NCBI RefSeq assembly: GCF_013167455.1
Contig: NZ_CP038328.1
DNA: 64,000 nt
Source of the DNA: Escherichia coli O157:H7
GTDB taxonomy: Bacteria > Pseudomonadota > Gammaproteobacteria > Enterobacterales > Enterobacteriaceae
Direction: 5' to 3' (one strand)
Shown: one piece after another, positions 1 to 64,000 of the stretch
How positions within the stretch are numbered: the stretch's first letter is position 1
Layout: the number at the start of each line of letters is the position of its first letter
Position numbers and translations under genes: made by a program
Notes under the pieces: generated by a model
Seen by the model: only the letters and a program-made list of their open reading frames with translations
Database searches by the model: none
Told to the model about the DNA's origin: nothing

Positions 1-944
<944 letters not shown>

Positions 945-1757
945 TTAAAGATCCAACCCAGCCGCTACGTGGCGAATGCCGCGAATTGCTAAACCCGCAT
1001 CAGCGTTGATCATCACACCGCTTAATGCGCGATTATTGCGCCGCGATGCCAACATCACATACGGACCCGTAAAATCAGCCGGTTGCGGGAAAAATTGCAG
1101 CGGTAAAATGGCGGCAATTTTCTCCGGCGTCAGAGACTGCATTATTGAGGTTTCACTTTGCCCGAGCGCCTGTGGGCCGCGCAGGTCGCTGGCCATACCA
1201 CAAGGGCCGACGCCATTCACCCGTACTTTCGGAGCCAGTTCATAAGCCAGTTGGCGAATAAGCCCGGTTGCGGCATGTTTACTGGCGGTGTACAGCGGGC
1301 CACCGCCGCCGGGATACCAGGCGGCATTTGATAGTGTGAAAATCATGCTGCCTTCACCGGCGATTAACGCCGGAGCGCAGGCTTTTGCACCCAGCAGGTA
1401 ACCGAGTACGTTGACGTTAAACAGCTCGTGGAAGCCGGTTTCGAGCGTCTCTGCGGGAGTATTAACCAGTGAGGCATTGTGATCCCAGATGCCCGCATTG
1501 CCGATAAAACAATCCAGCTTGCCGGAACGAGTCAGGATCTGATCGACCGCGCGTTGATAATCGGCATAACAGGTCACGTTGCCTTCCACCGCCAGAATAT
1601 GTTCACCAAATCGCTGACGCAGACTGGCGACTTTCGCCGCCGACAGTTCCAGCGTGGCAACCTGCGCGCCTTCTTCGATAAATCGCTCGACCAGCGCCAG
1701 CCCTAATCCCGATCCGCCGCCGGTAATAAAAATGGACTCGTTATGCAGATCGCTCAT
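945..1757 (-). CDS. hcaB: 2,3-dihydroxy-2,3-dihydrophenylpropionate dehydrogenase (short-chain dehydrogenase)
   Basis: 270 aa ORF with SDR glycine motif TGGGSGLG near N-terminus; operon position. Confidence 0.92.
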
Positions 1758-2073
1758 GGCTGCGCCTCCGGTAAGTCGATGAAAATGTCACCACCTTCAA
1801 CGTGTACTGGATAAGTGGTGAGCGGATCGGTGGCGGGCAGGCATAACGCTTTCCCCGTTTTCAGGCAAAAACTGGCGGCGTGTAGCGGGCACTCCACCGT
1901 GGCGTCATCTTCCAGATACCCTTCTGACATCGACGCATTACCATGGCTGCAACGATCGTTAATGGCATAAAACTCGCCGCCAACGTTGAACAAGGCGATG
2001 ACGGGCGAGGTATCGATCCGGAGAGCCTCACCCTCCGGCACATCCGCAACGGGACACGCATAAATTCGATTCA

Positions 2074-2074
<1 letters not shown>
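1754..2074 (-). CDS. hcaC: Rieske-type ferredoxin of 3-phenylpropionate dioxygenase
   Basis: 106 aa ORF with Rieske ligands CSHG and CPLH; 4 bp overlap with hcaB. Confidence 0.92.
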
Positions 2075-3986
<1,912 letters not shown>

Positions 3987-4085
3987 CTATTTTTGTGTCA
4001 TAAGGATGTTGCTGGTTGGTTGCTAATATGTGAAATAGTTAATTTCTACCAGCTGAGACGTTTTTTCGATAACAAGGGGAAGGTG

Positions 4086-4976
4086 ATGGAACTACGGCAT
4101 TTACGCTATTTCGTCGCAGTGGCGCAGGCACTGAACTTTACCCGTGCGGCGGAAAAACTGCATACCTCACAGCCTTCGTTAAGCAGCCAGATCCGCGATC
4201 TTGAAAACTGTGTCGGTGTTCCGTTACTGGTGAGGGATAAGCGCAAAGTCGCGTTGACGGCGGCGGGAGAATGTTTTCTCCAGGACGCGCTGGCAATCCT
4301 CGAACAAGCGGAAAATGCCAAATTACGGGCGCGGAAAATTGTTCAGGAAGACAGACAATTAACCATTGGCTTTGTGCCATCGGCGGAAGTGAATTTACTG
4401 CCAAAAGTATTACCGATGTTTCGTCTCAGACAGCCAGACACCTTGATTGAGCTGGTGAGTTTAATCACCACGCAACAGGAGGAAAAAATTCGCCGTGGTG
4501 AACTCGACGTCGGCTTAATGCGCCATCCTGTTTATAGCCCGGAGATTGATTATCTGGAGCTTTTTGACGAACCATTAGTGGTGGTGTTACCGGTTGATCA
4601 CCCTTTAGCACATGAAAAAGAGATCACCGCCGCGCAACTGGATGGCGTGAATTTCGTCAGTACCGATCCGGCGTATTCCGGTTCGCTTGCGCCGATCGTT
4701 AAAGCGTGGTTTGCACAAGAAAACAGCCAGCCAAATATCGTCCAGGTGGCAACGAATATTCTGGTGACCATGAATCTGGTGGGCATGGGGCTGGGCGTCA
4801 CTTTGATACCCGGTTATATGAATAATTTTAATACCGGGCAGGTTGTTTTTCGTCCCATTGCCGGAAATGTGCCTTCCATTGCTTTACTGATGGCGTGGAA
4901 GAAAGGGGAGATGAAGCCGGCATTACGCGATTTCATCGCCATTGTGCAGGAACGTTTGGCAAGCGTAACGGCATAA
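4086..4976 (+). CDS. hcaR: LysR-type transcriptional activator of the hca operon
   Basis: ORF track frame 3993..4976; chosen start MELRHLRYFVAVAQ (LysR HTH) at 4086 gives 296 aa; divergent from hcaE. Confidence 0.9.
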   Translation: MELRHLRYFVAVAQALNFTRAAEKLHTSQPSLSSQIRDLENCVGVPLLVRDKRKVALTAAGECFLQDALAILEQAENAKLRARKIVQEDRQLTIGFVPSAEVNLLPKVLPMFRLRQPDTLIELVSLITTQQEEKIRRGELDVGLMRHPVYSPEIDYLELFDEPLVVVLPVDHPLAHEKEITAAQLDGVNFVSTDPAYSGSLAPIVKAWFAQENSQPNIVQVATNILVTMNLVGMGLGVTLIPGYMNNFNTGQVVFRPIAGNVPSIALLMAWKKGEMKPALRDFIAIVQERLASVTA

Positions 4977-5135
4977 TTACGCATTATCTTTGCAACATGC
5001 GTCACGGATCGCAGTTTTTGAGTGCTTGTGAACTGGCGTTACAGACATCGGGAAGCAGGCTCGAATATTCTTATTTTTCAACTTGCACCAACATTAGATT
5101 AACTCCAGACTAACGCCTCCTGACGGGAGGGACTC

Positions 5136-6275
5136 ATGGTTTTGCAATCCACGCGCTGGTTGGCGCTCGGCTATTTCACATACTTTTTTAGTTACGGCAT
5201 TTTTCTACCTTTCTGGAGCGTCTGGCTTAAAGGGATTGGTTTAACGCCAGAAACCATCGGCCTGTTATTGGGGGCAGGTCTGGTTGCCCGTTTTCTCGGG
5301 AGTTTGCTCATCGCGCCCCGCGTCAGCGATCCTTCTCGCCTGATTTCCGCCTTGCGCGTGCTGGCACTGCTGACACTTCTCTTTGCTGTCGCCTTCTGGG
5401 CGGGGGCGCACGTAGCGTGGCTGATGCTGGTGATGATTGGCTTTAACCTCTTTTTCTCACCGCTGGTACCGTTGACCGATGCACTGGCGAATACGTGGCA
5501 AAAGCAGTTCCCGCTTGATTACGGCAAAGTGCGACTGTGGGGCTCGGTGGCGTTTGTCATTGGCTCGGCGCTGACGGGCAAACTGGTCACTATGTTTGAT
5601 TATCGGGTGATCCTCGTGCTGTTGACGTTGGGCGTGGCATCCATGCTGCTCGGCTTTCTCATCCGTCCGACGATTCAGCCACAAGGGGCAAGCCGCCAGC
5701 AGGAGAGCACCGGTTGGTCAGCGTGGTTGGCGCTGGTTCGCCAGAACTGGCGCTTTCTGGCCTGCGTTTGTTTATTGCAGGGGGCACATGCGGCCTATTA
5801 CGGTTTTAGCGCCATTTACTGGCAGGCAGCTGGCTACTCGGCCTCGGCGGTGGGGTATTTGTGGTCGCTGGGCGTGGTGGCGGAAGTCATTATCTTTGCA
5901 CTGAGTAATAAACTTTTCCGCCGTTGTAGTGCACGCGATATGCTGTTGATCTCAGCGATTTGCGGCGTAGTGCGCTGGGGCATTATGGGAGCAACTACGG
6001 CGTTGCCGTGGTTGATAGTGGTGCAAATTCTGCATTGCGGCACCTTCACGGTCTGCCACCTGGCCGCCATGCGCTATATTGCTGCTCGCCAGGGTAGCGA
6101 AGTCATCCGTTTACAGGCGGTTTACTCTGCCGTCGCGATGGGCGGCAGTATCGCTATCATGACCGTTTTCGCCGGTTTCCTGTATCAATATCTGGGCCAC
6201 GGCGTGTTCTGGGTGATGGCGCTGGTGGCGCTTCCGGCAATGTTTTTGCGCCCGAAAGTTGTTCCCTCATGCTGA
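5136..6275 (+). CDS. hcaT: MFS transporter (putative 3-phenylpropionate transporter)
   Basis: 379 aa multi-pass hydrophobic ORF. Confidence 0.9.
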   Translation: MVLQSTRWLALGYFTYFFSYGIFLPFWSVWLKGIGLTPETIGLLLGAGLVARFLGSLLIAPRVSDPSRLISALRVLALLTLLFAVAFWAGAHVAWLMLVMIGFNLFFSPLVPLTDALANTWQKQFPLDYGKVRLWGSVAFVIGSALTGKLVTMFDYRVILVLLTLGVASMLLGFLIRPTIQPQGASRQQESTGWSAWLALVRQNWRFLACVCLLQGAHAAYYGFSAIYWQAAGYSASAVGYLWSLGVVAEVIIFALSNKLFRRCSARDMLLISAICGVVRWGIMGATTALPWLIVVQILHCGTFTVCHLAAMRYIAARQGSEVIRLQAVYSAVAMGGSIAIMTVFAGFLYQYLGHGVFWVMALVALPAMFLRPKVVPSC

Positions 6276-7547
6276 TTCGAGCATTTTGCGGATCTGCTCC
6301 TGTTGATGTGTTGTCAGTGTCAGGTCCGTATAGATCAGCGGTGGTGAAAAGAGCGGTAACGGCATGGTATAAGGAGCAATAATCAGTGCCGCGCCACGCG
6401 GAGCGCCTGTCTGCAAAAATGCCTTTACCGACATATGTTTAATGTTGAGCGGCAGTAACGTTAGTTCGCGTAACTGTTGCTCAATCTGCGCTTCTCGCTC
6501 GCTATCATTCCCGGTCAGTAGAATAATCTGTTTTTCATGCAGATCGTTTTCCTGCATTAGCCAGGCACCGAAAATCACCGCGACCAGACCACTTTCCTCA
6601 TCAGAAAGATGGACGCCGTATTCACTTTCAAATCCGGCCAGCGCCGCGCGGGTGGTGCGTACCAGGCGTGGATACAGTCTGGCGAACTCTTCCGGCAGGG
6701 TATTATCAATACCGATGGCAAACAAACTGCGATTTAACGCCTGGGCGAGGTGGGTATAAAGCTGATCACATAACCCCTGTTCATCATAAAAACGAACATT
6801 TCCCAGCTCACGAAAATGGTTTACCAGACGTTTGATAGACTGACGCAATTGTCTGTCCCGCTGATGCGCATCCCGCAATGGATCGGGAACCCGCAACATG
6901 GAAAAAAGTAGTGCCATAAACAGTGGCTCATCAGGTGGTACAGGCTGGAGCGCCCGACGCTGCCAGTGGCGTCCAATTTCCTGCGCTACCTGAAATTCAA
7001 GGCAGGATTCCGCCCAGCGACGTTGGAGCGGATTAAACTGAGGCGTAATTCCAGCGTGGTGCTGCAGCAAACAATATTGCAGATACAGACACAGGAAATG
7101 AATATCGCGCGATTCAAAGCGTTTTTGCAGCCGTCGGGAGCAGAGATTCACTAACGCTTGTAGATTGGTATCGTCGTAAAAGTTACGCGCAATTCCGCGC
7201 CGCTTCAGTTCACTCTTCAGGGCGGGGGTGAATTGGCTGGTAATAAATGACGGACACAGACGGAAACCACGTCGTAGCCAGTGAAATAAACACAAACGTT
7301 GGTTAAGCACTGTACCTTCAACCCGGTAGCTACCGTCATAACCAGTCGTCAGTGTGAGTTGATGATAGCGCAGGATCTCCCGTCCTGTTTCGCTGATATC
7401 AAGACTGGCAATATCATCATCCACACCATTAAGCTCGCTGAAGGTTGCCATGGTGGCGGTCAACCCCGGCTGAAAGAGCGTCAGCAAGATCTGGCAGCGG
7501 CGCTGGGGAGCCGAAAGGACAGATGGTGGAGCAAGCGTAGGCATCAT
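6267..7547 (-). CDS. csiE: Stationary-phase inducible protein CsiE
   Basis: ORF track 433 aa; start chosen at MMPTLAPPSV giving 426 aa; 3' end overlaps hcaT 3' end by 9 bp (convergent). Confidence 0.85.
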   Translation of the reverse strand: MMPTLAPPSVLSAPQRRCQILLTLFQPGLTATMATFSELNGVDDDIASLDISETGREILRYHQLTLTTGYDGSYRVEGTVLNQRLCLFHWLRRGFRLCPSFITSQFTPALKSELKRRGIARNFYDDTNLQALVNLCSRRLQKRFESRDIHFLCLYLQYCLLQHHAGITPQFNPLQRRWAESCLEFQVAQEIGRHWQRRALQPVPPDEPLFMALLFSMLRVPDPLRDAHQRDRQLRQSIKRLVNHFRELGNVRFYDEQGLCDQLYTHLAQALNRSLFAIGIDNTLPEEFARLYPRLVRTTRAALAGFESEYGVHLSDEESGLVAVIFGAWLMQENDLHEKQIILLTGNDSEREAQIEQQLRELTLLPLNIKHMSVKAFLQTGAPRGAALIIAPYTMPLPLFSPPLIYTDLTLTTHQQEQIRKMLESA

Positions 7548-7737
7548 CTGTAGATCTCCCATAAGCATAATTGATAAGAATAGCTAAAGTTTGCTCAGGG
7601 AAATGGCGAAGGGAATGCTAATCATCAGAAATGTTGGCAAGCGTCACAGAATTTTTCTCATCTTAAACTGTCCTGACCAGTGGATTAGCATGTCTTAAGG
7701 TGATTTTGTGAATGATTATCGTGCTAGAGATCATGGG

Positions 7738-8592
7738 TTAGTTCTGCGGATTCAACGCGCTAAGGATAAAGTTCACCATCTGTTCGCGATAAACGTCGCC
7801 GTGACGATCGGAAAAAGCATCAATGTGTTCGCCATCCGGGATTAGGATCAACCGTTTTGGCTCTTTTGCCAGGCTATACAACTTTTCGCTGTGCTGCCAT
7901 GGGATAACGTGATCAGCTTTACCGTGAATGAGTAAAAGCGGGATCGGGCTGACGCTGGCGATATAATTTTCGCCGCTGTAACTCTCATCAAGTAAGTAGC
8001 CACTGCCGGGGATCATCTGGTTGGCGATGGTTGCATAAGAGGCAAATGTGGAGTCGAGGATCACTGCACGTATGCCTTCACGATCACCCTGACCAATAAC
8101 AGCAAGAATATTCGCCCCGCCAATACTCTGCCCGAACAGCACCAGCCGTTGTGGGTTTACATCACTGCGATGGCGCACCACATTGATGGCGCTTTGCGTA
8201 TCGTCCAGCAATCCGGCCTGGGACGGCGTGCCTTTTGATTTACCAAACCCGCGATAATCAAACATAAAAACGTTGAAATTACGCTCGGGTAACCAACTGA
8301 CCAGCGGCCAGTGGGCGGACATATTTCCGGCATTGCCGTGAGCATGAATGATGGTTGCGATGGCGTTGTCAGCAGGGCCCGTCGAAGAAGGAATAAACCA
8401 GCCTTGCAGACGAGTACCGTCCTTAGCCGTAAATTCGACGGATTCCGCCGACCAGGGGTCGGGACCGTAAATTTTATCGTCAGGATAATAGAAGAAGTTG
8501 ATGGCAACGCGCGGCACTAAATAAACGCAGAAGGCAACAACAAAGAGAATAAACAGAATTTTGGGAACGCGTTTGTTCACTGGCAGTGCCAT
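7738..8592 (-). CDS. yfhR: Alpha/beta-hydrolase (S9 peptidase-like) membrane-anchored protein
   Basis: ORF track frame 7738..8619; internal ATG at 8592 (MALPVNKR...) is preceded by AAGGAAAGG Shine-Dalgarno, the 8619 ATG is not; N-terminal TM helix, GQSIGG nucleophile elbow. Confidence 0.85.
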   Translation of the reverse strand: MALPVNKRVPKILFILFVVAFCVYLVPRVAINFFYYPDDKIYGPDPWSAESVEFTAKDGTRLQGWFIPSSTGPADNAIATIIHAHGNAGNMSAHWPLVSWLPERNFNVFMFDYRGFGKSKGTPSQAGLLDDTQSAINVVRHRSDVNPQRLVLFGQSIGGANILAVIGQGDREGIRAVILDSTFASYATIANQMIPGSGYLLDESYSGENYIASVSPIPLLLIHGKADHVIPWQHSEKLYSLAKEPKRLILIPDGEHIDAFSDRHGDVYREQMVNFILSALNPQN

Positions 8593-8736
8593 AACCTTTC
8601 CTTGCGACTTCTTTATCATCCATTAATCGGGGAAAGATGGTGGGAGAGTGACGAAAGAAAGTAAAGCGGTGAGGAAGTATTTCGGAATAGCGCCTGAAAG
8701 GCGAGGGCGGGTGAGTGATATCACCCGCCTGAGTCA

Positions 8737-9540
8737 TTAACGCTTCAGAGCGTCGCTTAACTCGTCACGCATGTTCGCCAGCATGGCTTTAACAACACGC
8801 GGGTTACCAGCAACGATGTTACCGGTCAGCATATAGTTATGACCACCGGTGAAGTCGCTGACGATGCCGCCCGCTTCACGAACAAGCAGCTCGCCTGCAG
8901 CGAAGTCCCACGGGCGCAGACCGATTTCAAAGAAACCGTCAACACGACCCGCAGCGACGTAAGCCAGATCCAGCGCCGCAGAACCGGTACGACGGAAGTC
9001 TGCACATTCGTTGAACAGTTTGCCGACGATGTTGATGTAGGTAGTGGCGTACTGTTTTGCTTTGAACGGGAAGCCGGTCGCCAGAATAGTACCGTCGAGA
9101 TCGCGAGCGGTGCTGCCGCGCAGACGGTAGCCGTTCAGCTGTGCGCCCTGACCGCGAGTGGCGGTGAACAGTTCGTTACGCATAGGATCGTATACCACAG
9201 CAACTTCGGTGCGGCCTTTGATACGAACGGCGATAGATACCGCGAAGTGCGGCAGACGTTTGATAAAGTTGGTAGTGCCATCCAGTGGATCGATAACCCA
9301 TTGAACATCCTGATCAGTACCTTCAAGTTCACCGCTTTCTTCGGTGATGATGGTGTGCTGTGGGTAAGATTTACGAATCGTGTCGATAATCACCGCTTCG
9401 GCAGCTTTATCTACGTTGGTCACGAAGTCGTTACTGCCTTTCTGGCTCGCTTCTACAGCGTCCGGGGTTTCATAGTTTTTGGCAATCAAATTACCCGCCT
9501 TGCGCGCTGCGCGCACGGCGATGTTCAGCATCGGATGCAT
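8737..9540 (-). CDS. suhB: Inositol monophosphatase family protein
   Basis: 267 aa ORF with IMPase motifs (EESG, DPLDGT, WDFAAG). Confidence 0.93.
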   Translation of the reverse strand: MHPMLNIAVRAARKAGNLIAKNYETPDAVEASQKGSNDFVTNVDKAAEAVIIDTIRKSYPQHTIITEESGELEGTDQDVQWVIDPLDGTTNFIKRLPHFAVSIAVRIKGRTEVAVVYDPMRNELFTATRGQGAQLNGYRLRGSTARDLDGTILATGFPFKAKQYATTYINIVGKLFNECADFRRTGSAALDLAYVAAGRVDGFFEIGLRPWDFAAGELLVREAGGIVSDFTGGHNYMLTGNIVAGNPRVVKAMLANMRDELSDALKR

Positions 9541-9658
9541 CGGTCTCTCTCACTGGATGTTAAAGAACGGGAAAACGGCGCAGAGTATAGCAGCGAGATC
9601 GGCATCTGTCTTCGTTTTATGATAAGATGCGCGAATAATCTTTAGACGAAGAAAGACA

Positions 9659-10396
9659 ATGCTGCAAAATATTCGAATTGTGCTGGTGGAGACGTCACAC
9701 ACCGGCAATATGGGTTCTGTTGCCCGTGCCATGAAAACAATGGGATTAACCAATCTGTGGCTGGTTAATCCACTGGTGAAACCTGACTCCCAGGCGATTG
9801 CCCTGGCGGCGGGGGCCAGCGATGTGATTGGTAATGCTCACATCGTCGATATGCTCGACGAAGCGTTAGCCGGTTGTAGCCTGGTGGTGGGCACCAGCGC
9901 ACGTTCCCGCACGCTGCCGTGGCCGATGCTCGACCCGCGCGAATGCGGTCTGAAAAGCGTTGCTGAAGCGGCAAATACCCCGGTGGCGCTGGTGTTTGGT
10001 CGCGAACGTGTCGGCCTGACCAATGAAGAGTTGCAGAAGTGTCATTATCATGTCGCGATTGCCGCTAACCCTGAATACAGCTCGCTGAACCTGGCGATGG
10101 CGGTTCAGGTTATTGCCTATGAAGTGCGTATGGCCTGGCTGGCAACTCAGGAAAATGGCGAGCAGGTCGAGCATGAAGAGACGCCGTATCCGCTGGTCGA
10201 TGATCTGGAGCGTTTTTATGGTCATCTGGAACAAACGCTGCTGGCAACCGGTTTTATCCGTGAAAACCATCCGGGGCAGGTGATGAATAAATTGCGCCGT
10301 CTGTTTACCCGTGCGCGCCCGGAAAGCCAGGAATTGAATATCCTGCGCGGGATTCTGGCTTCTATAGAGCAGCAGAATAAAGGTAATAAGGCCTGA
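9659..10396 (+). CDS. trmJ: tRNA (cytidine/uridine-2'-O)-methyltransferase, SpoU family
   Basis: 245 aa ORF; divergent from suhB. Confidence 0.92.
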
Positions 10397-10422
10397 GGGC
10401 TAAGCCAGATAAGTGCACGGAC

Positions 10423-10463
10423 GGTCCCCTCGCCCCTTCGGGGAGAGGGTTAGGGTGAGGGGA
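10423..10463. repeat. GC-rich imperfect palindromic intergenic repeat (BoxC-like)
   Basis: ggtcccctcgccccttcggggagagggttagggtgaggggaac just after trmJ stop; nested inverted repeats, no T-tract, so not a simple terminator. Confidence 0.35.
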
Positions 10464-10563
10464 ACAGGCCTGCGCTAATGCGAATAATTGCCCTCAACCC
10501 GCCCATGGTCTGGAAGGATAACAGGTACAAACGCCACGATAAAAAAATGGCACTGAAGGTTAA

Positions 10564-10614
10564 ATACCCGACTAAATCAGTCAAGTAAATAGTTGACCAA
10601 TTTACTCGGGAATG
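10564..10614 (+). promoter_or_regulatory. IscR operator (type 1 sites) in iscR promoter
   Basis: ATACCCGACTAAATCAGTCAAGTAA at 10564..10588 matches the type 1 IscR motif ATASYYGACTRwwwYAGTCRRSTAT at 24 of 25 positions; a second weaker site follows. Confidence 0.7.
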
Positions 10615-10696
10615 TCAGACTTGACCCTGCTATGCAATACCCCCACTTTTACAATAAAAAACCCCGGGCAGGGGCGAGTTTGAGGTGAAGTAAGAC

Positions 10697-11185
10697 ATGA
10701 GACTGACATCTAAAGGGCGCTATGCCGTGACCGCAATGCTTGACGTTGCGCTCAACTCTGAAGCGGGCCCGGTACCGTTGGCTGATATTTCCGAACGTCA
10801 GGGAATTTCCCTTTCTTATCTGGAACAACTGTTTTCTCGTCTGCGTAAAAATGGTCTGGTTTCCAGCGTACGTGGACCAGGCGGTGGTTATCTGTTAGGC
10901 AAAGATGCCAGCAGCATCGCCGTTGGCGAAGTGATTAGCGCCGTTGACGAATCTGTAGATGCCACCCGTTGTCAGGGTAAAGGCGGCTGCCAGGGCGGCG
11001 ATAAATGCCTGACCCACGCGCTGTGGCGTGATTTGAGCGACCGTCTTACCGGTTTTCTCAATAACATTACTTTAGGCGAACTGGTTAACAACCAGGAAGT
11101 GCTGGATGTGTCTGGTCGTCAGCATACTCACGACGCGCCACGCACCCGCACACAAGACGCGATCGACGTTAAGTTACGCGCTTAA
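10697..11185 (+). CDS. iscR: Fe-S cluster assembly transcriptional regulator (Rrf2 family)
   Basis: 162 aa [22 protein letters not shown] with Cys ligands further on. Confidence 0.95.
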
Positions 11186-11296
11186 TAAAAAGTATTCAGA
11201 ATCAGGCCGGGGCGTATCGCGCTCCGTAAACACGGTCGTACATCCAGCCGGTAGCCTGGTTCCTTGCATTGAGTGATGTACGGAGTTTATAGAGCA

Positions 11297-12511
11297 ATGA
11301 AATTACCGATTTATCTCGACTACTCCGCAACCACGCCGGTGGACCCGCGTGTTGCCGAGAAAATGATGCAGTTTATGACGATGGACGGAACCTTTGGTAA
11401 CCCGGCCTCCCGTTCTCACCGTTTCGGCTGGCAGGCTGAAGAAGCGGTAGATATCGCCCGTAATCAGATTGCCGATCTGGTCGGCGCTGATCCGCGTGAA
11501 ATCGTCTTTACCTCTGGTGCAACCGAGTCTGACAACCTGGCGATCAAAGGTGCAGCCAACTTTTATCAGAAAAAAGGCAAGCACATAATCACCAGCAAAA
11601 CCGAACACAAAGCGGTATTGGATACCTGCCGTCAGCTGGAGCGCGAAGGTTTCGAAGTCACCTACCTCGCACCGCAGCGTAACGGTATTATCGACCTGAA
11701 AGAACTCGAAGCAGCGATGCGTGACGACACCATCCTTGTTTCTATCATGCACGTAAATAACGAAATCGGCGTGGTGCAGGATATCGCGGCTATCGGCGAA
11801 ATGTGCCGTGCTCGTGGCATTATCTATCACGTTGATGCAACCCAGAGCGTGGGCAAACTGCCTATCGACCTGAGCCAGTTGAAAGTTGACCTGATGTCTT
11901 TCTCCGGTCACAAAATCTATGGCCCGAAAGGTATCGGTGCGCTGTATGTGCGTCGTAAACCGCGCGTACGCATCGAAGCGCAAATGCACGGCGGCGGTCA
12001 CGAGCGCGGTATGCGTTCCGGCACTCTGCCTGTTCACCAGATCGTCGGAATGGGCGAAGCCTATCGCATCGCAAAAGAAGAGATGGCGACCGAGATGGAA
12101 CGTCTGCGCGGCCTGCGTAACCGTCTGTGGAACGGCATCAAAGATATCGAAGAAGTTTACCTGAACGGTGACCTGGAACACGGTGCGCCGAACATTCTCA
12201 ACGTCAGCTTCAACTACGTTGAAGGTGAGTCGCTGATTATGGCGCTGAAAGATCTCGCGGTTTCTTCCGGTTCCGCCTGTACGTCAGCAAGCCTCGAACC
12301 GTCCTACGTGCTGCGCGCGCTGGGGCTGAACGACGAGCTGGCACATAGCTCTATCCGTTTCTCTTTAGGTCGTTTTACTACTGAAGAAGAGATCGACTAC
12401 ACCATCGAGTTAGTTCGTAAATCCATCGGTCGTCTGCGTGACCTTTCTCCGCTGTGGGAAATGTACAAGCAGGGCGTGGATCTGAACAGCATCGAATGGG
12501 CTCATCATTAA
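11297..12511 (+). CDS. iscS: Cysteine desulfurase
   Basis: ORF track frame 11273..12511; start chosen at [16 protein letters not shown] (404 aa); PLP site [12 protein letters not shown], active-site SSGSACTS. Confidence 0.95.
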
Positions 12512-12538
12512 TCGGTATCGGAATCAGGAGAATTTATA

Positions 12539-12925
12539 ATGGCTTACAGCGAAAAAGTTATCGACCATTACGAGAATCCGCGTAACGTGGGTTCCTTTGA
12601 CAACAACGACGAGAACGTCGGCAGCGGCATGGTGGGTGCACCGGCCTGTGGCGACGTAATGAAGTTGCAGATTAAAGTCAACGATGAAGGTATCATTGAA
12701 GACGCGCGTTTTAAAACTTACGGCTGCGGTTCTGCTATCGCTTCCAGCTCCCTGGTCACCGAATGGGTGAAAGGGAAGTCTCTCGACGAAGCGCAGGCTA
12801 TCAAAAACACCGATATTGCTGAAGAACTTGAACTGCCGCCGGTGAAAATTCACTGTTCTATTCTGGCAGAAGACGCGATCAAAGCCGCCATTGCGGACTA
12901 TAAAAGCAAACGTGAAGCAAAATAA
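12539..12925 (+). CDS. iscU: Fe-S cluster scaffold protein
   Basis: 128 aa ORF with GAPACGDVMKLQ and LPPVKIHCS motifs. Confidence 0.95.
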   Translation: MAYSEKVIDHYENPRNVGSFDNNDENVGSGMVGAPACGDVMKLQIKVNDEGIIEDARFKTYGCGSAIASSSLVTEWVKGKSLDEAQAIKNTDIAEELELPPVKIHCSILAEDAIKAAIADYKSKREAK

Positions 12926-12941
12926 GAGTTGAGGTTTGGTT

Positions 12942-13265
12942 ATGTCGATTACACTTAGCGACAGTGCAGCAGCGCGAGTAAATACCTTTCTGGCTAACCG
13001 TGGCAAAGGGTTTGGCCTACGTCTGGGCGTGAGAACCTCCGGATGTTCAGGTATGGCTTATGTACTGGAATTTGTTGACGAACCGACGCCGGAAGACATC
13101 GTGTTTGAAGACAAAGGCGTGAAAGTCGTGGTCGATGGCAAAAGCCTGCAATTTCTGGACGGTACGCAGCTGGACTTCGTAAAAGAAGGCCTGAACGAAG
13201 GGTTTAAATTCACCAACCCGAACGTTAAAGATGAGTGTGGTTGCGGCGAAAGCTTCCACGTTTGA
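12942..13265 (+). CDS. iscA: Fe-S cluster A-type carrier
   Basis: Start chosen at [13 protein letters not shown] (107 aa); C-terminal CGCGESF motif. Confidence 0.93.
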
Positions 13266-13360
13266 TGCGCATACCGATAACCCCACCGTGGTCGCCTGCG
13301 CGTGGGGGTTGTTTTACCTGATTCGCCGTTATCGCGGCGGATCGCAGCCCTGAGAATGTT

Positions 13361-13876
13361 ATGGATTACTTCACCCTCTTTGGCTTGCCTGCCCGTTATC
13401 AACTCGATACCCAGGCGCTGAGCCTGCGTTTTCAGGATCTACAACGTCAGTATCATCCTGATAAATTCGCCAGCGGAAGCCAGGCGGAACAACTCGCCGC
13501 CGTACAGCAATCTGCAACCATTAATCAGGCCTGGCAAACGCTGCGTCATCCGTTAATGCGCGCGGAATATTTGCTTTCTTTGCACGGCTTTGATCTCGCC
13601 AGCGAGCAGCATACTGTGCGCGACACCGCGTTCCTGATGGAACAGTTGGAGCTGCGCGAAGAGCTGGACGAGATCGAACAGGCGAAAGATGAAGCGCGGC
13701 TGGAAAGCTTTATCAAACGTGTGAAAAAGATGTTTGATACCCGCCATCAGTTGATGGTTGAACAGTTAGACAACGAGACCTGGGACGCGGCGGCGGATAC
13801 CGTGCGTAAGCTGCGTTTTCTCGATAAACTGCGAAGCAGTGCCGAACAACTCGAAGAAAAACTGCTCGATTTTTAA
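13361..13876 (+). CDS. hscB: J-domain co-chaperone
   Basis: 171 aa ORF with J-domain HPD motif (QYHPDKF). Confidence 0.93.
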
Positions 13877-13892
13877 TTTCTGGAAGCTAAAC

Positions 13893-15743
13893 ATGGCCTT
13901 ATTACAAATTAGTGAACCTGGTTTGAGTGCTGCGCCGCATCAGCGTCGTCTGGCGGCCGGTATTGACCTGGGCACAACCAACTCGCTGGTGGCGACAGTG
14001 CGCAGCGGTCAGGCCGAAACGTTAGCCGACCATGAAGGCCGTCACCTGCTGCCATCTGTTGTTCACTATCAACAGCAAGGGCATTCGGTGGGTTATGACG
14101 CGCGTACTAATGCAGCGCTCGATACCGCCAACACAATTAGTTCTGTTAAACGCCTGATGGGACGCTCGCTGGCTGATATCCAGCAACGCTATCCGCATCT
14201 GCCTTATCAATTCCAGGCCAGCGAAAACGGCCTGCCGATGATTGAAACGGCGGCGGGGCTGCTGAACCCGGTGCGCGTTTCTGCGGACATCCTCAAAGCA
14301 CTGGCGGCGCGGGCAACTGAAGCCCTGGCAGGCGAGCTGGATGGTGTAGTTATCACCGTTCCGGCGTACTTTGACGATGCCCAGCGTCAGGGCACCAAAG
14401 ACGCGGCGCGTCTGGCGGGCCTTCACGTCCTGCGCTTACTTAACGAACCGACCGCTGCGGCTATCGCCTACGGGCTGGATTCCGGTCAGGAAGGCGTGAT
14501 CGCCGTTTATGACCTCGGTGGCGGGACGTTTGATATTTCCATTCTGCGCTTAAGTCGCGGCGTGTTTGAAGTGCTGGCAACCGGCGGTGATTCCGCGCTC
14601 GGCGGCGATGATTTCGACCATCTGCTGGCGGATTACATTCGCGAGCAGGCGGGCATTCCTGATCGTAGCGATAACCGCGTTCAGCGTGAACTGCTGGATG
14701 CCGCCATTGCAGCCAAAATCGCGCTGAGCGATGCGGACTCCGTGACCGTTAACGTTGCGGGCTGGCAGGGCGAAATCAGCCGTGAACAATTCAATGAACT
14801 GATCGCGCCACTGGTAAAACGAACCTTATTGGCTTGTCGTCGCGCGCTGAAAGACGCGGGTGTAGAAGCTGATGAAGTGCTGGAAGTGGTGATGGTGGGC
14901 GGTTCTACTCGCGTGCCGCTGGTGCGTGAACGGGTAGGCGAATTTTTCGGTCGTCCACCGCTGACTTCCATCGACCCGGATAAAGTCGTCGCTATTGGCG
15001 CGGCGATTCAGGCGGATATTCTGGTGGGTAACAAGCCAGACAGCGAAATGCTGTTGCTTGATGTGATCCCACTGTCGCTGGGCCTCGAAACGATGGGCGG
15101 CCTGGTGGAGAAAGTGATTCCGCGTAATACCACTATTCCAGTGGCCCGCGCTCAGGATTTCACCACCTTTAAAGATGGTCAGACGGCGATGTCTATCCAT
15201 GTAATGCAGGGTGAGCGCGAACTGGTGCAGGACTGCCGCTCACTGGCGCGTTTTGCGCTGCGTGGTATTCCGGCGCTACCGGCTGGCGGTGCGCATATTC
15301 GCGTGACGTTCCAGGTCGATGCCGACGGTCTTTTGAGCGTGACGGCGATGGAGAAATCCACCGGCGTTGAGGCGTCTATTCAGGTCAAACCGTCTTACGG
15401 TCTGACCGATAGCGAAATCGCTTCGATGATCAAAGACTCAATGAGCTATGCCGAGCAGGACGTAAAAGCCCGAATGCTGGCAGAACAAAAAGTAGAAGCG
15501 GCGCGTGTGCTGGAAAGTCTGCACGGCGCGCTGGCTGCTGATGCCGCGCTGTTAAGCGCCGCAGAACGTCAGGTCATTGACGATGCTGCCGCTCACCTGA
15601 GTGAAGTGGCGCAGGGCGATGACGTTGACGCCATCGAACAAGCGATTAAAAACGTAGACAAACAAACCCAGGATTTCGCCGCTCGCCGCATGGACCAGTC
15701 GGTTCGTCGTGCGCTGAAAGGCCATTCCGTGGACGAGGTTTAA
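13893..15743 (+). CDS. hscA: Hsp70-family chaperone for Fe-S cluster assembly
   Basis: ORF track frame 13839..15743; start chosen at [10 protein letters not shown] (616 aa); Hsp70 motifs [15 protein letters not shown]. Confidence 0.94.
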
Positions 15744-15744
15744 T

Positions 15745-16080
15745 ATGCCAAAGATTGTTATTTTGCCTCATCAGGATCTCTGCCCTGATGGCGCTGTTCT
15801 GGAAGCTAATAGCGGTGAAACCATTCTCGACGCAGCTCTGCGTAACGGTATCGAGATTGAACACGCCTGTGAAAAATCCTGTGCTTGCACCACCTGCCAC
15901 TGCATCGTTCGTGAAGGTTTTGACTCGCTTCCAGAAAGCTCAGAGCAGGAAGACGACATGCTGGACAAAGCCTGGGGACTGGAGCCGGAAAGCCGTTTAA
16001 GCTGCCAGGCGCGCGTCACCGACGAAGATTTAGTGGTCGAAATCCCGCGTTACACGATCAACCATGCGCGTGAGCATTAA
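15745..16080 (+). CDS. fdx: [2Fe-2S] ferredoxin
   Basis: 111 aa ORF with adrenodoxin-type Cys ligands (CxxxxxCxxC...C). Confidence 0.93.
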
Positions 16081-16091
16081 CAGAGGTTAGT

Positions 16092-16292
16092 ATGGGACTT
16101 AAGTGGACCGATAGCCGCGAAATTGGCGAAGCACTGTACGATGCGTATCCCGATCTTGATCCGAAAACGGTTCGATTCACCGATATGCATCAGTGGATTT
16201 GCGATCTGGAAGATTTCGACGACGACCCGCAGGCATCCAACGAGAAAATCCTCGAAGCGATTTTGTTAGTCTGGCTGGACGAGGCCGAATAA
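16092..16292 (+). CDS. iscX: Fe-S assembly protein IscX
   Basis: 66 aa acidic [27 protein letters not shown]. Confidence 0.92.
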
Positions 16293-16299
16293 TTTCCGC

Positions 16300-16445
16300 G
16301 TCATGCTTCACGCCGCAGATGCGTTGGCTGCGCTCGTTCACCCCAGTCACATAGTTATCTATGCTCCTGGGGCTTCACTCACTTGCCGCCTTCCTGCAAC
16401 GCGAATCATTTAGCGGAAAAATCCTGGGGCTGCCAACTGGCGGCC
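16300..16445. repeat. ERIC (enterobacterial repetitive intergenic consensus / IRU) element
   Basis: Reverse complement of 16331..16380 is gagtgaagccccaggagcatagataactatgtgactggggtgaacgagcg, matching the ERIC core ...CCCCAGGAGC...GTGACTGGGGTGAGCG; sits between iscX and pepB. Confidence 0.7.
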
Positions 16446-16469
16446 CTTTTACAAAGAAGGATAACTAAA

Positions 16470-17753
16470 ATGACAGAAGCGATGAAGATTACCCTCTCTA
16501 CCCAACCTGCCGACGCGCGCTGGGGAGAAAAAGCAACTTACAGCATTAATAATGACGGCATTACCCTGCATTTGAACGGGGCAGACGATCTGGGGCTGAT
16601 CCAGCGTGCGGCGCGCAAGATTGACGGTCTGGGCATCAAGCATGTTCAGTTAAGCGGTGAAGGCTGGGATGCGGATCGATGCTGGGCATTCTGGCAAGGT
16701 TACAAAGCCCCGAAAGGCACGCGTAAAGTGGAGTGGCCGGATCTGGACGATGCCCAGCGCCAGGAACTGGATAACCGCCTGATGATCATCGACTGGGTGC
16801 GTGACACCATCAACGCACCGGCAGAAGAATTGGGACCATCGCAACTGGCACAGCGTGCTGTTGATCTGATCAGCAACGTCGCGAGCGATCGTGTGACTTA
16901 TCGGATCACCAAAGGCGAAGATCTGCGTGAGCAAGGTTATATGGGGCTGCACACCGTCGGACGCGGTTCAGAACGTTCTCCGGTATTGCTGGCGCTGGAT
17001 TACAACCCAACTGGCGATAAAGAAGCGCCAGTGTACGCGTGCCTGGTAGGTAAAGGTATCACTTTTGACTCCGGCGGCTACAGCATCAAACAGACTGCGT
17101 TTATGGACTCGATGAAGTCGGACATGGGCGGCGCGGCAACGGTTACCGGGGCGCTGGCATTTGCCATTACGCGCGGACTGAACAAGCGCGTGAAGCTGTT
17201 CCTCTGCTGTGCGGATAACCTGATTAGCGGCAATGCGTTCAAGCTGGGCGATATCATCACTTATCGCAACGGTAAAAAAGTTGAAGTGATGAACACTGAT
17301 GCCGAAGGGCGCCTGGTGCTTGCCGATGGTCTGATTGATGCCAGTGCGCAGAAACCGGAAATGATCATTGATGCGGCGACCCTCACCGGGGCGGCGAAAA
17401 CTGCGCTGGGTAATGATTATCACGCGCTGTTCAGTTTTGACGATGCGCTTGCCGGTCGTTTGCTGGCGAGTGCCTCACAAGAGAACGAACCATTCTGGCG
17501 TCTGCCGCTGGCGGAATTCCACCGCAGCCAGCTGCCGTCTAACTTTGCCGAACTGAACAATACCGGAAGCGCGGCGTATCCGGCAGGCGCGAGCACGGCA
17601 GCGGGCTTCCTGTCGCACTTTGTTGAGAACTATCAGCAAGGCTGGCTGCATATCGACTGCTCGGCGACTTACCGTAAAGCGCCGGTTGAACAGTGGTCTG
17701 CGGGTGCTACGGGACTTGGTGTGCGCACGATTGCTAATCTGTTAACGGCGTAA
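16470..17753 (+). CDS. pepB: Aminopeptidase B (M17 family)
   Basis: ORF track frame 16383..17753; start chosen at [10 protein letters not shown] (427 aa); M17 motif NTDAEGRL. Confidence 0.93.
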
Positions 17754-17760
17754 ACTAATA

Positions 17761-17860
<100 letters not shown>

Positions 17861-17895
17861 CTTGTGCCCCGAACGTTGAATGAATTGTGGTTCTT

Positions 17896-18672
17896 ATGTC
17901 CGAAACAAAAAATGAACTTGAAGACCTGCTGGAAAAAGCAGCAACCGAACCGGCGCACCGCCCGGCCTTTTTCCGTACTCTACTGGAATCCACCGTCTGG
18001 GTGCCTGGTACGGCGGCGCAGGGCGAGGCTGTGGTTGAAGATAGCGCGCTTGATTTACAGCACTGGGAAAAAGAAGACGGCACCAGCGTCATTCCTTTTT
18101 TTACCTCGTTAGAAGCACTTCAACAGGCGGTTGAAGACGAACAGGCATTTGTCGTAATGCCCGTTCGCACATTGTTTGAGATGACCCTTGGCGAAACGCT
18201 CTTCCTTAATGCCAAACTGCCGACCGGTAAAGAATTTATGCCGCGTGAAATCAGTTTGTTGATTGGTGAAGAGGGAAATCCGCTGAGCAGCCAGGAAATC
18301 CTGGAAGGCGGTGAATCGCTGATATTATCGGAAGTCGCAGAGCCGCCAGCACAAATGATTGATTCACTCACCACCTTATTTAAAACCATTAAGCCTGTGA
18401 AGCGTGCTTTTATTTGTTCAATTAAAGAGAACGAAGAGGCACAGCCTAATTTACTTATTGGCATTGAAGCCGATGGTGATATCGAAGAAATTATTCAGGT
18501 GGCGGGAAGTGTAGCGACCGATACATTACCTGGCGATGAACCAATCGATATTTGTCAGGTGAAAAAAGGGGAAAAAGGAATTAGCCACTTTATTACCGAA
18601 CATATTGCGCCATTCTATGAACGTCGCTGGGGTGGTTTTTTGCGTGACTTTAAACAGAATCGGATAATCTAA
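17896..18672 (+). CDS. sseB: Protein SseB (enhances serine sensitivity)
   Basis: ORF track frame 17887..18672; start chosen at MSETKNELEDL (258 aa). Confidence 0.88.
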   Translation: MSETKNELEDLLEKAATEPAHRPAFFRTLLESTVWVPGTAAQGEAVVEDSALDLQHWEKEDGTSVIPFFTSLEALQQAVEDEQAFVVMPVRTLFEMTLGETLFLNAKLPTGKEFMPREISLLIGEEGNPLSSQEILEGGESLILSEVAEPPAQMIDSLTTLFKTIKPVKRAFICSIKENEEAQPNLLIGIEADGDIEEIIQVAGSVATDTLPGDEPIDICQVKKGEKGISHFITEHIAPFYERRWGGFLRDFKQNRII

Positions 18673-19000
18673 AATATGCCGCCCCAAAGGGCGGCATTCG
18701 GGCTTACCTGCTGCTCTGAAGGTTGTTAATCACCAGTAAATTGTCGCCGGAGAGACTCCGGTTATTATTTACCTCGGTTAACAGCGCACCAGAAACAATA
18801 AGTACGATACAGAAGCACCGTATCTTCATTGTGCGGTCCATGCGAAGACCGCATCACGACAGCACCACTGGCGATATTGCCGCGATAGCAAGCACTGTGG
18901 GGTGCCTGTATTTACGGTCATGGAACATTCTTTCCTAAAGCCAGCGCCCGTTTGCGAGACGGCGAAAAGGGCCATTAAGAATAATACTCTCATGTTTGAA
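18670..19000 (-). ncRNA. ryfA: Candidate RyfA-type small RNA locus; boundaries and strand approximate
   Basis: 499 bp tail-to-tail sseB-sseA intergenic region; hairpin at 18677..18695 followed by T-run on minus strand; RyfA is recalled to map between sseA and sseB in E. coli. Confidence 0.3.
18705..18830 (-). CDS. Candidate small hydrophobic protein (41 aa), type I toxin-like (TimP-like?)
   Basis: Hand translation of the minus strand gives MKIRCFCIVLIVSGALLTEVNNNRSLSGDNLLVINNLQSSR; hydrophobic N-terminal 20 aa; no Shine-Dalgarno, and a 7 bp stem (tgcggtc/gaccgca) ends 3 nt before the ATG; below the ORF-track size cutoff. Confidence 0.35.
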
Positions 19001-19125
19001 TAATTACTCTGTTTATTATCTTGGCACAGCCAGGCATAAAAGAGAGTATTTCAACACTGTGGGGTGCCTGCGTTGCTCCGGCAACACAAGTCAACCTGCT
19101 GGAAAGGCCGCGAACCAGACCAGCA

Positions 19126-19158
19126 ATAAAAAACCGCCAAATTCGGCGGTTTTTTATT
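19126..19158. terminator. Bidirectional rho-independent terminator downstream of sseA
   Basis: aaaaaaccgccaaattcggcggtttttt: GC stem flanked by A-run and T-run. Confidence 0.7.
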
Positions 19159-19171
19159 GCCTGTAAAAAGC

Positions 19172-20017
19172 TTATTTCAATGGCTCAACCGGTAAATCTG
19201 CCCGCGCGCCCCATTCACTCCATGCGCCGTCGTACAGTTTCACGTTTGGCACATCCAGCGTCGCGAGTGCCAACAAAACCACGGCTGCTGTTACACCAGA
19301 GCCGCAGCTGACGATAATTGGTTTGTCATAGCTGACGCCGCGACCAAAAAATATCGCATCCAGTTCATCGGTCGTTTTTAGTTCGCCTTCGCGCACCAGT
19401 TCCGTCCACGGAACGTTCAATGCACCGGGAATATGTCCGCGACGTAAACCTGGGCGAGGTTCATCAACTTCTGCGTTAAAACGTGCAGCCGGGCGGGCAT
19501 CAATAATTTGCGCCGTATTTTCATGGCTTGCCAATAACACATCGGTTACTTTCACCACTGCTTCAGGATTAAACGCGGCGTTAAACTCTCCTTCCGGCAG
19601 CTCTACTGCACCTTCTTCTAACAACAGATCATCGCGCTGCCAGCCTGCAAGTCCACCCCCCAGAATCGACACTTTCTCTACACCAAAGGTGCGCAGCATC
19701 CACCATGCTCGTGGGGCTGAGAAAAGATTACCTTCGTCATAGACAATCAGGTGCTTATCCTGGTTAACGCCTAATTCACGCATCGCCACGGCGAACGTTT
19801 CCGGGCGCGGCAGCATGTGCGGAAGCGGGGAAGTGTGATCAGAAAGCGCTTCGATATCAAAAAACACTGCGCCGGGAATATGTCCATTCAGATACTCCTG
19901 AGCAACGTTACGATCTTCCTGTCCAGGCGACGCCATGCGGGCATCGATAATCTGAATTTCCGGGTCATCAATATGTTCGGCGAGCCAGTCGGCTCCTACA
20001 AACCATGTCGTGGACAT
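19172..20017 (-). CDS. sseA: 3-mercaptopyruvate sulfurtransferase (tandem rhodanese domains)
   Basis: ORF track frame 19172..20176; start chosen at MSTTWFVGADWL (281 aa); catalytic Cys loop VSCGSGVTA. Confidence 0.9.
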   Translation of the reverse strand: MSTTWFVGADWLAEHIDDPEIQIIDARMASPGQEDRNVAQEYLNGHIPGAVFFDIEALSDHTSPLPHMLPRPETFAVAMRELGVNQDKHLIVYDEGNLFSAPRAWWMLRTFGVEKVSILGGGLAGWQRDDLLLEEGAVELPEGEFNAAFNPEAVVKVTDVLLASHENTAQIIDARPAARFNAEVDEPRPGLRRGHIPGALNVPWTELVREGELKTTDELDAIFFGRGVSYDKPIIVSCGSGVTAAVVLLALATLDVPNVKLYDGAWSEWGARADLPVEPLK

Positions 20018-20223
20018 AGGCATCTCCATTTTTGCCGGGGTTAGGCTAAATTGTCGGATGTTTAGTGAAAAGCGACAAGCAAAAGAGGCTGATTTGGCTG
20101 TCTGAGCCACAATTCTCACTAAAATTCGGATTGTATGGGCGTGATACTGAATTACATAACGTAAATTCTCACGCATAATAATTATTCGACGTTGCTAACG
20201 GGCCATTGTGGCAGGGATGAAAA

Positions 20224-23200
20224 ATGAAAAAGTTACGCGTAGCCGCCTGCATGCTAATGCTGGCGCTGGCAGGGTGCGACAACAACGATAACGCGCCAAC
20301 AGCGGTGAAAAAAGATGCGCCTTCTGAAGTTACTAAAGCGGCCTCTTCAGAAAACGCGAGTTCAGCAAAACTCTCCGCGCCAGAGCGACAAAAACTGGCC
20401 CAACAGAGTGCCGGTAAGGCGCTGACATTGCTGGATCTCTCTGAAGTCCAACTTGATGGTGCAGCCACGCTGGTGCTGACGTTCTCCATCCCTCTCGACC
20501 CGGATCAGGATTTCTCACGCGTTATTCATGTCGTCGATAAAAAAAGCGGCAAAGTGGATGGTGCCTGGGAGCTATCAGATAATCTTAAAGAGCTGCGTTT
20601 ACGCCACCTCGAACCGAAACGTGATTTGATCGTTACAATTGGCAAGGAGGTCAAAGCACTCAACAACGCAACCTTCAGTAAAGATTACGAAAAAACTATA
20701 ACTACCCGCGACATCCAACCCAGTGTCGGTTTTGCCAGCCGTGGTTCGCTGCTGCCTGGTAAAGTCGTTGAAGGGCTGCCGGTAATGGCGCTCAACGTTA
20801 ATAATGTCGATGTTAACTTCTTCCGCGTTAAGCCAGAATCTCTGCCAGCATTCATTAGCCAATGGGAATACCGCAATTCGCTGGCGAACTGGCAGTCAGA
20901 CAAACTGCTGCAGATGGCGGATCTGGTCTACACCGGACGGTTTGATCTCAATCCTGCGCGTAACACCCGTGAAAAATTATTGCTGCCGCTGGGCGATATC
21001 AAACCGCTTCAGCAGGCGGGCGTGTATCTGGCTGTGATGAATCAGGCTGGACGTTACGATTACAGTAATCCCGCGACGCTGTTTACGTTAAGTGATATCG
21101 GCGTTTCAGCTCACCGTTATCACAATCGTCTGGATATCTTTACCCAAAGTCTGGAAAACGGCGCGGCCCAGCAAGGAATTGAAGTCTCTTTATTAAATGA
21201 GAAAGGGCAGACTCTGACTCAGGCAACCAGTGACGCTCAGGGGCATGTGCAGCTGGAAAATGATAAAAACGCCGCATTATTGCTGGCACGTAAAGACGGT
21301 CAGACAACGCTACTCGATTTAAAACTTCCGGCGCTGGACTTAGCAGAATTTAACATTGCTGGCGCGCCAGGCTATAGCAAACAGTTTTTCATGTTTGGCC
21401 CGCGCGATCTTTATCGCCCGGGTGAAACGGTAATCCTCAATGGTTTGCTGCGTGATGCAGACGGTAAAGCGTTGCCCAATCAACCCATCAAGTTAGACGT
21501 GATTAAACCCGATGGGCAGGTACTCAGGAGCGTCGTTAGTCAGCCGGAAAATGGCCTCTACCACTTTACCTGGCCACTCGATAGCAATGCGGCAACCGGT
21601 ATGTGGCATATTCGCGCTAACACGGGCGATAACCAGTATCGGATGTGGGATTTCCACGTCGAAGATTTTATGCCAGAGCGTATGGCGCTGAATCTGACCG
21701 GTGAGAAAACCCCGCTTACGCCGAATGATGAAGTGAAATTCTCCGTGGTGGGATACTACCTGTACGGTGCGCCTGCTAATGGTAATACTTTGCAAGGGCA
21801 ACTTTTCCTGCGCCCACTGCGTGAGGCTGTGTCAGCCTTACCTGGTTTTGAATTCGGCGATATAGCTGCCGAAAACCTTTCCCGCACGCTGGATGAAGTT
21901 CAGTTGACGCTGGATGATAAAGGGCGCGGCGAAGTTTCTACAGAAAGCCAGTGGAAGGAAACGCATTCCCCATTGCAGGTTATTTTCCAGGGCAGTTTGC
22001 TGGAATCGGGCGGTCGCCCGGTGACGCGCCGCGCTGAGCAGGCTATCTGGCCTGCCGATGCATTGCCGGGGATCCGTCCGCAGTTCGCCTCGAAATCGGT
22101 TTACGATTATCGCACTGACAGCACGGTGAAACAGCCCATTGTTGATGAAGGCAGTAACGCCGCTTTTGACATCGTTTATAGCGATGCGCAAGGCGTGAAA
22201 AAAGCCGTGTCGGGCTTGCAGGTGCGCCTGATTCGCGAACGCCGCGATTACTACTGGAACTGGTCAGAAGATGAAGGCTGGCAATCACAGTTTGATCAAA
22301 AAGATCTGATTGAAAATGAACAAACTCTGGATCTGAAAGCGGACGAAACCGGCAAGGTCAGTTTCCCGGTAGAGTGGGGCGCTTATCGTCTGGAAGTCAA
22401 AGCGCCGAATGAAGCGGTCAGTAGTGTTCGTTTTTGGGCTGGCTATAGCTGGCAGGATAATAGCGACGGTAGCGGCGCAGTGCGACCCGACCGTGTCACG
22501 CTGAAACTGGATAAAGCCGGTTATCGCCCTGGCGATACCATTAAGTTGCATATCGCCGCGCCAACGGCGGGTAAAGGTTATGCGATGGTCGAGTCCAGTG
22601 AAGGGCCGCTGTGGTGGCAAGAGATTGATGTTCCGGCTCAAGGGCTGGATCTGACGATTCCGGTCGATAAAACCTGGAATCGTCATGATCTTTATTTGAG
22701 TACGCTGGTGGTGCGTCCTGGCGATAAATCTCGCTCCGCGACGCCAAAACGCGCGGTTGGTGTGTTGCATCTGCCGCTTGGTGATGAAAACCGTCGCCTC
22801 GATCTGGCGCTGGAAACACCAGCAAAAATGCGTCCCAATCAACCATTAACCGTGAAAATTAAAGCCAGCACTAAAAATGGCGAGAAGCCTAAACAGGTGA
22901 ATGTGCTGGTGTCTGCCGTTGATAGTGGTGTGCTGAATATTACTGACTACGTCACGCCAGATCCGTGGCAGGCGTTCTTTGGTCAGAAACGCTATGGCGC
23001 AGACATTTACGATATTTACGGTCAGGTTATTGAAGGTCAGGGGCGTCTGGCAGCTCTGCGTTTCGGTGGCGATGGTGATGAGCTGAAACGTGGTGGTAAA
23101 CCGCCGGTCAATCACGTCAATATTGTCGCGCAGCAGGCGCTGCCGGTAACGCTCAACGAACAGGGCGAAGGCTCGGTTACACTGCCGATTGGCGATTTTA

Positions 23201-25185
23201 ACGGTGAATTGCGCGTCATGGCGCAAGCCTGGACGGCAGATGAATTCGGTAGCAACGAAAGCAAAGTGATAGTTGCCGCACCGGTGATTGCTGAACTGAA
23301 CATGCCGCGCTTTATGGCGAGTGGCGATAACTCGCGTCTGACGCTGGATATCACTAATCTTACCGATAAACCGCAAAAACTGAACGTTGCCCTGACCGCC
23401 AGTGGTTTGCTTGAACTGGTCAGCGATTCACCCGCAGCCGTTGAATTAGCGCCAGGTGTGCGTACTACGCTGTTTATCCCGGTGCGAGCATTGCCGGGTT
23501 ATGGCGATGGAGAAATTCAGGCCACCATTAGCGGGTTAGCGTTACCGGGTGAAACCGTTGCCGATCAGCATAAGCAGTGGAAAATCGGCGTCCGTCCGGC
23601 GTTCCCGGCACAAACGGTTAATTACGGTACGGCGTTACAGCCTGGTGAGACATGGGCGATTCCGGCGGATGGATTGCAAAACTTCTCGCCTGTTACGCTG
23701 GAAGGGCAATTGTTGTTGAGCGGCAAACCACCGCTGAACATCGCACGTTATATCAAAGAGTTAAAAGCGTATCCGTACGGCTGTCTTGAGCAAACCGCCA
23801 GCGGCCTGTTCCCGTCACTTTATACCAACGCAGCCCAACTGCAGGCGTTGGGCATCAAAGGCGACAGTGATGAGAAACGCCGTGCATCGGTCGATATCGG
23901 CATTTCCCGTTTGCTGCAAATGCAACGTGATAACGGCGGCTTTGCGCTGTGGGATAAAAACGGTGACGAAGAGTACTGGCTGACGGCTTACGTGATGGAT
24001 TTCCTGGTCCGCGCAGGCGAACAGGGTTACAGCGTGCCGACAGACGCCATTAACCGGGGTAATGAGCGTCTGCTGCGCTATTTACAAGATCCGGGCATGA
24101 TGTCGATCCCGTACGCGGATAATCTCAAAGCCAGTAAATTCGCCGTACAGTCTTACGCTGCGCTGGTGTTGGCCCGTCAGCAAAAGGCTCCGCTGGGTGC
24201 GCTGCGTGAAATCTGGGAGCATCGTGCAGATGCCGCTTCTGGTTTACCGCTGCTGCAACTTGGCGTTGCGCTGAAAACCATGGGTGATGCGACGCGTGAT
24301 GAAGAAGCGATTGCGCTGGCGCTAAAAACGCCGCGTAATAGTGATGAGCGGATATGGCTGGGTGATTACGGTAGTCCACTGCGCGACAACGCGTTGATGC
24401 TCTCCTTGCTGGAAGAGAACAAACTGCTACCCGATGAGCAGTACTCCCTGCTGAACACACTTTCGCAGCAGGCGTTTGGTGAACGCTGGCTATCGACGCA
24501 GGAAAGTAACGCGTTGTTCCTGGCTGCCCGTACGATTCAGGATTTACCAGGTAAATGGCAGGCGCAAACCTCTTTCTCAGCTGAGCCGCTGACAGGCGAG
24601 AAAGCGCAAAACAGCAATCTGAATAGCGATCAACTTGCCACCTTGCAGGTGACCAACAGTGGCGAGCAGCCGTTATGGCTGCGTGTGGATGCCAGCGGTT
24701 ATCCGCAATCCGCACCTTTACCGGCGAACAATGTGCTGCAAATTGAGCGTCATATTCTTGGTACTGATGGTAAGAGCAAATCGCTGGACTCGTTACGTAG
24801 CGGCGATCTGGTGCTGGTCTGGTTGCAGGTAAAAGCTAGTAACAGCGTGCCGGATGCGTTAGTCGTGGATCTGCTGCCTGCGGGTCTGGAACTGGAAAAC
24901 CAGAATCTGGCGAACGGTAGCGCCAGCCTGGAGCAAAGTGGTGGCGAAGTGCAGAACTTACTGAACCAGATGCAGCAGGCGAGTATTAAGCACATTGAGT
25001 TCCGTGACGATCGCTTTGTGGCGGCGGTTGCCGTTGATGAATACCAACCGGTAACGCTGGTGTATCTGGCGCGGGCGGTGACGCCGGGAACGTATCAGGT
25101 ACCGCAACCGATGGTGGAATCAATGTATGTTCCCCAATGGCGGGCGACCGGCGCGGCTGAAGATTTGCTGATTGTCAGACCGTAA
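20224..25185 (+). CDS. yfhM: Alpha-2-macroglobulin family lipoprotein
   Basis: 1653 aa ORF; lipobox LALAGC at N-terminus; thioester motif GCLEQ present (YPYGCLEQTASG). Confidence 0.93.
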   Translation: MKKLRVAACMLMLALAGCDNNDNAPTAVKKDAPSEVTKAASSENASSAKLSAPERQKLAQQSAGKALTLLDLSEVQLDGAATLVLTFSIPLDPDQDFSRVIHVVDKKSGKVDGAWELSDNLKELRLRHLEPKRDLIVTIGKEVKALNNATFSKDYEKTITTRDIQPSVGFASRGSLLPGKVVEGLPVMALNVNNVDVNFFRVKPESLPAFISQWEYRNSLANWQSDKLLQMADLVYTGRFDLNPARNTREKLLLPLGDIKPLQQAGVYLAVMNQAGRYDYSNPATLFTLSDIGVSAHRYHNRLDIFTQSLENGAAQQGIEVSLLNEKGQTLTQATSDAQGHVQLENDKNAALLLARKDGQTTLLDLKLPALDLAEFNIAGAPGYSKQFFMFGPRDLYRPGETVILNGLLRDADGKALPNQPIKLDVIKPDGQVLRSVVSQPENGLYHFTWPLDSNAATGMWHIRANTGDNQYRMWDFHVEDFMPERMALNLTGEKTPLTPNDEVKFSVVGYYLYGAPANGNTLQGQLFLRPLREAVSALPGFEFGDIAAENLSRTLDEVQLTLDDKGRGEVSTESQWKETHSPLQVIFQGSLLESGGRPVTRRAEQAIWPADALPGIRPQFASKSVYDYRTDSTVKQPIVDEGSNAAFDIVYSDAQGVKKAVSGLQVRLIRERRDYYWNWSEDEGWQSQFDQKDLIENEQTLDLKADETGKVSFPVEWGAYRLEVKAPNEAVSSVRFWAGYSWQDNSDGSGAVRPDRVTLKLDKAGYRPGDTIKLHIAAPTAGKGYAMVESSEGPLWWQEIDVPAQGLDLTIPVDKTWNRHDLYLSTLVVRPGDKSRSATPKRAVGVLHLPLGDENRRLDLALETPAKMRPNQPLTVKIKASTKNGEKPKQVNVLVSAVDSGVLNITDYVTPDPWQAFFGQKRYGADIYDIYGQVIEGQGRLAALRFGGDGDELKRGGKPPVNHVNIVAQQALPVTLNEQGEGSVTLPIGDFNGELRVMAQAWTADEFGSNESKVIVAAPVIAELNMPRFMASGDNSRLTLDITNLTDKPQKLNVALTASGLLELVSDSPAAVELAPGVRTTLFIPVRALPGYGDGEIQATISGLALPGETVADQHKQWKIGVRPAFPAQTVNYGTALQPGETWAIPADGLQNFSPVTLEGQLLLSGKPPLNIARYIKELKAYPYGCLEQTASGLFPSLYTNAAQLQALGIKGDSDEKRRASVDIGISRLLQMQRDNGGFALWDKNGDEEYWLTAYVMDFLVRAGEQGYSVPTDAINRGNERLLRYLQDPGMMSIPYADNLKASKFAVQSYAALVLARQQKAPLGALREIWEHRADAASGLPLLQLGVALKTMGDATRDEEAIALALKTPRNSDERIWLGDYGSPLRDNALMLSLLEENKLLPDEQYSLLNTLSQQAFGERWLSTQESNALFLAARTIQDLPGKWQAQTSFSAEPLTGEKAQNSNLNSDQLATLQVTNSGEQPLWLRVDASGYPQSAPLPANNVLQIERHILGTDGKSKSLDSLRSGDLVLVWLQVKASNSVPDALVVDLLPAGLELENQNLANGSASLEQSGGEVQNLLNQMQQASIKHIEFRDDRFVAAVAVDEYQPVTLVYLARAVTPGTYQVPQPMVESMYVPQWRATGAAEDLLIVRP

Positions 25186-27498
25186 ATGCCTCGCTTGTTA
25201 ACCAAACGCGGCTGCTGGATAACGCTGGCAGCTGCGCCATTTCTCCTTTTTCTTGCAGCGTGGGGAGCAGATAAACTCTGGCCTCTACCGCTGCATGAAG
25301 TCAATCCCGCACGAGTGGTCGTGGCGCAGGATGGTACGCCGCTCTGGCGCTTCGCCGATGCTGACGGCATCTGGCGTTATCCTGTAACAATCGAAGATGT
25401 TTCTCCACGTTACCTTGAAGCGCTGATCAATTATGAAGATCGCTGGTTCTGGAAGCATCCTGGGGTGAATCCATTCTCGGTGGCGCGCGCAGCATGGCAA
25501 GATCTCACTTCGGGACGGGTTATTTCCGGTGGCAGCACGCTCACTATGCAGGTTGCTCGTCTGCTTGATCCTCACCCCAAAACATTTGGCGGCAAAATTC
25601 GCCAGCTCTGGCGCGCGTTGCAACTGGAATGGCATCTGTCTAAGCGTGAAATTCTGACCTTGTATCTTAACCGCGCTCCGTTTGGCGGTACGTTGCAGGG
25701 GATCGGTGCGGCAAGTTGGGCTTATCTCGGAAAGTCGCCTGCGAATTTAAGCTATTCCGAGGCGGCAATGCTGGCGGTTTTGCCGCAAGCGCCCAGCCGT
25801 CTTCGCCCGGATCGTTGGCCGGAGCGTGCCGAAGTCGCGCGTAATAAAGTGCTCGAACGGATGGCCGTGCAAGGTGTGTGGTCCCGTGAGCAGGTAAAAG
25901 AGTCAAGGGAAGAACCCATCTGGCTGGCACCCCGACAAATGCCGCAACTGGCACCGCTGTTTTCGCGCATGATGCTCGGTAAAAGCAAAAGCGACAAAAT
26001 CGTTACTACGCTGGATGCCGGTCTTCAACGACGTCTGGAAGAACTGGCGCAAAACTGGAAAGGACGATTACCACCGCGCAGCTCACTGGCGATGATCGTG
26101 GTTGATCATACCGATATGCGTGTTCGCGGCTGGGTGGGTTCGGTTGATCTCAACGATGATTCACGCTTTGGTCATGTTGATATGGTCAATGCGATCCGAT
26201 CGCCAGGATCGGTGCTCAAACCGTTTGTTTACGGTCTGGCGCTGGATGAAGGATTGATCCACCCGGCATCACTGCTGCAAGACGTCCCCCGGCGTACCGG
26301 TGATTACCGACCTGGCAACTTTGACAGCGGTTTTCATGGCCCGATCAGCATGAGCGAGGCGCTGGTGCGCTCGCTGAATTTACCTGCTGTGCAGGTGCTG
26401 GAAGCCTATGGACCGAAACGGTTTGCGGCAAAGTTACGCAATGTTGGATTGCCGTTATATTTGCCCAACGGTGCTGCGCCGAATCTTTCGCTCATTCTCG
26501 GCGGCGCTGGTGCGAAACTGGAAGATATGGCGGCAGCGTATACCGCGTTTGCTCGCCACGGCAAGGCAGGCAAATTGCGCTTACAGCCTGACGATCCGCT
26601 GCTTGAACGGCCTTTAATGTCGTCGGGAGCGGCGTGGATCATTCGCCGGATTATGGCTGATGAAGCGCTACCCTTGCCGGATGGTGCCTTGCCGCGCGTC
26701 GCCCCACTGGCATGGAAAACGGGCACCAGCTATGGCTATCGTGACGCCTGGGCGATTGGGGTTAACGCTCGCTATGTCATTGGGATCTGGACTGGCAGAC
26801 CGGACGGCACGCCCGTTGTTGGTCAGTTTGGTTTTGCCAGCGCCGTACCATTGTTGAATCAGGTCAATAATATCTTACTGTCGCGCAGTGCTAATCTGCC
26901 GGAAGACCCGCGCCCGAACTCAGTCACTCGTGGCGTTATTTGCTGGCCGGGCGGACAGTCTTTGCCGGAAGGTGACGGTAACTGTCGCCGCCGCCTGGCA
27001 ACCTGGCTGCTGGACGGGAGTCAGCCGCCAACTCTATTACTGCCGGAGCAGGAAGGCATTAATGGCATTCGTTTCCCCATCTGGCTGGATGAAAATGGCA
27101 AACGTGTTGCCGCTGATTGCCCGCAAGCGCGACAAGAAATGATAAATGTCTGGCCGCTACCGCTGGAACCCTGGTTGCCCGCATCAGAACGTCGCGCTGT
27201 GCGCTTACCACCGGCCTCGACAATTTGCCCGCCATACGGTCACGATGCCCAGCTCCCGCTGCAGCTGACAGGCGTTCGCGATGGCGAGATTATTAAACGT
27301 TTACCGGGCGCAGCGGAAGCGACTTTGCCGTTGCAATCAAGTGGAGGGGCAGGTGAACGCTGGTGGTTTCTGAATGGCGAACCGTTAACTGAACGCGGGC
27401 GCAACGTGACCCTGCATTTGACGGATAAAGGTGATTATCAATTGCTGGTGATGGATGACGTAGGGCAAATCGCGTCAGTACATTTTTCATTTCAGTGA
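25186..27498 (+). CDS. pbpC: Penicillin-binding protein 1C (bifunctional transglycosylase/transpeptidase)
   Basis: 770 aa ORF starting immediately after yfhM stop (taaATG); glycosyltransferase motifs EDRWFW and RQLWRALQLE. Confidence 0.93.
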   Translation: MPRLLTKRGCWITLAAAPFLLFLAAWGADKLWPLPLHEVNPARVVVAQDGTPLWRFADADGIWRYPVTIEDVSPRYLEALINYEDRWFWKHPGVNPFSVARAAWQDLTSGRVISGGSTLTMQVARLLDPHPKTFGGKIRQLWRALQLEWHLSKREILTLYLNRAPFGGTLQGIGAASWAYLGKSPANLSYSEAAMLAVLPQAPSRLRPDRWPERAEVARNKVLERMAVQGVWSREQVKESREEPIWLAPRQMPQLAPLFSRMMLGKSKSDKIVTTLDAGLQRRLEELAQNWKGRLPPRSSLAMIVVDHTDMRVRGWVGSVDLNDDSRFGHVDMVNAIRSPGSVLKPFVYGLALDEGLIHPASLLQDVPRRTGDYRPGNFDSGFHGPISMSEALVRSLNLPAVQVLEAYGPKRFAAKLRNVGLPLYLPNGAAPNLSLILGGAGAKLEDMAAAYTAFARHGKAGKLRLQPDDPLLERPLMSSGAAWIIRRIMADEALPLPDGALPRVAPLAWKTGTSYGYRDAWAIGVNARYVIGIWTGRPDGTPVVGQFGFASAVPLLNQVNNILLSRSANLPEDPRPNSVTRGVICWPGGQSLPEGDGNCRRRLATWLLDGSQPPTLLLPEQEGINGIRFPIWLDENGKRVAADCPQARQEMINVWPLPLEPWLPASERRAVRLPPASTICPPYGHDAQLPLQLTGVRDGEIIKRLPGAAEATLPLQSSGGAGERWWFLNGEPLTERGRNVTLHLTDKGDYQLLVMDDVGQIASVHFSFQ

Positions 27499-27592
27499 AA
27501 TATACAAAATATTTATTAATCTAATTATGGTATTTATATTTGGAATGCATTAATAATTTAATAATCTCACGTTTTTTTAAACGACTAATTAT

Positions 27593-27606
27593 TTGATTGT
27601 TATCAG
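27593..27606 (+). promoter_or_regulatory. FNR-like box upstream of the accessory molybdoenzyme operon
   Basis: TTGATtgttATCAg matches the FNR consensus TTGAT-N4-ATCAA at 9 of 10 positions, about 56 bp upstream of the ATG at 27662, inside an AT-rich intergenic region. Confidence 0.5.
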
Positions 27607-27661
27607 CATTGTTCTCGAATAAATACGTGAATATTTATTTTTTCATTTTCGGGAACGCAAG

Positions 27662-30043
27662 ATGGATACGCCAGACGAAAAGGAACGCATTACATTTCCG
27701 CAAGTATCACGACGTAGTTTTTTACAAGCGACTTCCGCGCTTATCACTTTGCCTTTTATTTCTTCTACCGCAAAGGCGCAATCCCCAGATGCGTCGCCAG
27801 AAGTTACAGCTCCAGTAGCTGATAAAGTCGTGCCCACCTGTAGCACATTTGACTGCGGTGGTAAGTGCGATATTCGGGCGCATATGCGCGACGGCGTGGT
27901 GACGCAAATTACCACGCTTCCCGATAACGAATTGGATCCACAAATGCCGATTATGCGCGCCTGTGTTCGTGGTCGCGGCTATCGTAAATTTGTTTATCAT
28001 CCAGACCGTTTGAAATATCCGATGAAGCGGGTAGGTAAACGAGGCGAGGGTAAATTTGAGCGTATCTCATGGGATGAGGCGACGACCTTAATTGCCGATA
28101 ACCTGAAAAGGATCACGCAACAATATGGCCCAGCTTCACGTTATGTCCATGTCGGGACGGCTGTTTCTGGTGGAACATTTTCTGGCGATGCGATGGCGCG
28201 TCGGCTGTTAAATTTAACCGGTGGTTATCTTGAATATTATCACTCAGTTAGTCTGGGTAATACTGCGGCGGCCACGCCTTACACGTATGGCGTGGCCGCG
28301 AGCGGTAACTCGATGGATACTCTTCTGGATACCAAACTGGTGATTCTCTGGGGGCATAACCCAACGGAAACCATATTCGGTCACACCAATTACTATTTTC
28401 AAAAAATGAAGCAAAACGGTACACGTTTTATCGTGGTGGATCCGCGCTATTCCGACACCGTATCTTCACTTGCCGATCAGTGGATCCCGCTGTTGCCGAC
28501 CACGGACAATGCGTTGATGGACGCGATGATGTACGTCATTATCAGCGAGAATCTCCACGATAAGACATTTATCGACACATATACTCTCGGTTTTGATGAA
28601 AACTCCATGCCGGAAGGCGTACCAGCCAACGAATCGTTGGTTGCCTACCTTTTTGGCGCAAAAGATGGGATACACAAAACGCCGGAATGGGCAGAAAAAA
28701 TTACCCACGTTCCAGCACAATCCATTCGTCAACTGGCACGCGATTACGCCACTACAAAACCCGCAGCGTTGATTCAGGGATGGGGGCCACAGCGACATAT
28801 TTGCGGCGAACGCACCGCCCGAGGTTCAACTTTACTGGCCTCGATTACCGGTAACGTCGGCATCAAAGGTGGCTGGGCGGCAGGTTACGGCGGTAGTTCT
28901 AATCGTAAATTCTGCGTTGGACCAGATATGCCAGAAAATCCGGTACAAGCGAAAATCTCGATTATGAACTGGATGCAGGCGGCGGATGATGCTTCTAAAG
29001 TTACGCCGCAAGATGGGCTTAAAGGTGTCGATAAACTCGACAGTAATATCCGCCTGCTGTTCTCACTGGCAGGTAATTATCTGGCGAACCAGAACCCGGA
29101 CGTCCACCAGGCCGCGAAGCTCCTTGAAGACGAATCTAAAATAGAATTCATCGTACTCAGCGATCTGTTCATGACTCCGAGCGCGAAATATGCCGATGTG
29201 TTGCTGCCGGAAACCAGCTTTATGGAACGCTGGAATATCGGCGAAACATGGGGAACTGCGAGCTATCTTATTCTGTCAGAAAAACCGATTGAGCCGGATT
29301 TTGAACGTCGCACCGATTATGACTGGTTGCGTGACGTGGCGAAAAAACTGGGTGTCGAAGCCGAGTTCAGTCAAGGACGTGATGAGAAGCAATGGATCGA
29401 GCATATCTGGGAGCAAACTCGTCTGGCGATGCCGGATGAAAATTTGCCGGACTTCGCAACCCTGCAAAAAACACGTCGACATCTTTTCAAAAGCGCGCCG
29501 CACATCGCTTTCGAAGCAAATATTCGCGATCCGCAGAATAATCCTTTCCCGACGCCTTCCGGCAAAATTGAGATCTTCTCTAAGCGTCTTTTTGATATGC
29601 AAGATCCAGAAATTCCCGCGCTTTCGCACTATGTCCCTGCCTTTGAAGGGCCAGAAGATAAACTGACGGCGAAATACCCGTTGCAGCTCATCACCTGGAA
29701 AGGGAAAAACCGTGCTAATTCCACCCAGTATGCTAACCCGTGGCTGCAAGAAGTTCAGACGCAAAAACTCTGGCTGAATCCGCAAGATGCAAAACAGCGC
29801 GGGATTAGCGAAGGAGATAGCGTAAAAATTTATAACGATCGTGGTGTGAGCATTATCCCGGTGGAAATAATCCCCCGTATCATCCCTGGCGTAGTTGCTA
29901 TGCAGGCGGGGGCATGGTGGCAACCGGATGCACAAGGTATCGATCGCGGAGGCTGTGCCAATGTACTGAGTTCGACCCGCATTACGGCGCTGGCGAAAGG
30001 GAATTCGCATCAAACAATGCTGGTGGAGGTTGAGAAAGCATGA
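27662..30043 (+). CDS. Tat-exported Mo-bisMGD oxidoreductase catalytic subunit, DMSO reductase (DmsA/YnfE) family; substrate unknown
   Basis: 793 aa ORF; twin-arginine signal SRRSFLQ...AKAQ; N-terminal Cys cluster CSTFDCGGKCD; block ACVRGRGYRKFVYHPDRLKYPMKRVGKRGEGKFERISWDEA nearly matches DmsA as recalled; ATGA overlap with next gene. Confidence 0.85.
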   Translation: MDTPDEKERITFPQVSRRSFLQATSALITLPFISSTAKAQSPDASPEVTAPVADKVVPTCSTFDCGGKCDIRAHMRDGVVTQITTLPDNELDPQMPIMRACVRGRGYRKFVYHPDRLKYPMKRVGKRGEGKFERISWDEATTLIADNLKRITQQYGPASRYVHVGTAVSGGTFSGDAMARRLLNLTGGYLEYYHSVSLGNTAAATPYTYGVAASGNSMDTLLDTKLVILWGHNPTETIFGHTNYYFQKMKQNGTRFIVVDPRYSDTVSSLADQWIPLLPTTDNALMDAMMYVIISENLHDKTFIDTYTLGFDENSMPEGVPANESLVAYLFGAKDGIHKTPEWAEKITHVPAQSIRQLARDYATTKPAALIQGWGPQRHICGERTARGSTLLASITGNVGIKGGWAAGYGGSSNRKFCVGPDMPENPVQAKISIMNWMQAADDASKVTPQDGLKGVDKLDSNIRLLFSLAGNYLANQNPDVHQAAKLLEDESKIEFIVLSDLFMTPSAKYADVLLPETSFMERWNIGETWGTASYLILSEKPIEPDFERRTDYDWLRDVAKKLGVEAEFSQGRDEKQWIEHIWEQTRLAMPDENLPDFATLQKTRRHLFKSAPHIAFEANIRDPQNNPFPTPSGKIEIFSKRLFDMQDPEIPALSHYVPAFEGPEDKLTAKYPLQLITWKGKNRANSTQYANPWLQEVQTQKLWLNPQDAKQRGISEGDSVKIYNDRGVSIIPVEIIPRIIPGVVAMQAGAWWQPDAQGIDRGGCANVLSSTRITALAKGNSHQTMLVEVEKA

Positions 30044-30669
30044 GCCAATTTAAAGAATTTGCATCTGTCAGCGACAAACAATTAGGGTTCTTTATTGACT
30101 CTTCGCGTTGTTCGGGCTGTAAAGCGTGTCAGGTGGCCTGTAAAGACAAAAACAACCTTGAGGTTGGGCGACGTTTTCGCCGCGTGTATGAAGTGAACGG
30201 AGGTGGCTTCATCGCCACTGGAGAGGGCGGTGTGAGTCATAATGTCTTTGCTTATACCCTTTCTGTTTCCTGTAACCATTGCGCGGATCCGATCTGTACC
30301 AAAAATTGCCCGACGATGGCGATGCATAAGCGTCCCGGAGACGGTATTGTGCGCGTGAATACTGATAAGTGCGTCGGTTGCGGTTACTGCGCCTGGTCCT
30401 GTCCTTACGGCGCACCACAAATGAATGAGCAGACCGGGCAGATGTCGAAATGCGATTTCTGTATTGATCTGCAAGCTAAAGGAGAACAACCCATTTGCGT
30501 GGCAACGTGCCCGTTGGGGGCGATTAAGTTCGGCCCTATTGATGAGTTGCGTGAAAAGTATGGCGATGTCAGTGATGTGAAAGGTTTACCTGATTCGTCG
30601 ATTACGCAGCCAAATCTGGTGATTAAACCGCATCAGGGCGCGGAAAAGGAGGCGTCACATCATGCATGA
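30040..30669 (+). CDS. Four-cluster [4Fe-4S] electron-transfer subunit, DmsB/YnfG family
   Basis: 209 aa ORF with four ferredoxin Cys motifs (CSGCKACQVAC, CNHCADPICTKNCP, CVGCGYCAWSCP, CDFC...CVATCP); GGAGG Shine-Dalgarno; overlaps neighbours. Confidence 0.85.
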   Translation: MSQFKEFASVSDKQLGFFIDSSRCSGCKACQVACKDKNNLEVGRRFRRVYEVNGGGFIATGEGGVSHNVFAYTLSVSCNHCADPICTKNCPTMAMHKRPGDGIVRVNTDKCVGCGYCAWSCPYGAPQMNEQTGQMSKCDFCIDLQAKGEQPICVATCPLGAIKFGPIDELREKYGDVSDVKGLPDSSITQPNLVIKPHQGAEKEASHHA

Positions 30670-31483
30670 ATTACCGTTAATGGCTTTTACGCTGTTGTTA
30701 CAGGCATCGGTCGGTATGACGTTGTGGCTGGCGTTTCTTCATCGTCATATTTTAATCACCTCCAGCGCCCGCCCGGTTATGCGGCCGCCATTACTGTTGG
30801 CTTTTTTGGCAGGTGCCGTAGGGTTACTGATTTCTACCTTACACCTGGGTTATCCACTTAATGCGATGCATGCGCTGAGCCACTTTTCCAGTTCATGGCT
30901 GAGTCGGGAAATTATCTTTGGTGCGCTGTATCTGGCGCTATTGGGTTTATCCACATTACTGGTCATGTTACGCAAAGGCGGCTGGCAACTCCTGCTTATG
31001 CTAGCGGCAGTGGTCGGGATTGTTGATGTTTTCTGCATGGCGCAAGTTTACATCCATACGTCGATTATCACCTGGCAGCATTACAACACGCTGATTATGT
31101 TCTTAGGTACAGTGGGAATTCTCGGTTCAGCGCTGGTAGCAGTGTTTCGTATTAGCGGAATTTTGCCGCAGATTGATGCCCTGCGTAATGGATGCGTGTT
31201 GGTGATCGCTCTCCTGGTTCTGCTGCGTTTGTTGGTTCAGCCGTTGTGGATAGGGGATTTAACGGCAAATGCGATGCAGATAGCCACATTGCCACATGCG
31301 CCATTAGCGATGCTGGGACAGTTAAAACCCATACTGACACTAAGCTGGGGAATTTCCGTCATTGGGATGATGTTCTTTGCTGTCGGTGGTTGTAAAAAGA
31401 ATATCCCGGCGGCGTTATTCGGTAGCGTAATGCTAGTGGGGAGTGAAGTTATGCTGCGTTTTGTCTTTTTTAGTATCGGCTAA
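30662..31483 (+). CDS. Integral membrane anchor subunit, DmsC/YnfH family
   Basis: 273 aa ORF with about 8 hydrophobic segments; AGGAGG Shine-Dalgarno; 8 bp overlap with upstream gene and TAATG overlap with downstream gene. Confidence 0.75.
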   Translation: MHELPLMAFTLLLQASVGMTLWLAFLHRHILITSSARPVMRPPLLLAFLAGAVGLLISTLHLGYPLNAMHALSHFSSSWLSREIIFGALYLALLGLSTLLVMLRKGGWQLLLMLAAVVGIVDVFCMAQVYIHTSIITWQHYNTLIMFLGTVGILGSALVAVFRISGILPQIDALRNGCVLVIALLVLLRLLVQPLWIGDLTANAMQIATLPHAPLAMLGQLKPILTLSWGISVIGMMFFAVGGCKKNIPAALFGSVMLVGSEVMLRFVFFSIG

Positions 31484-32337
31484 TGTTAAGTCATAACATA
31501 ACGATTGGCGCGGAATGCGCGCGCCAACGCTTTCGTTTTGCAACATGTCATGCCTGTGTCGAGGCTTGCCCGGCACAGGCGCTAACGCTGACAGAAGAGG
31601 GCATAGCGGTCGACGCGGAACAATGTATTGATTGTGCGGTTTGCCAGTTTATTTGTCCGCAAGAGGCTATTCGTGGCGTTAATTCCCCTTTACGTTATTT
31701 TTGCAATCACACCCTGGTCGCACCTTTCACCACTATTGCGCCGACGCTGGAAGAACTTTTGCTATGGCATAAAGAGCAGGGGATCACAGCGATCGCGATT
31801 GATCTGAGTCAGGCGAAGGCATGGGAGCGCGCATTATTGCTGTTAAACGAATGCTTACGGCAATATGGCGAGGAAGGCTGGTCTGTGGTATCTCCACATA
31901 CCAGTGAGGTGAATGTTTCCCGGCGTCGTTTGTTCCATGTGCAGCGTGCGGATGTTCAGATGACACAAATACAACCAGGATTACGTCGGTTACATTATTT
32001 ATGGCCCCAGATTAGTGATGCTCGCCCGATGATGGATCCTCAAAAGTGTCAGCTTTGCGGTGCATGCTGGCGGGCCTGCGAGCAACAGGTCTTTTCGCTT
32101 AACGAAGGCCATTTACAAATAAATGATGCCTTGTGTAACGGATGCCAAAATTGTATTGCTGTTTGTTTTCATCAGGCAATGACCGTTGAATTGACGATTC
32201 TACCGGCAAAAATTGTGAATCTTCATGCTAATCGCAAAGTCTGTAAAACCTGTCAAAAATCCTTTCTTACTTTTCAGCAAAATGCGCAAAATTGTCTTTA
32301 TTGCCAACGTCATCGTTATGGGATGAGAACACCATAA
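31483..32337 (+). CDS. Cysteine-rich polyferredoxin-like protein (NapF/iron-sulfur maturation-like?), function unknown
   Basis: 284 aa ORF, no signal peptide; motifs CHACVEACP, CIDCAVCQFICP, CQLCGACWRACE, CNGCQNCIAVC, plus C-terminal CKTC-x13-CLYC; translationally coupled to the membrane subunit. Confidence 0.7.
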   Translation: MLSHNITIGAECARQRFRFATCHACVEACPAQALTLTEEGIAVDAEQCIDCAVCQFICPQEAIRGVNSPLRYFCNHTLVAPFTTIAPTLEELLLWHKEQGITAIAIDLSQAKAWERALLLLNECLRQYGEEGWSVVSPHTSEVNVSRRRLFHVQRADVQMTQIQPGLRRLHYLWPQISDARPMMDPQKCQLCGACWRACEQQVFSLNEGHLQINDALCNGCQNCIAVCFHQAMTVELTILPAKIVNLHANRKVCKTCQKSFLTFQQNAQNCLYCQRHRYGMRTP

Positions 32338-32477
32338 AAGTCGAGTTGTTGCTAAAACTCATTTTATTTTAAAAAAATGTTACCTTCATCAATAGTCAAC
32401 GGCTCTGTTGCTCATTATAATCCGCGCCATCTCGTACGCTGGTACAGACAACAACAGAACAATTTACAGAGGTAAAA

Positions 32478-32909
32478 ATGGCTATTGAACGTACTTTTTC
32501 CATTATCAAACCGAACGCGGTAGCAAAAAACGTCATTGGTAATATCTTTGCGCGCTTTGAAGCTGCAGGGTTCAAAATTGTCGGCACCAAAATGCTGCAC
32601 CTGACCGTTGAACAGGCACGTGGCTTTTATGCTGAACACGATGGAAAACCGTTCTTTGATGGTCTGGTTGAATTCATGACCTCTGGCCCGATCGTGGTTT
32701 CCGTGCTGGAAGGTGAAAACGCCGTTCAGCGTCACCGCGATCTGCTGGGCGCGACCAATCCGGCAAACGCACTGGCCGGTACTCTGCGCGCTGATTACGC
32801 TGACAGCCTGACCGAAAACGGTACCCACGGTTCTGATTCCGTCGAATCTGCCGCTCGCGAAATCGCTTATTTCTTCGGCGAAGGCGAAGTGTGCCCGCGC
32901 ACCCGTTAA
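32478..32909 (+). CDS. ndk: Nucleoside diphosphate kinase
   Basis: 143 aa [24 protein letters not shown] with active-site NGTHGSDS. Confidence 0.95.
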
Positions 32910-33058
32910 TAATTTCGTAAATGCCGCGTGCAAACGTGGCATCCGTGCGCCAGAATTTGTACAATGCAGCGCCCCCGGACGAGCAGCCGCTCACCGGGGC
33001 GTTTCTTTTTTCAACCCTCCAGGGGCCATAACGTGTAATAACGAGGCCGGAATAGCAT

Positions 33059-34213
33059 ATGTCTGAACAATTAGTCACACCTGAAAACGTCACCACCAAA
33101 GATGGAAAAATCAACCTGCTGGATCTCAATCGTCAGCAGATGCGGGAGTTTTTTAAAGATTTAGGTGAAAAACCCTTCCGCGCCGATCAGGTGATGAAGT
33201 GGATGTATCACTATTGCTGCGACAATTTTGATGAGATGACCGACATCAACAAAGTGTTGCGCGGCAAACTGAAAGAGGTGGCGGAGATCCGCGCACCGGA
33301 AGTGGTTGAAGAACAGCGTTCATCTGACGGCACCATTAAATGGGCGATTGCCGTGGGTGACCAGCGTGTCGAAACGGTGTACATCCCGGAAGACGACCGC
33401 GCTACGCTCTGCGTCTCTTCGCAGGTGGGGTGTGCGCTGGAGTGTAAATTCTGTTCCACCGCCCAGCAGGGCTTTAACCGCAACCTGCGGGTATCGGAAA
33501 TTATTGGCCAGGTGTGGCGTGCGGCGAAAATCGTCGGCGCAGCAAAAGTCACCGGTCAGCGCCCAATCACTAACGTAGTGATGATGGGCATGGGCGAGCC
33601 GCTGCTCAACCTGAACAACGTCGTTCCGGCGATGGAAATCATGCTTGATGATTTCGGTTTTGGTCTGTCTAAACGTCGCGTGACGCTTTCCACTTCCGGT
33701 GTAGTTCCAGCGCTGGATAAACTGGGCGATATGATCGATGTTGCGCTGGCAATTTCCCTGCACGCGCCGAACGACGAAATTCGTGACGAAATTGTGCCGA
33801 TCAACAAAAAGTACAATATCGAAACGTTCCTTGCTGCGGTGCGCCGTTATCTGGAGAAATCCAACGCCAATCAGGGCCGAGTCACTATTGAATACGTGAT
33901 GCTTGACCACGTTAACGACGGCACTGAACACGCGCACCAACTGGCGGAACTGCTGAAAGATACGCCGTGTAAGATCAACCTGATCCCGTGGAACCCGTTC
34001 CCGGCTGCGCCGTATGGACGCAGCTCGAACAGCCGTATCGACCGTTTCTCAAAAGTGCTGATGAGCTACGGTTTCACCACTATTGTGCGTAAAACGCGTG
34101 GTGATGATATCGATGCTGCCTGTGGTCAGTTGGCGGGCGATGTTATCGACCGTACGAAACGTACCCTGCGTAAACGGATGCAGGGTGAAGCCATCGACAT
34201 TAAAGCGGTCTGA
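33059..34213 (+). CDS. rlmN: Radical SAM 23S rRNA/tRNA adenine-C2 methyltransferase
   Basis: 384 aa ORF with radical SAM CxxxCxxC ([10 protein letters not shown]). Confidence 0.93.
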
Positions 34214-34217
34214 TAGC

Positions 34218-34260
34218 CATTACGCCACGGTTACTTTATGTACCGTGGCGTAATGTTTTA
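34218..34260 (+). terminator. Rho-independent terminator after rlmN
   Basis: 13 bp inverted repeat cattacgccacgg / ccgtggcgtaatg followed by tttta. Confidence 0.6.
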
Positions 34261-34497
34261 TGAATGAAGTATTAAGTTGCAATTGTCTGGTCAATATTAA
34301 CGGTGCGTTTTTGCTGACTTTAAGGCAGTATGTAACGATGCAACAGTAAGTTAGCCTTAGTGAATGTGGGCTTTGTCACGAGCACACAGACGGTCTTATA
34401 CTGTATGATAACGGTTAACTTAACGGATGTTTCGCGGTGTGGGTGAGCATGATGGTTCACCGGCATCTCAATTCTCATTTAAACGTACCTGCAGCGA

Positions 34498-35511
34498 ATG
34501 AATACTGAAGCCACGCACGACCAAAATGAAGCACTTACTACCGGCGCTCGCCTGCGTAATGCTCGCGAACAACTAGGACTTAGTCAGCAGGCCGTTGCCG
34601 AGCGACTTTGCCTGAAGGTTTCCACGGTACGCGACATTGAAGAAGATAAGGCACCCGCCGATCTTGCTTCAACATTCCTGCGCGGATATATCCGCTCTTA
34701 TGCGCGTCTGGTACATATTCCAGAAGAAGAACTGCTGCCAGGGCTGGAAAAGCAGGCTCCACTACGGGCTGCAAAAGTTGCGCCGATGCAGAGTTTTTCC
34801 CTCGGTAAACGCCGCAAAAAACGCGACGGCTGGCTGATGACCTTCACCTGGCTGGTGTTGTTTGTGGTTATCGGCCTGAGCGGTGCCTGGTGGTGGCAAG
34901 ACCACAAAGCTCAGCAGGAAGAGATCACCACTATGGCCGATCAATCTTCGGCGGAACTGAGCAGTAATAGCGAGCAGGGGCAGAGTGTTCCGTTAAATAC
35001 GTCGACAACTACAGACCCGGCTACAACGTCCACGCCGCCAGCGTCTGTGGATACTACCGCAACCAACACGCAAACACCTGTCGTAACTGCGCCAGCACCA
35101 GCTGTTGATCCGCAACAGAATGCGGTTGTTTCGCCTTCGCAGGCAAATGTTGATACCGCCGCGACCCCGGCACCAACGGCAGCAACAACGCCAGATGGTG
35201 CTGCGCCGTTGCCAACCGATCAGGCTGGCGTGACCACGCCGGTGGCTGATCCGAATGCGCTGGTGATGAACTTTACTGCCGATTGCTGGCTGGAGGTCAC
35301 TGATGCTACCGGTAAAAAATTGTTTAGCGGTATGCAGCGTAAAGACGGTAATTTGAACTTAACCGGCCAGGCACCGTACAAACTGAAAATTGGTGCGCCA
35401 GCCGCAGTACAGATCCAGTATCAAGGGAAACCTGTCGATCTGAGTCGTTTTATCAGAACTAACCAGGTTGCGCGTCTGACCCTCAATGCCGAACAATCAC
35501 CGGCGCAGTAA
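34498..35511 (+). CDS. rodZ: Cytoskeleton protein RodZ (HTH, TM segment, Pro/Thr/Ala-rich linker)
   Basis: 337 aa ORF; N-terminal XRE HTH; central hydrophobic segment; low-complexity linker. Confidence 0.92.
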
Positions 35512-35537
35512 CAGACGGGTAACGCGGGAGATTTTTC

Positions 35538-36656
35538 ATGCATAACCAGGCTCCAATTCAACGTAGAAAATCAACACGTATTTACGTTGGGAATGTGCCG
35601 ATTGGCGATGGTGCTCCCATCGCCGTACAGTCCATGACCAATACGCGTACGACAGATGTCGAAGCAACGGTCAATCAAATCAAGGCGCTGGAACGCGTTG
35701 GCGCTGATATCGTCCGTGTCTCCGTACCGACGATGGACGCGGCAGAAGCGTTCAAACTCATCAAACAGCAGGTTAACGTGCCGCTGGTGGCTGACATCCA
35801 CTTCGACTATCGCATTGCGCTGAAAGTAGCGGAATACGGCGTCGATTGTCTGCGTATTAACCCTGGCAATATCGGTAATGAAGAGCGTATTCGCATGGTG
35901 GTTGACTGTGCGCGCGATAAAAACATTCCGATCCGTATTGGCGTTAACGCCGGATCGCTGGAAAAAGATCTGCAAGAAAAGTATGGCGAACCGACGCCGC
36001 AGGCGTTGCTGGAATCCGCCATGCGCCATGTTGATCATCTCGATCGCCTGAACTTCGATCAGTTCAAAGTCAGCGTGAAAGCGTCTGACGTCTTCCTCGC
36101 TGTTGAGTCTTATCGTTTGCTGGCAAAACAAATCGATCAGCCGCTGCATCTGGGGATCACCGAAGCGGGTGGCGCGCGCAGCGGGGCAGTAAAATCCGCC
36201 ATTGGTTTAGGTCTGCTGCTGTCTGAAGGCATCGGCGACACGCTGCGCGTATCACTGGCGGCCGATCCGGTCGAAGAGATCAAAGTCGGTTTCGATATTT
36301 TGAAATCGCTTCGTATCCGTTCGCGAGGTATCAACTTCATCGCCTGTCCGACCTGTTCGCGTCAGGAATTTGATGTTATCGGTACAGTTAACGCGCTGGA
36401 GCAACGCCTGGAAGATATCATCACTCCGATGGACGTTTCGATTATCGGCTGCGTGGTGAATGGCCCGGGTGAGGCGCTGGTTTCTACACTCGGCGTCACC
36501 GGCGGCAACAAGAAAAGCGGTCTCTATGAAGATGGCGTGCGCAAAGACCGTCTGGACAACAACGATATGATCGACCAGCTGGAGGCACGCATTCGTGCGA
36601 AAGCCAGTCAGCTGGACGAAGCGCGTCGAATTGACGTTCAGCAGGTTGAAAAATAA
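35538..36656 (+). CDS. ispG: 4-hydroxy-3-methylbut-2-en-1-yl diphosphate synthase (MEP pathway)
   Basis: 372 aa ORF; C-terminal Cys ligands CPTCSR...C. Confidence 0.94.
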
Positions 36657-36750
36657 TAACGTGATGGGAAGCGCCTCGCTTCCCGTGTATGATTGAACCC
36701 GCATGGCTCCCGAAACATTGAGGGAAGCGTTGAGGGTTCATTTTTATATT
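36657..36750 (+). ncRNA. sroE: Possible SroE sRNA (3'UTR-derived, ispG-hisS intergenic region)
   Basis: Assigned by position only: SroE is recalled to lie between ispG (gcpE) and hisS; hairpin gggaagcgcctcgcttccc is present. Confidence 0.3.
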
Positions 36751-36766
36751 CAGAAAGAGAATAAAC

Positions 36767-38041
36767 GTGGCAAAAAACATTCAAGCCATTCGCGGCATGA
36801 ACGATTACCTGCCTGGCGAAACGGCCATCTGGCAGCGCATTGAAGGCACACTGAAAAACGTGCTCGGCAGCTACGGTTACAGTGAAATCCGCTTGCCGAT
36901 TGTAGAGCAGACCCCGCTATTCAAACGTGCGATTGGTGAAGTCACCGACGTGGTTGAAAAAGAGATGTACACCTTTGAGGATCGCAATGGCGACAGCCTG
37001 ACTCTGCGCCCTGAAGGGACGGCGGGCTGTGTACGCGCCGGCATCGAGCATGGTCTTCTGTACAATCAGGAACAGCGTCTGTGGTATATCGGGCCGATGT
37101 TCCGTCACGAGCGTCCGCAGAAAGGGCGTTATCGTCAGTTCCATCAGTTGGGCTGCGAAGTTTTCGGTCTGCAAGGTCCGGATATCGACGCTGAACTGAT
37201 TATGCTCACCGCCCGCTGGTGGCGCGCGCTGGGTATTTCCGAACACGTAACTCTTGAGCTGAATTCTATCGGTTCGCTGGAAGCACGCGCCAATTACCGC
37301 GATGCGCTGGTGGCATTCCTTGAGCAGCATAAAGAAAAGCTGGACGAAGACTGCAAACGCCGCATGTACACTAACCCGCTGCGCGTGCTGGATTCAAAAA
37401 ATCCGGAAGTGCAGGCGCTTCTCAACGACGCTCCGGCATTAGGTGATTATCTGGACGAGGAATCTCGTGAGCATTTTGCCGGTCTGTGCAAACTGCTTGA
37501 GAGCGCGGGGATCGCTTACACCGTAAACCAGCGTCTGGTGCGTGGTCTGGATTACTACAACCGTACCGTTTTCGAGTGGGTGACTAACAGTCTCGGCTCC
37601 CAGGGCACCGTGTGTGCAGGCGGTCGTTATGACGGTCTTGTGGAACAACTGGGCGGCCGTGCAACACCGGCTGTCGGTTTTGCGATGGGCCTCGAACGTC
37701 TTGTATTGTTAGTACAGGCCGTTAATCCGGAATTTAAAGCCGATCCTGTTGTCGATATATACCTGGTGGCTTCAGGTGCTGATACACAATCTGCGGCTAT
37801 GGCATTAGCTGAGCGTCTGCGTGATGAATTACCGGGCGTGAAATTGATGACCAACCACGGCGGCGGCAACTTTAAGAAACAGTTTGCCCGTGCTGATAAA
37901 TGGGGTGCCCGCGTTGCTGTGGTGCTGGGTGAGTCTGAAGTGGCTAACGGCACAGCAGTAGTGAAGGATTTGCGCTCTGGTGAGCAAACGGCAGTTGCGC
38001 AGGATAGCGTAGCCGCGCATTTGCGCACGTTACTGGGTTAA
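36767..38041 (+). CDS. hisS: Histidyl-tRNA synthetase
   Basis: 424 aa ORF, GTG start; class II aaRS motifs. Confidence 0.94.
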
Positions 38042-38058
38042 GGAAGGAGAAGGACAGC

Positions 38059-38679
38059 GTGGAAATTTACGAGAACGAAAACGACCAGGTAGAAGCGATT
38101 AAACGCTTTTTTGCTGAAAATGGCAAAGCACTGGCTGTTGGGGTGATTTTGGGCGTTGGCGCACTGATTGGCTGGCGCTACTGGAACAGCCATCAGGTTG
38201 ATTCTGCACGCTCCGCTTCTCTTGCCTATCAAAATGCGGTTACCGCAGTGAGCGAAGGCAAACCGGATAGCATCCCGGCGGCGGAAAAATTTGCTGCTGA
38301 AAATAAAAATACTTATGGTGCGCTGGCTTCTTTGGAACTTGCGCAGCAATTTGTTGACAAAAATGAACTAGAGAAAGCTGCCGCCCAGTTACAACAGGGG
38401 CTGGCAGACACGAGCGATGAAAATCTCAAAGCCGTGATAAATCTGCGTCTTGCTCGCGTTCAGGTACAGCTCAAGCAGGCTGATGCCGCGCTGAAAACCC
38501 TTGATACCATCAAAGGTGAAGGGTGGGCTGCCATTGTTGCCGACCTGCGTGGTGAAGCATTGCTGAGCAAAGGTGATAAGCAAGGTGCGCGTAGTGCATG
38601 GGAAGCAGGCGTGAAAAGCGATGTTACTCCGGCACTGAGCGAAATGATGCAGATGAAAATTAATAATTTGTCCATCTGA
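38059..38679 (+). CDS. yfgM: Membrane-anchored TPR-like periplasmic protein YfgM
   Basis: 206 aa ORF, GTG start, one N-terminal TM segment. Confidence 0.88.
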   Translation: MEIYENENDQVEAIKRFFAENGKALAVGVILGVGALIGWRYWNSHQVDSARSASLAYQNAVTAVSEGKPDSIPAAEKFAAENKNTYGALASLELAQQFVDKNELEKAAAQLQQGLADTSDENLKAVINLRLARVQVQLKQADAALKTLDTIKGEGWAAIVADLRGEALLSKGDKQGARSAWEAGVKSDVTPALSEMMQMKINNLSI

Positions 38680-38689
38680 GAGGGACCCG

Positions 38690-39868
38690 ATGCAATTGCG
38701 TAAATTACTGCTGCCAGGACTGCTTTCCGTTACCCTTTTAAGCGGCTGTTCGCTGTTTAACAGCGAAGAAGATGTGGTAAAGATGTCCCCATTGCCAACC
38801 GTTGAAAACCAGTTTACGCCGACCACGGCGTGGAGCACTTCCGTTGGTAGCGGCATTGGCAACTTCTATTCCAATCTTCATCCGGCACTGGCGGACAACG
38901 TTGTCTATGCAGCGGACCGCGCTGGTTTAGTAAAAGCGCTGAATGCGGATGATGGCAAAGAAATCTGGTCTGTCAGCCTGGCCGAGAAAGATGGCTGGTT
39001 CTCTAAAGAGCCTGCATTACTTTCTGGCGGTGTGACCGTGTCTGGTGGACATGTCTACATTGGCAGCGAAAAGGCGCAGGTTTACGCGCTGAATACCAGC
39101 GATGGTACTGTGGCATGGCAAACTAAAGTCGCGGGTGAAGCACTTTCGCGCCCGGTGGTCAGCGACGGTCTGGTGTTAATCCACACCAGTAACGGTCAGT
39201 TACAAGCGCTGAACGAAGCTGACGGCGCTGTCAAATGGACAGTTAACCTCGATATGCCTTCGCTCTCTTTGCGTGGCGAGTCTGCGCCGGCAACGGCTTT
39301 TGGTGCGGCCGTCGTGGGGGGCGATAATGGTCGCGTCAGCGCAGTGCTGATGGAACAGGGCCAGATGATTTGGCAGCAGCGTATTTCCCAAGCGACCGGT
39401 TCTACCGAAATTGACCGTCTGAGCGATGTTGACACGACTCCCGCCGTTGTTAACGGCGTTGTTTTCGCGCTGGCCTATAATGGTAACCTGACGGCGCTTG
39501 ATCTGCGCAGTGGTCAGATTATGTGGAAACGCGAACTGGGTTCGGTGAATGATTTCATCGTCGACGGCAATCGCATCTATCTGGTCGATCAAAATGACCG
39601 GGTGATGGCGTTGACCATTGATGGCGGCGTTACGCTGTGGACACAAAGCGATCTGCTGCATCGCCTGCTGACTTCTCCGGTGCTGTATAATGGCAACCTG
39701 GTGGTCGGTGACAGTGAAGGTTATTTGCACTGGATTAACGTCGAAGATGGTCGTTTCGTTGCCCAGCAAAAAGTTGATAGTTCCGGTTTCCAGACTGAAC
39801 CGGTTGCCGCTGACGGCAAACTGCTGATCCAGGCAAAAGACGGAACCGTGTACTCTATTACACGTTAA
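38690..39868 (+). CDS. bamB: Outer membrane protein assembly factor BamB (PQQ beta-propeller lipoprotein)
   Basis: 392 aa ORF; lipobox LLSGCS. Confidence 0.93.
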   Translation: MQLRKLLLPGLLSVTLLSGCSLFNSEEDVVKMSPLPTVENQFTPTTAWSTSVGSGIGNFYSNLHPALADNVVYAADRAGLVKALNADDGKEIWSVSLAEKDGWFSKEPALLSGGVTVSGGHVYIGSEKAQVYALNTSDGTVAWQTKVAGEALSRPVVSDGLVLIHTSNGQLQALNEADGAVKWTVNLDMPSLSLRGESAPATAFGAAVVGGDNGRVSAVLMEQGQMIWQQRISQATGSTEIDRLSDVDTTPAVVNGVVFALAYNGNLTALDLRSGQIMWKRELGSVNDFIVDGNRIYLVDQNDRVMALTIDGGVTLWTQSDLLHRLLTSPVLYNGNLVVGDSEGYLHWINVEDGRFVAQQKVDSSGFQTEPVAADGKLLIQAKDGTVYSITR

Positions 39869-39985
39869 TCGTCTCTGTCGTTCACTTTGAAAACGGCTCC
39901 TGGACAGGGGCCGTTTTCCTGTTTTTAACAACGACGCGAATATAGCGTGCGTTGTCTGATGATTTATAAAAATGAGGCTTTAAAC

Positions 39986-41458
39986 ATGGTACCTGTGGTC
40001 GCGCTTGTCGGGCGCCCTAACGTAGGAAAATCCACGTTATTTAACCGTCTAACTCGCACCCGAGATGCGCTGGTTGCGGATTTCCCGGGTCTGACTCGTG
40101 ACCGTAAGTACGGTCGTGCGGAAATTGAAGGCCGTGAGTTTATCTGTATTGATACCGGCGGGATTGATGGCACAGAAGACGGTGTAGAAACCCGCATGGC
40201 GGAACAGTCGCTGCTGGCGATTGAAGAAGCGGACGTCGTACTGTTTATGGTGGATGCGCGCGCGGGCCTGATGCCGGCAGATGAAGCGATTGCCAAACAT
40301 CTGCGCTCCCGTGAAAAACCGACCTTCCTGGTGGCAAACAAAACTGACGGTCTGGATCCCGATCAGGCAGTGGTTGATTTCTACTCGCTTGGTTTAGGTG
40401 AAATCTACCCGATCGCCGCGTCTCACGGTCGTGGCGTATTAAGTCTGCTGGAGCATGTGCTACTGCCGTGGATGGAAGATCTCGCACCGCAAGAGGAAGT
40501 CGACGAAGACGCTGAATACTGGGCGCAATTTGAAGCGGAAGAGAACGGCGAAGAAGAAGAGGAAGACGACTTCGACCCGCAAAGTCTGCCGATCAAACTG
40601 GCGATTGTGGGTCGTCCGAACGTAGGTAAGTCTACACTCACTAACCGTATTCTTGGTGAAGAGCGCGTTGTTGTTTATGACATGCCTGGTACGACGCGTG
40701 ACAGTATCTACATTCCAATGGAACGCGATGGACGTGAGTATGTGCTCATTGACACCGCTGGCGTACGTAAACGCGGCAAAATCACCGATGCTGTAGAGAA
40801 ATTCTCCGTAATCAAAACGTTGCAGGCCATTGAAGACGCCAACGTGGTGATGTTAGTGATTGATGCGCGCGAAGGTATTTCCGATCAGGATCTCTCGCTG
40901 CTGGGCTTTATTCTCAATAGTGGGCGCTCACTTGTCATTGTGGTGAATAAGTGGGATGGCCTGAGTCAGGAAGTGAAAGAGCAGGTGAAAGAAACGCTGG
41001 ACTTCCGTCTGGGCTTTATCGATTTTGCTCGTGTGCACTTTATCTCTGCCTTGCACGGCAGTGGTGTTGGTAACTTGTTTGAATCAGTACGTGAAGCGTA
41101 TGACAGCTCCACCCGTCGTGTGGGGACCTCTATGCTGACGCGCATCATGACGATGGCTGTTGAAGATCACCAACCGCCGCTGGTACGCGGTCGTCGTGTG
41201 AAGCTGAAATATGCACACGCCGGTGGTTATAATCCGCCGATTGTGGTGATTCACGGTAATCAGGTGAAAGACCTGCCTGATTCCTACAAGCGTTACTTGA
41301 TGAACTACTTCCGCAAATCGCTGGACGTAATGGGATCGCCGATTCGTATTCAGTTCAAAGAAGGGGAAAACCCGTATGCGAACAAGCGTAACACCCTGAC
41401 GCCAACCCAGATGCGTAAACGTAAGCGTCTGATGAAGCACATCAAGAAAAATAAATAA
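39986..41458 (+). CDS. der: Ribosome-associated GTPase Der/EngA (tandem GTPase domains)
   Basis: ORF track frame 39947..41458; start chosen at [17 protein letters not shown] (490 aa); two P-loops GRPNVGKS; acidic linker. Confidence 0.93.
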
Positions 41459-41526
41459 TTATCCGTAAGTATTTTATCTGCCATTCCCTCTATGAATGTA
41501 GAGGGGTGGCTACCGGAGGAATTCAT

Positions 41527-43139
<1,613 letters not shown>

Positions 43140-43185
43140 TTATTCAGTCGATAGTAACCCGCCCTTCGGGGATAGCAAGCATTTT

Positions 43186-43227
43186 TTGCAAAAAGGGGTA
43201 GATGCAATCGGTTACGCTCTGTATAAT
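43186..43227 (+). promoter_or_regulatory. guaBA promoter region (-10 TATAAT at 43222..43227)
   Basis: Perfect TATAAT 44 bp upstream of the guaB ATG; the -35 assignment is uncertain. Confidence 0.4.
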
Positions 43228-43270
43228 GCCGCGGCAATATTTATTAACCACTCTGGTCGAGATATTGCCC

Positions 43271-44737
43271 ATGCTACGTATCGCTAAAGAAGCTCTGACG
43301 TTTGACGACGTTCTCCTCGTTCCTGCTCATTCTACCGTTCTGCCGAATACTGCTGACCTCAGCACCCAGCTGACGAAAACTATTCGTCTGAATATCCCTA
43401 TGCTTTCCGCAGCAATGGATACCGTAACGGAAGCGCGCCTGGCTATTGCTCTGGCTCAGGAAGGCGGTATCGGCTTTATCCACAAAAACATGTCCATTGA
43501 ACGCCAGGCAGAAGAAGTTCGCCGTGTGAAAAAACACGAATCTGGTGTGGTGACTGATCCGCAGACTGTTCTGCCAACCACGACGCTGCGCGAAGTGAAA
43601 GAACTGACCGAGCGTAACGGTTTTGCGGGCTATCCGGTCGTTACCGAAGAAAACGAACTGGTGGGGATTATCACCGGTCGTGACGTGCGTTTTGTTACCG
43701 ACCTGAACCAGCCGGTTAGCGTTTACATGACGCCGAAAGAGCGTCTGGTCACCGTGCGTGAAGGTGAAGCCCGTGAAGTGGTGCTGGCAAAAATGCACGA
43801 AAAACGCGTTGAAAAAGCGCTGGTGGTTGATGACGAATTCCACCTGATCGGCATGATCACCGTGAAAGATTTCCAGAAAGCGGAACGTAAACCGAACGCC
43901 TGTAAAGACGAGCAAGGCCGTCTGCGTGTTGGTGCTGCAGTTGGCGCAGGTGCGGGTAACGAAGAGCGTGTTGACGCGCTGGTTGCCGCTGGCGTTGACG
44001 TTCTGCTGATCGACTCCTCCCACGGTCACTCAGAAGGCGTTTTGCAGCGTATCCGTGAAACCCGTGCTAAATATCCGGATCTGCAAATCATCGGCGGCAA
44101 CGTGGCAACAGCTGCAGGTGCACGCGCTCTGGCAGAAGCTGGTTGCAGCGCGGTTAAAGTCGGTATCGGCCCTGGTTCTATCTGTACGACTCGTATCGTT
44201 ACTGGCGTAGGTGTTCCGCAGATCACTGCCGTTGCTGACGCAGTTGAAGCCCTGGAAGGCACCGGTATTCCGGTTATCGCAGATGGTGGTATTCGCTTCT
44301 CCGGCGACATCGCCAAAGCTATCGCCGCTGGCGCAAGCGCGGTGATGGTAGGTTCCATGCTGGCGGGTACTGAAGAATCTCCGGGTGAAATCGAACTCTA
44401 CCAGGGCCGTTCTTACAAATCTTACCGTGGTATGGGTTCCCTGGGCGCGATGTCCAAAGGTTCCTCTGACCGTTATTTCCAGAGCGATAACGCTGCCGAC
44501 AAACTGGTGCCGGAAGGTATCGAAGGTCGCGTAGCTTATAAAGGTCGCCTGAAAGAGATCATTCACCAGCAGATGGGCGGCCTGCGCTCCTGTATGGGTT
44601 TGACCGGCTGTGGTACTATCGACGAACTGCGTACTAAAGCGGAGTTTGTACGTATCAGCGGTGCGGGCATTCAGGAAAGCCACGTTCACGACGTGACCAT
44701 TACTAAAGAGTCCCCGAACTACCGTCTGGGCTCCTGA
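43271..44737 (+). CDS. guaB: IMP dehydrogenase
   Basis: ORF track frame 43202..44737; start chosen at [21 protein letters not shown] (488 aa); catalytic loop [11 protein letters not shown]. Confidence 0.95.
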
Positions 44738-44805
44738 TTCTCTTCGCCCGACTTCATGTCGGGCGATTTATATTATCTGTTTCACTTGCCTCGGAATAAG
44801 CGTCA

Positions 44806-46383
44806 ATGACGGAAAACATTCATAAGCATCGCATCCTCATTCTGGACTTCGGTTCTCAGTACACTCAACTGGTTGCGCGCCGCGTGCGTGAGCTGGGTGT
44901 TTACTGCGAACTGTGGGCATGGGATGTGACAGAAGCACAAATTCGTGACTTCAATCCAAGCGGCATTATTCTTTCCGGCGGCCCGGAAAGTACTACTGAA
45001 GAAAACAGCCCGCGTGCGCCGCAGTATGTCTTTGAAGCAGGCGTACCGGTATTCGGCGTTTGCTATGGCATGCAGACCATGGCAATGCAGTTGGGCGGTC
45101 ACGTTGAAGCCTCTAACGAACGTGAATTTGGCTACGCGCAGGTTGAAGTCGTAAACGACAGCGCACTGGTTCGCGGTATCGAAGATGCGCTGACCGCAGA
45201 CGGTAAACCGCTGCTCGATGTCTGGATGAGCCACGGCGATAAAGTTACCGCTATCCCGTCCGACTTCGTCACCGTAGCCAGCACCGAAAGCTGCCCGTTT
45301 GCCATTATGGCTAACGAAGAAAAACGCTTCTATGGCGTACAGTTCCACCCGGAAGTGACTCACACCCGCCAGGGTATGCGCATGCTGGAGCGTTTTGTGC
45401 GTGATATCTGCCAGTGTGAAGCCCTGTGGACGCCAGCGAAAATTATCGACGATGCTGTAGCTCGCATCCGCGAGCAGGTAGGCGACGATAAAGTCATCCT
45501 CGGCCTCTCTGGTGGTGTGGATTCCTCCGTAACCGCAATGCTGCTGCACCGCGCTATCGGTAAAAACCTGACTTGCGTATTCGTCGACAACGGCCTGCTG
45601 CGTCTCAACGAAGCAGAGCAGGTTCTGGATATGTTTGGCGATCACTTTGGTCTTAACATTGTTCACGTACCGGCAGAAGATCGCTTCCTGTCAGCGCTGG
45701 CTGGCGAAAACGATCCGGAAGCAAAACGTAAAATCATCGGTCGCGTTTTCGTTGAAGTATTCGATGAAGAAGCGCTGAAACTGGAAGACGTGAAGTGGCT
45801 GGCGCAGGGCACCATCTACCCTGACGTTATCGAATCTGCGGCGTCTGCAACCGGTAAAGCACACGTCATCAAATCTCACCACAACGTGGGCGGCCTGCCG
45901 AAAGAGATGAAGATGGGCCTGGTTGAACCGCTGAAAGAGCTGTTCAAAGACGAAGTGCGTAAGATTGGTCTGGAGCTGGGCCTGCCGTACGACATGCTGT
46001 ACCGTCACCCGTTCCCGGGACCAGGCCTTGGCGTTCGTGTTCTGGGTGAAGTGAAGAAAGAGTACTGTGACCTGCTGCGCCGTGCTGACGCCATCTTCAT
46101 TGAAGAACTGCGTAAAGCGGACCTGTACGACAAAGTCAGCCAGGCGTTCACCGTCTTCCTGCCAGTACGTTCCGTTGGCGTAATGGGCGATGGTCGTAAG
46201 TATGACTGGGTTGTCTCTCTGCGTGCTGTCGAAACCATCGACTTTATGACCGCACACTGGGCGCATCTGCCGTACGATTTCCTCGGTCGCGTTTCCAACC
46301 GCATTATCAATGAAGTGAACGGTATTTCCCGCGTGGTGTATGACATCAGCGGCAAGCCACCAGCTACCATTGAGTGGGAATGA
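44806..46383 (+). CDS. guaA: GMP synthase (glutamine-hydrolysing)
   Basis: 525 aa ORF; GATase Cys (GVCYGMQ), PP-loop SGGVDSS. Confidence 0.95.
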
Positions 46384-46410
46384 TTTGACCCTGCACTATG
46401 AATGAACAAA

Positions 46411-46438
46411 ACCCTCTGTTACTACAGAGGGTTTTTTA
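46411..46438. terminator. Rho-independent terminator after guaA
   Basis: accctctgttactacagagggtttttt. Confidence 0.75.
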
Positions 46439-46475
46439 TCTTCAAGAATTATAGGCTTGAAGTTACTAACATCGA

Positions 46476-47015
46476 TTAATTAAACCAGCTGTCCGATTTA
46501 TTCTCTTCTGCTTTGCCCACGCTTTTCATCAGATCGCGACCGCCTTCAGTCATATTTCTGTTGGCGTCAGCTTCAGATTGCACGACATCAGTTTGCGCGG
46601 CTTTGTGCTTCAGCTCCTGATCGATAAATTCGTTTTCTCGCTTAACGCGGGCTTCTTCTTTTGCCAGCGCCAGTTTTTGTTTCTGAATCTCTAAGCTGCG
46701 TAGCTCATCTTCATAACTTTGATCGCGTTTTTTGTCCGCAGTGGCTTCGGCGTCCAGTTTATCCTGACGAGCTTTCTTATTTGCCGCTGCCGTTGCCGCT
46801 CTTTTGTTAGCGGCAGCCTGGGCATTTGCGCGACGTTGCTTCTCTTGCTGGATTTCCCTGTTGCGCTCCGCGACCCATTCGTCATGCTGCCTTTGCTCTT
46901 CATTTTTACCTTGCTGTTCCGCTTCTGCGACAGCAGAGAGTTGATCCTGCAATGATGAGGCGATAGCCGGATAGCTTAAGGAGGCTAAGATGGCGCAAAG
47001 AAAAACTTTCTTCAT
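46476..47015 (-). CDS. yfgI: Secreted low-complexity charged (coiled-coil) protein YfgI
   Basis: 179 aa ORF; signal peptide MKKVFLCAILASLSYPAIASS, then a Gln/Glu/Lys/Ala-rich sequence. Confidence 0.85.
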   Translation of the reverse strand: MKKVFLCAILASLSYPAIASSLQDQLSAVAEAEQQGKNEEQRQHDEWVAERNREIQQEKQRRANAQAAANKRAATAAANKKARQDKLDAEATADKKRDQSYEDELRSLEIQKQKLALAKEEARVKRENEFIDQELKHKAAQTDVVQSEADANRNMTEGGRDLMKSVGKAEENKSDSWFN

Positions 47016-47030
47016 GACTCCTCCTGATTA

Positions 47031-47549
47031 TTAGCTCTTTTCAGGACATTTGGTATTTGGCTGAATACGCGTTTCGTTATACGTCGTGGTAATAACAACG
47101 GCTAAACCTGTCGTAAACTGGCACTCTTTACCCACCTGAGTAGAGGTATACACTTTGGTGCCTTCCTTATACGTTAAAGAAACACCTTCCACTAAGGTTT
47201 TATCATTCATCATAGAACCCGCTGCCGCGCCTACAGCTCCGCCGCCAACTGCACCTGCCGTCGTTCCGGAATTGCTGCCAGACCCGACGTTGTGGCCGAT
47301 AACACCGCCAGCGACTGCGCCAATAAGCGCGCCGAAGGCTTGTGCGTTCCGTTTATTTTGGGAGTTGTCTACGGCAACTTTTGCGGGAAGAATGGAAATA
47401 ATATTAACGGTTTTAGTTTCTTGTTTGGTATTCAGTTGATCGGTTTGATAAACATCGGCGGCATGATCGTCAGCATTTGACTGGCATCCTGCCAGAGTGA
47501 ATGACGCTAACATTGCCACAGGCAGAAGACATTTTTTAAATTTCATCAC
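47031..47549 (-). CDS. yfgH: Glycine-zipper outer-membrane lipoprotein YfgH
   Basis: 172 aa ORF; lipobox FTLAGCQS; Gly/Ala-rich segment GALIGAVAGGVIGHNVGSG. Confidence 0.85.
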   Translation of the reverse strand: MMKFKKCLLPVAMLASFTLAGCQSNADDHAADVYQTDQLNTKQETKTVNIISILPAKVAVDNSQNKRNAQAFGALIGAVAGGVIGHNVGSGSNSGTTAGAVGGGAVGAAAGSMMNDKTLVEGVSLTYKEGTKVYTSTQVGKECQFTTGLAVVITTTYNETRIQPNTKCPEKS

Positions 47550-47859
47550 TATTCCTTGTTATACACATTACGAAAAATAAGACATTTAAGATCATCAAAA
47601 GAGGAAAGTAAATGTATTGCGTATAAAGGGATGGATTAAATTTATTAAAATTCACGCCGGGAATAATTTATAAAAATACATCATTACAACATATATATTA
47701 ATTTTATATTTATTTCGCAGCCAAACAGGATAAACATCAGTCGGGACAAAGACGTATAATTTAAGATGAAAGAATATCTGCCGCTTTGATAATTCCAAAG
47801 AGCAAAAGCATCCGACAGCGAAGCGCCGTTATGTTCTGTGAAAGTGGAGAAGGTAACCG

Positions 47860-48051
47860 CTAACGTTGTACCGGTGATTCGACGGAGAGTGTGGATTGCT
47901 GAGCTTCTTTTTTGCTCTGATGGTGCTGCCAGGCACCGACGGACGAGTAGATAAAACGGCCAAAGAAGAAGATAAAGCTGATGAGCAGTACGATACGGGT
48001 CATGCGACTGTTAAATCGGTGTCGTTTTCGCATACTGGTTGCCTGACTCAC
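47860..48051 (-). CDS. yfgG: Small membrane protein YfgG
   Basis: 63 aa ORF with one hydrophobic helix (IVLLISFIFFFGRFIY). Confidence 0.7.
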   Translation of the reverse strand: MSQATSMRKRHRFNSRMTRIVLLISFIFFFGRFIYSSVGAWQHHQSKKEAQQSTLSVESPVQR

Positions 48052-48261
48052 AAAAGGTTCCTTGAAGTATGTCCCACGCCGTGGACGGTACTTACATTAA
48101 GGCACAACAGGACAAAATGGTCAATTCTTCGTTATGTAAAAAATCGTCAGTGGATACATATTTTAATGTTATGGAAGTTAATTTAATTATTTACAATGAT
48201 GATGTAATAATGATGAATTAACATGATAAACGTAATAATTCATTAATCAGGGTTATTTTGT

Positions 48262-48275
48262 TTGATATATATCAA
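48262..48275 (+). promoter_or_regulatory. Consensus FNR box upstream of pdeF
   Basis: TTGATatatATCAA is an exact match to TTGAT-N4-ATCAA, in the AT-rich divergent region between yfgG and pdeF. Confidence 0.65.
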
Positions 48276-48402
48276 TTGGAACTTTCATATGACACTTAGA
48301 ATCAATGCTCTCTATAGTGATGAATAATCATCATTCGAAGTCAGGTGGGATGCCTGTCTGAATACACCTCCTTCAGGATGTGGGGGATTCTGCTGAGCAT
48401 CT

Positions 48403-50646
48403 ATGAAACTGAATGCAACTTATATAAAAATACGTGATAAATGGTGGGGGCTTCCGCTGTTCCTGCCTTCTTTAATCTTGCCCATTTTCGCCCACATTAA
48501 TACTTTCGCGCATATTTCTTCCGGTGAGGTTTTTCTCTTTTATCTGCCTCTGGCACTGATGATCAGCATGATGATGTTTTTCAGCTGGGCGGCATTGCCA
48601 GGGATCGCCTTAGGGATTTTTGTCCGCAAATATGCAGAGCTGGGTTTTTACGAAACGCTCTCATTAACGGCTAATTTTATTATCATTATCATTCTCTGTT
48701 GGGGCGGTTACAGGGTCTTTACTCCCCGGCGTAACAACGTTTCACATGGTGATACCCGTTTAATTTCCCAGCGTATATTCTGGCAGATTGTGTTTCCTGC
48801 AACGCTGTTTCTGATACTTTTCCAGTTTGCTGCATTTGTAGGATTACTGGCGAGCAGAGAAAATCTGGTTGGCGTCATGCCTTTTAATCTCGGGACCTTA
48901 ATCAATTATCAGGCCTTACTGGTGGGCAATCTGATTGGTGTCCCGCTGTGCTACTTCATCATTCGGGTAGTGCGAAATCCGTTTTATTTACGTAGTTATT
49001 ATTCGCAATTAAAACAGCAGGTTGATGTCAAAGTCACCAAAAAAGAGTTCGCACTCTGGCTGCTGGCATTAGGTGCTTTACTGTTGCTGTTATGCATGCC
49101 GTTAAATGAAAAAAGCACAATTTTTAGCACCAATTATACCTTGTCATTATTGCTGCCCCTGATGATGTGGGGAGCGATGCGCTATGGTTATAAGCTGATT
49201 TCGCTGCTCTGGGCGGTCGTGTTGATGATCAGCATCCACAGCTATCAAAATTACATTCCCATTTATCCTGGCTATACCACGCAGCTGACCATAACCTCCT
49301 CCAGTTATCTGGTATTCTCTTTTATTGTCAATTATATGGCTGTACTGGCAACCCGTCAGAGAACGGTAGTCAGACGCATTCAGCGCCTTGCGTATGTGGA
49401 CCCGGTGGTTCATCTGCCAAATGTTCGCGCCCTGAATCGCGCGTTGCGTGATGCCCCCTGGTCTGCGCTTTGTTATTTACGCATCCCTGGCATGGAAATG
49501 CTGGTTAAAAACTATGGCATCATGCTGCGGATTCAATACAAGCAAAAACTTTCTCACTGGCTGTCACCCTTGCTGGAACCAGGTGAAGATGTTTATCAGC
49601 TTTCGGGTAACGATCTCGCGCTGCGACTGAATACAGAATCGCACCAGGAGCGCATTACCGCACTGGATAGCCATCTCAAGCAATTTCGTTTCTTTTGGGA
49701 TGGCATGCCGATGCAACCGCAGATTGGCGTCAGTTACTGCTATGTGCGCTCGCCAGTGAATCATATCTACCTGCTGCTGGGAGAGCTAAATACGGTCGCC
49801 GAACTTTCCATCGTGACCAACGCCCCGGAAAATATGCAGCGTCGCGGGGCAATGTATTTGCAACGCGAATTGAAAGATAAAGTCGCGATGATGAATCGAC
49901 TACAGCAGGCGCTGGAACACAACCATTTTTTCCTGATGGCCCAGCCGATTACCGGTATGCGTGGTGATGTTTACCATGAAATTCTTCTGCGCATGAAAGG
50001 TGAGAATGATGAACTAATCGGCCCCGATAGCTTCTTGCCGGTCGCGCACGAATTTGGTTTATCGTCGAGTATCGACATGTGGGTCATTGAGCATACGCTG
50101 CAATTTATGGCTGAAAACAGAGCGAAGATGCCCGCTCACCGTTTTGCTATTAATCTGTCTCCAACCTCGGTATGTCAGGCTCGTTTTCCTGTTGAAGTCA
50201 GTCAGTTGCTGGATAAATATCAGATTGAAGCGTGGCAACTTATTTTTGAAGTCACCGAAAGTAATGCTCTGACCAATGTTAAGCAGGCGCAAATCACCTT
50301 GCAGCATCTTCAGGAATTAGGCTGCCAGATTGCGATTGATGATTTCGGCACCGGCTACGCCAGCTATGCGCGGCTTAAAAATGTGAATGCCGATCTGCTT
50401 AAAATTGACGGCAGTTTTATCCGCAATATTGTGTCAAATAGTCTGGATTATCAGATAGTGGCATCGATTTGCCACCTGGCGCGAATGAAGAAAATGCGGG
50501 TAGTGGCAGAGTACGTTGAAAACGAAGAGATCCGCGAGGCGGTGCTCTCTTTGGGGATCGATTATATGCAGGGTTATCTTATTGGTAAGCCGCAACCGTT
50601 AATTGATACGCTGAATGAAATCGAACCCATTCGCGAAAGTGCCTGA
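48403..50646 (+). CDS. pdeF: Membrane-bound c-di-GMP phosphodiesterase (MASE1, degenerate GGDEF, EAL)
   Basis: 747 aa ORF; multi-pass N-terminal half; EAL-domain signature in C-terminal half. Confidence 0.9.
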   Translation: MKLNATYIKIRDKWWGLPLFLPSLILPIFAHINTFAHISSGEVFLFYLPLALMISMMMFFSWAALPGIALGIFVRKYAELGFYETLSLTANFIIIIILCWGGYRVFTPRRNNVSHGDTRLISQRIFWQIVFPATLFLILFQFAAFVGLLASRENLVGVMPFNLGTLINYQALLVGNLIGVPLCYFIIRVVRNPFYLRSYYSQLKQQVDVKVTKKEFALWLLALGALLLLLCMPLNEKSTIFSTNYTLSLLLPLMMWGAMRYGYKLISLLWAVVLMISIHSYQNYIPIYPGYTTQLTITSSSYLVFSFIVNYMAVLATRQRTVVRRIQRLAYVDPVVHLPNVRALNRALRDAPWSALCYLRIPGMEMLVKNYGIMLRIQYKQKLSHWLSPLLEPGEDVYQLSGNDLALRLNTESHQERITALDSHLKQFRFFWDGMPMQPQIGVSYCYVRSPVNHIYLLLGELNTVAELSIVTNAPENMQRRGAMYLQRELKDKVAMMNRLQQALEHNHFFLMAQPITGMRGDVYHEILLRMKGENDELIGPDSFLPVAHEFGLSSSIDMWVIEHTLQFMAENRAKMPAHRFAINLSPTSVCQARFPVEVSQLLDKYQIEAWQLIFEVTESNALTNVKQAQITLQHLQELGCQIAIDDFGTGYASYARLKNVNADLLKIDGSFIRNIVSNSLDYQIVASICHLARMKKMRVVAEYVENEEIREAVLSLGIDYMQGYLIGKPQPLIDTLNEIEPIRESA

Positions 50647-50651
50647 ATAAT

Positions 50652-50678
50652 GCGGGCCGACATTTCTCGTCGGCCCGC
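50652..50678. terminator. Bidirectional terminator between pdeF and ppx
   Basis: gcgggccgac atttctc gtcggcccgc, a 10 bp perfect stem between convergent genes. Confidence 0.65.
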
Positions 50679-50684
50679 AAAGCA

Positions 50685-54297
<3,613 letters not shown>

Positions 54298-54467
54298 TAC
54301 CACTTTTACTCCGTTTTATTCACGGGACACTGCCTGGATATTATGGCGAGCAATATTGGCAGATGTCCAACTATGCCAGAAAAGGGGGAAAAAAACTGCT
54401 GGAGCTTGCGATTTACAGGTGAATTGAAAAACGCCAGCGGCAGAGCTGGCGCTTTAACTACGGGGCA

Positions 54468-55105
54468 TTACTCGTCGGCAGCGTAGCCCTGCGGCGGCAG
54501 ACGTTGACCATCCAGCCACGCGGCGTTTTCGTGCATTTTCAGACGACCATCGGCAAACCAGCTAATCACCAGTGGATAAATGGCGTGTTCCTGGGTTTGC
54601 ACGCGGGCGGTGACGTCATCCTCCGTATCACCAGCAAATACCGGGACTTTCGCCTGTAAAATAACCGGGCCACCGTCCAGTTCATCGGTGACGAAATGCA
54701 CCGATGTACCGTGCTCTTCATCGCCATTTTCCAGCGCCTGACGATGGGGATGTAATCCGGGATATTTCGGCAGCAGAGAAGGGTGAATGTTCAGCAAACG
54801 CCCGGCATAGTGGGAGACAAATGCCGGGCTGAGAATGCGCATAAAACCAGCCAGCACGACCACATCGGGTGCGTACATGTCGATTTCATGAATCAACTCC
54901 CGGTCATAGGCTTCACGACTGTCAAACGCGCTGGCGATGAGCGTATGCGTTGCAATACCCGCCTGGCGGGCGCGTTCAAGGCCGAACGCGTCGGCCTTAT
55001 TGCTGAAAACTGCCCGTACGGTGCCTTTAATTTTGTTGGTTTTACAGGCGTCAATAATTGCCTGCAAATTACTTCCGTTGCCGGAAATAAGCACCACAAT
55101 ATTCA

Positions 55106-55106
<1 letters not shown>
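54468..55106 (-). CDS. purN: Phosphoribosylglycinamide formyltransferase
   Basis: 212 aa ORF MNIVVLISGNGSNLQAIIDA. Confidence 0.94.
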
Positions 55107-56161
<1,055 letters not shown>

Positions 56162-56205
56162 TTACTTGCGGTAGAAAAATAAAATTCGGCGCAATTCTAA
56201 CAGGG

Positions 56206-56223
56206 AAAGCAAACGTTTGCGAG
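56206..56223. promoter_or_regulatory. PurR operator (pur box) of purMN
   Basis: aaaGCAAACGTTTGCgag, palindromic core matching the pur box consensus, about 65 bp upstream of purM start. Confidence 0.7.
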
Positions 56224-56419
56224 ACTGCTTTACACAACCTTTTTGCACGTCTTTTCCCCAGGCGCGCGGCGAAAGAAGACTTGTGCCAGGGCAAAGGTTA
56301 GTTTTCGGATGGAATAATCTTCTTTCATAACCATTTGAATATAAAATAACTTTATCTCAAACCGTTATCATTTTGACTAAAGTCAACGAAAATAATATTG
56401 CCGCCTTGAAGAAAGGAGG

Positions 56420-56440
56420 TATAATCCGTCGATTTTTTTT
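56420..56440 (+). promoter_or_regulatory. upp promoter -10 and initially transcribed T-tract (UTP-sensitive reiterative transcription)
   Basis: TATAAT at 56420..56425 followed by GATTTTTTTTG (8 T run). Confidence 0.65.
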
Positions 56441-56467
56441 GTGGCTGCCCCTCAAAGGAGAAAGAGT

Positions 56468-57094
56468 ATGAAGATCGTGGAAGTCAAACACCCACTCGTC
56501 AAACACAAGCTGGGACTGATGCGTGAGCAAGATATCAGCACCAAGCGCTTTCGCGAACTCGCTTCCGAAGTGGGTAGCCTGCTGACTTACGAAGCGACCG
56601 CCGACCTCGAAACGGAAAAAGTAACTATCGAAGGCTGGAACGGCCCGGTAGAAATCGACCAGATCAAAGGTAAGAAAATTACCGTTGTGCCAATTCTGCG
56701 TGCGGGTCTGGGGATGATGGACGGTGTGCTGGAAAACGTTCCGAGCGCGCGCATCAGCGTTGTCGGTATGTACCGTAATGAAGAAACGCTGGAGCCGGTA
56801 CCGTACTTCCAGAAACTGGTTTCTAACATCGATGAGCGTATGGCGCTGATCGTTGACCCAATGCTGGCAACCGGTGGTTCCGTTATTGCGACCATCGACC
56901 TGCTGAAAAAAGCGGGCTGCAGCAGCATCAAAGTTCTGGTGCTGGTAGCTGCGCCAGAAGGTATCGCTGCGCTGGAAAAAGCGCACCCGGACGTCGAACT
57001 GTATACCGCATCGATTGATCAGGGACTGAACGAGCACGGATACATTATTCCGGGCCTCGGCGATGCCGGTGACAAAATCTTTGGTACGAAATAA
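56468..57094 (+). CDS. upp: Uracil phosphoribosyltransferase
   Basis: ORF track frame 56441..57094; start chosen at [14 protein letters not shown] (208 aa). Confidence 0.94.
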
Positions 57095-57110
57095 AGAATA
57101 AAAATAATTA

Positions 57111-57140
57111 AAGCCGACTTTAAGAGTCGGCTTTTTTTTG
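57111..57140 (+). terminator. Rho-independent terminator after upp
   Basis: aagccgactt taag agtcggcttttttttg. Confidence 0.75.
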
Positions 57141-57179
57141 AGTAAAGCGCCTATAACACATAATACAGAGGATAATACT

Positions 57180-58469
57180 ATGACGCGCCGTGCTATCGGG
57201 GTGAGTGAAAGACCGCCACTTTTACAGACAATCCCGCTTAGTTTGCAACATTTGTTCGCCATGTTTGGTGCAACCGTCCTGGTGCCCGTCTTATTTCATA
57301 TTAACCCGGCGACTGTACTGTTATTTAACGGTATTGGAACGCTGCTGTATCTCTTCATCTGTAAAGGGAAAATTCCGGCTTATCTTGGTTCCAGCTTTGC
57401 CTTTATTTCACCGGTATTGTTACTGTTGCCGTTAGGGTATGAAGTCGCGCTGGGCGGCTTTATTATGTGCGGCGTGCTGTTCTGCCTGGTTTCTTTTATC
57501 GTGAAGAAAGCGGGGACCGGCTGGCTGGACGTGCTGTTTCCACCTGCGGCAATGGGCGCAATCGTTGCCGTCATCGGTCTGGAGCTGGCGGGCGTAGCTG
57601 CCGGTATGGCGGGTTTACTCCCGGCTGAAGGGCAAACGCCAGACTCCAAAACCATCATCATCTCTATTACCACCCTGGCGGTCACGGTTTTAGGTTCCGT
57701 GCTGTTCCGTGGTTTCCTGGCAATTATCCCGATTTTAATTGGCGTGCTGGTGGGGTACGCGCTCTCTTTCGCAATGGGAATTGTCGATACCACGCCGATT
57801 ATTAATGCTCACTGGTTTGCGCTGCCAACCCTCTATACGCCGCGCTTCGAGTGGTTTGCCATTCTGACTATTCTGCCAGCGGCGTTAGTGGTTATTGCCG
57901 AACACGTAGGGCACCTGGTAGTAACGGCTAATATCGTCAAAAAAGATCTGCTGCGCGATCCAGGTCTGCACCGTTCGATGTTTGCTAACGGCTTGTCGAC
58001 CGTGATCTCCGGCTTCTTTGGCTCCACGCCAAACACCACCTACGGGGAAAACATTGGCGTGATGGCGATCACCCGTGTTTACAGTACCTGGGTTATCGGC
58101 GGGGCGGCGATTTTCGCTATCCTGCTTTCCTGCGTCGGTAAACTGGCTGCCGCTATCCAGATGATCCCATTGCCGGTGATGGGCGGCGTTTCGCTGCTGC
58201 TTTATGGTGTCATCGGTGCTTCCGGTATTCGTGTTTTGATCGAATCGAAAGTGGATTACAACAAAGCACAGAACCTGATCCTGACTTCCGTGATTTTGAT
58301 CATCGGCGTCAGTGGCGCGAAGGTAAACATTGGCGCGGCGGAGCTGAAAGGTATGGCGCTGGCGACCATCGTCGGTATCGGCTTAAGTTTGATTTTCAAA
58401 CTGATTAGTGTGCTGCGCCCTGAAGAAGTGGTGCTGGACGCAGAAGACGCGGATATAACAGACAAATAA
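57180..58469 (+). CDS. uraA: Uracil:H+ symporter (NCS2 family)
   Basis: ORF track frame 57138..58469; start chosen at [16 protein letters not shown] (429 aa); multi-pass. Confidence 0.93.
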
Positions 58470-58563
58470 TGTACCGACCGGGCAGTGTTGCTGCCCGGTT
58501 CAAACATCATGGGATTCTGTGGTAAACTTCTCGCGATTTTGTGAAATCCTGGTTGAGGTATCT

Positions 58564-59265
58564 CTGAACACACCGGCACAGCTCTCTTTGCCACTTTATC
58601 TTCCTGACGACGAAACCTTTGCAAGTTTCTGGCCGGGGGATAACTCCTCTTTACTGGCCGCGCTGCAAAACGTGCTGCGTCAGGAACATAGCGGTTACAT
58701 CTATCTCTGGGCACGCGAAGGCGCGGGGCGCAGCCATCTGCTGCACGCGGCTTGCGCGGAATTGTCGCAGCGTGGCGATGCGGTGGGCTATGTCCCGCTG
58801 GATAAACGCACCTGGTTTGTTCCGGAAGTGCTCGACGGTATGGAGCATTTGTCGCTGGTCTGTATCGACAACATTGAGTGTATTGCAGGCGATGAGTTGT
58901 GGGAGATGGCGATTTTCGATCTCTACAATCGAATTCTGGAATCGGGCAAAACACGGTTGTTGATCACCGGCGATCGTCCACCGCGGCAGTTGAATCTGGG
59001 ATTACCGGATCTCGCGTCGCGACTCGACTGGGGGCAGATCTACAAATTGCAGCCACTTTCTGATGAAGATAAGTTGCAGGCGCTACAGTTACGCGCGCGT
59101 TTGCGTGGTTTTGAACTGCCGGAAGATGTGGGGCGTTTCTTGCTGAAGCGGCTCGACAGAGAAATGCGCACGCTATTTATGACGTTGGATCAGTTGGATC
59201 GTGCGTCGATTACCGCGCAACGTAAGCTGACCATTCCGTTTGTGAAAGAAATTCTGAAGTTGTAG
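58564..59265 (+). CDS. hda: DnaA-inactivating AAA+ protein Hda (probable CTG start)
   Basis: ORF track frame 58519..59265 (248 codons, GTG start at 58519); the 233 aa form starts at CTG 58564 ([14 protein letters not shown]); AAA+ Walker A-like EGAGRSHLL. Confidence 0.8.
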
Positions 59266-59280
59266 ATAAGGTGTTTATTG

Positions 59281-59373
59281 TCGGATGCGGCGCGAACGCC
59301 TTATCCGAACTACGCGAAGTTAATCCATAGAATTCGTAGGCCGGATAAGACGTGGCAAGCGTCGCATCCGGCA
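59281..59373. repeat. REP / BIME element
   Basis: tcggatgcggcgcgaacgccttatccgaactac ... gtaggccggataagacgtggcaagcgtcgcatccggca. Confidence 0.8.
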
Positions 59374-59402
59374 ATGTGCTTCAACTAGCGATGGAGCACA
59401 TC

Positions 59403-59762
59403 TTAACCCACGATTTCCAGTACCTGCTCCGGTGGACGACCAATCCGCGCTTTGCCATTCGCGACCACAATCGGGCGCTCCATCAGCTTCGGATTATCCA
59501 CCATTGCCTGAATCAGCGCCTCTTCGCTAAGCGAACTGTCAGCCAGGTTCAGTTCTTTATAAAGATCCTCTTTCTGGCGCATCAATTCACGGGCGCTATT
59601 CATCCCCAGCATTTTCAGCAAATCGCGCAGCGTTGCCGCATCGGCGGGTGTCTCAAGGTAGAGCACCACTTCTGGCTCCACGCCGTTTTCTTTCAGCAGG
59701 TTCAGCGTTTCCCGGCTCTTTGAACAGCGTGGGTTATGGTAGATTTTTACCTGTTTGGTCAT
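59403..59762 (-). CDS. yfgD: ArsC/Spx-family protein (arsenate reductase-like)
   Basis: 119 aa ORF MTKQVKIYHNPRCSKSRETL (catalytic Cys). Confidence 0.88.
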   Translation of the reverse strand: MTKQVKIYHNPRCSKSRETLNLLKENGVEPEVVLYLETPADAATLRDLLKMLGMNSARELMRQKEDLYKELNLADSSLSEEALIQAMVDNPKLMERPIVVANGKARIGRPPEQVLEIVG

Positions 59763-59782
59763 TGTTCTTCCTTTAATGCGAA

Positions 59783-61246
59783 TTACATCTTGGTATAAGG
59801 CTTAAAGCGTTCCTGCAGCTGGCGCAACTGGTCGATGCGCGCATCGTAACGCGCTTGTTGCAGGCTGCCTAATTTCACCTGCGAACTGGCGCTACTCAAC
59901 AGCGAAATGGCCTGATCGAGTCGTCCGGCGAGCGCATAACCTTCTGCTCGCGCAGCCAGCTCCTGATCGCGGTTATTTAGCGCGGCTTCCGCCTGTGCCA
60001 GCAAATCCCAGCCGTTGCTGTCATCTTTATTATTAAAGGTGTAGCGATTAAGAATATTGGCCGCTTCTTGTGGTTGACCGCCTTGTAGATAAGCGTTCGC
60101 CAGGTTGAGCTGCAACACAGGATTGGTGCGCAAATCGCGGGCATTTTTCAGACGATTGATCGCCTCATTGGCTTTGTTTTGCCCAAGATCGATATCAGTA
60201 GCCAGATCGAGATACCATGCGTTGCCAGGTTCTGCCGCCAGTAACGGTTGCAGCGTTTTTCGCGCCTCGTCGTATTTATTGGCTTCCATCGCCTGTAAAG
60301 CACGACCATATTGCGCCGCTCGTTGCTGACGAACGTTTCCTTTCGCCCATTCATCCAGCAAATCACTGGTGAGCTGGTTACGTCCGGAATTATACATCCC
60401 CAGTGTGCGCGCTTTCGCCAGATAGAAATCTTCCGACGACTGCACCACCATCGGGCGCATCTGATTAGCACGGTTGCGGGCATCTGCCAGACGACTTTCC
60501 GGCAACGGGTGAGTCAGTAAAATTTCCGGCGGGCGCGAGGAGTAACGCGCCTGATCGAGTAATTTTTCGAGGAAGGTTGGCATCGCCTGCGGATCGAATC
60601 CCGAGCGTTGCAGCACCTGAATACCAATGCGGTCCGCTTCCTGTTCATTTTGCTGGGTGAAACTGATCATCCCCTGACGCGTTCCCGCCAGTGTACCGGT
60701 CAGCGCCGCCATCCCCGCCTGCGGACTGGCCATCGCCAGTAAAATAGAACCTAACGCGCCGACCCAGGTCAGCGGCGCGTTGCGCTGCTGATCTTCCATC
60801 GCTCGCGCCAGGTGACGTTGGGTGACGTGGGAGATTTCGTGCGCCATAACTGAAGCCAGTTGACTTTCGTTATCGGAATAACGGAACAGGGCAGAGTGCA
60901 GCACCACGTTGCCGCCAAAGAAAGCAAAGGCGTTAATTTCGTCGTTGTTGATCAGAAAGAAATGAAACGGTGTCTTAACCGAATTGGCATGCGAAACCAG
61001 ACGCATCCCCAGCGAATTAATATATTGCGTTAACAGCGGGTCATTAATTAACGGCGCGCTGCCGCGTAGCTGGCGGACATAATAGTCGCCCATCTGCATT
61101 TCCTGACCAATGGAAAGCGTGCTTCCTGCGGAGGTTCCCATATCCGGCAAGGTGTCTGCGCTGTCGGCAAATGCCGGGGCTACCTGACCAATGGTCATAG
61201 CAGCAATGAGGGTTGCAACCAGGTTTTTTTTCAACTGCCTGAACAT
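59783..61246 (-). CDS. bepA: Periplasmic M48 metalloprotease/chaperone with TPR domain
   Basis: 487 aa ORF; signal peptide; HExxH motif ([12 protein letters not shown]); C-terminal TPR repeats. Confidence 0.92.
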
Positions 61247-61458
61247 AACCTCTATCCTGTATTTCTGAAGATAGTCATTTGACCGATACTGTGAAATATC
61301 GTTCCCACCGCGCCGCCTTTGAGTGTAACGGCGAAGATTAGCCCACTCAAATGACTTTTCAGTTTCCTGAATCCGTCATAAAAAGCGAAGTCTTTTTTGT
61401 GACATTTCGATACAATTGCGGATCGCAATCCCGCTCTTGAGGTTCAGGGAAGGTCTTT

Positions 61459-62520
61459 ATGCTCGAAATGTTGATGCAATGGTATCGCCGCCGTTTTAGC
61501 GACCCGGAAGCGATTGCCTTGCTGGTTATTTTAGTTGCCGGATTTGGCATTATCTTTTTCTTTAGTGGCCTGCTTGCTCCGTTGCTGGTGGCTATTGTGC
61601 TGGCCTATTTGCTGGAATGGCCAACCGTGCGCCTGCAATCTATTGGCTGCTCCCGCCGCTGGGCGACGTCGATTGTATTGGTGGTTTTCGTCGGTATATT
61701 GCTACTGATGGCGTTCGTGGTACTGCCTATCGCCTGGCAGCAGGGCATCTACTTAATCCGCGATATGCCGGGGATGCTCAATAAGCTTTCTGACTTTGCC
61801 GCCACGTTGCCGCGCCGCTATCCGGCGTTAATGGATGCGGGCATTATTGATGCAATGGCCGAAAATATGCGCAGTCGGATGCTGACCATGGGCGATTCGG
61901 TGGTGAAAATTTCCCTCGCCTCGCTGGTCGGTTTGCTGACCATTGCCGTCTATCTGGTGCTGGTACCATTGATGGTCTTCTTCCTGCTGAAAGACAAAGA
62001 GCAGATGCTGAATGCCGTTCGCCGGGTGCTGCCGCGTAACCGTGGACTGGCAGGACAGGTGTGGAAGGAGATGAATCAACAAATCACCAACTATATCCGC
62101 GGCAAAGTGCTGGAGATGATCGTAGTAGGGATCGCCACCTGGCTGGGATTCTTACTCTTCGGGCTGAACTATTCGCTGCTGCTGGCGGTGCTGGTCGGCT
62201 TCTCGGTACTTATTCCGTACATTGGCGCATTTGTGGTGACCATTCCGGTGGTTGGCGTGGCGCTATTCCAGTTTGGTGCAGGCACTGAATTCTGGAGCTG
62301 TTTCGCGGTGTATCTGATCATTCAGGCGCTTGACGGCAACCTGTTAGTACCGGTGTTGTTCTCCGAAGCGGTTAACCTGCATCCGCTGGTGATTATTTTA
62401 TCGGTGGTGATCTTCGGTGGTTTGTGGGGATTCTGGGGCGTATTCTTCGCCATTCCATTGGCGACGCTGATCAAAGCCGTGATCCACGCCTGGCCCGATG
62501 GGCAAATAGCGCAAGAATAA
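61459..62520 (+). CDS. perM: AI-2E family permease
   Basis: 353 aa multi-pass membrane ORF. Confidence 0.88.
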   Translation: MLEMLMQWYRRRFSDPEAIALLVILVAGFGIIFFFSGLLAPLLVAIVLAYLLEWPTVRLQSIGCSRRWATSIVLVVFVGILLLMAFVVLPIAWQQGIYLIRDMPGMLNKLSDFAATLPRRYPALMDAGIIDAMAENMRSRMLTMGDSVVKISLASLVGLLTIAVYLVLVPLMVFFLLKDKEQMLNAVRRVLPRNRGLAGQVWKEMNQQITNYIRGKVLEMIVVGIATWLGFLLFGLNYSLLLAVLVGFSVLIPYIGAFVVTIPVVGVALFQFGAGTEFWSCFAVYLIIQALDGNLLVPVLFSEAVNLHPLVIILSVVIFGGLWGFWGVFFAIPLATLIKAVIHAWPDGQIAQE

Positions 62521-62524
62521 TCTT

Positions 62525-62558
62525 CAGCCCGACGAACTGTTTCGCCGGGCTGATTTTT
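62525..62558. terminator. Putative bidirectional terminator between perM and focB
   Basis: cagcccgacgaactgtttcgccgggctg followed by a T-run. Confidence 0.45.
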
Positions 62559-63406
62559 CAGGATTCCTGACGTAAATAAATAGCCCGATAACAAATACTC
62601 ACCAGCACTGCACCGCCGATAATATTACCCAGCATCACCGGGAGCAGATTGGCGGTAATAAAATGGCTGACCGTCAGTGCAGGAAAATTGTCTGCGCTAC
62701 TGTGCGCCAGTTGCCAGAAGGAGGTAGGGGCGAAATGGCGAATGGCAATGGCGAACGGAATCACAAACAAATTGGCGATACAGTGCTCAAAGCCACTGGC
62801 GACAAACAGGGTGATGGGCAAAATCATGGCGACGATTTTGTCGCATAACGAACGCCCGCAATAACTCATCCACAGCGCCAGGCAAACCATCAGATTGCAC
62901 ATAATGCCGAGGCTGACAGATTCAGTAAATGTATGATGCATTTTGCCCTCGGCGCAGTGTAAAACCGCGACTCCCCACATCGCGTTTTCACTCATCACCA
63001 GCCCGGAAAACCAGATTAACAAACTGAAACAGGCAATACCTGCCAGATTACCGCAGGCCACCAGAAGTGCGTTAATCAGCCAAGTTCGCCAACTAATAAC
63101 GCCCCGACTTTTTGCCATCACCGTCATTACCGACGAGGTGAACAGGCTGGTGCCGCAAACCGCCAGCAAAATAAAGCCGAGTGTAAAGCAAAGGCCGCCC
63201 ACCAGATGGGTTAATGCCTGTGAAGACGGGGCATCGGCGATAACGGAAAGGTAAAAAGTAAATCCGATCGCCATAAACACGCCAGCGGACATCGCCATTA
63301 AAAAGACCGACACTTTACTGCGGGCAATTTTATGGGCGGCAATCCGTTCAGCGATTGCCGCTTTTCTGGCGCTCAACTGCAAGTCGAAAGAGAGTTTGTT
63401 TCTCAT
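62558..63406 (-). CDS. focB: Formate channel (FNT family)
   Basis: 282 aa multi-pass ORF; adjacent to hyfR. Confidence 0.88.
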   Translation of the reverse strand: MRNKLSFDLQLSARKAAIAERIAAHKIARSKVSVFLMAMSAGVFMAIGFTFYLSVIADAPSSQALTHLVGGLCFTLGFILLAVCGTSLFTSSVMTVMAKSRGVISWRTWLINALLVACGNLAGIACFSLLIWFSGLVMSENAMWGVAVLHCAEGKMHHTFTESVSLGIMCNLMVCLALWMSYCGRSLCDKIVAMILPITLFVASGFEHCIANLFVIPFAIAIRHFAPTSFWQLAHSSADNFPALTVSHFITANLLPVMLGNIIGGAVLVSICYRAIYLRQES

Positions 63407-63427
63407 GCATACTCCTGCAAAAGCAGA

Positions 63428-64000
63428 TTACAACACCTCGCGAACCGAGATCCCCAGACGCTGCATTCGTGACAGCAGCGTGGTGCGCTTCATCCCTAAT
63501 CGTGTCGCCGCGCCACGGGGCCCGGCAACAATGCCATTGGTTTCTCGCAATACCTGAACAATGCGCTGACGTTCTTCTTCGTCATTCTCTGGCGTCGTCG
63601 GGTGCAGCAACTGCGCCATTGAACTGCGAAGCGCTGAATCTTCATTTAGCGTCGGCAGTAAACGGCTTTGTCGGACATTAAGATGTAAATTCAGACTGTT
63701 ACCGCGAGTCAGCAGTACCGCTCGCTCAATCACGTTTTCCAGCTCGCGCACGTTGCCCGGCCAATCCCACGACATCAACTGGCGTAGTGCCTCGGTCGGG
63801 ATGGCGTCAATTGCGCGATTCATATGGCGCGCCATTTTTTGCGTGAAATGTTTTGCTAAAAGAGGGATATCTTCCGGACGGTCTCGCAGCGGCGGCAATT
63901 CCAGTGGGAAGACATTCAGGCGATAAAAGAGATCGCTGCGAAACTGGCGATCTTCAACCATTTGCCACAAATCACGGTTGGTGGCGGCAATGACTCTGAC
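63428..64000 (-). CDS. hyfR: Sigma-54-dependent transcriptional activator, truncated by window end (N-terminal part missing)
   Basis: C-terminal sigma-54 activator region with HTH (...[16 protein letters not shown]); reading frame runs off the window edge. Confidence 0.85.

Follow-up and report, generated by a model that had tools for sequence, protein, structure and literature searches.

The genes yfgH and yfgI of Escherichia coli O157:H7 form a tightly conserved two-gene unit. The evidence favours, with moderate confidence, the view that this unit is an operon encoding a two-component variant of the SlyB-type outer-membrane-stabilising system, and that yfgG is an independent neighbour. The window analysed was a stretch of 64,000 nt from contig NZ_CP038328.1. 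An earlier note on this DNA had placed three small co-oriented genes, yfgI, yfgH and yfgG, between guaA and pdeF and described all of them as functionally uncharacterised. The three ORFs were found on the minus strand at 46476-48051, flanked by guaA and pdeF, with a perfect FNR box in the divergent region between yfgG and pdeF, and the gene names agreed with the RefSeq annotation (yfgI, yfgH, yfgG). The description as uncharacterised was outdated, as published work connects YfgH with outer-membrane integrity, yfgG with nickel and cobalt tolerance, and yfgI with nalidixic acid sensitivity. The three genes are already known and annotated, and they are not one system.

The coordinates of the features are given in Table 1. 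For yfgH, the ATG is more likely to be the true start than the GTG, because the ATG is conserved, whereas Citrobacter has GTA in place of the GTG. The region matched E. coli O157:H7 chromosomes at 100% identity, and at least 80% of the query was covered in 5,400 of 5,426 complete E. coli genomes. A scan of metagenome contigs was dominated by E. coli from the gut and its near relatives and added few new lineages. Almost all that a scan of viral contigs returned were predicted E. coli prophages with the chromosomal yfgI included at the edge.

Table 1. Features of the yfgI-yfgH-yfgG region, in window positions.
Feature	Position	Strand	Remarks
Hairpin, palindromic and G+C-rich, between convergent guaA and yfgI	46408-46435	.	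Terminator scan (+ strand); minus-strand T-run read from sequence
yfgI CDS, secreted DUF5384 protein	46476-47015	-	179 aa; ORF call and Pfam
yfgH-yfgI intercistronic spacer, 15 nt	47016-47030	-	Strong Shine-Dalgarno AGGAGG at 47020-47025, 4 nt before yfgI ATG
yfgH CDS, outer-membrane lipoprotein, SlyB paralogue	47031-47546	-	ATG start 47546, 171 aa; RefSeq start GTG 47549 (ORF 47031-47549, 172 aa)
Candidate yfgHI promoter	47584-47612	-	TTTACT 47612-47607, 17 nt, TTAAAT 47589-47584; inferred from conservation
Weak terminator-like hairpin, 32 nt 3' of yfgG stop	47813-47828	-	Consensus match only; count not above shuffled expectation
yfgG CDS, DUF2633	47860-48051	-	63 aa; neighbour outside the yfgHI unit
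Perfect FNR consensus box TTGATATATATCAA, yfgG/pdeF divergent region	48262-48275	.	Found once in the 64 kb; chance expectation 0.09

The pairing of yfgH and yfgI was investigated by comparative analysis. Among the YfgI matches listed, all 16 genome loci carried yfgH directly upstream, and 7 of 7 distant metagenomic homologues had the same arrangement. Paired loci included Pseudomonas and Acetobacter, with about 40% identity and without guaA, pdeF or yfgG nearby. The two genes were adjacent in 182 of 190 loci, which were mostly near-identical E. coli and represent about 24 independent lineages (<80% YfgI identity) rather than 182. The other eight comprised five at contig edges and three that were frameshifted or at edges; none of the 190 loci had room upstream and yet lacked yfgH. 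The reverse test, which set out from YfgH homologues of Xenorhabdus, Serratia and Pantoea, showed a DUF5384 gene downstream in all three. The two families were of similar size (312 and 260 clusters). These comparative data strongly supported the earlier note in grouping the lipoprotein with the helical periplasmic protein.

The spacer between the two genes is too short to house a promoter or a terminator. An identical 15-nt gap was present in 149 loci, and the gaps ranged overall from -68 to +15 nt. A promoter-like element, (G)TTTACTTT, was conserved upstream of yfgH only, and it was kept at a similar distance in Citrobacter, other enterobacteria and phage P7. A simple sigma-70 scan called no minus-strand promoter upstream of yfgH or yfgG, and inspection by eye of the sequence upstream of yfgH for sigma-E, PhoP-box and Rcs-box elements gave partial resemblances only. 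The hairpin between guaA and yfgI is probably a bidirectional terminator closing the yfgHI transcript. The Rfam search of the region yielded one chance lncRNA match (E = 0.68) and nothing real. The literature treats the pair as an operon, yfgHI or srgIL; a genomic SELEX study tabulates yfgHI as a separate operon, and a srgIL reporter was under SdiA regulation in S. Typhi.

YfgH has a lipobox, LAG/C, followed at +2 by Q, an outer-membrane sorting residue (FTLAG/CQ), and the lipobox position was Cys in all 35 representative homologues of the alignment. Residues 73-114 matched the Pfam family Gly-zipper 2TM (PF05433) with 34.7 bits against a gathering cut-off of 24.2. Besides the lipobox Cys, cysteines are located at about residues 143 and 168, so that the lipoprotein with a glycine-zipper segment and two C-terminal Cys read in the earlier note was confirmed. 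Of 101 full-length members of the family, 100 carry the C-terminal Cys motif, a cysteine pair with (S/T)R(I/V)QxN, which is missing from the aligned SlyB sequence (7ojf). The phmmer alignment of YfgH with SlyB 7ojf spans the whole protein (residues 8-163 of YfgH and 6-154 of SlyB; E = 1e-10). A periplasmic beta domain is predicted at the C-terminal side of the glycine-zipper hairpin. The Foldseek search gave 7ojf_A (SlyB) as the sole significant PDB match (E = 5e-6, probability 1.00), with a query taken from a fused-chain AlphaFold2 model in which the glycine-zipper part had low pLDDT. From its sequence and modelled structure, YfgH is a full-length SlyB homologue with a predicted SlyB fold and a family-specific C-terminal cysteine pair.

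SlyB is a PhoPQ-regulated outer-membrane lipoprotein of E. coli with known cryo-EM structures (7OJF/7OJG). It has the lipobox, glycine-zipper hairpin, periplasmic beta domain and fold in common with YfgH, and both guard the outer membrane, together with the proteins it contains, against EDTA or LPS stress. In contrast to the aligned SlyB sequence, YfgH has a short C-terminal tail and carries the conserved Cys pair and the (S/T)R(I/V)QxN motif; it is also horizontally mobile, and a DUF5384 gene always comes next after its own gene in the loci examined. Suppressors are a further difference, as those of YfgH lie in clsA and not in the Mla pathway. Stress-induced rings around nanodomains of lipid and outer-membrane proteins, a trait of the SlyB type, are for YfgH a matter of modelling only: the rings in the preprint discussed below are AF3 models, for which the authors say that biochemical proof is missing.

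The published link between YfgH and outer-membrane integrity dates from 2011, and in a 2025 preprint the protein is presented as a SlyB-like outer-membrane stabiliser. Its outer-membrane localisation was shown by fractionation, and its detection in the proteome has also been published. YfgH is required under SDS/EDTA and on depletion of lptD or bamA, and it is induced by outer-membrane damage. BamA, LptD and porins co-purify with YfgH, and more protein co-purifies under EDTA. The yfgH deletion phenotype is suppressed by loss of the cardiolipin synthase ClsA. The localisation, stress requirement and induction bear out the envelope role that had been proposed for the lipoprotein. Plasmid-borne yfgH alone complements the yfgH deletion and rescues the knock-downs; the chromosomal yfgI is presumably still there in these strains. 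The preprint makes no mention of yfgI. Its text reports YfgH, Slp and SlyB, and not YfgI, from mass spectrometry of a band of about 17 kDa, the preparation being detergent-solubilised membranes and the list being limited to the top membrane proteins.

YfgI matched DUF5384 (PF17358) in Pfam over residues 33-178 with E = 4e-62 and 209 bits against a cut-off of 25. It has a Sec signal peptide of residues 1-19 with cleavage at AIA/SS, and a cleavable Sec signal peptide was found in every family member examined. Mature YfgI contains 16% A, 13% E, 11% Q and 11% K, and 39% of its residues are charged. The N-terminal motif SLQDQLSAVAxAEQQG and the C-terminal 85 residues are conserved, and the protein ends in SWFN. 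Between the two ends, the conservation and hydrophobicity profiles showed a variable spacer of about 70 residues devoid of hydrophobic positions. AlphaFold2 predicted one continuous helix of residues 19-175 (about 157 residues, pLDDT 89), which would be about 23 nm long if straight. In some homologues, the C-terminal WF motif is followed directly by a membrane-spanning anchor whose tail is basic. YfgI has been detected by proteomics, and survival of the yfgI deletion was reported as 7% on nalidixic acid compared with 98% on kasugamycin and 74% on ampicillin.

The signal peptide and the charged, Q/E/K/A-rich composition read in the earlier note were upheld; the predicted coiled coil was weakly supported, as the AlphaFold2 model is a single helix without a hydrophobic core in residues 30-100, where the alignment profile showed no conserved hydrophobic position. 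A canonical Lpp-like coiled coil was rejected, since the heptad signal was weak and no continuous a/d pattern was seen. The C-terminal half has a sparse, irregular hydrophobic pattern with periodicities of 2.25 and 7-8 residues. A typical ER/K single alpha-helix was also rejected, as the density of i/i+4 salt bridges was low (0.04-0.06). Neither profile search nor Foldseek found a solved relative of YfgI in the PDB, which is expected for a single helix. The sole match outside DUF families was TolA (E = 0.28), compositional and non-significant. A literature search on DUF5384, PF17358 and upf50.0 returned nothing relevant.

In the preferred reading, YfgI would be the dedicated periplasmic partner of YfgH, with a putative physical contact between the two proteins. 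One conserved end of YfgI would bind YfgH on its periplasmic side, possibly at the Cys-stapled tail that is absent from SlyB, and the other end, with the C-terminal WF motif, would sit at a membrane interface. YfgI would then tether, brace or organise YfgH assemblies beneath the outer membrane. A fused AlphaFold2 run (mature YfgH, 80-residue GS linker and mature YfgI; 27-row paired alignment) gave a pTM of 0.36 and a mean pLDDT of 67 and speaks neither for nor against such a contact. Hydrophobic quinolones are generally known to act better on cells with a leaky outer membrane. The nalidixic acid sensitivity of the yfgI deletion probably reflects a leaky outer-membrane barrier to a hydrophobic quinolone rather than a DNA-repair defect.

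Copies of the pair were found in Gammaproteobacteria and Alphaproteobacteria, in phage P7 and related phage-plasmids, and in ColE1-type plasmids. The P7 copy is upf50.5/upf50.0, and related phages carry it likewise; the phage copies of yfgH bear "DNA methyltransferase" labels. Comparison of the loci indicates that the pair travels as a unit among chromosomes, phage-plasmids and small plasmids. It is conceivable, but unlikely, that yfgHI is a mobile-element accessory ("moron") module altering the cell surface, for example in phage or plasmid exclusion or serum resistance, as in TraT, Llp and Cor, and that the chromosomal E. coli copy has been domesticated. The genomic contexts agree with such a role. 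The P7 pair is located in the immunity region, between it and the tail operon, outside the late operons. About 200 plasmid records carry the pair, mostly IncY phage-plasmids, and it makes up much of the cargo of tiny ColE1-type plasmids (3.9-7.5 kb, with examples of 7.5 and 3.9 kb). Some copies adjoin AlpA/primase-type and integrase-bearing regions, and the yfgHI slot in Escherichia is variable and doubles as a prophage integration site. On one very small mobilisable plasmid, the pair adjoins a phosphoethanolamine transferase gene; MCR identity was rejected for its product, which is distantly CptA/EptA-like and far below all MCR cut-offs.

TraT, the outer-membrane lipoprotein for surface exclusion and serum resistance of the F plasmid (9FS5/9E2V), shares a glycine-rich membrane segment and mobile carriage with YfgH, and a weak sequence similarity adds to the case for an accessory module. 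However, the TraT match of YfgH (PF05818) was below the Pfam cut-off, at 26.5 against 31 bits, and PDB TraT chains gave E values of 0.034-0.075. No DUF5384-like partner has been described for TraT, and no exclusion phenotype is known for YfgH. The defence-system models of PADLOC gave no match, and the chromosomal gene has an outer-membrane stability phenotype and is induced by outer-membrane damage, independently of invaders. An accessory role on mobile elements and an outer-membrane-stabilising role are not mutually exclusive.

The layout of the pair is analogous to that of the two-component spanins Rz/Rz1, which are also phage-borne: in both, neighbouring genes encode an outer-membrane lipoprotein and a long helical protein of the periplasm, and some YfgI homologues are membrane-anchored as well. 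The likeness is one of layout only. YfgI has a cleaved signal peptide and no N-terminal anchor, the gene order is reversed, YfgH is a 151-residue SlyB-fold protein and not a short proline-rich lipoprotein, and the P7 pair lies in the immunity region and not in the lysis cassette. Spanin identity was rejected on the signal peptide, the SlyB fold and the P7 location.

A comparably improbable reading is that YfgI is an assembly factor or brake, holding YfgH monomers or the periplasmic domain until outer-membrane stress triggers ring formation. The strict gene pairing with translationally coupled spacing, the larger amount of protein co-purifying with YfgH under EDTA, and SlyB, which has no Cys-pair tail and needs no such partner, would be consistent with this. 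However, a 23-nm rod with a length-conserved spacer would be an odd shape for a chaperone, and YfgH over-expressed alone works.

An extension of the preferred reading, more speculative still, makes YfgI a periplasm-spanning strut. The C-terminal WF end would lie at the inner-membrane surface, held there in some homologues by their transmembrane helix, and the N-terminal motif on the YfgH assembly in the outer membrane, about 23 nm away. The pair could then be a portable tether from outer to inner membrane that links, mechanically or spatially, outer-membrane nanodomains formed under stress with the inner membrane, perhaps with cardiolipin-rich parts of it, and that is spread by phages and small plasmids as a fitness module. 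Lpp (Braun's lipoprotein) and TolA domain II are known examples of elongated periplasmic helices that set or bridge distances in the envelope; they have no homology to YfgI. Lpp forms a trimeric coiled coil of 56 residues, built around a regular hydrophobic core and held by a lipid anchor, whereas E. coli YfgI has neither an anchor nor conserved hydrophobic positions in its spacer region. A strict "ruler" role is doubtful, as the spacing of the end motifs is only moderately constrained (10th-90th percentile, 102-140 residues).

A DNA-damage-response role for YfgI, functionally unrelated to YfgH, is very improbable. It would fit the selective loss of survival on nalidixic acid and the name "nalidixic acid resistance" used in proteomics tables, but the Sec signal peptide means that YfgI is not in the cytoplasm with the DNA, the prediction came from phyletic profiling with 62% precision, S. 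Typhi tests for SdiA-dependent DNA-damage resistance were negative, and the general effect of a leaky outer membrane on quinolone action also weighs against it.

YfgG matched DUF2633 (PF11119) in Pfam with E = 3.6e-28 and 97.6 bits against a cut-off of 25. In the alignment, the basic N-terminus is invariant, and the single transmembrane segment is closely followed by an invariant W-x-HHQ, in agreement with the small single-TM protein described earlier. The gene is needed for nickel and cobalt tolerance, and this phenotype was assigned to yfgG with explicit exclusion of yfgH. A start site of yfgG itself has been mapped in the pdeF-yfgG divergent region, and the gene is tabulated outside the yfgHI operon. 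The gap between yfgG and yfgH is 310 nt long and AT-rich (27-29% GC), and the weak terminator-like hairpin of Table 1 lies within it. The linkage of the three genes was broken in both directions. In Klebsiella aerogenes and Salmonella, yfgG adjoins pdeF and the guaA-side slot is filled by other genes, without yfgHI; in Kluyvera, Pseudomonas, Acetobacter, phage P7 and plasmids, yfgHI occurs without a neighbouring yfgG. In one Enterobacteriaceae lineage, a mechanosensitive-channel-like gene is inserted between yfgG and yfgH.

A joint envelope-stress or structural role of all three genes, as the earlier note had proposed, is consistent with their co-orientation, with the export or membrane location of all three products and with their proximity in Escherichia and some Citrobacter, but is highly improbable and already largely refuted by the separate start site, the AT-rich gap, the broken synteny and the nickel phenotype of yfgG. 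Independent transcription and an unrelated phenotype, which the note had named as evidence against a cluster, were both found for yfgG, which is an unrelated neighbour and not part of the yfgHI unit.

SlyB-type lipoproteins are a recently recognised means by which Gram-negative bacteria protect a damaged outer membrane, and YfgH is under study as a second example. The YfgH work so far makes no reference to the translationally coupled gene yfgI. If YfgI is an obligate partner, present models of YfgH are incomplete, and deletion and complementation experiments on yfgH must control for yfgI. The name "nalidixic acid resistance protein" and the methyltransferase label of phage yfgH would also need correction. 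The presence of the pair on P1-like phage-plasmids and very small mobilisable plasmids suggests that outer-membrane robustness is transferable, a point relevant to how enteric bacteria tolerate detergents, chelators and possibly antibiotics.

The 46300-48450 stretch showed 100% identity to several O157:H7 chromosomes and was matched with at least 80% query coverage in 5,400 of 5,426 complete E. coli genomes. The three co-oriented genes of the earlier note lie exactly at 46476-48051, all on the minus strand and named yfgI, yfgH and yfgG in RefSeq, between guaA and pdeF, which are plus-strand genes in that annotation. The protein features that the earlier note had described were all recovered. 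YfgI carries a Sec signal (…YPAIA↓SS), and A, E, Q, K, R and D abound in its mature part (39% charged); in YfgH, LAG↓CQ forms a lipobox, and a glycine zipper and two C-terminal Cys are also present; in YfgG, a basic N-terminus precedes a single transmembrane segment. The Pfam match of YfgH was Rick_17kDa_Anti/Gly-zipper (34.7 bits; cut-off 24.2 bits). RefSeq starts yfgH at GTG 47549; the start that is conserved, and whose Shine-Dalgarno sequence is better spaced (AAGGA, 6 nt), is ATG 47546, and Citrobacter and relatives have GTA in place of the GTG.

Features of the yfg locus and YfgH-type phage entries that appear mislabelled
Feature	Coordinates	Strand	Length	Annotation or remark
yfgI	46476-47015	-	179 aa	RefSeq: DUF5384 family; Pfam DUF5384 E=4e-62
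yfgH	47031-47549	-	172 aa	RefSeq: glycine zipper 2TM domain protein
yfgG	47860-48051	-	63 aa	RefSeq: YfgG family; Pfam DUF2633 E=3.6e-28
Candidate yfgH promoter	47612-47584			suggested by conservation
P7 upf50.5	L030:4476-4997			YfgH-type phage copy
TL-2011b gp55	L031:2355-2870			YfgH-type phage copy
phrog_1277				YfgH-type PHROG entry

The spacer between yfgH and yfgI is 15 nt, with AGGAGG 4 nt before the yfgI ATG and no room for transcription signals. YfgI loci were searched in bacterial genomes with one genome per species, and a YfgH homologue was found immediately upstream on the same strand in 16 of 16 loci among the matches listed. These loci included Escherichia (one species with a second copy), Pseudocitrobacter, Citrobacter and Kluyvera, and extended to Pseudomonas and Acetobacter, where identity was about 40%. 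When 1.8 billion proteins were searched exhaustively by profile, just 277 DUF5384 cluster representatives emerged. All seven distant representatives chosen from these had directly upstream a gene for a 166-177-aa glycine-zipper lipoprotein, each a YfgH homologue by tblastn. When loci were pooled, the two genes were adjacent in 182 of 190, with gaps of -68 to +15 nt; five of the other eight lay at a contig end and three were frameshifted or edge cases. No locus among the 190 had upstream room yet lacked yfgH. The pooled loci are mostly near-identical E. coli, and the independent evidence is 24 lineages at <80% YfgI identity. From the YfgH side, DUF5384 was 9-11 nt downstream in the Xenorhabdus, Serratia and Pantoea copies (3/3), and the two families were of similar size (312 and 260 clusters at 90% identity). 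A promoter-like element about 60 nt 5' of the yfgH start, (G)TTTACTTT, 16-17 nt and TTAAAT, is shared by Escherichia, Citrobacter, other enterobacteria and phage P7. YfgH is accompanied by a dedicated exported helical protein, and both are inherited and transferred together. The obligate pairing, the YfgI architecture and the spread on phages and small plasmids appear to be undescribed before, the genes themselves being known; no mention of DUF5384, PF17358 or upf50.0, the P7 yfgI gene, was found in the searchable literature.

The earlier note had treated the three genes as one uncharacterised cluster. The yfgH-yfgI pairing stood, but yfgG did not belong to it, and published phenotypes exist for yfgH, yfgG and yfgI. 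In a sigma-S ChIP-seq study, yfgG has a listed transcription start within the pdeF-yfgG region, and a genomic SELEX table has yfgHI (the yfgH-yfgI pair) as its own operon downstream of yfgG. The yfgG-yfgH gap is 310 nt with 27-29% G+C, and a weak terminator-like hairpin lies 3' of yfgG. YfgG homologues are spread throughout Enterobacteriaceae. yfgG is also divergent beside pdeF in Klebsiella aerogenes and Salmonella enterica; in the loci examined there, yfgHI was absent from the yfgG-guaA slot, which was occupied either by genes for a LysR regulator and an MFS transporter or by those of a FecCD-type ABC transporter. One Enterobacteriaceae lineage has a mechanosensitive-channel-like gene between yfgG and yfgH, and in loci outside Escherichia and Citrobacter, yfgG, guaA and pdeF were not beside yfgHI. 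Tolerance of nickel and cobalt requires yfgG, which also suffices for it; the phenotype is conserved in Klebsiella michiganensis, and the Dub-seq authors regarded the yfgH nickel score as an artefact of fragments also carrying yfgG. Independent transcription and an unrelated phenotype, which the earlier note had named as evidence against its cluster, were found for yfgG and not for yfgH-yfgI, and a three-gene cluster is highly improbable.

The small membrane protein YfgG is inherited vertically among enterobacteria. An alignment across Enterobacteriaceae showed as invariant the basic N-terminus, the transmembrane segment and, immediately past the latter, W-x-HHQ (residues 41-45). Because of the nickel and cobalt phenotype, the periplasm-facing His pair may, speculatively, bind metal or modulate a transporter. 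A perfect FNR consensus, TTGATATATATCAA, is present at 48262-48275, in the promoter region between the divergent genes yfgG and pdeF and 128 nt upstream of the pdeF ATG. It is the only such site in the 64-kb window, agrees with the FNR control attributed to pdeF, and could in principle act on either gene. O157 RefSeq annotates a 50-aa ORF as 'hypothetical protein' at 48069-48221 on the plus strand, opposite to yfgG, with 17 nt between the two starts. At the protein level, conservation is 80-88% across other Escherichia species and about 50% in Citrobacter; the ORF may encode a genuine small protein or merely reflect conserved pdeF/yfgG regulatory DNA.

Sequence and structure searches found no solved relative of YfgI. 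AlphaFold2, with a 101-sequence alignment, predicted one uninterrupted helix at residues 19-175 (mean pLDDT 89), which would be about 23 nm long if straight. The alignments showed a short amphipathic N-terminal motif, SLQDQ(L/I)xAV; about 70 highly variable residues without any conserved hydrophobic position; a strongly conserved C-terminal 85 residues, DKxRDQxYEDxLRxLE…IDQEL…TDVIQSxADxNRN…G; and a terminal (S/G)WF. The coiled coil proposed earlier was poorly supported because the heptad signal was weak and the spacer could not form a hydrophobic core. A typical ER/K single helix was rejected, as salt-bridge density was too low. Mature lengths are fixed in enterobacterial-type lineages down to about 50% YfgI identity (YfgH 151 aa, YfgI 159-160 aa), and the spacing of the YfgI end motifs is 102-140 residues in the whole family (10th-90th percentile). 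Among E. coli strains, YfgI has 179, 177, 175, 173 or 170 aa through in-frame deletions in the Ala-rich AAANKRAATAAANKKA (46770-46810, codons about 68-82), which suggests repeat slippage and a spacer tolerant of small length changes. Four homologues have an extra C-terminal transmembrane helix and basic tail, the helix beginning at WF in one; their C-terminal end is therefore at the inner membrane. A metagenomic homologue of 409 aa (P0241), probably N-terminally truncated, has the DUF5384 C-terminal domain fused to about 270 preceding residues of another helical sequence, rich in repeats, that recalls the stalks of adhesins or alanine zippers.

Judged from alignment and model, YfgH is a true paralogue of the outer-membrane (OM) lipoprotein SlyB, more than a mere glycine-zipper protein. 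YfgH 8-163 aligned with SlyB 6-154 (E=1e-10), and the single significant PDB match of the modelled protein was SlyB 7ojf (Foldseek E=5e-6, probability 1.00). In every SlyB-family membership test run, the expected feature was present (lipobox, glycine zipper, full-length homology and fold). Unlike the aligned SlyB sequence, YfgH has two Cys bracketing (S/T)R(I/V)QxN and a short tail. This Cys motif was found in 100 of 101 full-length family members and 35 of 35 representative YfgI-partner YfgHs, and the Cys-stapled tail is a candidate partner-binding surface.

Nalidixic acid is a hydrophobic quinolone, and OM barrier defects enhance its activity. The yfgI deletion gave 7% survival on nalidixic acid and near-normal survival on ampicillin and kasugamycin, hence the database name 'nalidixic acid resistance protein'. 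The phenotype is read as an OM-permeability effect, since a leaky OM boosts this drug. That YfgI is a DNA-damage protein, as databases have it, is very unlikely, because a Sec-exported protein cannot act on DNA.

A 2011 study tied yfgH to OM integrity, with aggravating interactions with lptD, and with vancomycin-induced bulging and reduced OM-protein levels in single mutants. According to a December 2025 preprint, YfgH fractionates with the OM, and its deletion causes SDS+EDTA sensitivity and higher NPN permeability, suppressed by loss of the cardiolipin synthase ClsA. YfgH is required and induced on BamA, LptD or LpxC depletion, its over-expression rescues depletions of this type, and BamA, LptD and porins co-purify with it. 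Others have shown that YfgH stabilises the stressed OM; its action resembles that of SlyB but is genetically distinct. The O157:H7 proteome included YfgH as a detected lipoprotein, and in S. Typhi the yfgHI orthologues, srgIL, were treated as an operon whose reporter was regulated by SdiA.

On balance, YfgI probably works with YfgH in OM stabilisation. As its periplasmic partner, YfgI would bind YfgH through one conserved end and lie at a membrane surface with the other, and could tether, brace or organise YfgH assemblies. Against partnership, supplying yfgH by itself complements the deletion, in strains whose chromosomal yfgI was presumably intact. The preprint text, where yfgI is unmentioned, names YfgH, Slp and SlyB but not YfgI from mass spectrometry of a ~17 kDa band; the band came from detergent-solubilised membranes, and the top membrane proteins alone were listed. 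That YfgI is instead an assembly factor or brake is unlikely.

The pair also occurs on mobile elements. In phage P7 it is upf50.5/upf50.0, flanked by the immunity operon c4-icd-ant on one side and the tail-tube late operon on the other, and P1-like phages related to P7 also carry it. About 200 plasmid records have the pair, mostly non-mobilisable and including an IncY phage-plasmid. On a 7.5-kb ColE1-type mobilisable E. coli plasmid it adjoins a divergent phosphoethanolamine transferase (L029:2403-3944). This enzyme is CptA/EptA-like and was rejected as MCR, since it fell well short of every MCR cut-off. In Salmonella Cerro, a 3.9-kb ColE1/RNAI plasmid bears the pair and a single other sizeable cargo ORF (L197:400-1125), which by eye looks like a secreted alpha-carbonic anhydrase; besides yfgHI, these small plasmids hold other envelope or periplasm cargo. 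A TraT-like surface-modification or exclusion module of mobile elements is an improbable reading of this distribution; the YfgH match to TraT was under threshold. The pair resembles two-component spanins in layout only, without their defining features. RefSeq and PHROGs label phage YfgH-type copies 'DNA methyltransferase', which looks like a propagated annotation error because the protein is a SlyB-fold OM lipoprotein.

In Escherichia the pair sits in a variable slot that prophages also use. The guaA-yfgI intergenic region (46384-46475) is variable or serves for prophage integration. The phage TL-2011b record ends in host yfgI-yfgH-yfgG DNA, then a stretch 'similar to hypothetical protein'; yfgI is 529 nt from the contig end in most of the 80 IMG/VR prophage predictions listed; and two Escherichia species (L003/L004 5541-10338) have 0.8-4.8 kb inserted there.

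YfgI as a specific periplasm-spanning tether is ranked much lower than general cooperation with YfgH and is quite doubtful. The interest of the module would rise if the tether model were true.

Follow-up and report, generated by a model that had tools for sequence, protein, structure and literature searches.

The closest described counterpart of the locus analysed here is the promoter of yfgF, also named pdeF, in Escherichia coli K-12. A passage of PMC3718329, from the Green laboratory, quoting Lacey, Partridge and Green (2010, Microbiology 156:2873) assigns this FNR-dependent promoter to class II, places its FNR box at -41.5, names TAGAAT as its -10 hexamer, and says that FNR activates yfgF, whose expression peaks under anaerobic conditions. 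Anaerobic activation of yfgF by FNR is also recorded in a RegulonDB-related curation paper. In the work of Lemmens et al. (2009), the divergent neighbour yfgG came out as an FNR target predicted with high confidence, and ChIP-qPCR showed in vivo binding of FNR at the yfgG/yfgF region (PMC2690998). Myers et al. (2013) reported an FNR ChIP-seq/ChIP-chip peak at yfgF/yfgG (PMC3688515 Tables S5, S6, S7 and S9), with yfgF as its estimated target, citing Lacey 2010. The predicted site under this peak is the exact 14-mer TTGATATATATCAA, with a PWM score of 16.08 (PMC3688515 Table S6).

The window, a stretch of 64,000 nucleotides of E. coli O157:H7 DNA, contains this 14-mer upstream of pdeF. Because the locus is the same as the published K-12 yfgF class II FNR promoter, the finding is already known: the FNR box is published and confirmed by ChIP, and the oxygen sensor FNR switches on pdeF anaerobically. 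As experiments had already established the FNR-pdeF link in 2010, with genome-wide confirmation in 2009 and 2013, no new biology comes from the window. No literature naming pdeF together with FNR was found under that gene name. The box puts c-di-GMP turnover under the influence of oxygen sensing by FNR, and with it motility, the properties of the cell surface and tolerance of peroxide. The additions made here are modest, comprising the strict spacing of the promoter across Enterobacteriaceae, the improbability of yfgG as a direct target, and unexplained conserved blocks in the pdeF leader.

The FNR box and the pdeF promoter

Gene identities were taken from the RefSeq annotation of the identical O157:H7 record and from K-12 MG1655, in agreement with the open reading frames of the window. 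The pdeF gene (48403-50646, plus strand; b2503 in K-12) encodes a cyclic-di-GMP phosphodiesterase of 747 amino acids with MASE1, degenerate GGDEF and EAL domains, while its divergent neighbour yfgG (47860-48051, minus strand) encodes 63 amino acids. A 601-bp region is 100% identical to an O157:H7 chromosome, and in 5391 of 5426 complete E. coli genomes at least 80% of this query is found at a single place. Between K-12 MG1655 and the window the intergenic region is colinear, with three substitutions (48080, 48144 and 48280), none of which falls in the box or the -10 hexamer.

The box occupies positions 48262-48275 (no strand), reads TTGATATATATCAA and is an exact TTGAT-N4-ATCAA palindrome centred at 48268.5, as an earlier, sequence-only reading of this DNA had claimed; it is the single exact match on both strands of the window. 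Its centre lies 134.5 bp upstream of the pdeF ATG at 48403, in accordance with the distance of about 135 bp given by that reading. The AT-rich divergent region shared with yfgG, which the same reading had pointed out, was recovered as a tract of 22% G+C (48125-48274), and the box sits at its edge within the yfgG-pdeF intergenic region.

The frequency of such a palindrome by chance was estimated by counting exact TTGAT-N4-ATCAA matches in 100 dinucleotide-preserving shuffles of the window. The shuffled windows held a mean of 0.09 exact matches, and 9 of the 100 held at least one. When up to two mismatches were allowed, the window gave 46 matches versus 32 expected, so that only the perfect box stands out. 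These 9 shuffled windows, together with the AT-richness of the local DNA, favour the view that the palindrome arose by chance in AT-rich intergenic sequence, or else is a site for another member of the CRP family, such as CRP itself. Half-sites of CRP read TGTGA, unlike the TTGAT of this box, and the box is conserved between genera, which differ from the consensus at positions 5 and 10 alone. Published FNR ChIP occupancy (PMC2690998, PMC3688515) stands against chance and CRP as well, leaving this explanation extremely improbable. The strongest evidence that the box lies beyond chance is its conservation, rather than the shuffle statistic.

Orthologous loci were collected by a genome scan with the PdeF protein, which returned Escherichia species, Enterobacter, Phytobacter, Kluyvera and one further enterobacterium, and by a metagenome scan anchored on a motif of the pdeF leader, which added further loci. 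The resulting 56 distinct upstream regions of 220 nt represent Escherichia, Enterobacter, Phytobacter, Kluyvera, and Salmonella-like and other metagenomic Enterobacteriaceae, that is, at least five genera plus metagenomes. The box is present with at most one mismatch in 56/56 of these regions, and in all 56 a TAnAAT hexamer is found at exactly 21 bp from it, with a spacer whose sequence diverges. Among the genome loci with upstream sequence, all 14 carry the box with zero or one mismatch at 124-144 bp before the start codon, followed by TAGAAT or TAAAAT beginning exactly 21 bp past it, and all 14 keep the divergent arrangement of yfgG and pdeF; the intergenic length, about 340-355 bp, is kept across five genera. 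The 13 box variants depart from consensus solely by a T-to-C change at position 5 or an A-to-G change at position 10. In eight representatives, mean column conservation reached 0.95 in the half-sites and 0.96 in the -10 hexamer, and 0.57 in the remaining columns. The variant TTGACTTAAATCAA, combined with TACAAT, agrees with the report for Salmonella (Enteritidis) in PMC3718329. A footprint of this kind is what a class II promoter should leave, since the helical phasing of activator and polymerase is fixed there; the strictness of the spacing between box and -10 hexamer across Enterobacteriaceae is a modest addition of the present check.

The -10 hexamer TAGAAT of the pdeF promoter (48297-48302, plus strand) is the one named in PMC3718329; it is conserved and begins 21 bp after the box, a distance that fits the -41.5 position. 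Adding the 41.5 bp given in the cited passage of PMC3718329 to the box centre at 48268.5 places the transcription start at about 48310, 7 nt past TAGAAT, and implies a 5' leader of about 93 nt (48310-48402, plus strand). A pyrimidine stands at this implied +1, which counts against the assignment. The hexamers 16-18 bp upstream of TAGAAT (CAATTG, AATTGG and ATTGGA) match TTGACA at no more than two of six positions, and a consensus scan returned no -35/-10 pair that uses TAGAAT. Class II promoters, being activator-dependent, are expected to have such a poor -35. A sigma70-like pair, ATGACA-18-TATAGT (10 of 12 consensus positions; 48289-48318, plus strand), overlaps the FNR-dependent promoter region and was put forward as a constitutive yfgF promoter on the basis of genomic SELEX (PMC3946193). 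It was ruled out as the main pdeF promoter, being conserved only within Escherichia.

FNR occupancy in vivo has been documented twice, in PMC2690998 and in PMC3688515. Mapped onto the window, the ChIP-seq summits of PMC3688515 lie within about 6-52 bp of the box; counted from its start coordinate, the summits of the ChIP-seq and ChIP-chip peaks are 12-58 bp away. The conversion of K-12 coordinates was checked with two other sites of Myers et al., at guaB/xseA and upp/purM. The guaB/xseA site (43110-43123) reads GTGAGCGAGATCAA, the reverse complement of TTGATCTCGCTCAC, and the upp/purM site (56373-56386) reads TTGACTAAAGTCAA; both depart from the consensus at two positions. Both are ChIP-seq sites bound by FNR without an FNR-dependent change in expression (PMC3688515).

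With high confidence, the palindrome is the site at which FNR binds to activate a class II promoter of pdeF (yfgF). The anaerobic, FNR-dependent expression of pdeF invoked by the sequence-only reading agrees with the class II promoter described in the cited passage of PMC3718329 and with FNR ChIP at the exact 14-mer (PMC3688515). That reading had also named a lack of FNR occupancy and start sites incompatible with class I or class II activation as observations that would speak against it. Published ChIP-qPCR, ChIP-seq and ChIP-chip show occupancy (PMC2690998, PMC3688515), and the geometry given in the passage of PMC3718329 is that of class II. In the mechanism proposed here, dimeric [4Fe-4S] FNR would bind TTGATATATATCAA when oxygen is absent, with its centre some 41.5 bp before the start site, and would fill the place of the -35 element, for which no match is present. 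FNR would then recruit RNA polymerase to TAGAAT (48297-48302), giving a transcript that begins at about 48310 and carries a leader of some 93 nt; in the presence of oxygen, the cluster of FNR would be lost and pdeF transcription would drop. Sequence, geometry and conservation are shown here, and FNR occupancy in vivo as well as the dependence on FNR and anaerobiosis are shown by published work; the exact +1 is inferred, as are the contacts between FNR and polymerase, which follow from the general class II mechanism.

The divergent neighbour yfgG

The yfgG gene has a promoter of its own on the minus strand (48089-48124), both published and conserved, with the -35 element TTGACC at 48124 to 48119, the -10 element CTTAAT at 48101 to 48096 and a start site near 48089. 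The pair TTGACC-17-CTTAAT was assigned to yfgG in PMC3946193, and the start site was reported at position 2627275 of U00096.2 (PMC4447067), which corresponds to about 48089 by offset from the site coordinate of Myers et al. and lies 7 nt past CTTAAT. Under anaerobic conditions, ChIP-seq of sigma70 gave a strong peak at 2627279, and the sigmaS ChIP peak at the yfgG promoter is also strong. The -35 and -10 elements (aaTTGACC-N17-gtgCCTTAATgt) are kept in 15/15 sequences from at least five named genera. A further conserved block, CTGACGnTTTTTTACAT, was observed just upstream of the yfgG -35 element, in the 48089-48150 region of the minus strand.

The same stretch of DNA carries an annotated reading frame (48069-48221, plus strand) that RefSeq/PGAP calls a "hypothetical protein" of 50 amino acids, WP_000017561.1. 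This is probably a spurious call; the frame contains a frameshift in Escherichia sp. E1V33, lacks its stop codon in E. whittamii, has no annotation in K-12 and runs antisense to the yfgG promoter and 5' UTR.

Relative to the reported yfgG start site, the centre of the FNR box lies at about -179.5. Class I sites are centred between -61.5 and about -92.5, so the box is outside the class I/class II range for yfgG.

The suggestion of the sequence-only reading that the site could also act on yfgG amounts to a shared, bidirectional FNR site that activates both genes. This suggestion draws on the co-expression analysis by DISTILLER, which grouped yfgG with FNR targets and was followed by a positive upstream ChIP-qPCR (PMC2690998), on the roughly 2.2-fold higher anaerobic level of yfgG in the wild type (ratio 0.453; PMC3688515 Table S12), and on the palindrome itself, which is perfect and has no intrinsic direction. 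Against it, the start site and conserved promoter of yfgG put the box at about -179.5, and ChIP-qPCR cannot resolve two promoters about 180 bp apart. Among FNR-dependent operons, yfgG does not occur in Tables S8 and S10 of PMC3688515; the yfgF/yfgG peak is classed there as showing "no FNR-dependent change", its estimated target being yfgF in Table S9, and neither yfgF nor yfgG is FNR-dependent in the transcriptomes of Myers et al. (PMC3688515 Table S9). A bidirectional site is accordingly very unlikely, and this part of the sequence-only reading is not supported: with a conserved promoter of its own and the box about 180 bp from its start site, yfgG is unlikely to be directly controlled by the box.

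Conditional output and the pdeF leader

Activation of pdeF by FNR through the class II promoter depends on growth conditions, as shown by cultures in glucose minimal medium, in which the FNR peak at yfgF/yfgG is accompanied by no FNR-dependent expression change and expression does not change in Δfnr (PMC3688515 Table S9). The average of the FNR ChIP-chip peak rises from 0.35 to 1.68 in Δhns ΔstpA (PMC3688515 Table S7), and yfgF is O2-dependent only in this background, with a +O2/-O2 ratio of 0.23, or 4.3-fold higher expression without O2 (PMC3688515 Table S11). Genomic SELEX flagged H-NS for the yfgG-yfgF spacer (PMC3946193). Taken together, the rise in ChIP signal, the O2-dependence in Δhns ΔstpA and the SELEX result indicate that the AT-rich tract between the two promoters (48125-48274, no strand), a likely target of H-NS/StpA, probably restricts FNR access or promoter activity. 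Binding of H-NS/StpA to this AT-rich DNA probably lowers FNR occupancy and masks the O2 response of pdeF in exponential glucose-minimal cultures. Expression of yfgF is reportedly highest in stationary phase and at 28 °C.

The same observations bear on the proposal that FNR works mainly as an anti-silencer, displacing or restructuring H-NS/StpA at the edge of the tract instead of making direct class II contacts with polymerase. The box adjoins the 22% G+C tract, FNR occupancy in Δhns ΔstpA, the only background with O2-dependence of yfgF, climbs from 0.35 to 1.68, about five-fold in log2 units, and H-NS is flagged for the spacer (PMC3946193). The 21-bp distance from box to -10 hexamer, kept in 56/56 regions, is nevertheless a requirement of class II activation that anti-silencing would not need, and Table S6 of PMC3688515 gives no nucleoid-protein ChIP signal at the site in the wild type. 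As the main role of FNR, anti-silencing is therefore unlikely; it complements class II activation and does not replace it.

The leader of the FNR-driven pdeF transcript holds invariant blocks that appear to be undescribed. The first (48342-48359, plus strand), CAGGTGGGATGCCTGTCT / CAGGTKGGATGCCTGYCT, was found in the alignments and by RNAalifold and would form a CAGG/CCTG hairpin with GGA in the loop. The second, GCATCT (48397-48402, plus strand), stands directly 5' of the ATG in the alignment and is complementary to GGATGC at 48348-48353. Both blocks are invariant in 39/39 distinct leader variants of Enterobacteriaceae. In the transcript, GGAUGC (48348-48353) can pair locally within the CAGG/CCUG hairpin or with GCAUCU beside the start codon, and for most taxa the fold predicted to have the lowest free energy includes the latter pairing. 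In the stretch that separates the two blocks, a stem with a CCC/GGG core and variable flanking pairs can place GGA in a loop in every variant, in a structure-guided tabulation that was picked for best pairing; examples are ACCCA/UGGGU, ACCCU/AGGGU, CCCAC/GUGGG, AUACCC/GGGUAU, and CCUACA/UGUGGG against CCUGCA/UGCGGG. In the window this possible second hairpin is CCUCC...GGGGG, again with GGA in the loop (48367-48386, plus strand).

Applied to the 39 leader variants, RNAalifold returned the first hairpin alone, without covariation. Counting of pairs on a MAFFT alignment gave marginal covariation for the two hairpins, with 69% of cells paired in the second and a score of 0.080 compared with 0.062, a value attained in 26 of 500 shuffles; with covariation this marginal, the leader structure is a tentative candidate. 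Folding of the leader showed no extra stability relative to shuffles (z = -0.36), folding of the second hairpin segment across taxa was not unusual (mean z of -0.64), and no Rfam family was found in 47700-48600 at E ≤ 1. The names yfgF, pdeF and b2503 are absent from those CsrA CLIP-seq supplements of PMC5694010 that were covered, and the titles and abstract openings of literature mentioning both partners name no link of yfgF with CsrA or with NsrR.

A second layer of control on the FNR-driven transcript is conceivable but doubtful; it would consist of a conserved leader element made up of the CAGGUKGGAUGCCUGYCU hairpin, the CCC/GGG hairpin, both with GGA loops, and GCAUCU. Such a leader may bind CsrA or sequester the start site, a testable idea and not a result. 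If true, this layer would help to explain FNR occupancy without pdeF output in exponential cultures.

Comparison with known class II promoters

The K-12 yfgF class II promoter (Lacey et al. 2010, as described in the passage of PMC3718329) is the same locus as that in the O157:H7-like window; box, -10 hexamer and spacing are identical, and there is no difference of substance between the two. The FNR promoter of yfiD, with the box TTGATTTAAATCAA and a PWM score of 17.25 (PMC3688515 Table S6), is a near-consensus class II example. It resembles the pdeF promoter in having a TTGAT-N4-ATCAA box in the place of the -35 element, a recognisable -10 hexamer and no -35 match. The two differ in output: yfiD is strongly O2-responsive in the wild type, with a ratio of 0.11 (PMC3688515 Table S12), whereas pdeF is bound by FNR yet silent in exponential glucose-minimal cultures, its response being unmasked in Δhns ΔstpA. 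Class II promoters dependent on CRP share with the pdeF promoter a dimeric activator near -41.5 that overlaps the -35 region, but they differ from it in their TGTGA half-sites and cAMP signal, in place of which pdeF has TTGAT half-sites and responds to oxygen.

What the first reader, a model, noticed from the sequence alone, without database searches (positions are those of the whole stretch)
56420..56440. upp initially transcribed T8 tract (reiterative transcription signature)
A TATAAT -10 is followed 7 to 8 bp later by GATTTTTTTTG. A U-tract in the initially transcribed region is the known mechanism for UTP-sensitive control of upp-uraA through reiterative transcription and start-site switching.
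Basis: partly seen in the sequence, partly recalled or inferred. Interest (0 to 1): 0.25.

Follow-up and report, generated by a model that had tools for sequence, protein, structure and literature searches.

The report
Known upp promoter UTP-sensing T8 tract

Summary
TATAAT lies at 56420-56425, five bases follow (CCGTC), then GATTTTTTTTG at 56431-41, 27 nt upstream of the upp ATG (56468). The window is E. coli chromosome (purN-purM <> upp-uraA-hda). The promoter-to-ATG sequence is identical to K-12 MG1655. GATTTTTTTTG is the string that the literature gives as the upp-uraA initially transcribed region controlled by UTP-dependent reiterative transcription with start-site switching (Tu & Turnbough 1997; Cheng et al. 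2001).

My own tests agree with an initiation-linked function. In 75 of 78 Enterobacterales species sampled, a perfect TATAAT is followed after exactly 7 nt by a T6-T9 tract upstream of upp. That composite occurs nowhere else in 1.34 Mb of the same DNA. The distance from the tract to the ATG varies (25-102 nt) and the leader beyond the tract is poorly conserved. The leader has no significant RNA structure, no Rfam match and no terminator hairpin.

Minor additions:
- E. coli genomes carry natural tract-length alleles: T8 in 4,737, T7 in 439, T9 in 19, T6 in 4.
- Vibrios have only T3 at the same spacing.
- A strongly conserved hairpin plus T8 lies between upp and uraA.

Interest is low.

The parts
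56398..56403 (+). -35-like hexamer TTGCCG of the upp promoter, 16-nt spacer to the -10
   Evidence: Consensus scan. In the cross-species profile, T at -22 (69/72) and G at -20 (70/72) relative to the -10 start are conserved.
56420..56425 (+). -10 hexamer TATAAT (perfect consensus)
   Evidence: Invariant (2.0 bits at all six positions) in 72 aligned Enterobacterales species.
56426..56430 (+). Discriminator CCGTC between the -10 and the start sites
   Evidence: Its length is invariant at 5 nt and its sequence follows C-C/T-N-G-C across species.
56431..56432 (+). Alternative start nucleotides G (6th base after the -10; productive start at low UTP) and A (7th; start favoured at high UTP that enters reiterative transcription)
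   Evidence: GA is present in 69 of 74 species. The G6/A7 assignment comes from Tu & Turnbough 1997 as I recall its abstract; the paper is not held. The sequence and the start-site switching are corroborated.
56433..56440 (+). T8 tract (A8 on the template strand), the slippage-prone homopolymer where UMP is added repetitively
   Evidence: T6-T9 sits at the same position in 75 of 78 Enterobacterales species. Within E. coli the alleles are T8 4,737, T7 439, T9 19, T6 4 and T10 0.
56441..56467 (+). Remaining 5' leader with Shine-Dalgarno AAGGAG (56455-56460); the first base after the tract is G
   Evidence: G follows the tract in 61 of 74 species and conservation then falls to 0.04-0.7 bits. No structure beyond shuffles, z=+0.62. 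No Rfam match.
56468..57094 (+). upp, uracil phosphoribosyltransferase (the regulated gene)
   Evidence: ORF; RefSeq annotation of the identical O157:H7 region.
57110..57139 (+). Hairpin AAAGCCGACT-tta-AGTCGGCTTT plus T-run (T8 at 57132-57139) in the upp-uraA spacer; terminator-like and internal to the operon
   Evidence: Fold -15.2 kcal/mol, z=-4.21. Present in 59 of 64 Enterobacterales loci with enough downstream sequence.
57180..58469 (+). uraA, uracil permease (second gene of the operon)
   Evidence: uraA lies directly downstream of upp in 61 of 64 Enterobacterales loci with enough downstream sequence.

Best explanation
This is the sigma-70 promoter and initially transcribed region of the E. 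coli upp-uraA pyrimidine-salvage operon. It needs no repressor protein, because RNA polymerase itself senses UTP. The polymerase can start at either of two adjacent purines, G (56431, 6th base after the -10) or A (56432, 7th). When UTP is high, starts at A are favoured. The short A-U-U-U transcript pairs only weakly with the A-tract of the template and slips backwards, so UMP is added again and again (AUUUUn). These transcripts are released without ever reaching upp. When UTP is low, starts at G are favoured. These transcripts largely escape slippage and are elongated normally, so uracil phosphoribosyltransferase and the uracil permease are made only when pyrimidines are scarce. Shown here: the exact sequence and geometry, its identity to the experimentally studied K-12 promoter, the gene context, and strong conservation of the -10/5-nt/GA/long-T-tract unit across the order. 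Taken from the literature and not tested here: the two start sites, the UTP dependence and the AUUUUn products.
For: The E. coli identity and the upp-uraA annotation come. The region is identical to MG1655 from -35 to the ATG and to a BW25113 primer. PMC7039003 quotes 'upp-uraA (5'-GATTTTTTTTG)' and says that reiterative RNA synthesis at these promoters does not switch back to canonical transcription. PMC12709180 describes TSS switching stimulated by excess UTP at codBA and upp, with non-productive release. The titles of Tu & Turnbough 1997 and Cheng et al. 2001 appear in held reference lists. For conservation, 74 of 78 Enterobacterales species (33 genera) have TATAAT + exactly 7 nt + T6-9 within 160 nt of the upp ATG, and a 75th (Brenneria) has it 184 nt upstream. 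There are zero occurrences elsewhere in 1.34 Mb. The tract keeps a fixed distance to the -10 but a variable distance to the ATG (25-37 nt, 101-102 nt in Pectobacterium), as expected for an initiation element. Information content is 2.0 bits across TATAAT and 1.7-1.8 bits at G and A, then falls to 0.04-0.7 bits in the leader.
Against: Nothing in the sequence contradicts it. The limits are these. The primary papers and the Turnbough reviews are not in the held library, so the G6/A7 designation, the AUUUUn ladder and the tract-shortening results rest on my recollection of their abstracts plus secondary citations. I found no independent genome-wide TSS table containing the expected MG1655 positions 2,620,909 and 2,620,908; the supplement text held is truncated. 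Start sites and UTP dependence cannot be tested computationally.
Confidence: 0.95

Rival explanations
1. The U-rich 5' end of the mRNA acts mainly after transcription, for example as a ribosomal protein S1-binding translational enhancer or a stability element, rather than at initiation.
For: [quoted passage not shown] From general knowledge, U-rich leaders can enhance translation.
Against: Across 74 species the tract keeps an invariant 7-nt distance to the -10, while its distance to the ATG ranges from 25 to 102 nt. The two bases before the tract are conserved as start purines (GA in 69 of 74). Published work attributes regulation to reiterative transcription. A secondary translational effect is not excluded.
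Confidence: 0.03
2. The T-run is the tail of a leader terminator or attenuator, or part of a riboswitch-like leader structure.
For: T8 runs are typical terminator tails, and the other T8 nearby (57132-57139) is one.
Against: No terminator-like hairpin lies in 56100-56520. The leader folds no better than shuffles (z=+0.62). Rfam has no match in the promoter or leader even at E<=1. The tract begins only 2 nt after the first start site, which is too early for any upstream RNA hairpin.
Confidence: 0.01
3. Reiterative transcription operates as at pyrBI, from a single start site and directly dependent on UTP, without start-site switching.
For: Some relatives lack the G/A pair. E. albertii has TA, Photorhabdus and Aeromonadales have GG, and Vibrio has GG-TTT. 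Switching therefore may not be universal.
Against: For this exact sequence the literature states start-site switching (title of Tu & Turnbough 1997). GA is conserved in 69 of 74 Enterobacterales species.
Confidence: 0.03
4. It is a chance AT-rich run in an intergenic region next to a chance TATAAT.
For: A T8 alone is not rarer than chance in this window.
Against: The composite is expected 0.01 times. It is conserved in 75 of 78 species at a fixed spacing and absent elsewhere in 1.34 Mb.
Confidence: 0.005

Closest known systems
E. coli K-12 upp(-uraA) promoter: UTP-sensitive start-site selection coupled to UTP-dependent reiterative transcription (Tu & Turnbough 1997, J Bacteriol 179:6665; Cheng, Dylla & Turnbough 2001, J Bacteriol 183:221)
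   Same: It is the same locus and the same sequence from -35 to the ATG, including GATTTTTTTTG.
   Different: Nothing in the element differs. The window is an O157:H7-like strain rather than K-12.
E. coli codBA promoter (Qi & Turnbough 1995), initially transcribed region ATTTTTTG
   Same: It uses the same logic: start-site switching plus non-productive reiterative UMP addition in a T tract.
   Different: It controls a different operon, has a shorter tract (T6) and a different start-site pair. It is not in this window.
E. coli pyrBI (AATTTG) and carAB P1 (GTTTG) promoters
   Same: UTP-dependent reiterative transcription occurs in a T tract just after the start.
   Different: The tract is only T3. 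The UTP dependence is direct, without start-site switching. The Vibrio (GGTTTG) and Pasteurellaceae (GATTTG...) upp promoters seen look more like this class.
B. subtilis pyrG (CTP-sensitive reiterative G addition)
   Same: It senses a nucleotide pool through slippage at initiation.
   Different: The reiteration is productive: the extra G's allow antitermination. The nucleotide differs and the outcome is the opposite.

Membership tests
upp/codBA-class UTP-sensitive reiterative-transcription promoters | A sigma-70 promoter whose -10 places the start sites immediately before a homopolymeric T tract | tested here: met
   TTGCCG-16-TATAAT scores 10 of 12. G and A are the 6th and 7th bases after the -10 and the tract starts at the 8th.
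upp/codBA-class UTP-sensitive reiterative-transcription promoters | A long T tract (at least 3, here 8) in the non-template strand of the initially transcribed region | tested here: met
   T8 at 56433-56440. T6-T9 is conserved in 75 of 78 Enterobacterales species.
upp/codBA-class UTP-sensitive reiterative-transcription promoters | Two adjacent alternative start nucleotides with different fates (G6 productive, A7 reiterative) | not testable with these tools
   The GA dinucleotide is present and conserved in 69 of 74 species. Actual start-site usage needs 5'-end mapping. It is published for this sequence, with details recalled from the abstracts.
upp/codBA-class UTP-sensitive reiterative-transcription promoters | Sequence identity to the experimentally characterised K-12 element | tested here: met
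   Identical to MG1655 from -35 to the ATG, to a BW25113 primer and to the published string GATTTTTTTTG.
upp/codBA-class UTP-sensitive reiterative-transcription promoters | UTP-dependent production of released AUUUUn transcripts and pyrimidine-repressible expression | not testable with these tools
   This is biochemical and genetic evidence from the literature. The primary papers are not held.
upp/codBA-class UTP-sensitive reiterative-transcription promoters | It controls a pyrimidine metabolism or salvage gene | tested here: met
   The downstream genes are upp and uraA.
Leader terminator / attenuator (e.g. the pyrBI attenuator) | A G+C-rich hairpin directly preceding the U-run | tested here: not met
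   No terminator-like site in 56100-56520. Leader fold z=+0.62. No Rfam hit in the promoter or leader.

The most novel reading that the evidence does not exclude
The promoter is textbook, but its tract length is not fixed in nature. E. coli genomes carry T6 (4, all from pigs), T7 (439, on at least two haplotypes and including the type strain ATCC 11775), T8 (4,737) and T9 (19, mostly O157:H7). The E. albertii type strain has replaced the productive G start with T. Published tract-shortening mutants change the regulatory range, so these could be slippage-generated natural alleles that set lineage-specific pyrimidine-salvage levels (and 5-fluorouracil sensitivity). Separately, the order-wide conserved hairpin plus T8 between upp and uraA could be a second, nucleotide-sensitive checkpoint inside the operon rather than a plain partial terminator.
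Probability: 0.15. Interest if true: 0.35.

Novelty: already known. Interest (0 to 1): 0.08.

Why it matters
It matters mainly as a positive control. A reader working from raw sequence alone correctly recognised one of the classic protein-free, RNA-polymerase-based nucleotide sensors, and the tools confirm it to the base. The comparative data gathered here add a small amount. The -10/5-nt/GA/T7-9 unit is under tight purifying selection across 33 enterobacterial genera. Tract length varies naturally within E. coli. Vibrionaceae and Pasteurellaceae keep the spacing but have only a T3 tract directly after the start purines. These points could guide experiments on how tract length tunes the response, but they do not change the understanding of the mechanism.

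Tried and rejected
- **Primary papers and reviews.** I tried to read PMC179593, PMC94869, PMC2415746 and PMC3078970. None is held, so mechanistic details beyond what state rest on my memory of the abstracts.
- **Genome-wide TSS data.** I looked for the expected MG1655 positions in the supplements of Cappable-seq (PMC4782308), Kim et al. 2012 (PMC3415461) and the 2025 NAR reiterative-initiation paper. PMC4288677 is not held. Nothing was found. My first look-up used positions off by one for A7, and the held supplement text is truncated, so this is uninformative rather than negative.
- **Leader terminator, attenuator or riboswitch.** Rejected.
- **Translational-enhancer role as the main function.** Rejected on the fixed distance to the -10 against the variable distance to the ATG.
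- **Chance.** Rejected.
- **Rfam hits at 57076-57141.** The sub-threshold hits (Trp_leader, STnc240 and others) all sit on the upp-uraA hairpin and score far below their gathering thresholds. I treat them as generic terminator look-alikes.
- **Internal hairpin in the literature.** A search for a known upp-uraA internal terminator returned nothing relevant.
- **My own error.** I first placed the upp ATG at 56469. It is at 56468.

Full report
**1. What is in the sequence**

Reading 56100-56800 gives, on the + strand:
- TATAAT at 56420-56425
- CCGTC at 56426-56430
- G at 56431 and A at 56432
- eight T's at 56433-56440
- G at 56441
- AAGGAG at 56455-56460
- the ATG of a 208-codon ORF at 56468

The consensus scan finds one sigma-70-like promoter in 56100-56520, and it is this one: TTGCCG (56398-56403), a 16-nt spacer, then TATAAT, matching 10 of 12 positions. 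A T8 alone is unremarkable, with 3 in the window against 7.1 expected. The composite TATAAT-N5-GATTTTTTTTG is expected 0.01 times and occurs once.

**2. Where the window comes from**

The 371 nt around the site match 5,424 of 5,426 complete E. coli genomes and are 100% identical to O157:H7 records. RefSeq annotation of an identical record gives ppk1, purN and purM on one strand and upp, uraA and hda on the other. K-12 MG1655 is identical from the -35 to the ATG. There G and A are at 2,620,909 and 2,620,908 on the minus strand. A BW25113 knockout primer printed in PMC11200800 is identical to window 56418-56467.

**3. What is known**

PMC7039003 lists the slippage-prone initially transcribed regions of E. 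coli as pyrBI (AATTTG), codBA (ATTTTTTG) and 'upp-uraA (5'-GATTTTTTTTG)'. It cites Tu & Turnbough 1997 and notes that once reiterative transcription starts at these promoters it does not return to canonical synthesis. [quoted passage not shown] The two primary papers are cited in several held reference lists but are not held themselves:
[quoted passage not shown] '

From my memory of their abstracts:
- The starts are called G6 and A7, counted from the -10.
- High UTP favours A7, whose transcripts become AUUUUn and are released.
- Low UTP favours G6, whose transcripts are elongated.
- Shortening the tract from 7 to 3 T's progressively abolishes regulation.

The geometry in the window fits that numbering exactly.

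**4. Independent tests run here**

(a) Structure. The leader from G6 to +70 folds no better than shuffles (z=+0.62). No terminator-like hairpin precedes the tract. Rfam has no hit in the promoter or leader at E<=1. An attenuator or riboswitch reading is therefore not supported.

(b) Conservation within E. coli. The 73-nt core (56396-56468) is exactly conserved with T8 in 4,737 of 5,423 genomes. Exact matches to otherwise identical queries with other tract lengths number:

| Tract length | Genomes | Note |
|---|---|---|
| T6 | 4 | all from pigs |
| T7 | 439 | includes type strain ATCC 11775 |
| T8 | 4,737 | dominant allele |
| T9 | 19 | mostly O157:H7 |
| T10 | 0 | |

An alignment of variants shows that the T7 change is a clean one-base contraction of the tract. 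It occurs on at least two flanking haplotypes.

(c) Conservation across species. One DNA-pattern scan of species-representative genomes, using the Upp N-terminus [13 protein letters not shown], returned 120 loci.
- Of 78 Enterobacterales species, 74 (33 genera) have a perfect TATAAT, then exactly 7 nt, then T6-T9 within 160 nt of the upp ATG. The tract lengths are T7 in 32, T8 in 33, T9 in 7 and T6 in 2.
- The two bases before the tract are GA in 69 of the 74.
- Brenneria has the same unit 184 nt upstream.
- That composite occurs 75 times in 1.34 Mb of the same DNA (both strands), and all 75 are upp promoters.
- Information content is 2.0 bits at every TATAAT position and 1.7-1.8 bits at G and A. 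The base after the tract is G in 61 of 74. The leader then drops to 0.04-0.7 bits.
- The tract keeps a fixed distance to the -10, but its end lies 25-37 nt from the ATG, and 101-102 nt in Pectobacterium.

This is the pattern expected of an element that acts at initiation, not at translation.

(d) Outside the order the spacing is kept but the tract changes:
- Vibrio has TATAAT-N5-GG/AG-TTT.
- Pasteurellaceae have TAGAAT-N5-GA/AA-TTT-G followed by a further T-run.
- Aeromonadales have TATCAT or TAGCAT, then tccgc, then GA or GG, then T7. Oceanisphaera has T5.

**5. Mechanism and rivals**

The best explanation is the published one (confidence 0.95): protein-free sensing of UTP by RNA polymerase, through start-site choice between G and A, followed by slippage in the A-tract of the template. 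The rivals are each contradicted by a test above:
- post-transcriptional role of the U-rich leader (0.03)
- leader terminator or attenuator (0.01)
- pyrBI-like single-start reiteration (0.03)
- chance (<0.01)

**6. Comparison and novelty**

This is not just a member of the family. It is the founding example itself, in another E. coli strain. Every sequence-level defining feature was tested and met. The two biochemical features (start-site usage and UTP-dependent AUUUUn products) cannot be tested with these tools, but they are published for this exact sequence. Novelty: already known. The modest additions are the order-wide conservation statistics, the natural tract-length alleles and the E. 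albertii G-to-T variant. Whether those are already published I could not determine from the held library.

**7. What did not work**

The primary papers and reviews were not readable. The genome-wide TSS tables held as text did not contain the expected positions and are truncated. A search for a described upp-uraA internal terminator found nothing relevant.

**Verdict:** observation confirmed, interpretation supported, already known, low interest.

Noticed in passing
window 57110-57139 (upp-uraA spacer): The hairpin AAAGCCGACT-tta-AGTCGGCTTT followed by a T-run (T8 at 57132-57139) looks like a strong intrinsic terminator (-15.2 kcal/mol, z=-4.2) inside what is described as a bicistronic operon. 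The stem core GCCGAC/GTCGGC plus the T-run is nearly invariant in 59 of 64 Enterobacterales loci with enough downstream sequence, from Escherichia to Providencia, Yersinia and Dickeya. The loop and flanks vary, and there are only a few compensatory changes. The held literature gave no description of it.
   Followed up: partly
5,424 E. coli genomes, position equivalent to window 56433-56440: There is natural length polymorphism of the promoter T tract: T8 in 4,737 genomes, T7 in 439 (including type strain ATCC 11775, on at least two flanking haplotypes), T9 in 19 (mostly O157:H7, possibly homopolymer sequencing error), T6 in 4 (all pig isolates) and T10 in 0.
   Followed up: partly
L012 (Escherichia albertii NBRC 107761), upstream of upp: The promoter reads TATAATCCGTCTATTTTTTTTG. 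The G that serves as the productive low-UTP start in E. coli is a T here, which might alter or remove start-site switching. Only one genome was seen.
   Followed up: no
L032, L034 (Pectobacterium) and L037 (Brenneria), upp leader: The promoter and T tract are intact, but a G+C-rich insertion of about 70 nt or more, with hairpins and a second small hairpin+T6 just before the Shine-Dalgarno sequence, lengthens the leader to about 110-190 nt. It may be a repeat-element insertion or an added attenuator.
   Followed up: no
window 56207-56222: The palindrome AAGCAAACGTTTGCGA matches the PurR operator consensus ACGCAAACGTTTGCGT (recalled from memory) at 14 of 16 positions. It lies 64-79 nt upstream of the divergent purM start (GTG at 56143). 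Similar aaacgtttgc motifs appear upstream of upp in the Aeromonas, Vibrio and Plesiomonas loci. This is presumably the known purMN operator.
   Followed up: no
window 56411-56430 and the equivalent positions in 72 species: Bases outside the canonical promoter elements are also nearly invariant. These are A at -8 and -7 and G at -2 relative to the -10 start (72 of 72), and a discriminator pattern C-C/T-N-G-C. They could bear on start-site placement or stringent control. This was not examined.
   Followed up: no
window 61224-61231: The third T8 on the + strand is an A8 run on the - strand within bepA codons 6-8 (K-K-N), a slippage-prone homopolymer in coding sequence.
   Followed up: no
Vibrio loci (e.g. 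L006, L017, L036): In all 14 Vibrio loci with enough sequence, uraA is not downstream of upp, unlike Enterobacterales, Pasteurellales and Aeromonadales. Their upp promoters carry only a T3 tract at the conserved spacing.
   Followed up: partly

Follow-up and report, generated by a model that had tools for sequence, protein, structure and literature searches.

The GTG codon upstream of the CTG-initiated hda gene of Escherichia coli lies within an extended −10 promoter element

We conclude with high confidence that the DnaA inactivator Hda of Escherichia coli is made from the CTG codon at 58564, served by a GAGGU Shine-Dalgarno (SD) sequence, on an mRNA that originates at an extended −10 promoter and lacks the GTG codon that opens the longest frame of the gene. 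Positions refer to the window, the 64,000-nucleotide stretch of an E. coli O157:H7 genome that was analyzed, and the features of hda and of the uraA 3′ end described below all lie on its plus strand. The CTG start of hda is already known: it was established in 2008 and is curated in EcoGene, in RefSeq, and in the structural literature, and the observation as such is real but ordinary, with little novelty. The start codon, the transcription start site (TSS), and the ribosome signal were shown by others; the invariance of CTG and GAGGT, the lack of conservation of the frame of the upstream extension, and the conservation of the −10 block were established here. These observations add to the known start (i) the full conservation of GAGGT-N4-CTG across the order Enterobacterales, (ii) the placement of the false GTG within an extended −10 element, and (iii) a lead concerning a T-run at the transcription start.

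Evidence for the 233-residue form of Hda

Between 56.4 and 61.2 kb of the window, the genes occur in the order upp, uraA, hda, arsC (yfgD), and bepA, and the region under study is the 5′ end of E. coli hda. A 901-nt stretch spanning it (58400 to 59300) matched an E. coli O157:H7 genome at 100% identity; of 5,426 complete E. coli genomes, 5,425 carry it at 95 to 100% identity. The open reading frame of 248 codons extends from 58519 to 59265, with GTG 58519-58521 at its head and CTG 58564-58566 in the same frame; the hda coding sequence itself (233 amino acids and a TAG stop; NCBIfam NF005982, PDB 5X06) occupies 58564 to 59265. The first-pass annotation had described two alternative starts, GTG 58519 giving 248 amino acids and CTG 58564 giving 233 and reading LNTPAQ, and its coordinates and translation proved exact. 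Downstream of the gene, the hda-arsC intergenic region (59270 to 59395) carries palindromic GCCGGATAAG.../...CGCATCCGGCA units that by eye are REP/BIME-like.

Family models and structure are both in line with an N terminus at the CTG. The long frame matched the NF005982 profile over residues 14 to 248 (476.6 bits, cutoff 268) and the whole-protein Hda profile TIGR03420 (281.4 bits, cutoff 194.8). The two NCBIfam matches begin at residues 14 and 21 of the 248-residue form, which leaves the extension outside the family models. Chain E of PDB 5X06 was identical to long-form residues 16 to 248 apart from the first aligned residue, which is M in the structure and L as encoded by the CTG; the crystallized construct was a tag followed by MNTPAQ.... 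In the report of this Hda-clamp structure (Kim 2017), Hda is numbered 1 to 233 with the clamp-binding motif at 6-QLSLPL-11, which corresponds to 58579-58596 of the window. The QLxL motif of Hda homologues (40 to 65% identity) nearly always begins 1 to 8 residues from the N terminus, a position that agrees with the 233-residue form and not with the 248-residue form.

Published data favor the same codon. EcoGene 3.0 cites Su'etsugu 2008 (JBC) for the CTG start of hda (b2496 in E. coli K-12). Table S3 of Nakahigashi 2016 (PMC4909307) records a shift of the hda start by 45 nt, from 2616843 to 2616798, between the 2006 and 2014 GenBank records and, by manual inspection of tetracycline-inhibited ribosome profiling (TetRP), assigns the gene to category "3. 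2014" and not to the "multiple" category. According to the main text of that study, reads at 12 re-annotated genes were confined to the start sites of 2014; from the labels, we infer that category 3 comprises these 12 genes. In RefSeq/PGAP (annotation of two genomes), the hda coding sequence begins at the CTG equivalent to 58564 (WP_001307333.1, 233 amino acids), and no annotated feature covered 58519-58560 in any of 60 E. coli genomes chosen as a spread sample. Ribosome profiling with an initiation inhibitor, which the first-pass annotation had named as a check, is thus available in print and favors CTG, and the 233-residue protein that it had put forward agrees with TetRP, RefSeq, 5X06, and the comparison across genera.

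Conservation of the CTG and of its Shine-Dalgarno sequence

We compared the window with 80 orthologous Enterobacterales loci (81 sequences altogether) drawn from one-genome-per-species contigs. The set covers more than 30 genera, including Escherichia, Citrobacter, Klebsiella, Enterobacter, Kosakonia, Cedecea, Serratia, Yersinia, Hafnia, Rahnella, Erwinia, Pantoea, Tatumella, Brenneria, Pectobacterium, and others; because the 80 loci are phylogenetically related, counts over them overstate the number of independent events. The codon homologous to 58564-58566 was CTG in 80 of 80 loci. Among 135 columns in which the amino acid is invariant and the codon degenerate, the start CTG was the sole column with a single codon; in the other 26 invariant leucine columns, two to six codons were in use per column, and CTG made up 0.46 of the pooled codons. 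Upstream of hda, four conserved islands stood out in otherwise variable DNA: the 3′ arm of the uraA hairpin, TGTGnTAnACT, a CG(N)TTTT run, and GAGGT-N4-CTG.

The last of these islands contains the SD sequence GAGGT (58555-58559), which lies 4 nt upstream of the CTG and was invariant in 81 of 81 sequences. Spacers of 4, 5, and 6 nt separated it from the CTG in 74, 2, and 5 sequences, respectively. The calculated duplex of GAGGT with the anti-SD (−6.9 kcal/mol) was among the strongest 3.2% for the 20-nt windows sampled between 50000 and 63900 and was stronger than that of the SD of uraA (−5.8 kcal/mol). The first-pass annotation had held that no strong SD precedes either start. This stands for GTG 58519, upstream of which only GGGA is found (−4.0 kcal/mol; top 20% of the sampled windows and unremarkable), and is overturned for the CTG. 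The leader from 58535 to 58600 showed no significant structure (fold z = +0.58), and a structure-based model of start selection was therefore rejected. We also rejected an out-of-frame upstream open reading frame (GTG 58541 to TGA 58565-58567, overlapping the CTG), neither the start nor the frame of which is conserved; its start is replaced in Citrobacter by an ATG that shares the frame of the CTG and in many genera by TTGTAA.

The 15-codon extension between GTG and CTG behaved quite differently from the CTG itself. Its conservation across genera had been proposed in the first-pass annotation as a means of deciding between the two starts; in the 81 sequences the extension is not conserved, which favors CTG. 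The NTG homologous to the GTG at the −10 block fell in frames 0, 1, and 2 relative to the CTG in 17, 32, and 28 loci, respectively, and the upstream extension of the frame is what chance gives. Only 9 of 81 sequences had, at the −10 element, a canonical start codon in frame with the CTG and open up to it. The open stretch upstream of the CTG ranged from 3 to 63 codons, with indels and stops breaking the extension, and 31 of the 81 sequences had no ATG, GTG, or TTG between the nearest upstream in-frame stop and the CTG. In these 31, a canonical in-frame codon is next met no earlier than codon 9, in the clamp-binding motif or downstream of it. A dipeptide "EV" recurred in the translated extensions of many genera and was considered as a sign of a conserved N-terminal extension; this was rejected, the dipeptide being GAG-GTn, that is, the SD sequence read as codons.

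Within E. coli, 5,359 of 5,426 records were at least 99% identical over 58505-58570, which over 66 nt means identical; the remaining 67 fell in the 95 to 99% band, equivalent to one to three differences. Even in this species, strain SCPM-O-B-8794 (L003) carries an extra C in the leader at about position 1186 of its locus (AAATCCCTGG versus AAATCCTGG), placing the GTG out of frame. In the Citrobacter loci L005 to L011 (positions about 1177 to 1203), an insertion of 1 nt relative to E. coli brings an ATG (GATTTTATGAAATCC) into frame 8 codons upstream of the CTG. This ATG yields 241-residue forms (e.g., P0136) and would lie only about 5 to 6 nt from the predicted 5′ end of the transcript, with no SD.

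The upstream GTG is part of an extended −10 element

The GTG at 58519-58521 consists of a G followed by the TG of a conserved extended −10 promoter element. This TG (58520-58521) sits within the TGTGnTAnACT block and belongs to the sequence TG-G-TAAACT (58520-58528), in which TGn adjoins a −10 hexamer, TAAACT (58523-58528), that keeps A2 and T6. In 77 of 81 sequences, the 60 nt preceding the CTG contained the pattern TGnTAnRHT, at a distance of 43 to 48 nt from that codon. From the position of the conserved extended −10 element, we predicted a transcription start at 58535-58536, and a published TSS matches this position: Table S1 of Mendoza-Vargas 2009 (PMC2760140) gives hda a TSS at +17 relative to the GTG that was annotated as the start at the time (G58535 or A58536 in the window; frequency 3; comment "New; downstream gene"), which rests on three reads in one 454 data set. 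The same table assigns to it a sigma70 −35 box ("cGGTTCAAA," tgccCGGTTCAAAcatc) and a −10 box ("GGTAAACT," ctgtGGTAAACTtctc) with an 18-nt spacing and the entry "-10 ext (TG) yes"; the −35-like hexamer TTCAAA is at 58499-58504.

The evidence for this TSS is thin, and the other surveys available to us did not confirm it. The sole TSS listed there by Kim 2012 is a two-read TSS inside uraA, and the Cappable-seq tables, as far as they were available to us, hold no entry in the hda region. A consensus promoter and terminator scan called no promoters; by our own count, the hda promoter agrees with the consensus at 8 of 12 positions, and the scan requires 9 of 12. A literature search of incomplete coverage returned no paper on the hda promoter and none placing the old GTG inside an extended −10 element.

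With the transcript starting 16 to 17 nt downstream of the GTG, that codon is absent from the mRNA of the hda promoter. The false start is widely present because its TG is under selection, and it is not consistently in frame because nothing holds its distance from the CTG to a multiple of 3. We consider it unlikely that the TGTGnTAnACT block is instead the binding site of a regulator or an RNA element. Such a reading can draw on the failure of the promoter scan to call the block and on the hexamer's match to TATAAT at only four of six positions, but the block conforms to TGnTAnnnT and retains the critical A2 and T6, a TSS has been mapped 7 to 8 nt downstream, and PATSER independently assigned the same boxes. 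Nor did the region match any entry in Rfam. The idea that TGTGGTAAA is a DnaA box was likewise rejected, since on visual inspection the sequence lacks the A required at position 6 of the DnaA-box consensus, TGTGNAWAA.

Immediately upstream lies the 3′ hairpin of uraA (58476-58500; 11-bp stem ACCGGGCAGUG/UUG/CUGCCCGGU; −24.9 kcal/mol, z = −2.8), the probable uraA terminator, whose 3′ arm GCCCGGT is conserved in the Enterobacteriaceae. The 3′ end of this hairpin overlaps the −35 hexamer TTCAAA of hda (58476-58504 for the two together), and terminator and promoter thus share DNA. Its U-tract is poor, almost absent (UUCAAAC), which makes read-through from upp-uraA into hda plausible.

Alternative start codons

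Initiation at GTG 58519, as in the 2006 annotation and in the output of ab initio callers, would give a protein of 248 residues and is, in our judgment, extremely unlikely. Its appeal is that the frame is the longest one with a canonical start and that the 248-residue form is common in automatic annotation (P0001, 3510 member sequences). Against this, the TetRP category "3. 2014" reads as signal at the CTG site only, the mapped TSS is downstream of the GTG, anti-SD pairing upstream of it is weak (−4.0 kcal/mol), and its frame is not conserved, being shifted by 1-nt indels in E. coli L003 and the Citrobacter loci. The extension is also not covered by the Hda family models, and the clamp motif would come to lie 20 residues in, unlike its position in homologues. 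A start farther downstream, at the TTG of codon 9 (58588), has a negligible chance of being correct. Entries of the resulting 225-residue form are present in databases (P0070, P0111, and P0112) and codon 9 is TTG in 31 of 80 loci, but it is CTG in 49 of 80, no SD precedes it, and a start there would leave no function for the conserved GAGGT-N4-CTG.

A combination of starts, in which most Hda is initiated at CTG and a minor 248-residue isoform arises from GTG on transcripts reading through from upp-uraA, is very unlikely. Read-through is plausible with a uraA hairpin that lacks a good U-tract, transcripts bearing the GTG may exist, the GTG is in frame and open in E. coli, and Nakahigashi (PMC4909307) report dual starts for several other genes. 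However, hda is absent from the "multiple" category of the TetRP table, the GTG has no meaningful SD, and the frame is under no selection, a usable in-frame start being found there in only 9 of 81 sequences. Trace initiation at GTG on read-through transcripts, giving a trace of the long isoform, is a remote possibility that nothing supports.

Consequences for annotation

The prediction in the first-pass annotation that automatic annotation would pick the wrong start held for ab initio callers, whose 248-residue product P0001 represents 3510 Logan/ENA sequences, and failed for NCBI PGAP, which used the CTG in every genome sampled. PGAP draws on family and protein evidence and places the E. coli hda start correctly. 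In other genera, ab initio callers gave Hda lengths of 235 to 272 amino acids (e.g., 235, 238, 241, 243, and 258). NCBI entries for Hda from other genera are inconsistent, with 233 residues (CTG) or 235 residues (GTG), sometimes within one species; both a 233-residue "MNTPAQ" and a 235-residue "MLLNTPAQ" entry exist for Hafnia paralvei (P0043/P0044) and for Izhakiella australiensis (P0060/P0062).

The sequence GAGGTG-CTT-CTG was found in Yersinia, Erwinia, Pantoea, Hafnia, Pectobacterium, and Brenneria (L050, L051, L055, L058, L075 to L078, L080, and others, at 1190-1203; proteins P0012 to P0047). The 235-residue form begins at the GTG within this GAGGTG, that is, within the SD sequence itself, with no room for an SD. 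Since the CTG is invariant, we suggest that the 235-residue starts are two codons too long. The practical value of these results is a warning for annotation, as ab initio callers still give a 248-residue Hda in E. coli, and a rule, GAGGT-N4-CTG-AAY, that would harmonize Hda starts across the Enterobacterales. They also explain the persistence of the false start, the TG of which is that of the conserved extended −10 motif.

A model for hda expression and comparison with related systems

In the mechanism that best explains these observations, hda is transcribed from a sigma70 extended −10 promoter (TG 58520-58521, TAAACT 58523-58528) with a start at about 58535-58536. The resulting leader of 28 to 29 nt, U-rich and unstructured, presents GAGGU 4 nt before CUG 58564-58566, and pairing between SD and anti-SD positions the 30S subunit at the CUG. 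Initiator tRNA then decodes this codon as Met, giving MNTPAQ... and the 233-residue Hda, and the 15-codon "extension" amounts to an accidental open frame across promoter and leader. In E. coli reporters, CUG initiates at about 1 to 2% of the level of AUG (bioRxiv 063800). The strong SD and the invariant weak codon together most likely form a conserved device that keeps Hda scarce.

Two other E. coli genes offer comparisons. The second verified CTG-initiated gene listed in EcoGene 3.0, yfjD, is like hda a chromosomal gene with a true CTG start and a mis-annotated canonical start nearby; its CTG was predicted from conservation and inspection of the ribosome binding site (EcoGene 3.0). The mis-annotated start is a TTG downstream of the true start in yfjD, in contrast to the GTG upstream of it in hda. 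A different case is infC, which like hda combines a non-canonical start codon with a functional SD. In infC, which encodes IF3, an AUU start holds down or regulates the synthesis of a low-abundance regulator, and IF3 discriminates against such codons. The autoregulatory loop of infC has been demonstrated, whereas for hda we infer only a low basal efficiency of the CUG. E. coli K-12 hda (b2496) is the same gene with the same CTG codon, and the core finding is no different there.

The T-run at the transcription start is of interest for its resemblance to another promoter in the window. A run of at least three T's, preceded by a purine and starting 8 to 10 nt after the −10 hexamer, was present in 77 of 79 loci; in the window, A58536 is followed by TTTT (58537-58540), and 58523-58540 reads TAAACT-tctcgcg-A-TTTT-G. 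The promoter of upp (56420-56442), which is controlled by UTP-sensitive reiterative transcription, reads TATAAT-ccgtcg-A-TTTTTTTT-G. The two promoters (hda, TAAACTtctcgcgATTTTG; upp, TATAATccgtcgATTTTTTTTG) share a layout of −10 hexamer, GC-rich discriminator, purine start, and T-run, and hda may in this respect be likened to the UTP-sensitive upp, codBA, and pyrBI. The run is shorter in hda (mode of 4) than in upp (8), a literature search found nothing linking hda to UTP, and the likeness should be taken as a lead only. The T-run could serve in UTP sensing, as a U-rich translational enhancer bound by S1, or as an element for promoter escape. It seems to us improbable that 58536-58540 is a UTP-sensing reiterative-transcription element, with the invariant weak CUG as a second, IF3-sensitive layer. 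If it were, transcription of hda, and hence the capacity to inactivate DnaA-ATP, would respond to the supply of pyrimidine nucleotides.

On the present sample of sequences, the CTG start seems to characterize the Enterobacterales. A Morganellaceae-like locus (L083/84) keeps TGTTAAACT ... GAGGTAACT-CTG-AAC, and there the gene caller chose an upstream GTG. Three homologues at 52 to 64% identity (L085 to L087) have no CTG and were called with GTG or TTG starts, not ATG, which, as far as three loci can suggest, hints that weak start codons may be general to hda genes. In one of them, L086, an extended −10-like motif, TGTTACACT, lies upstream of the hda homologue.
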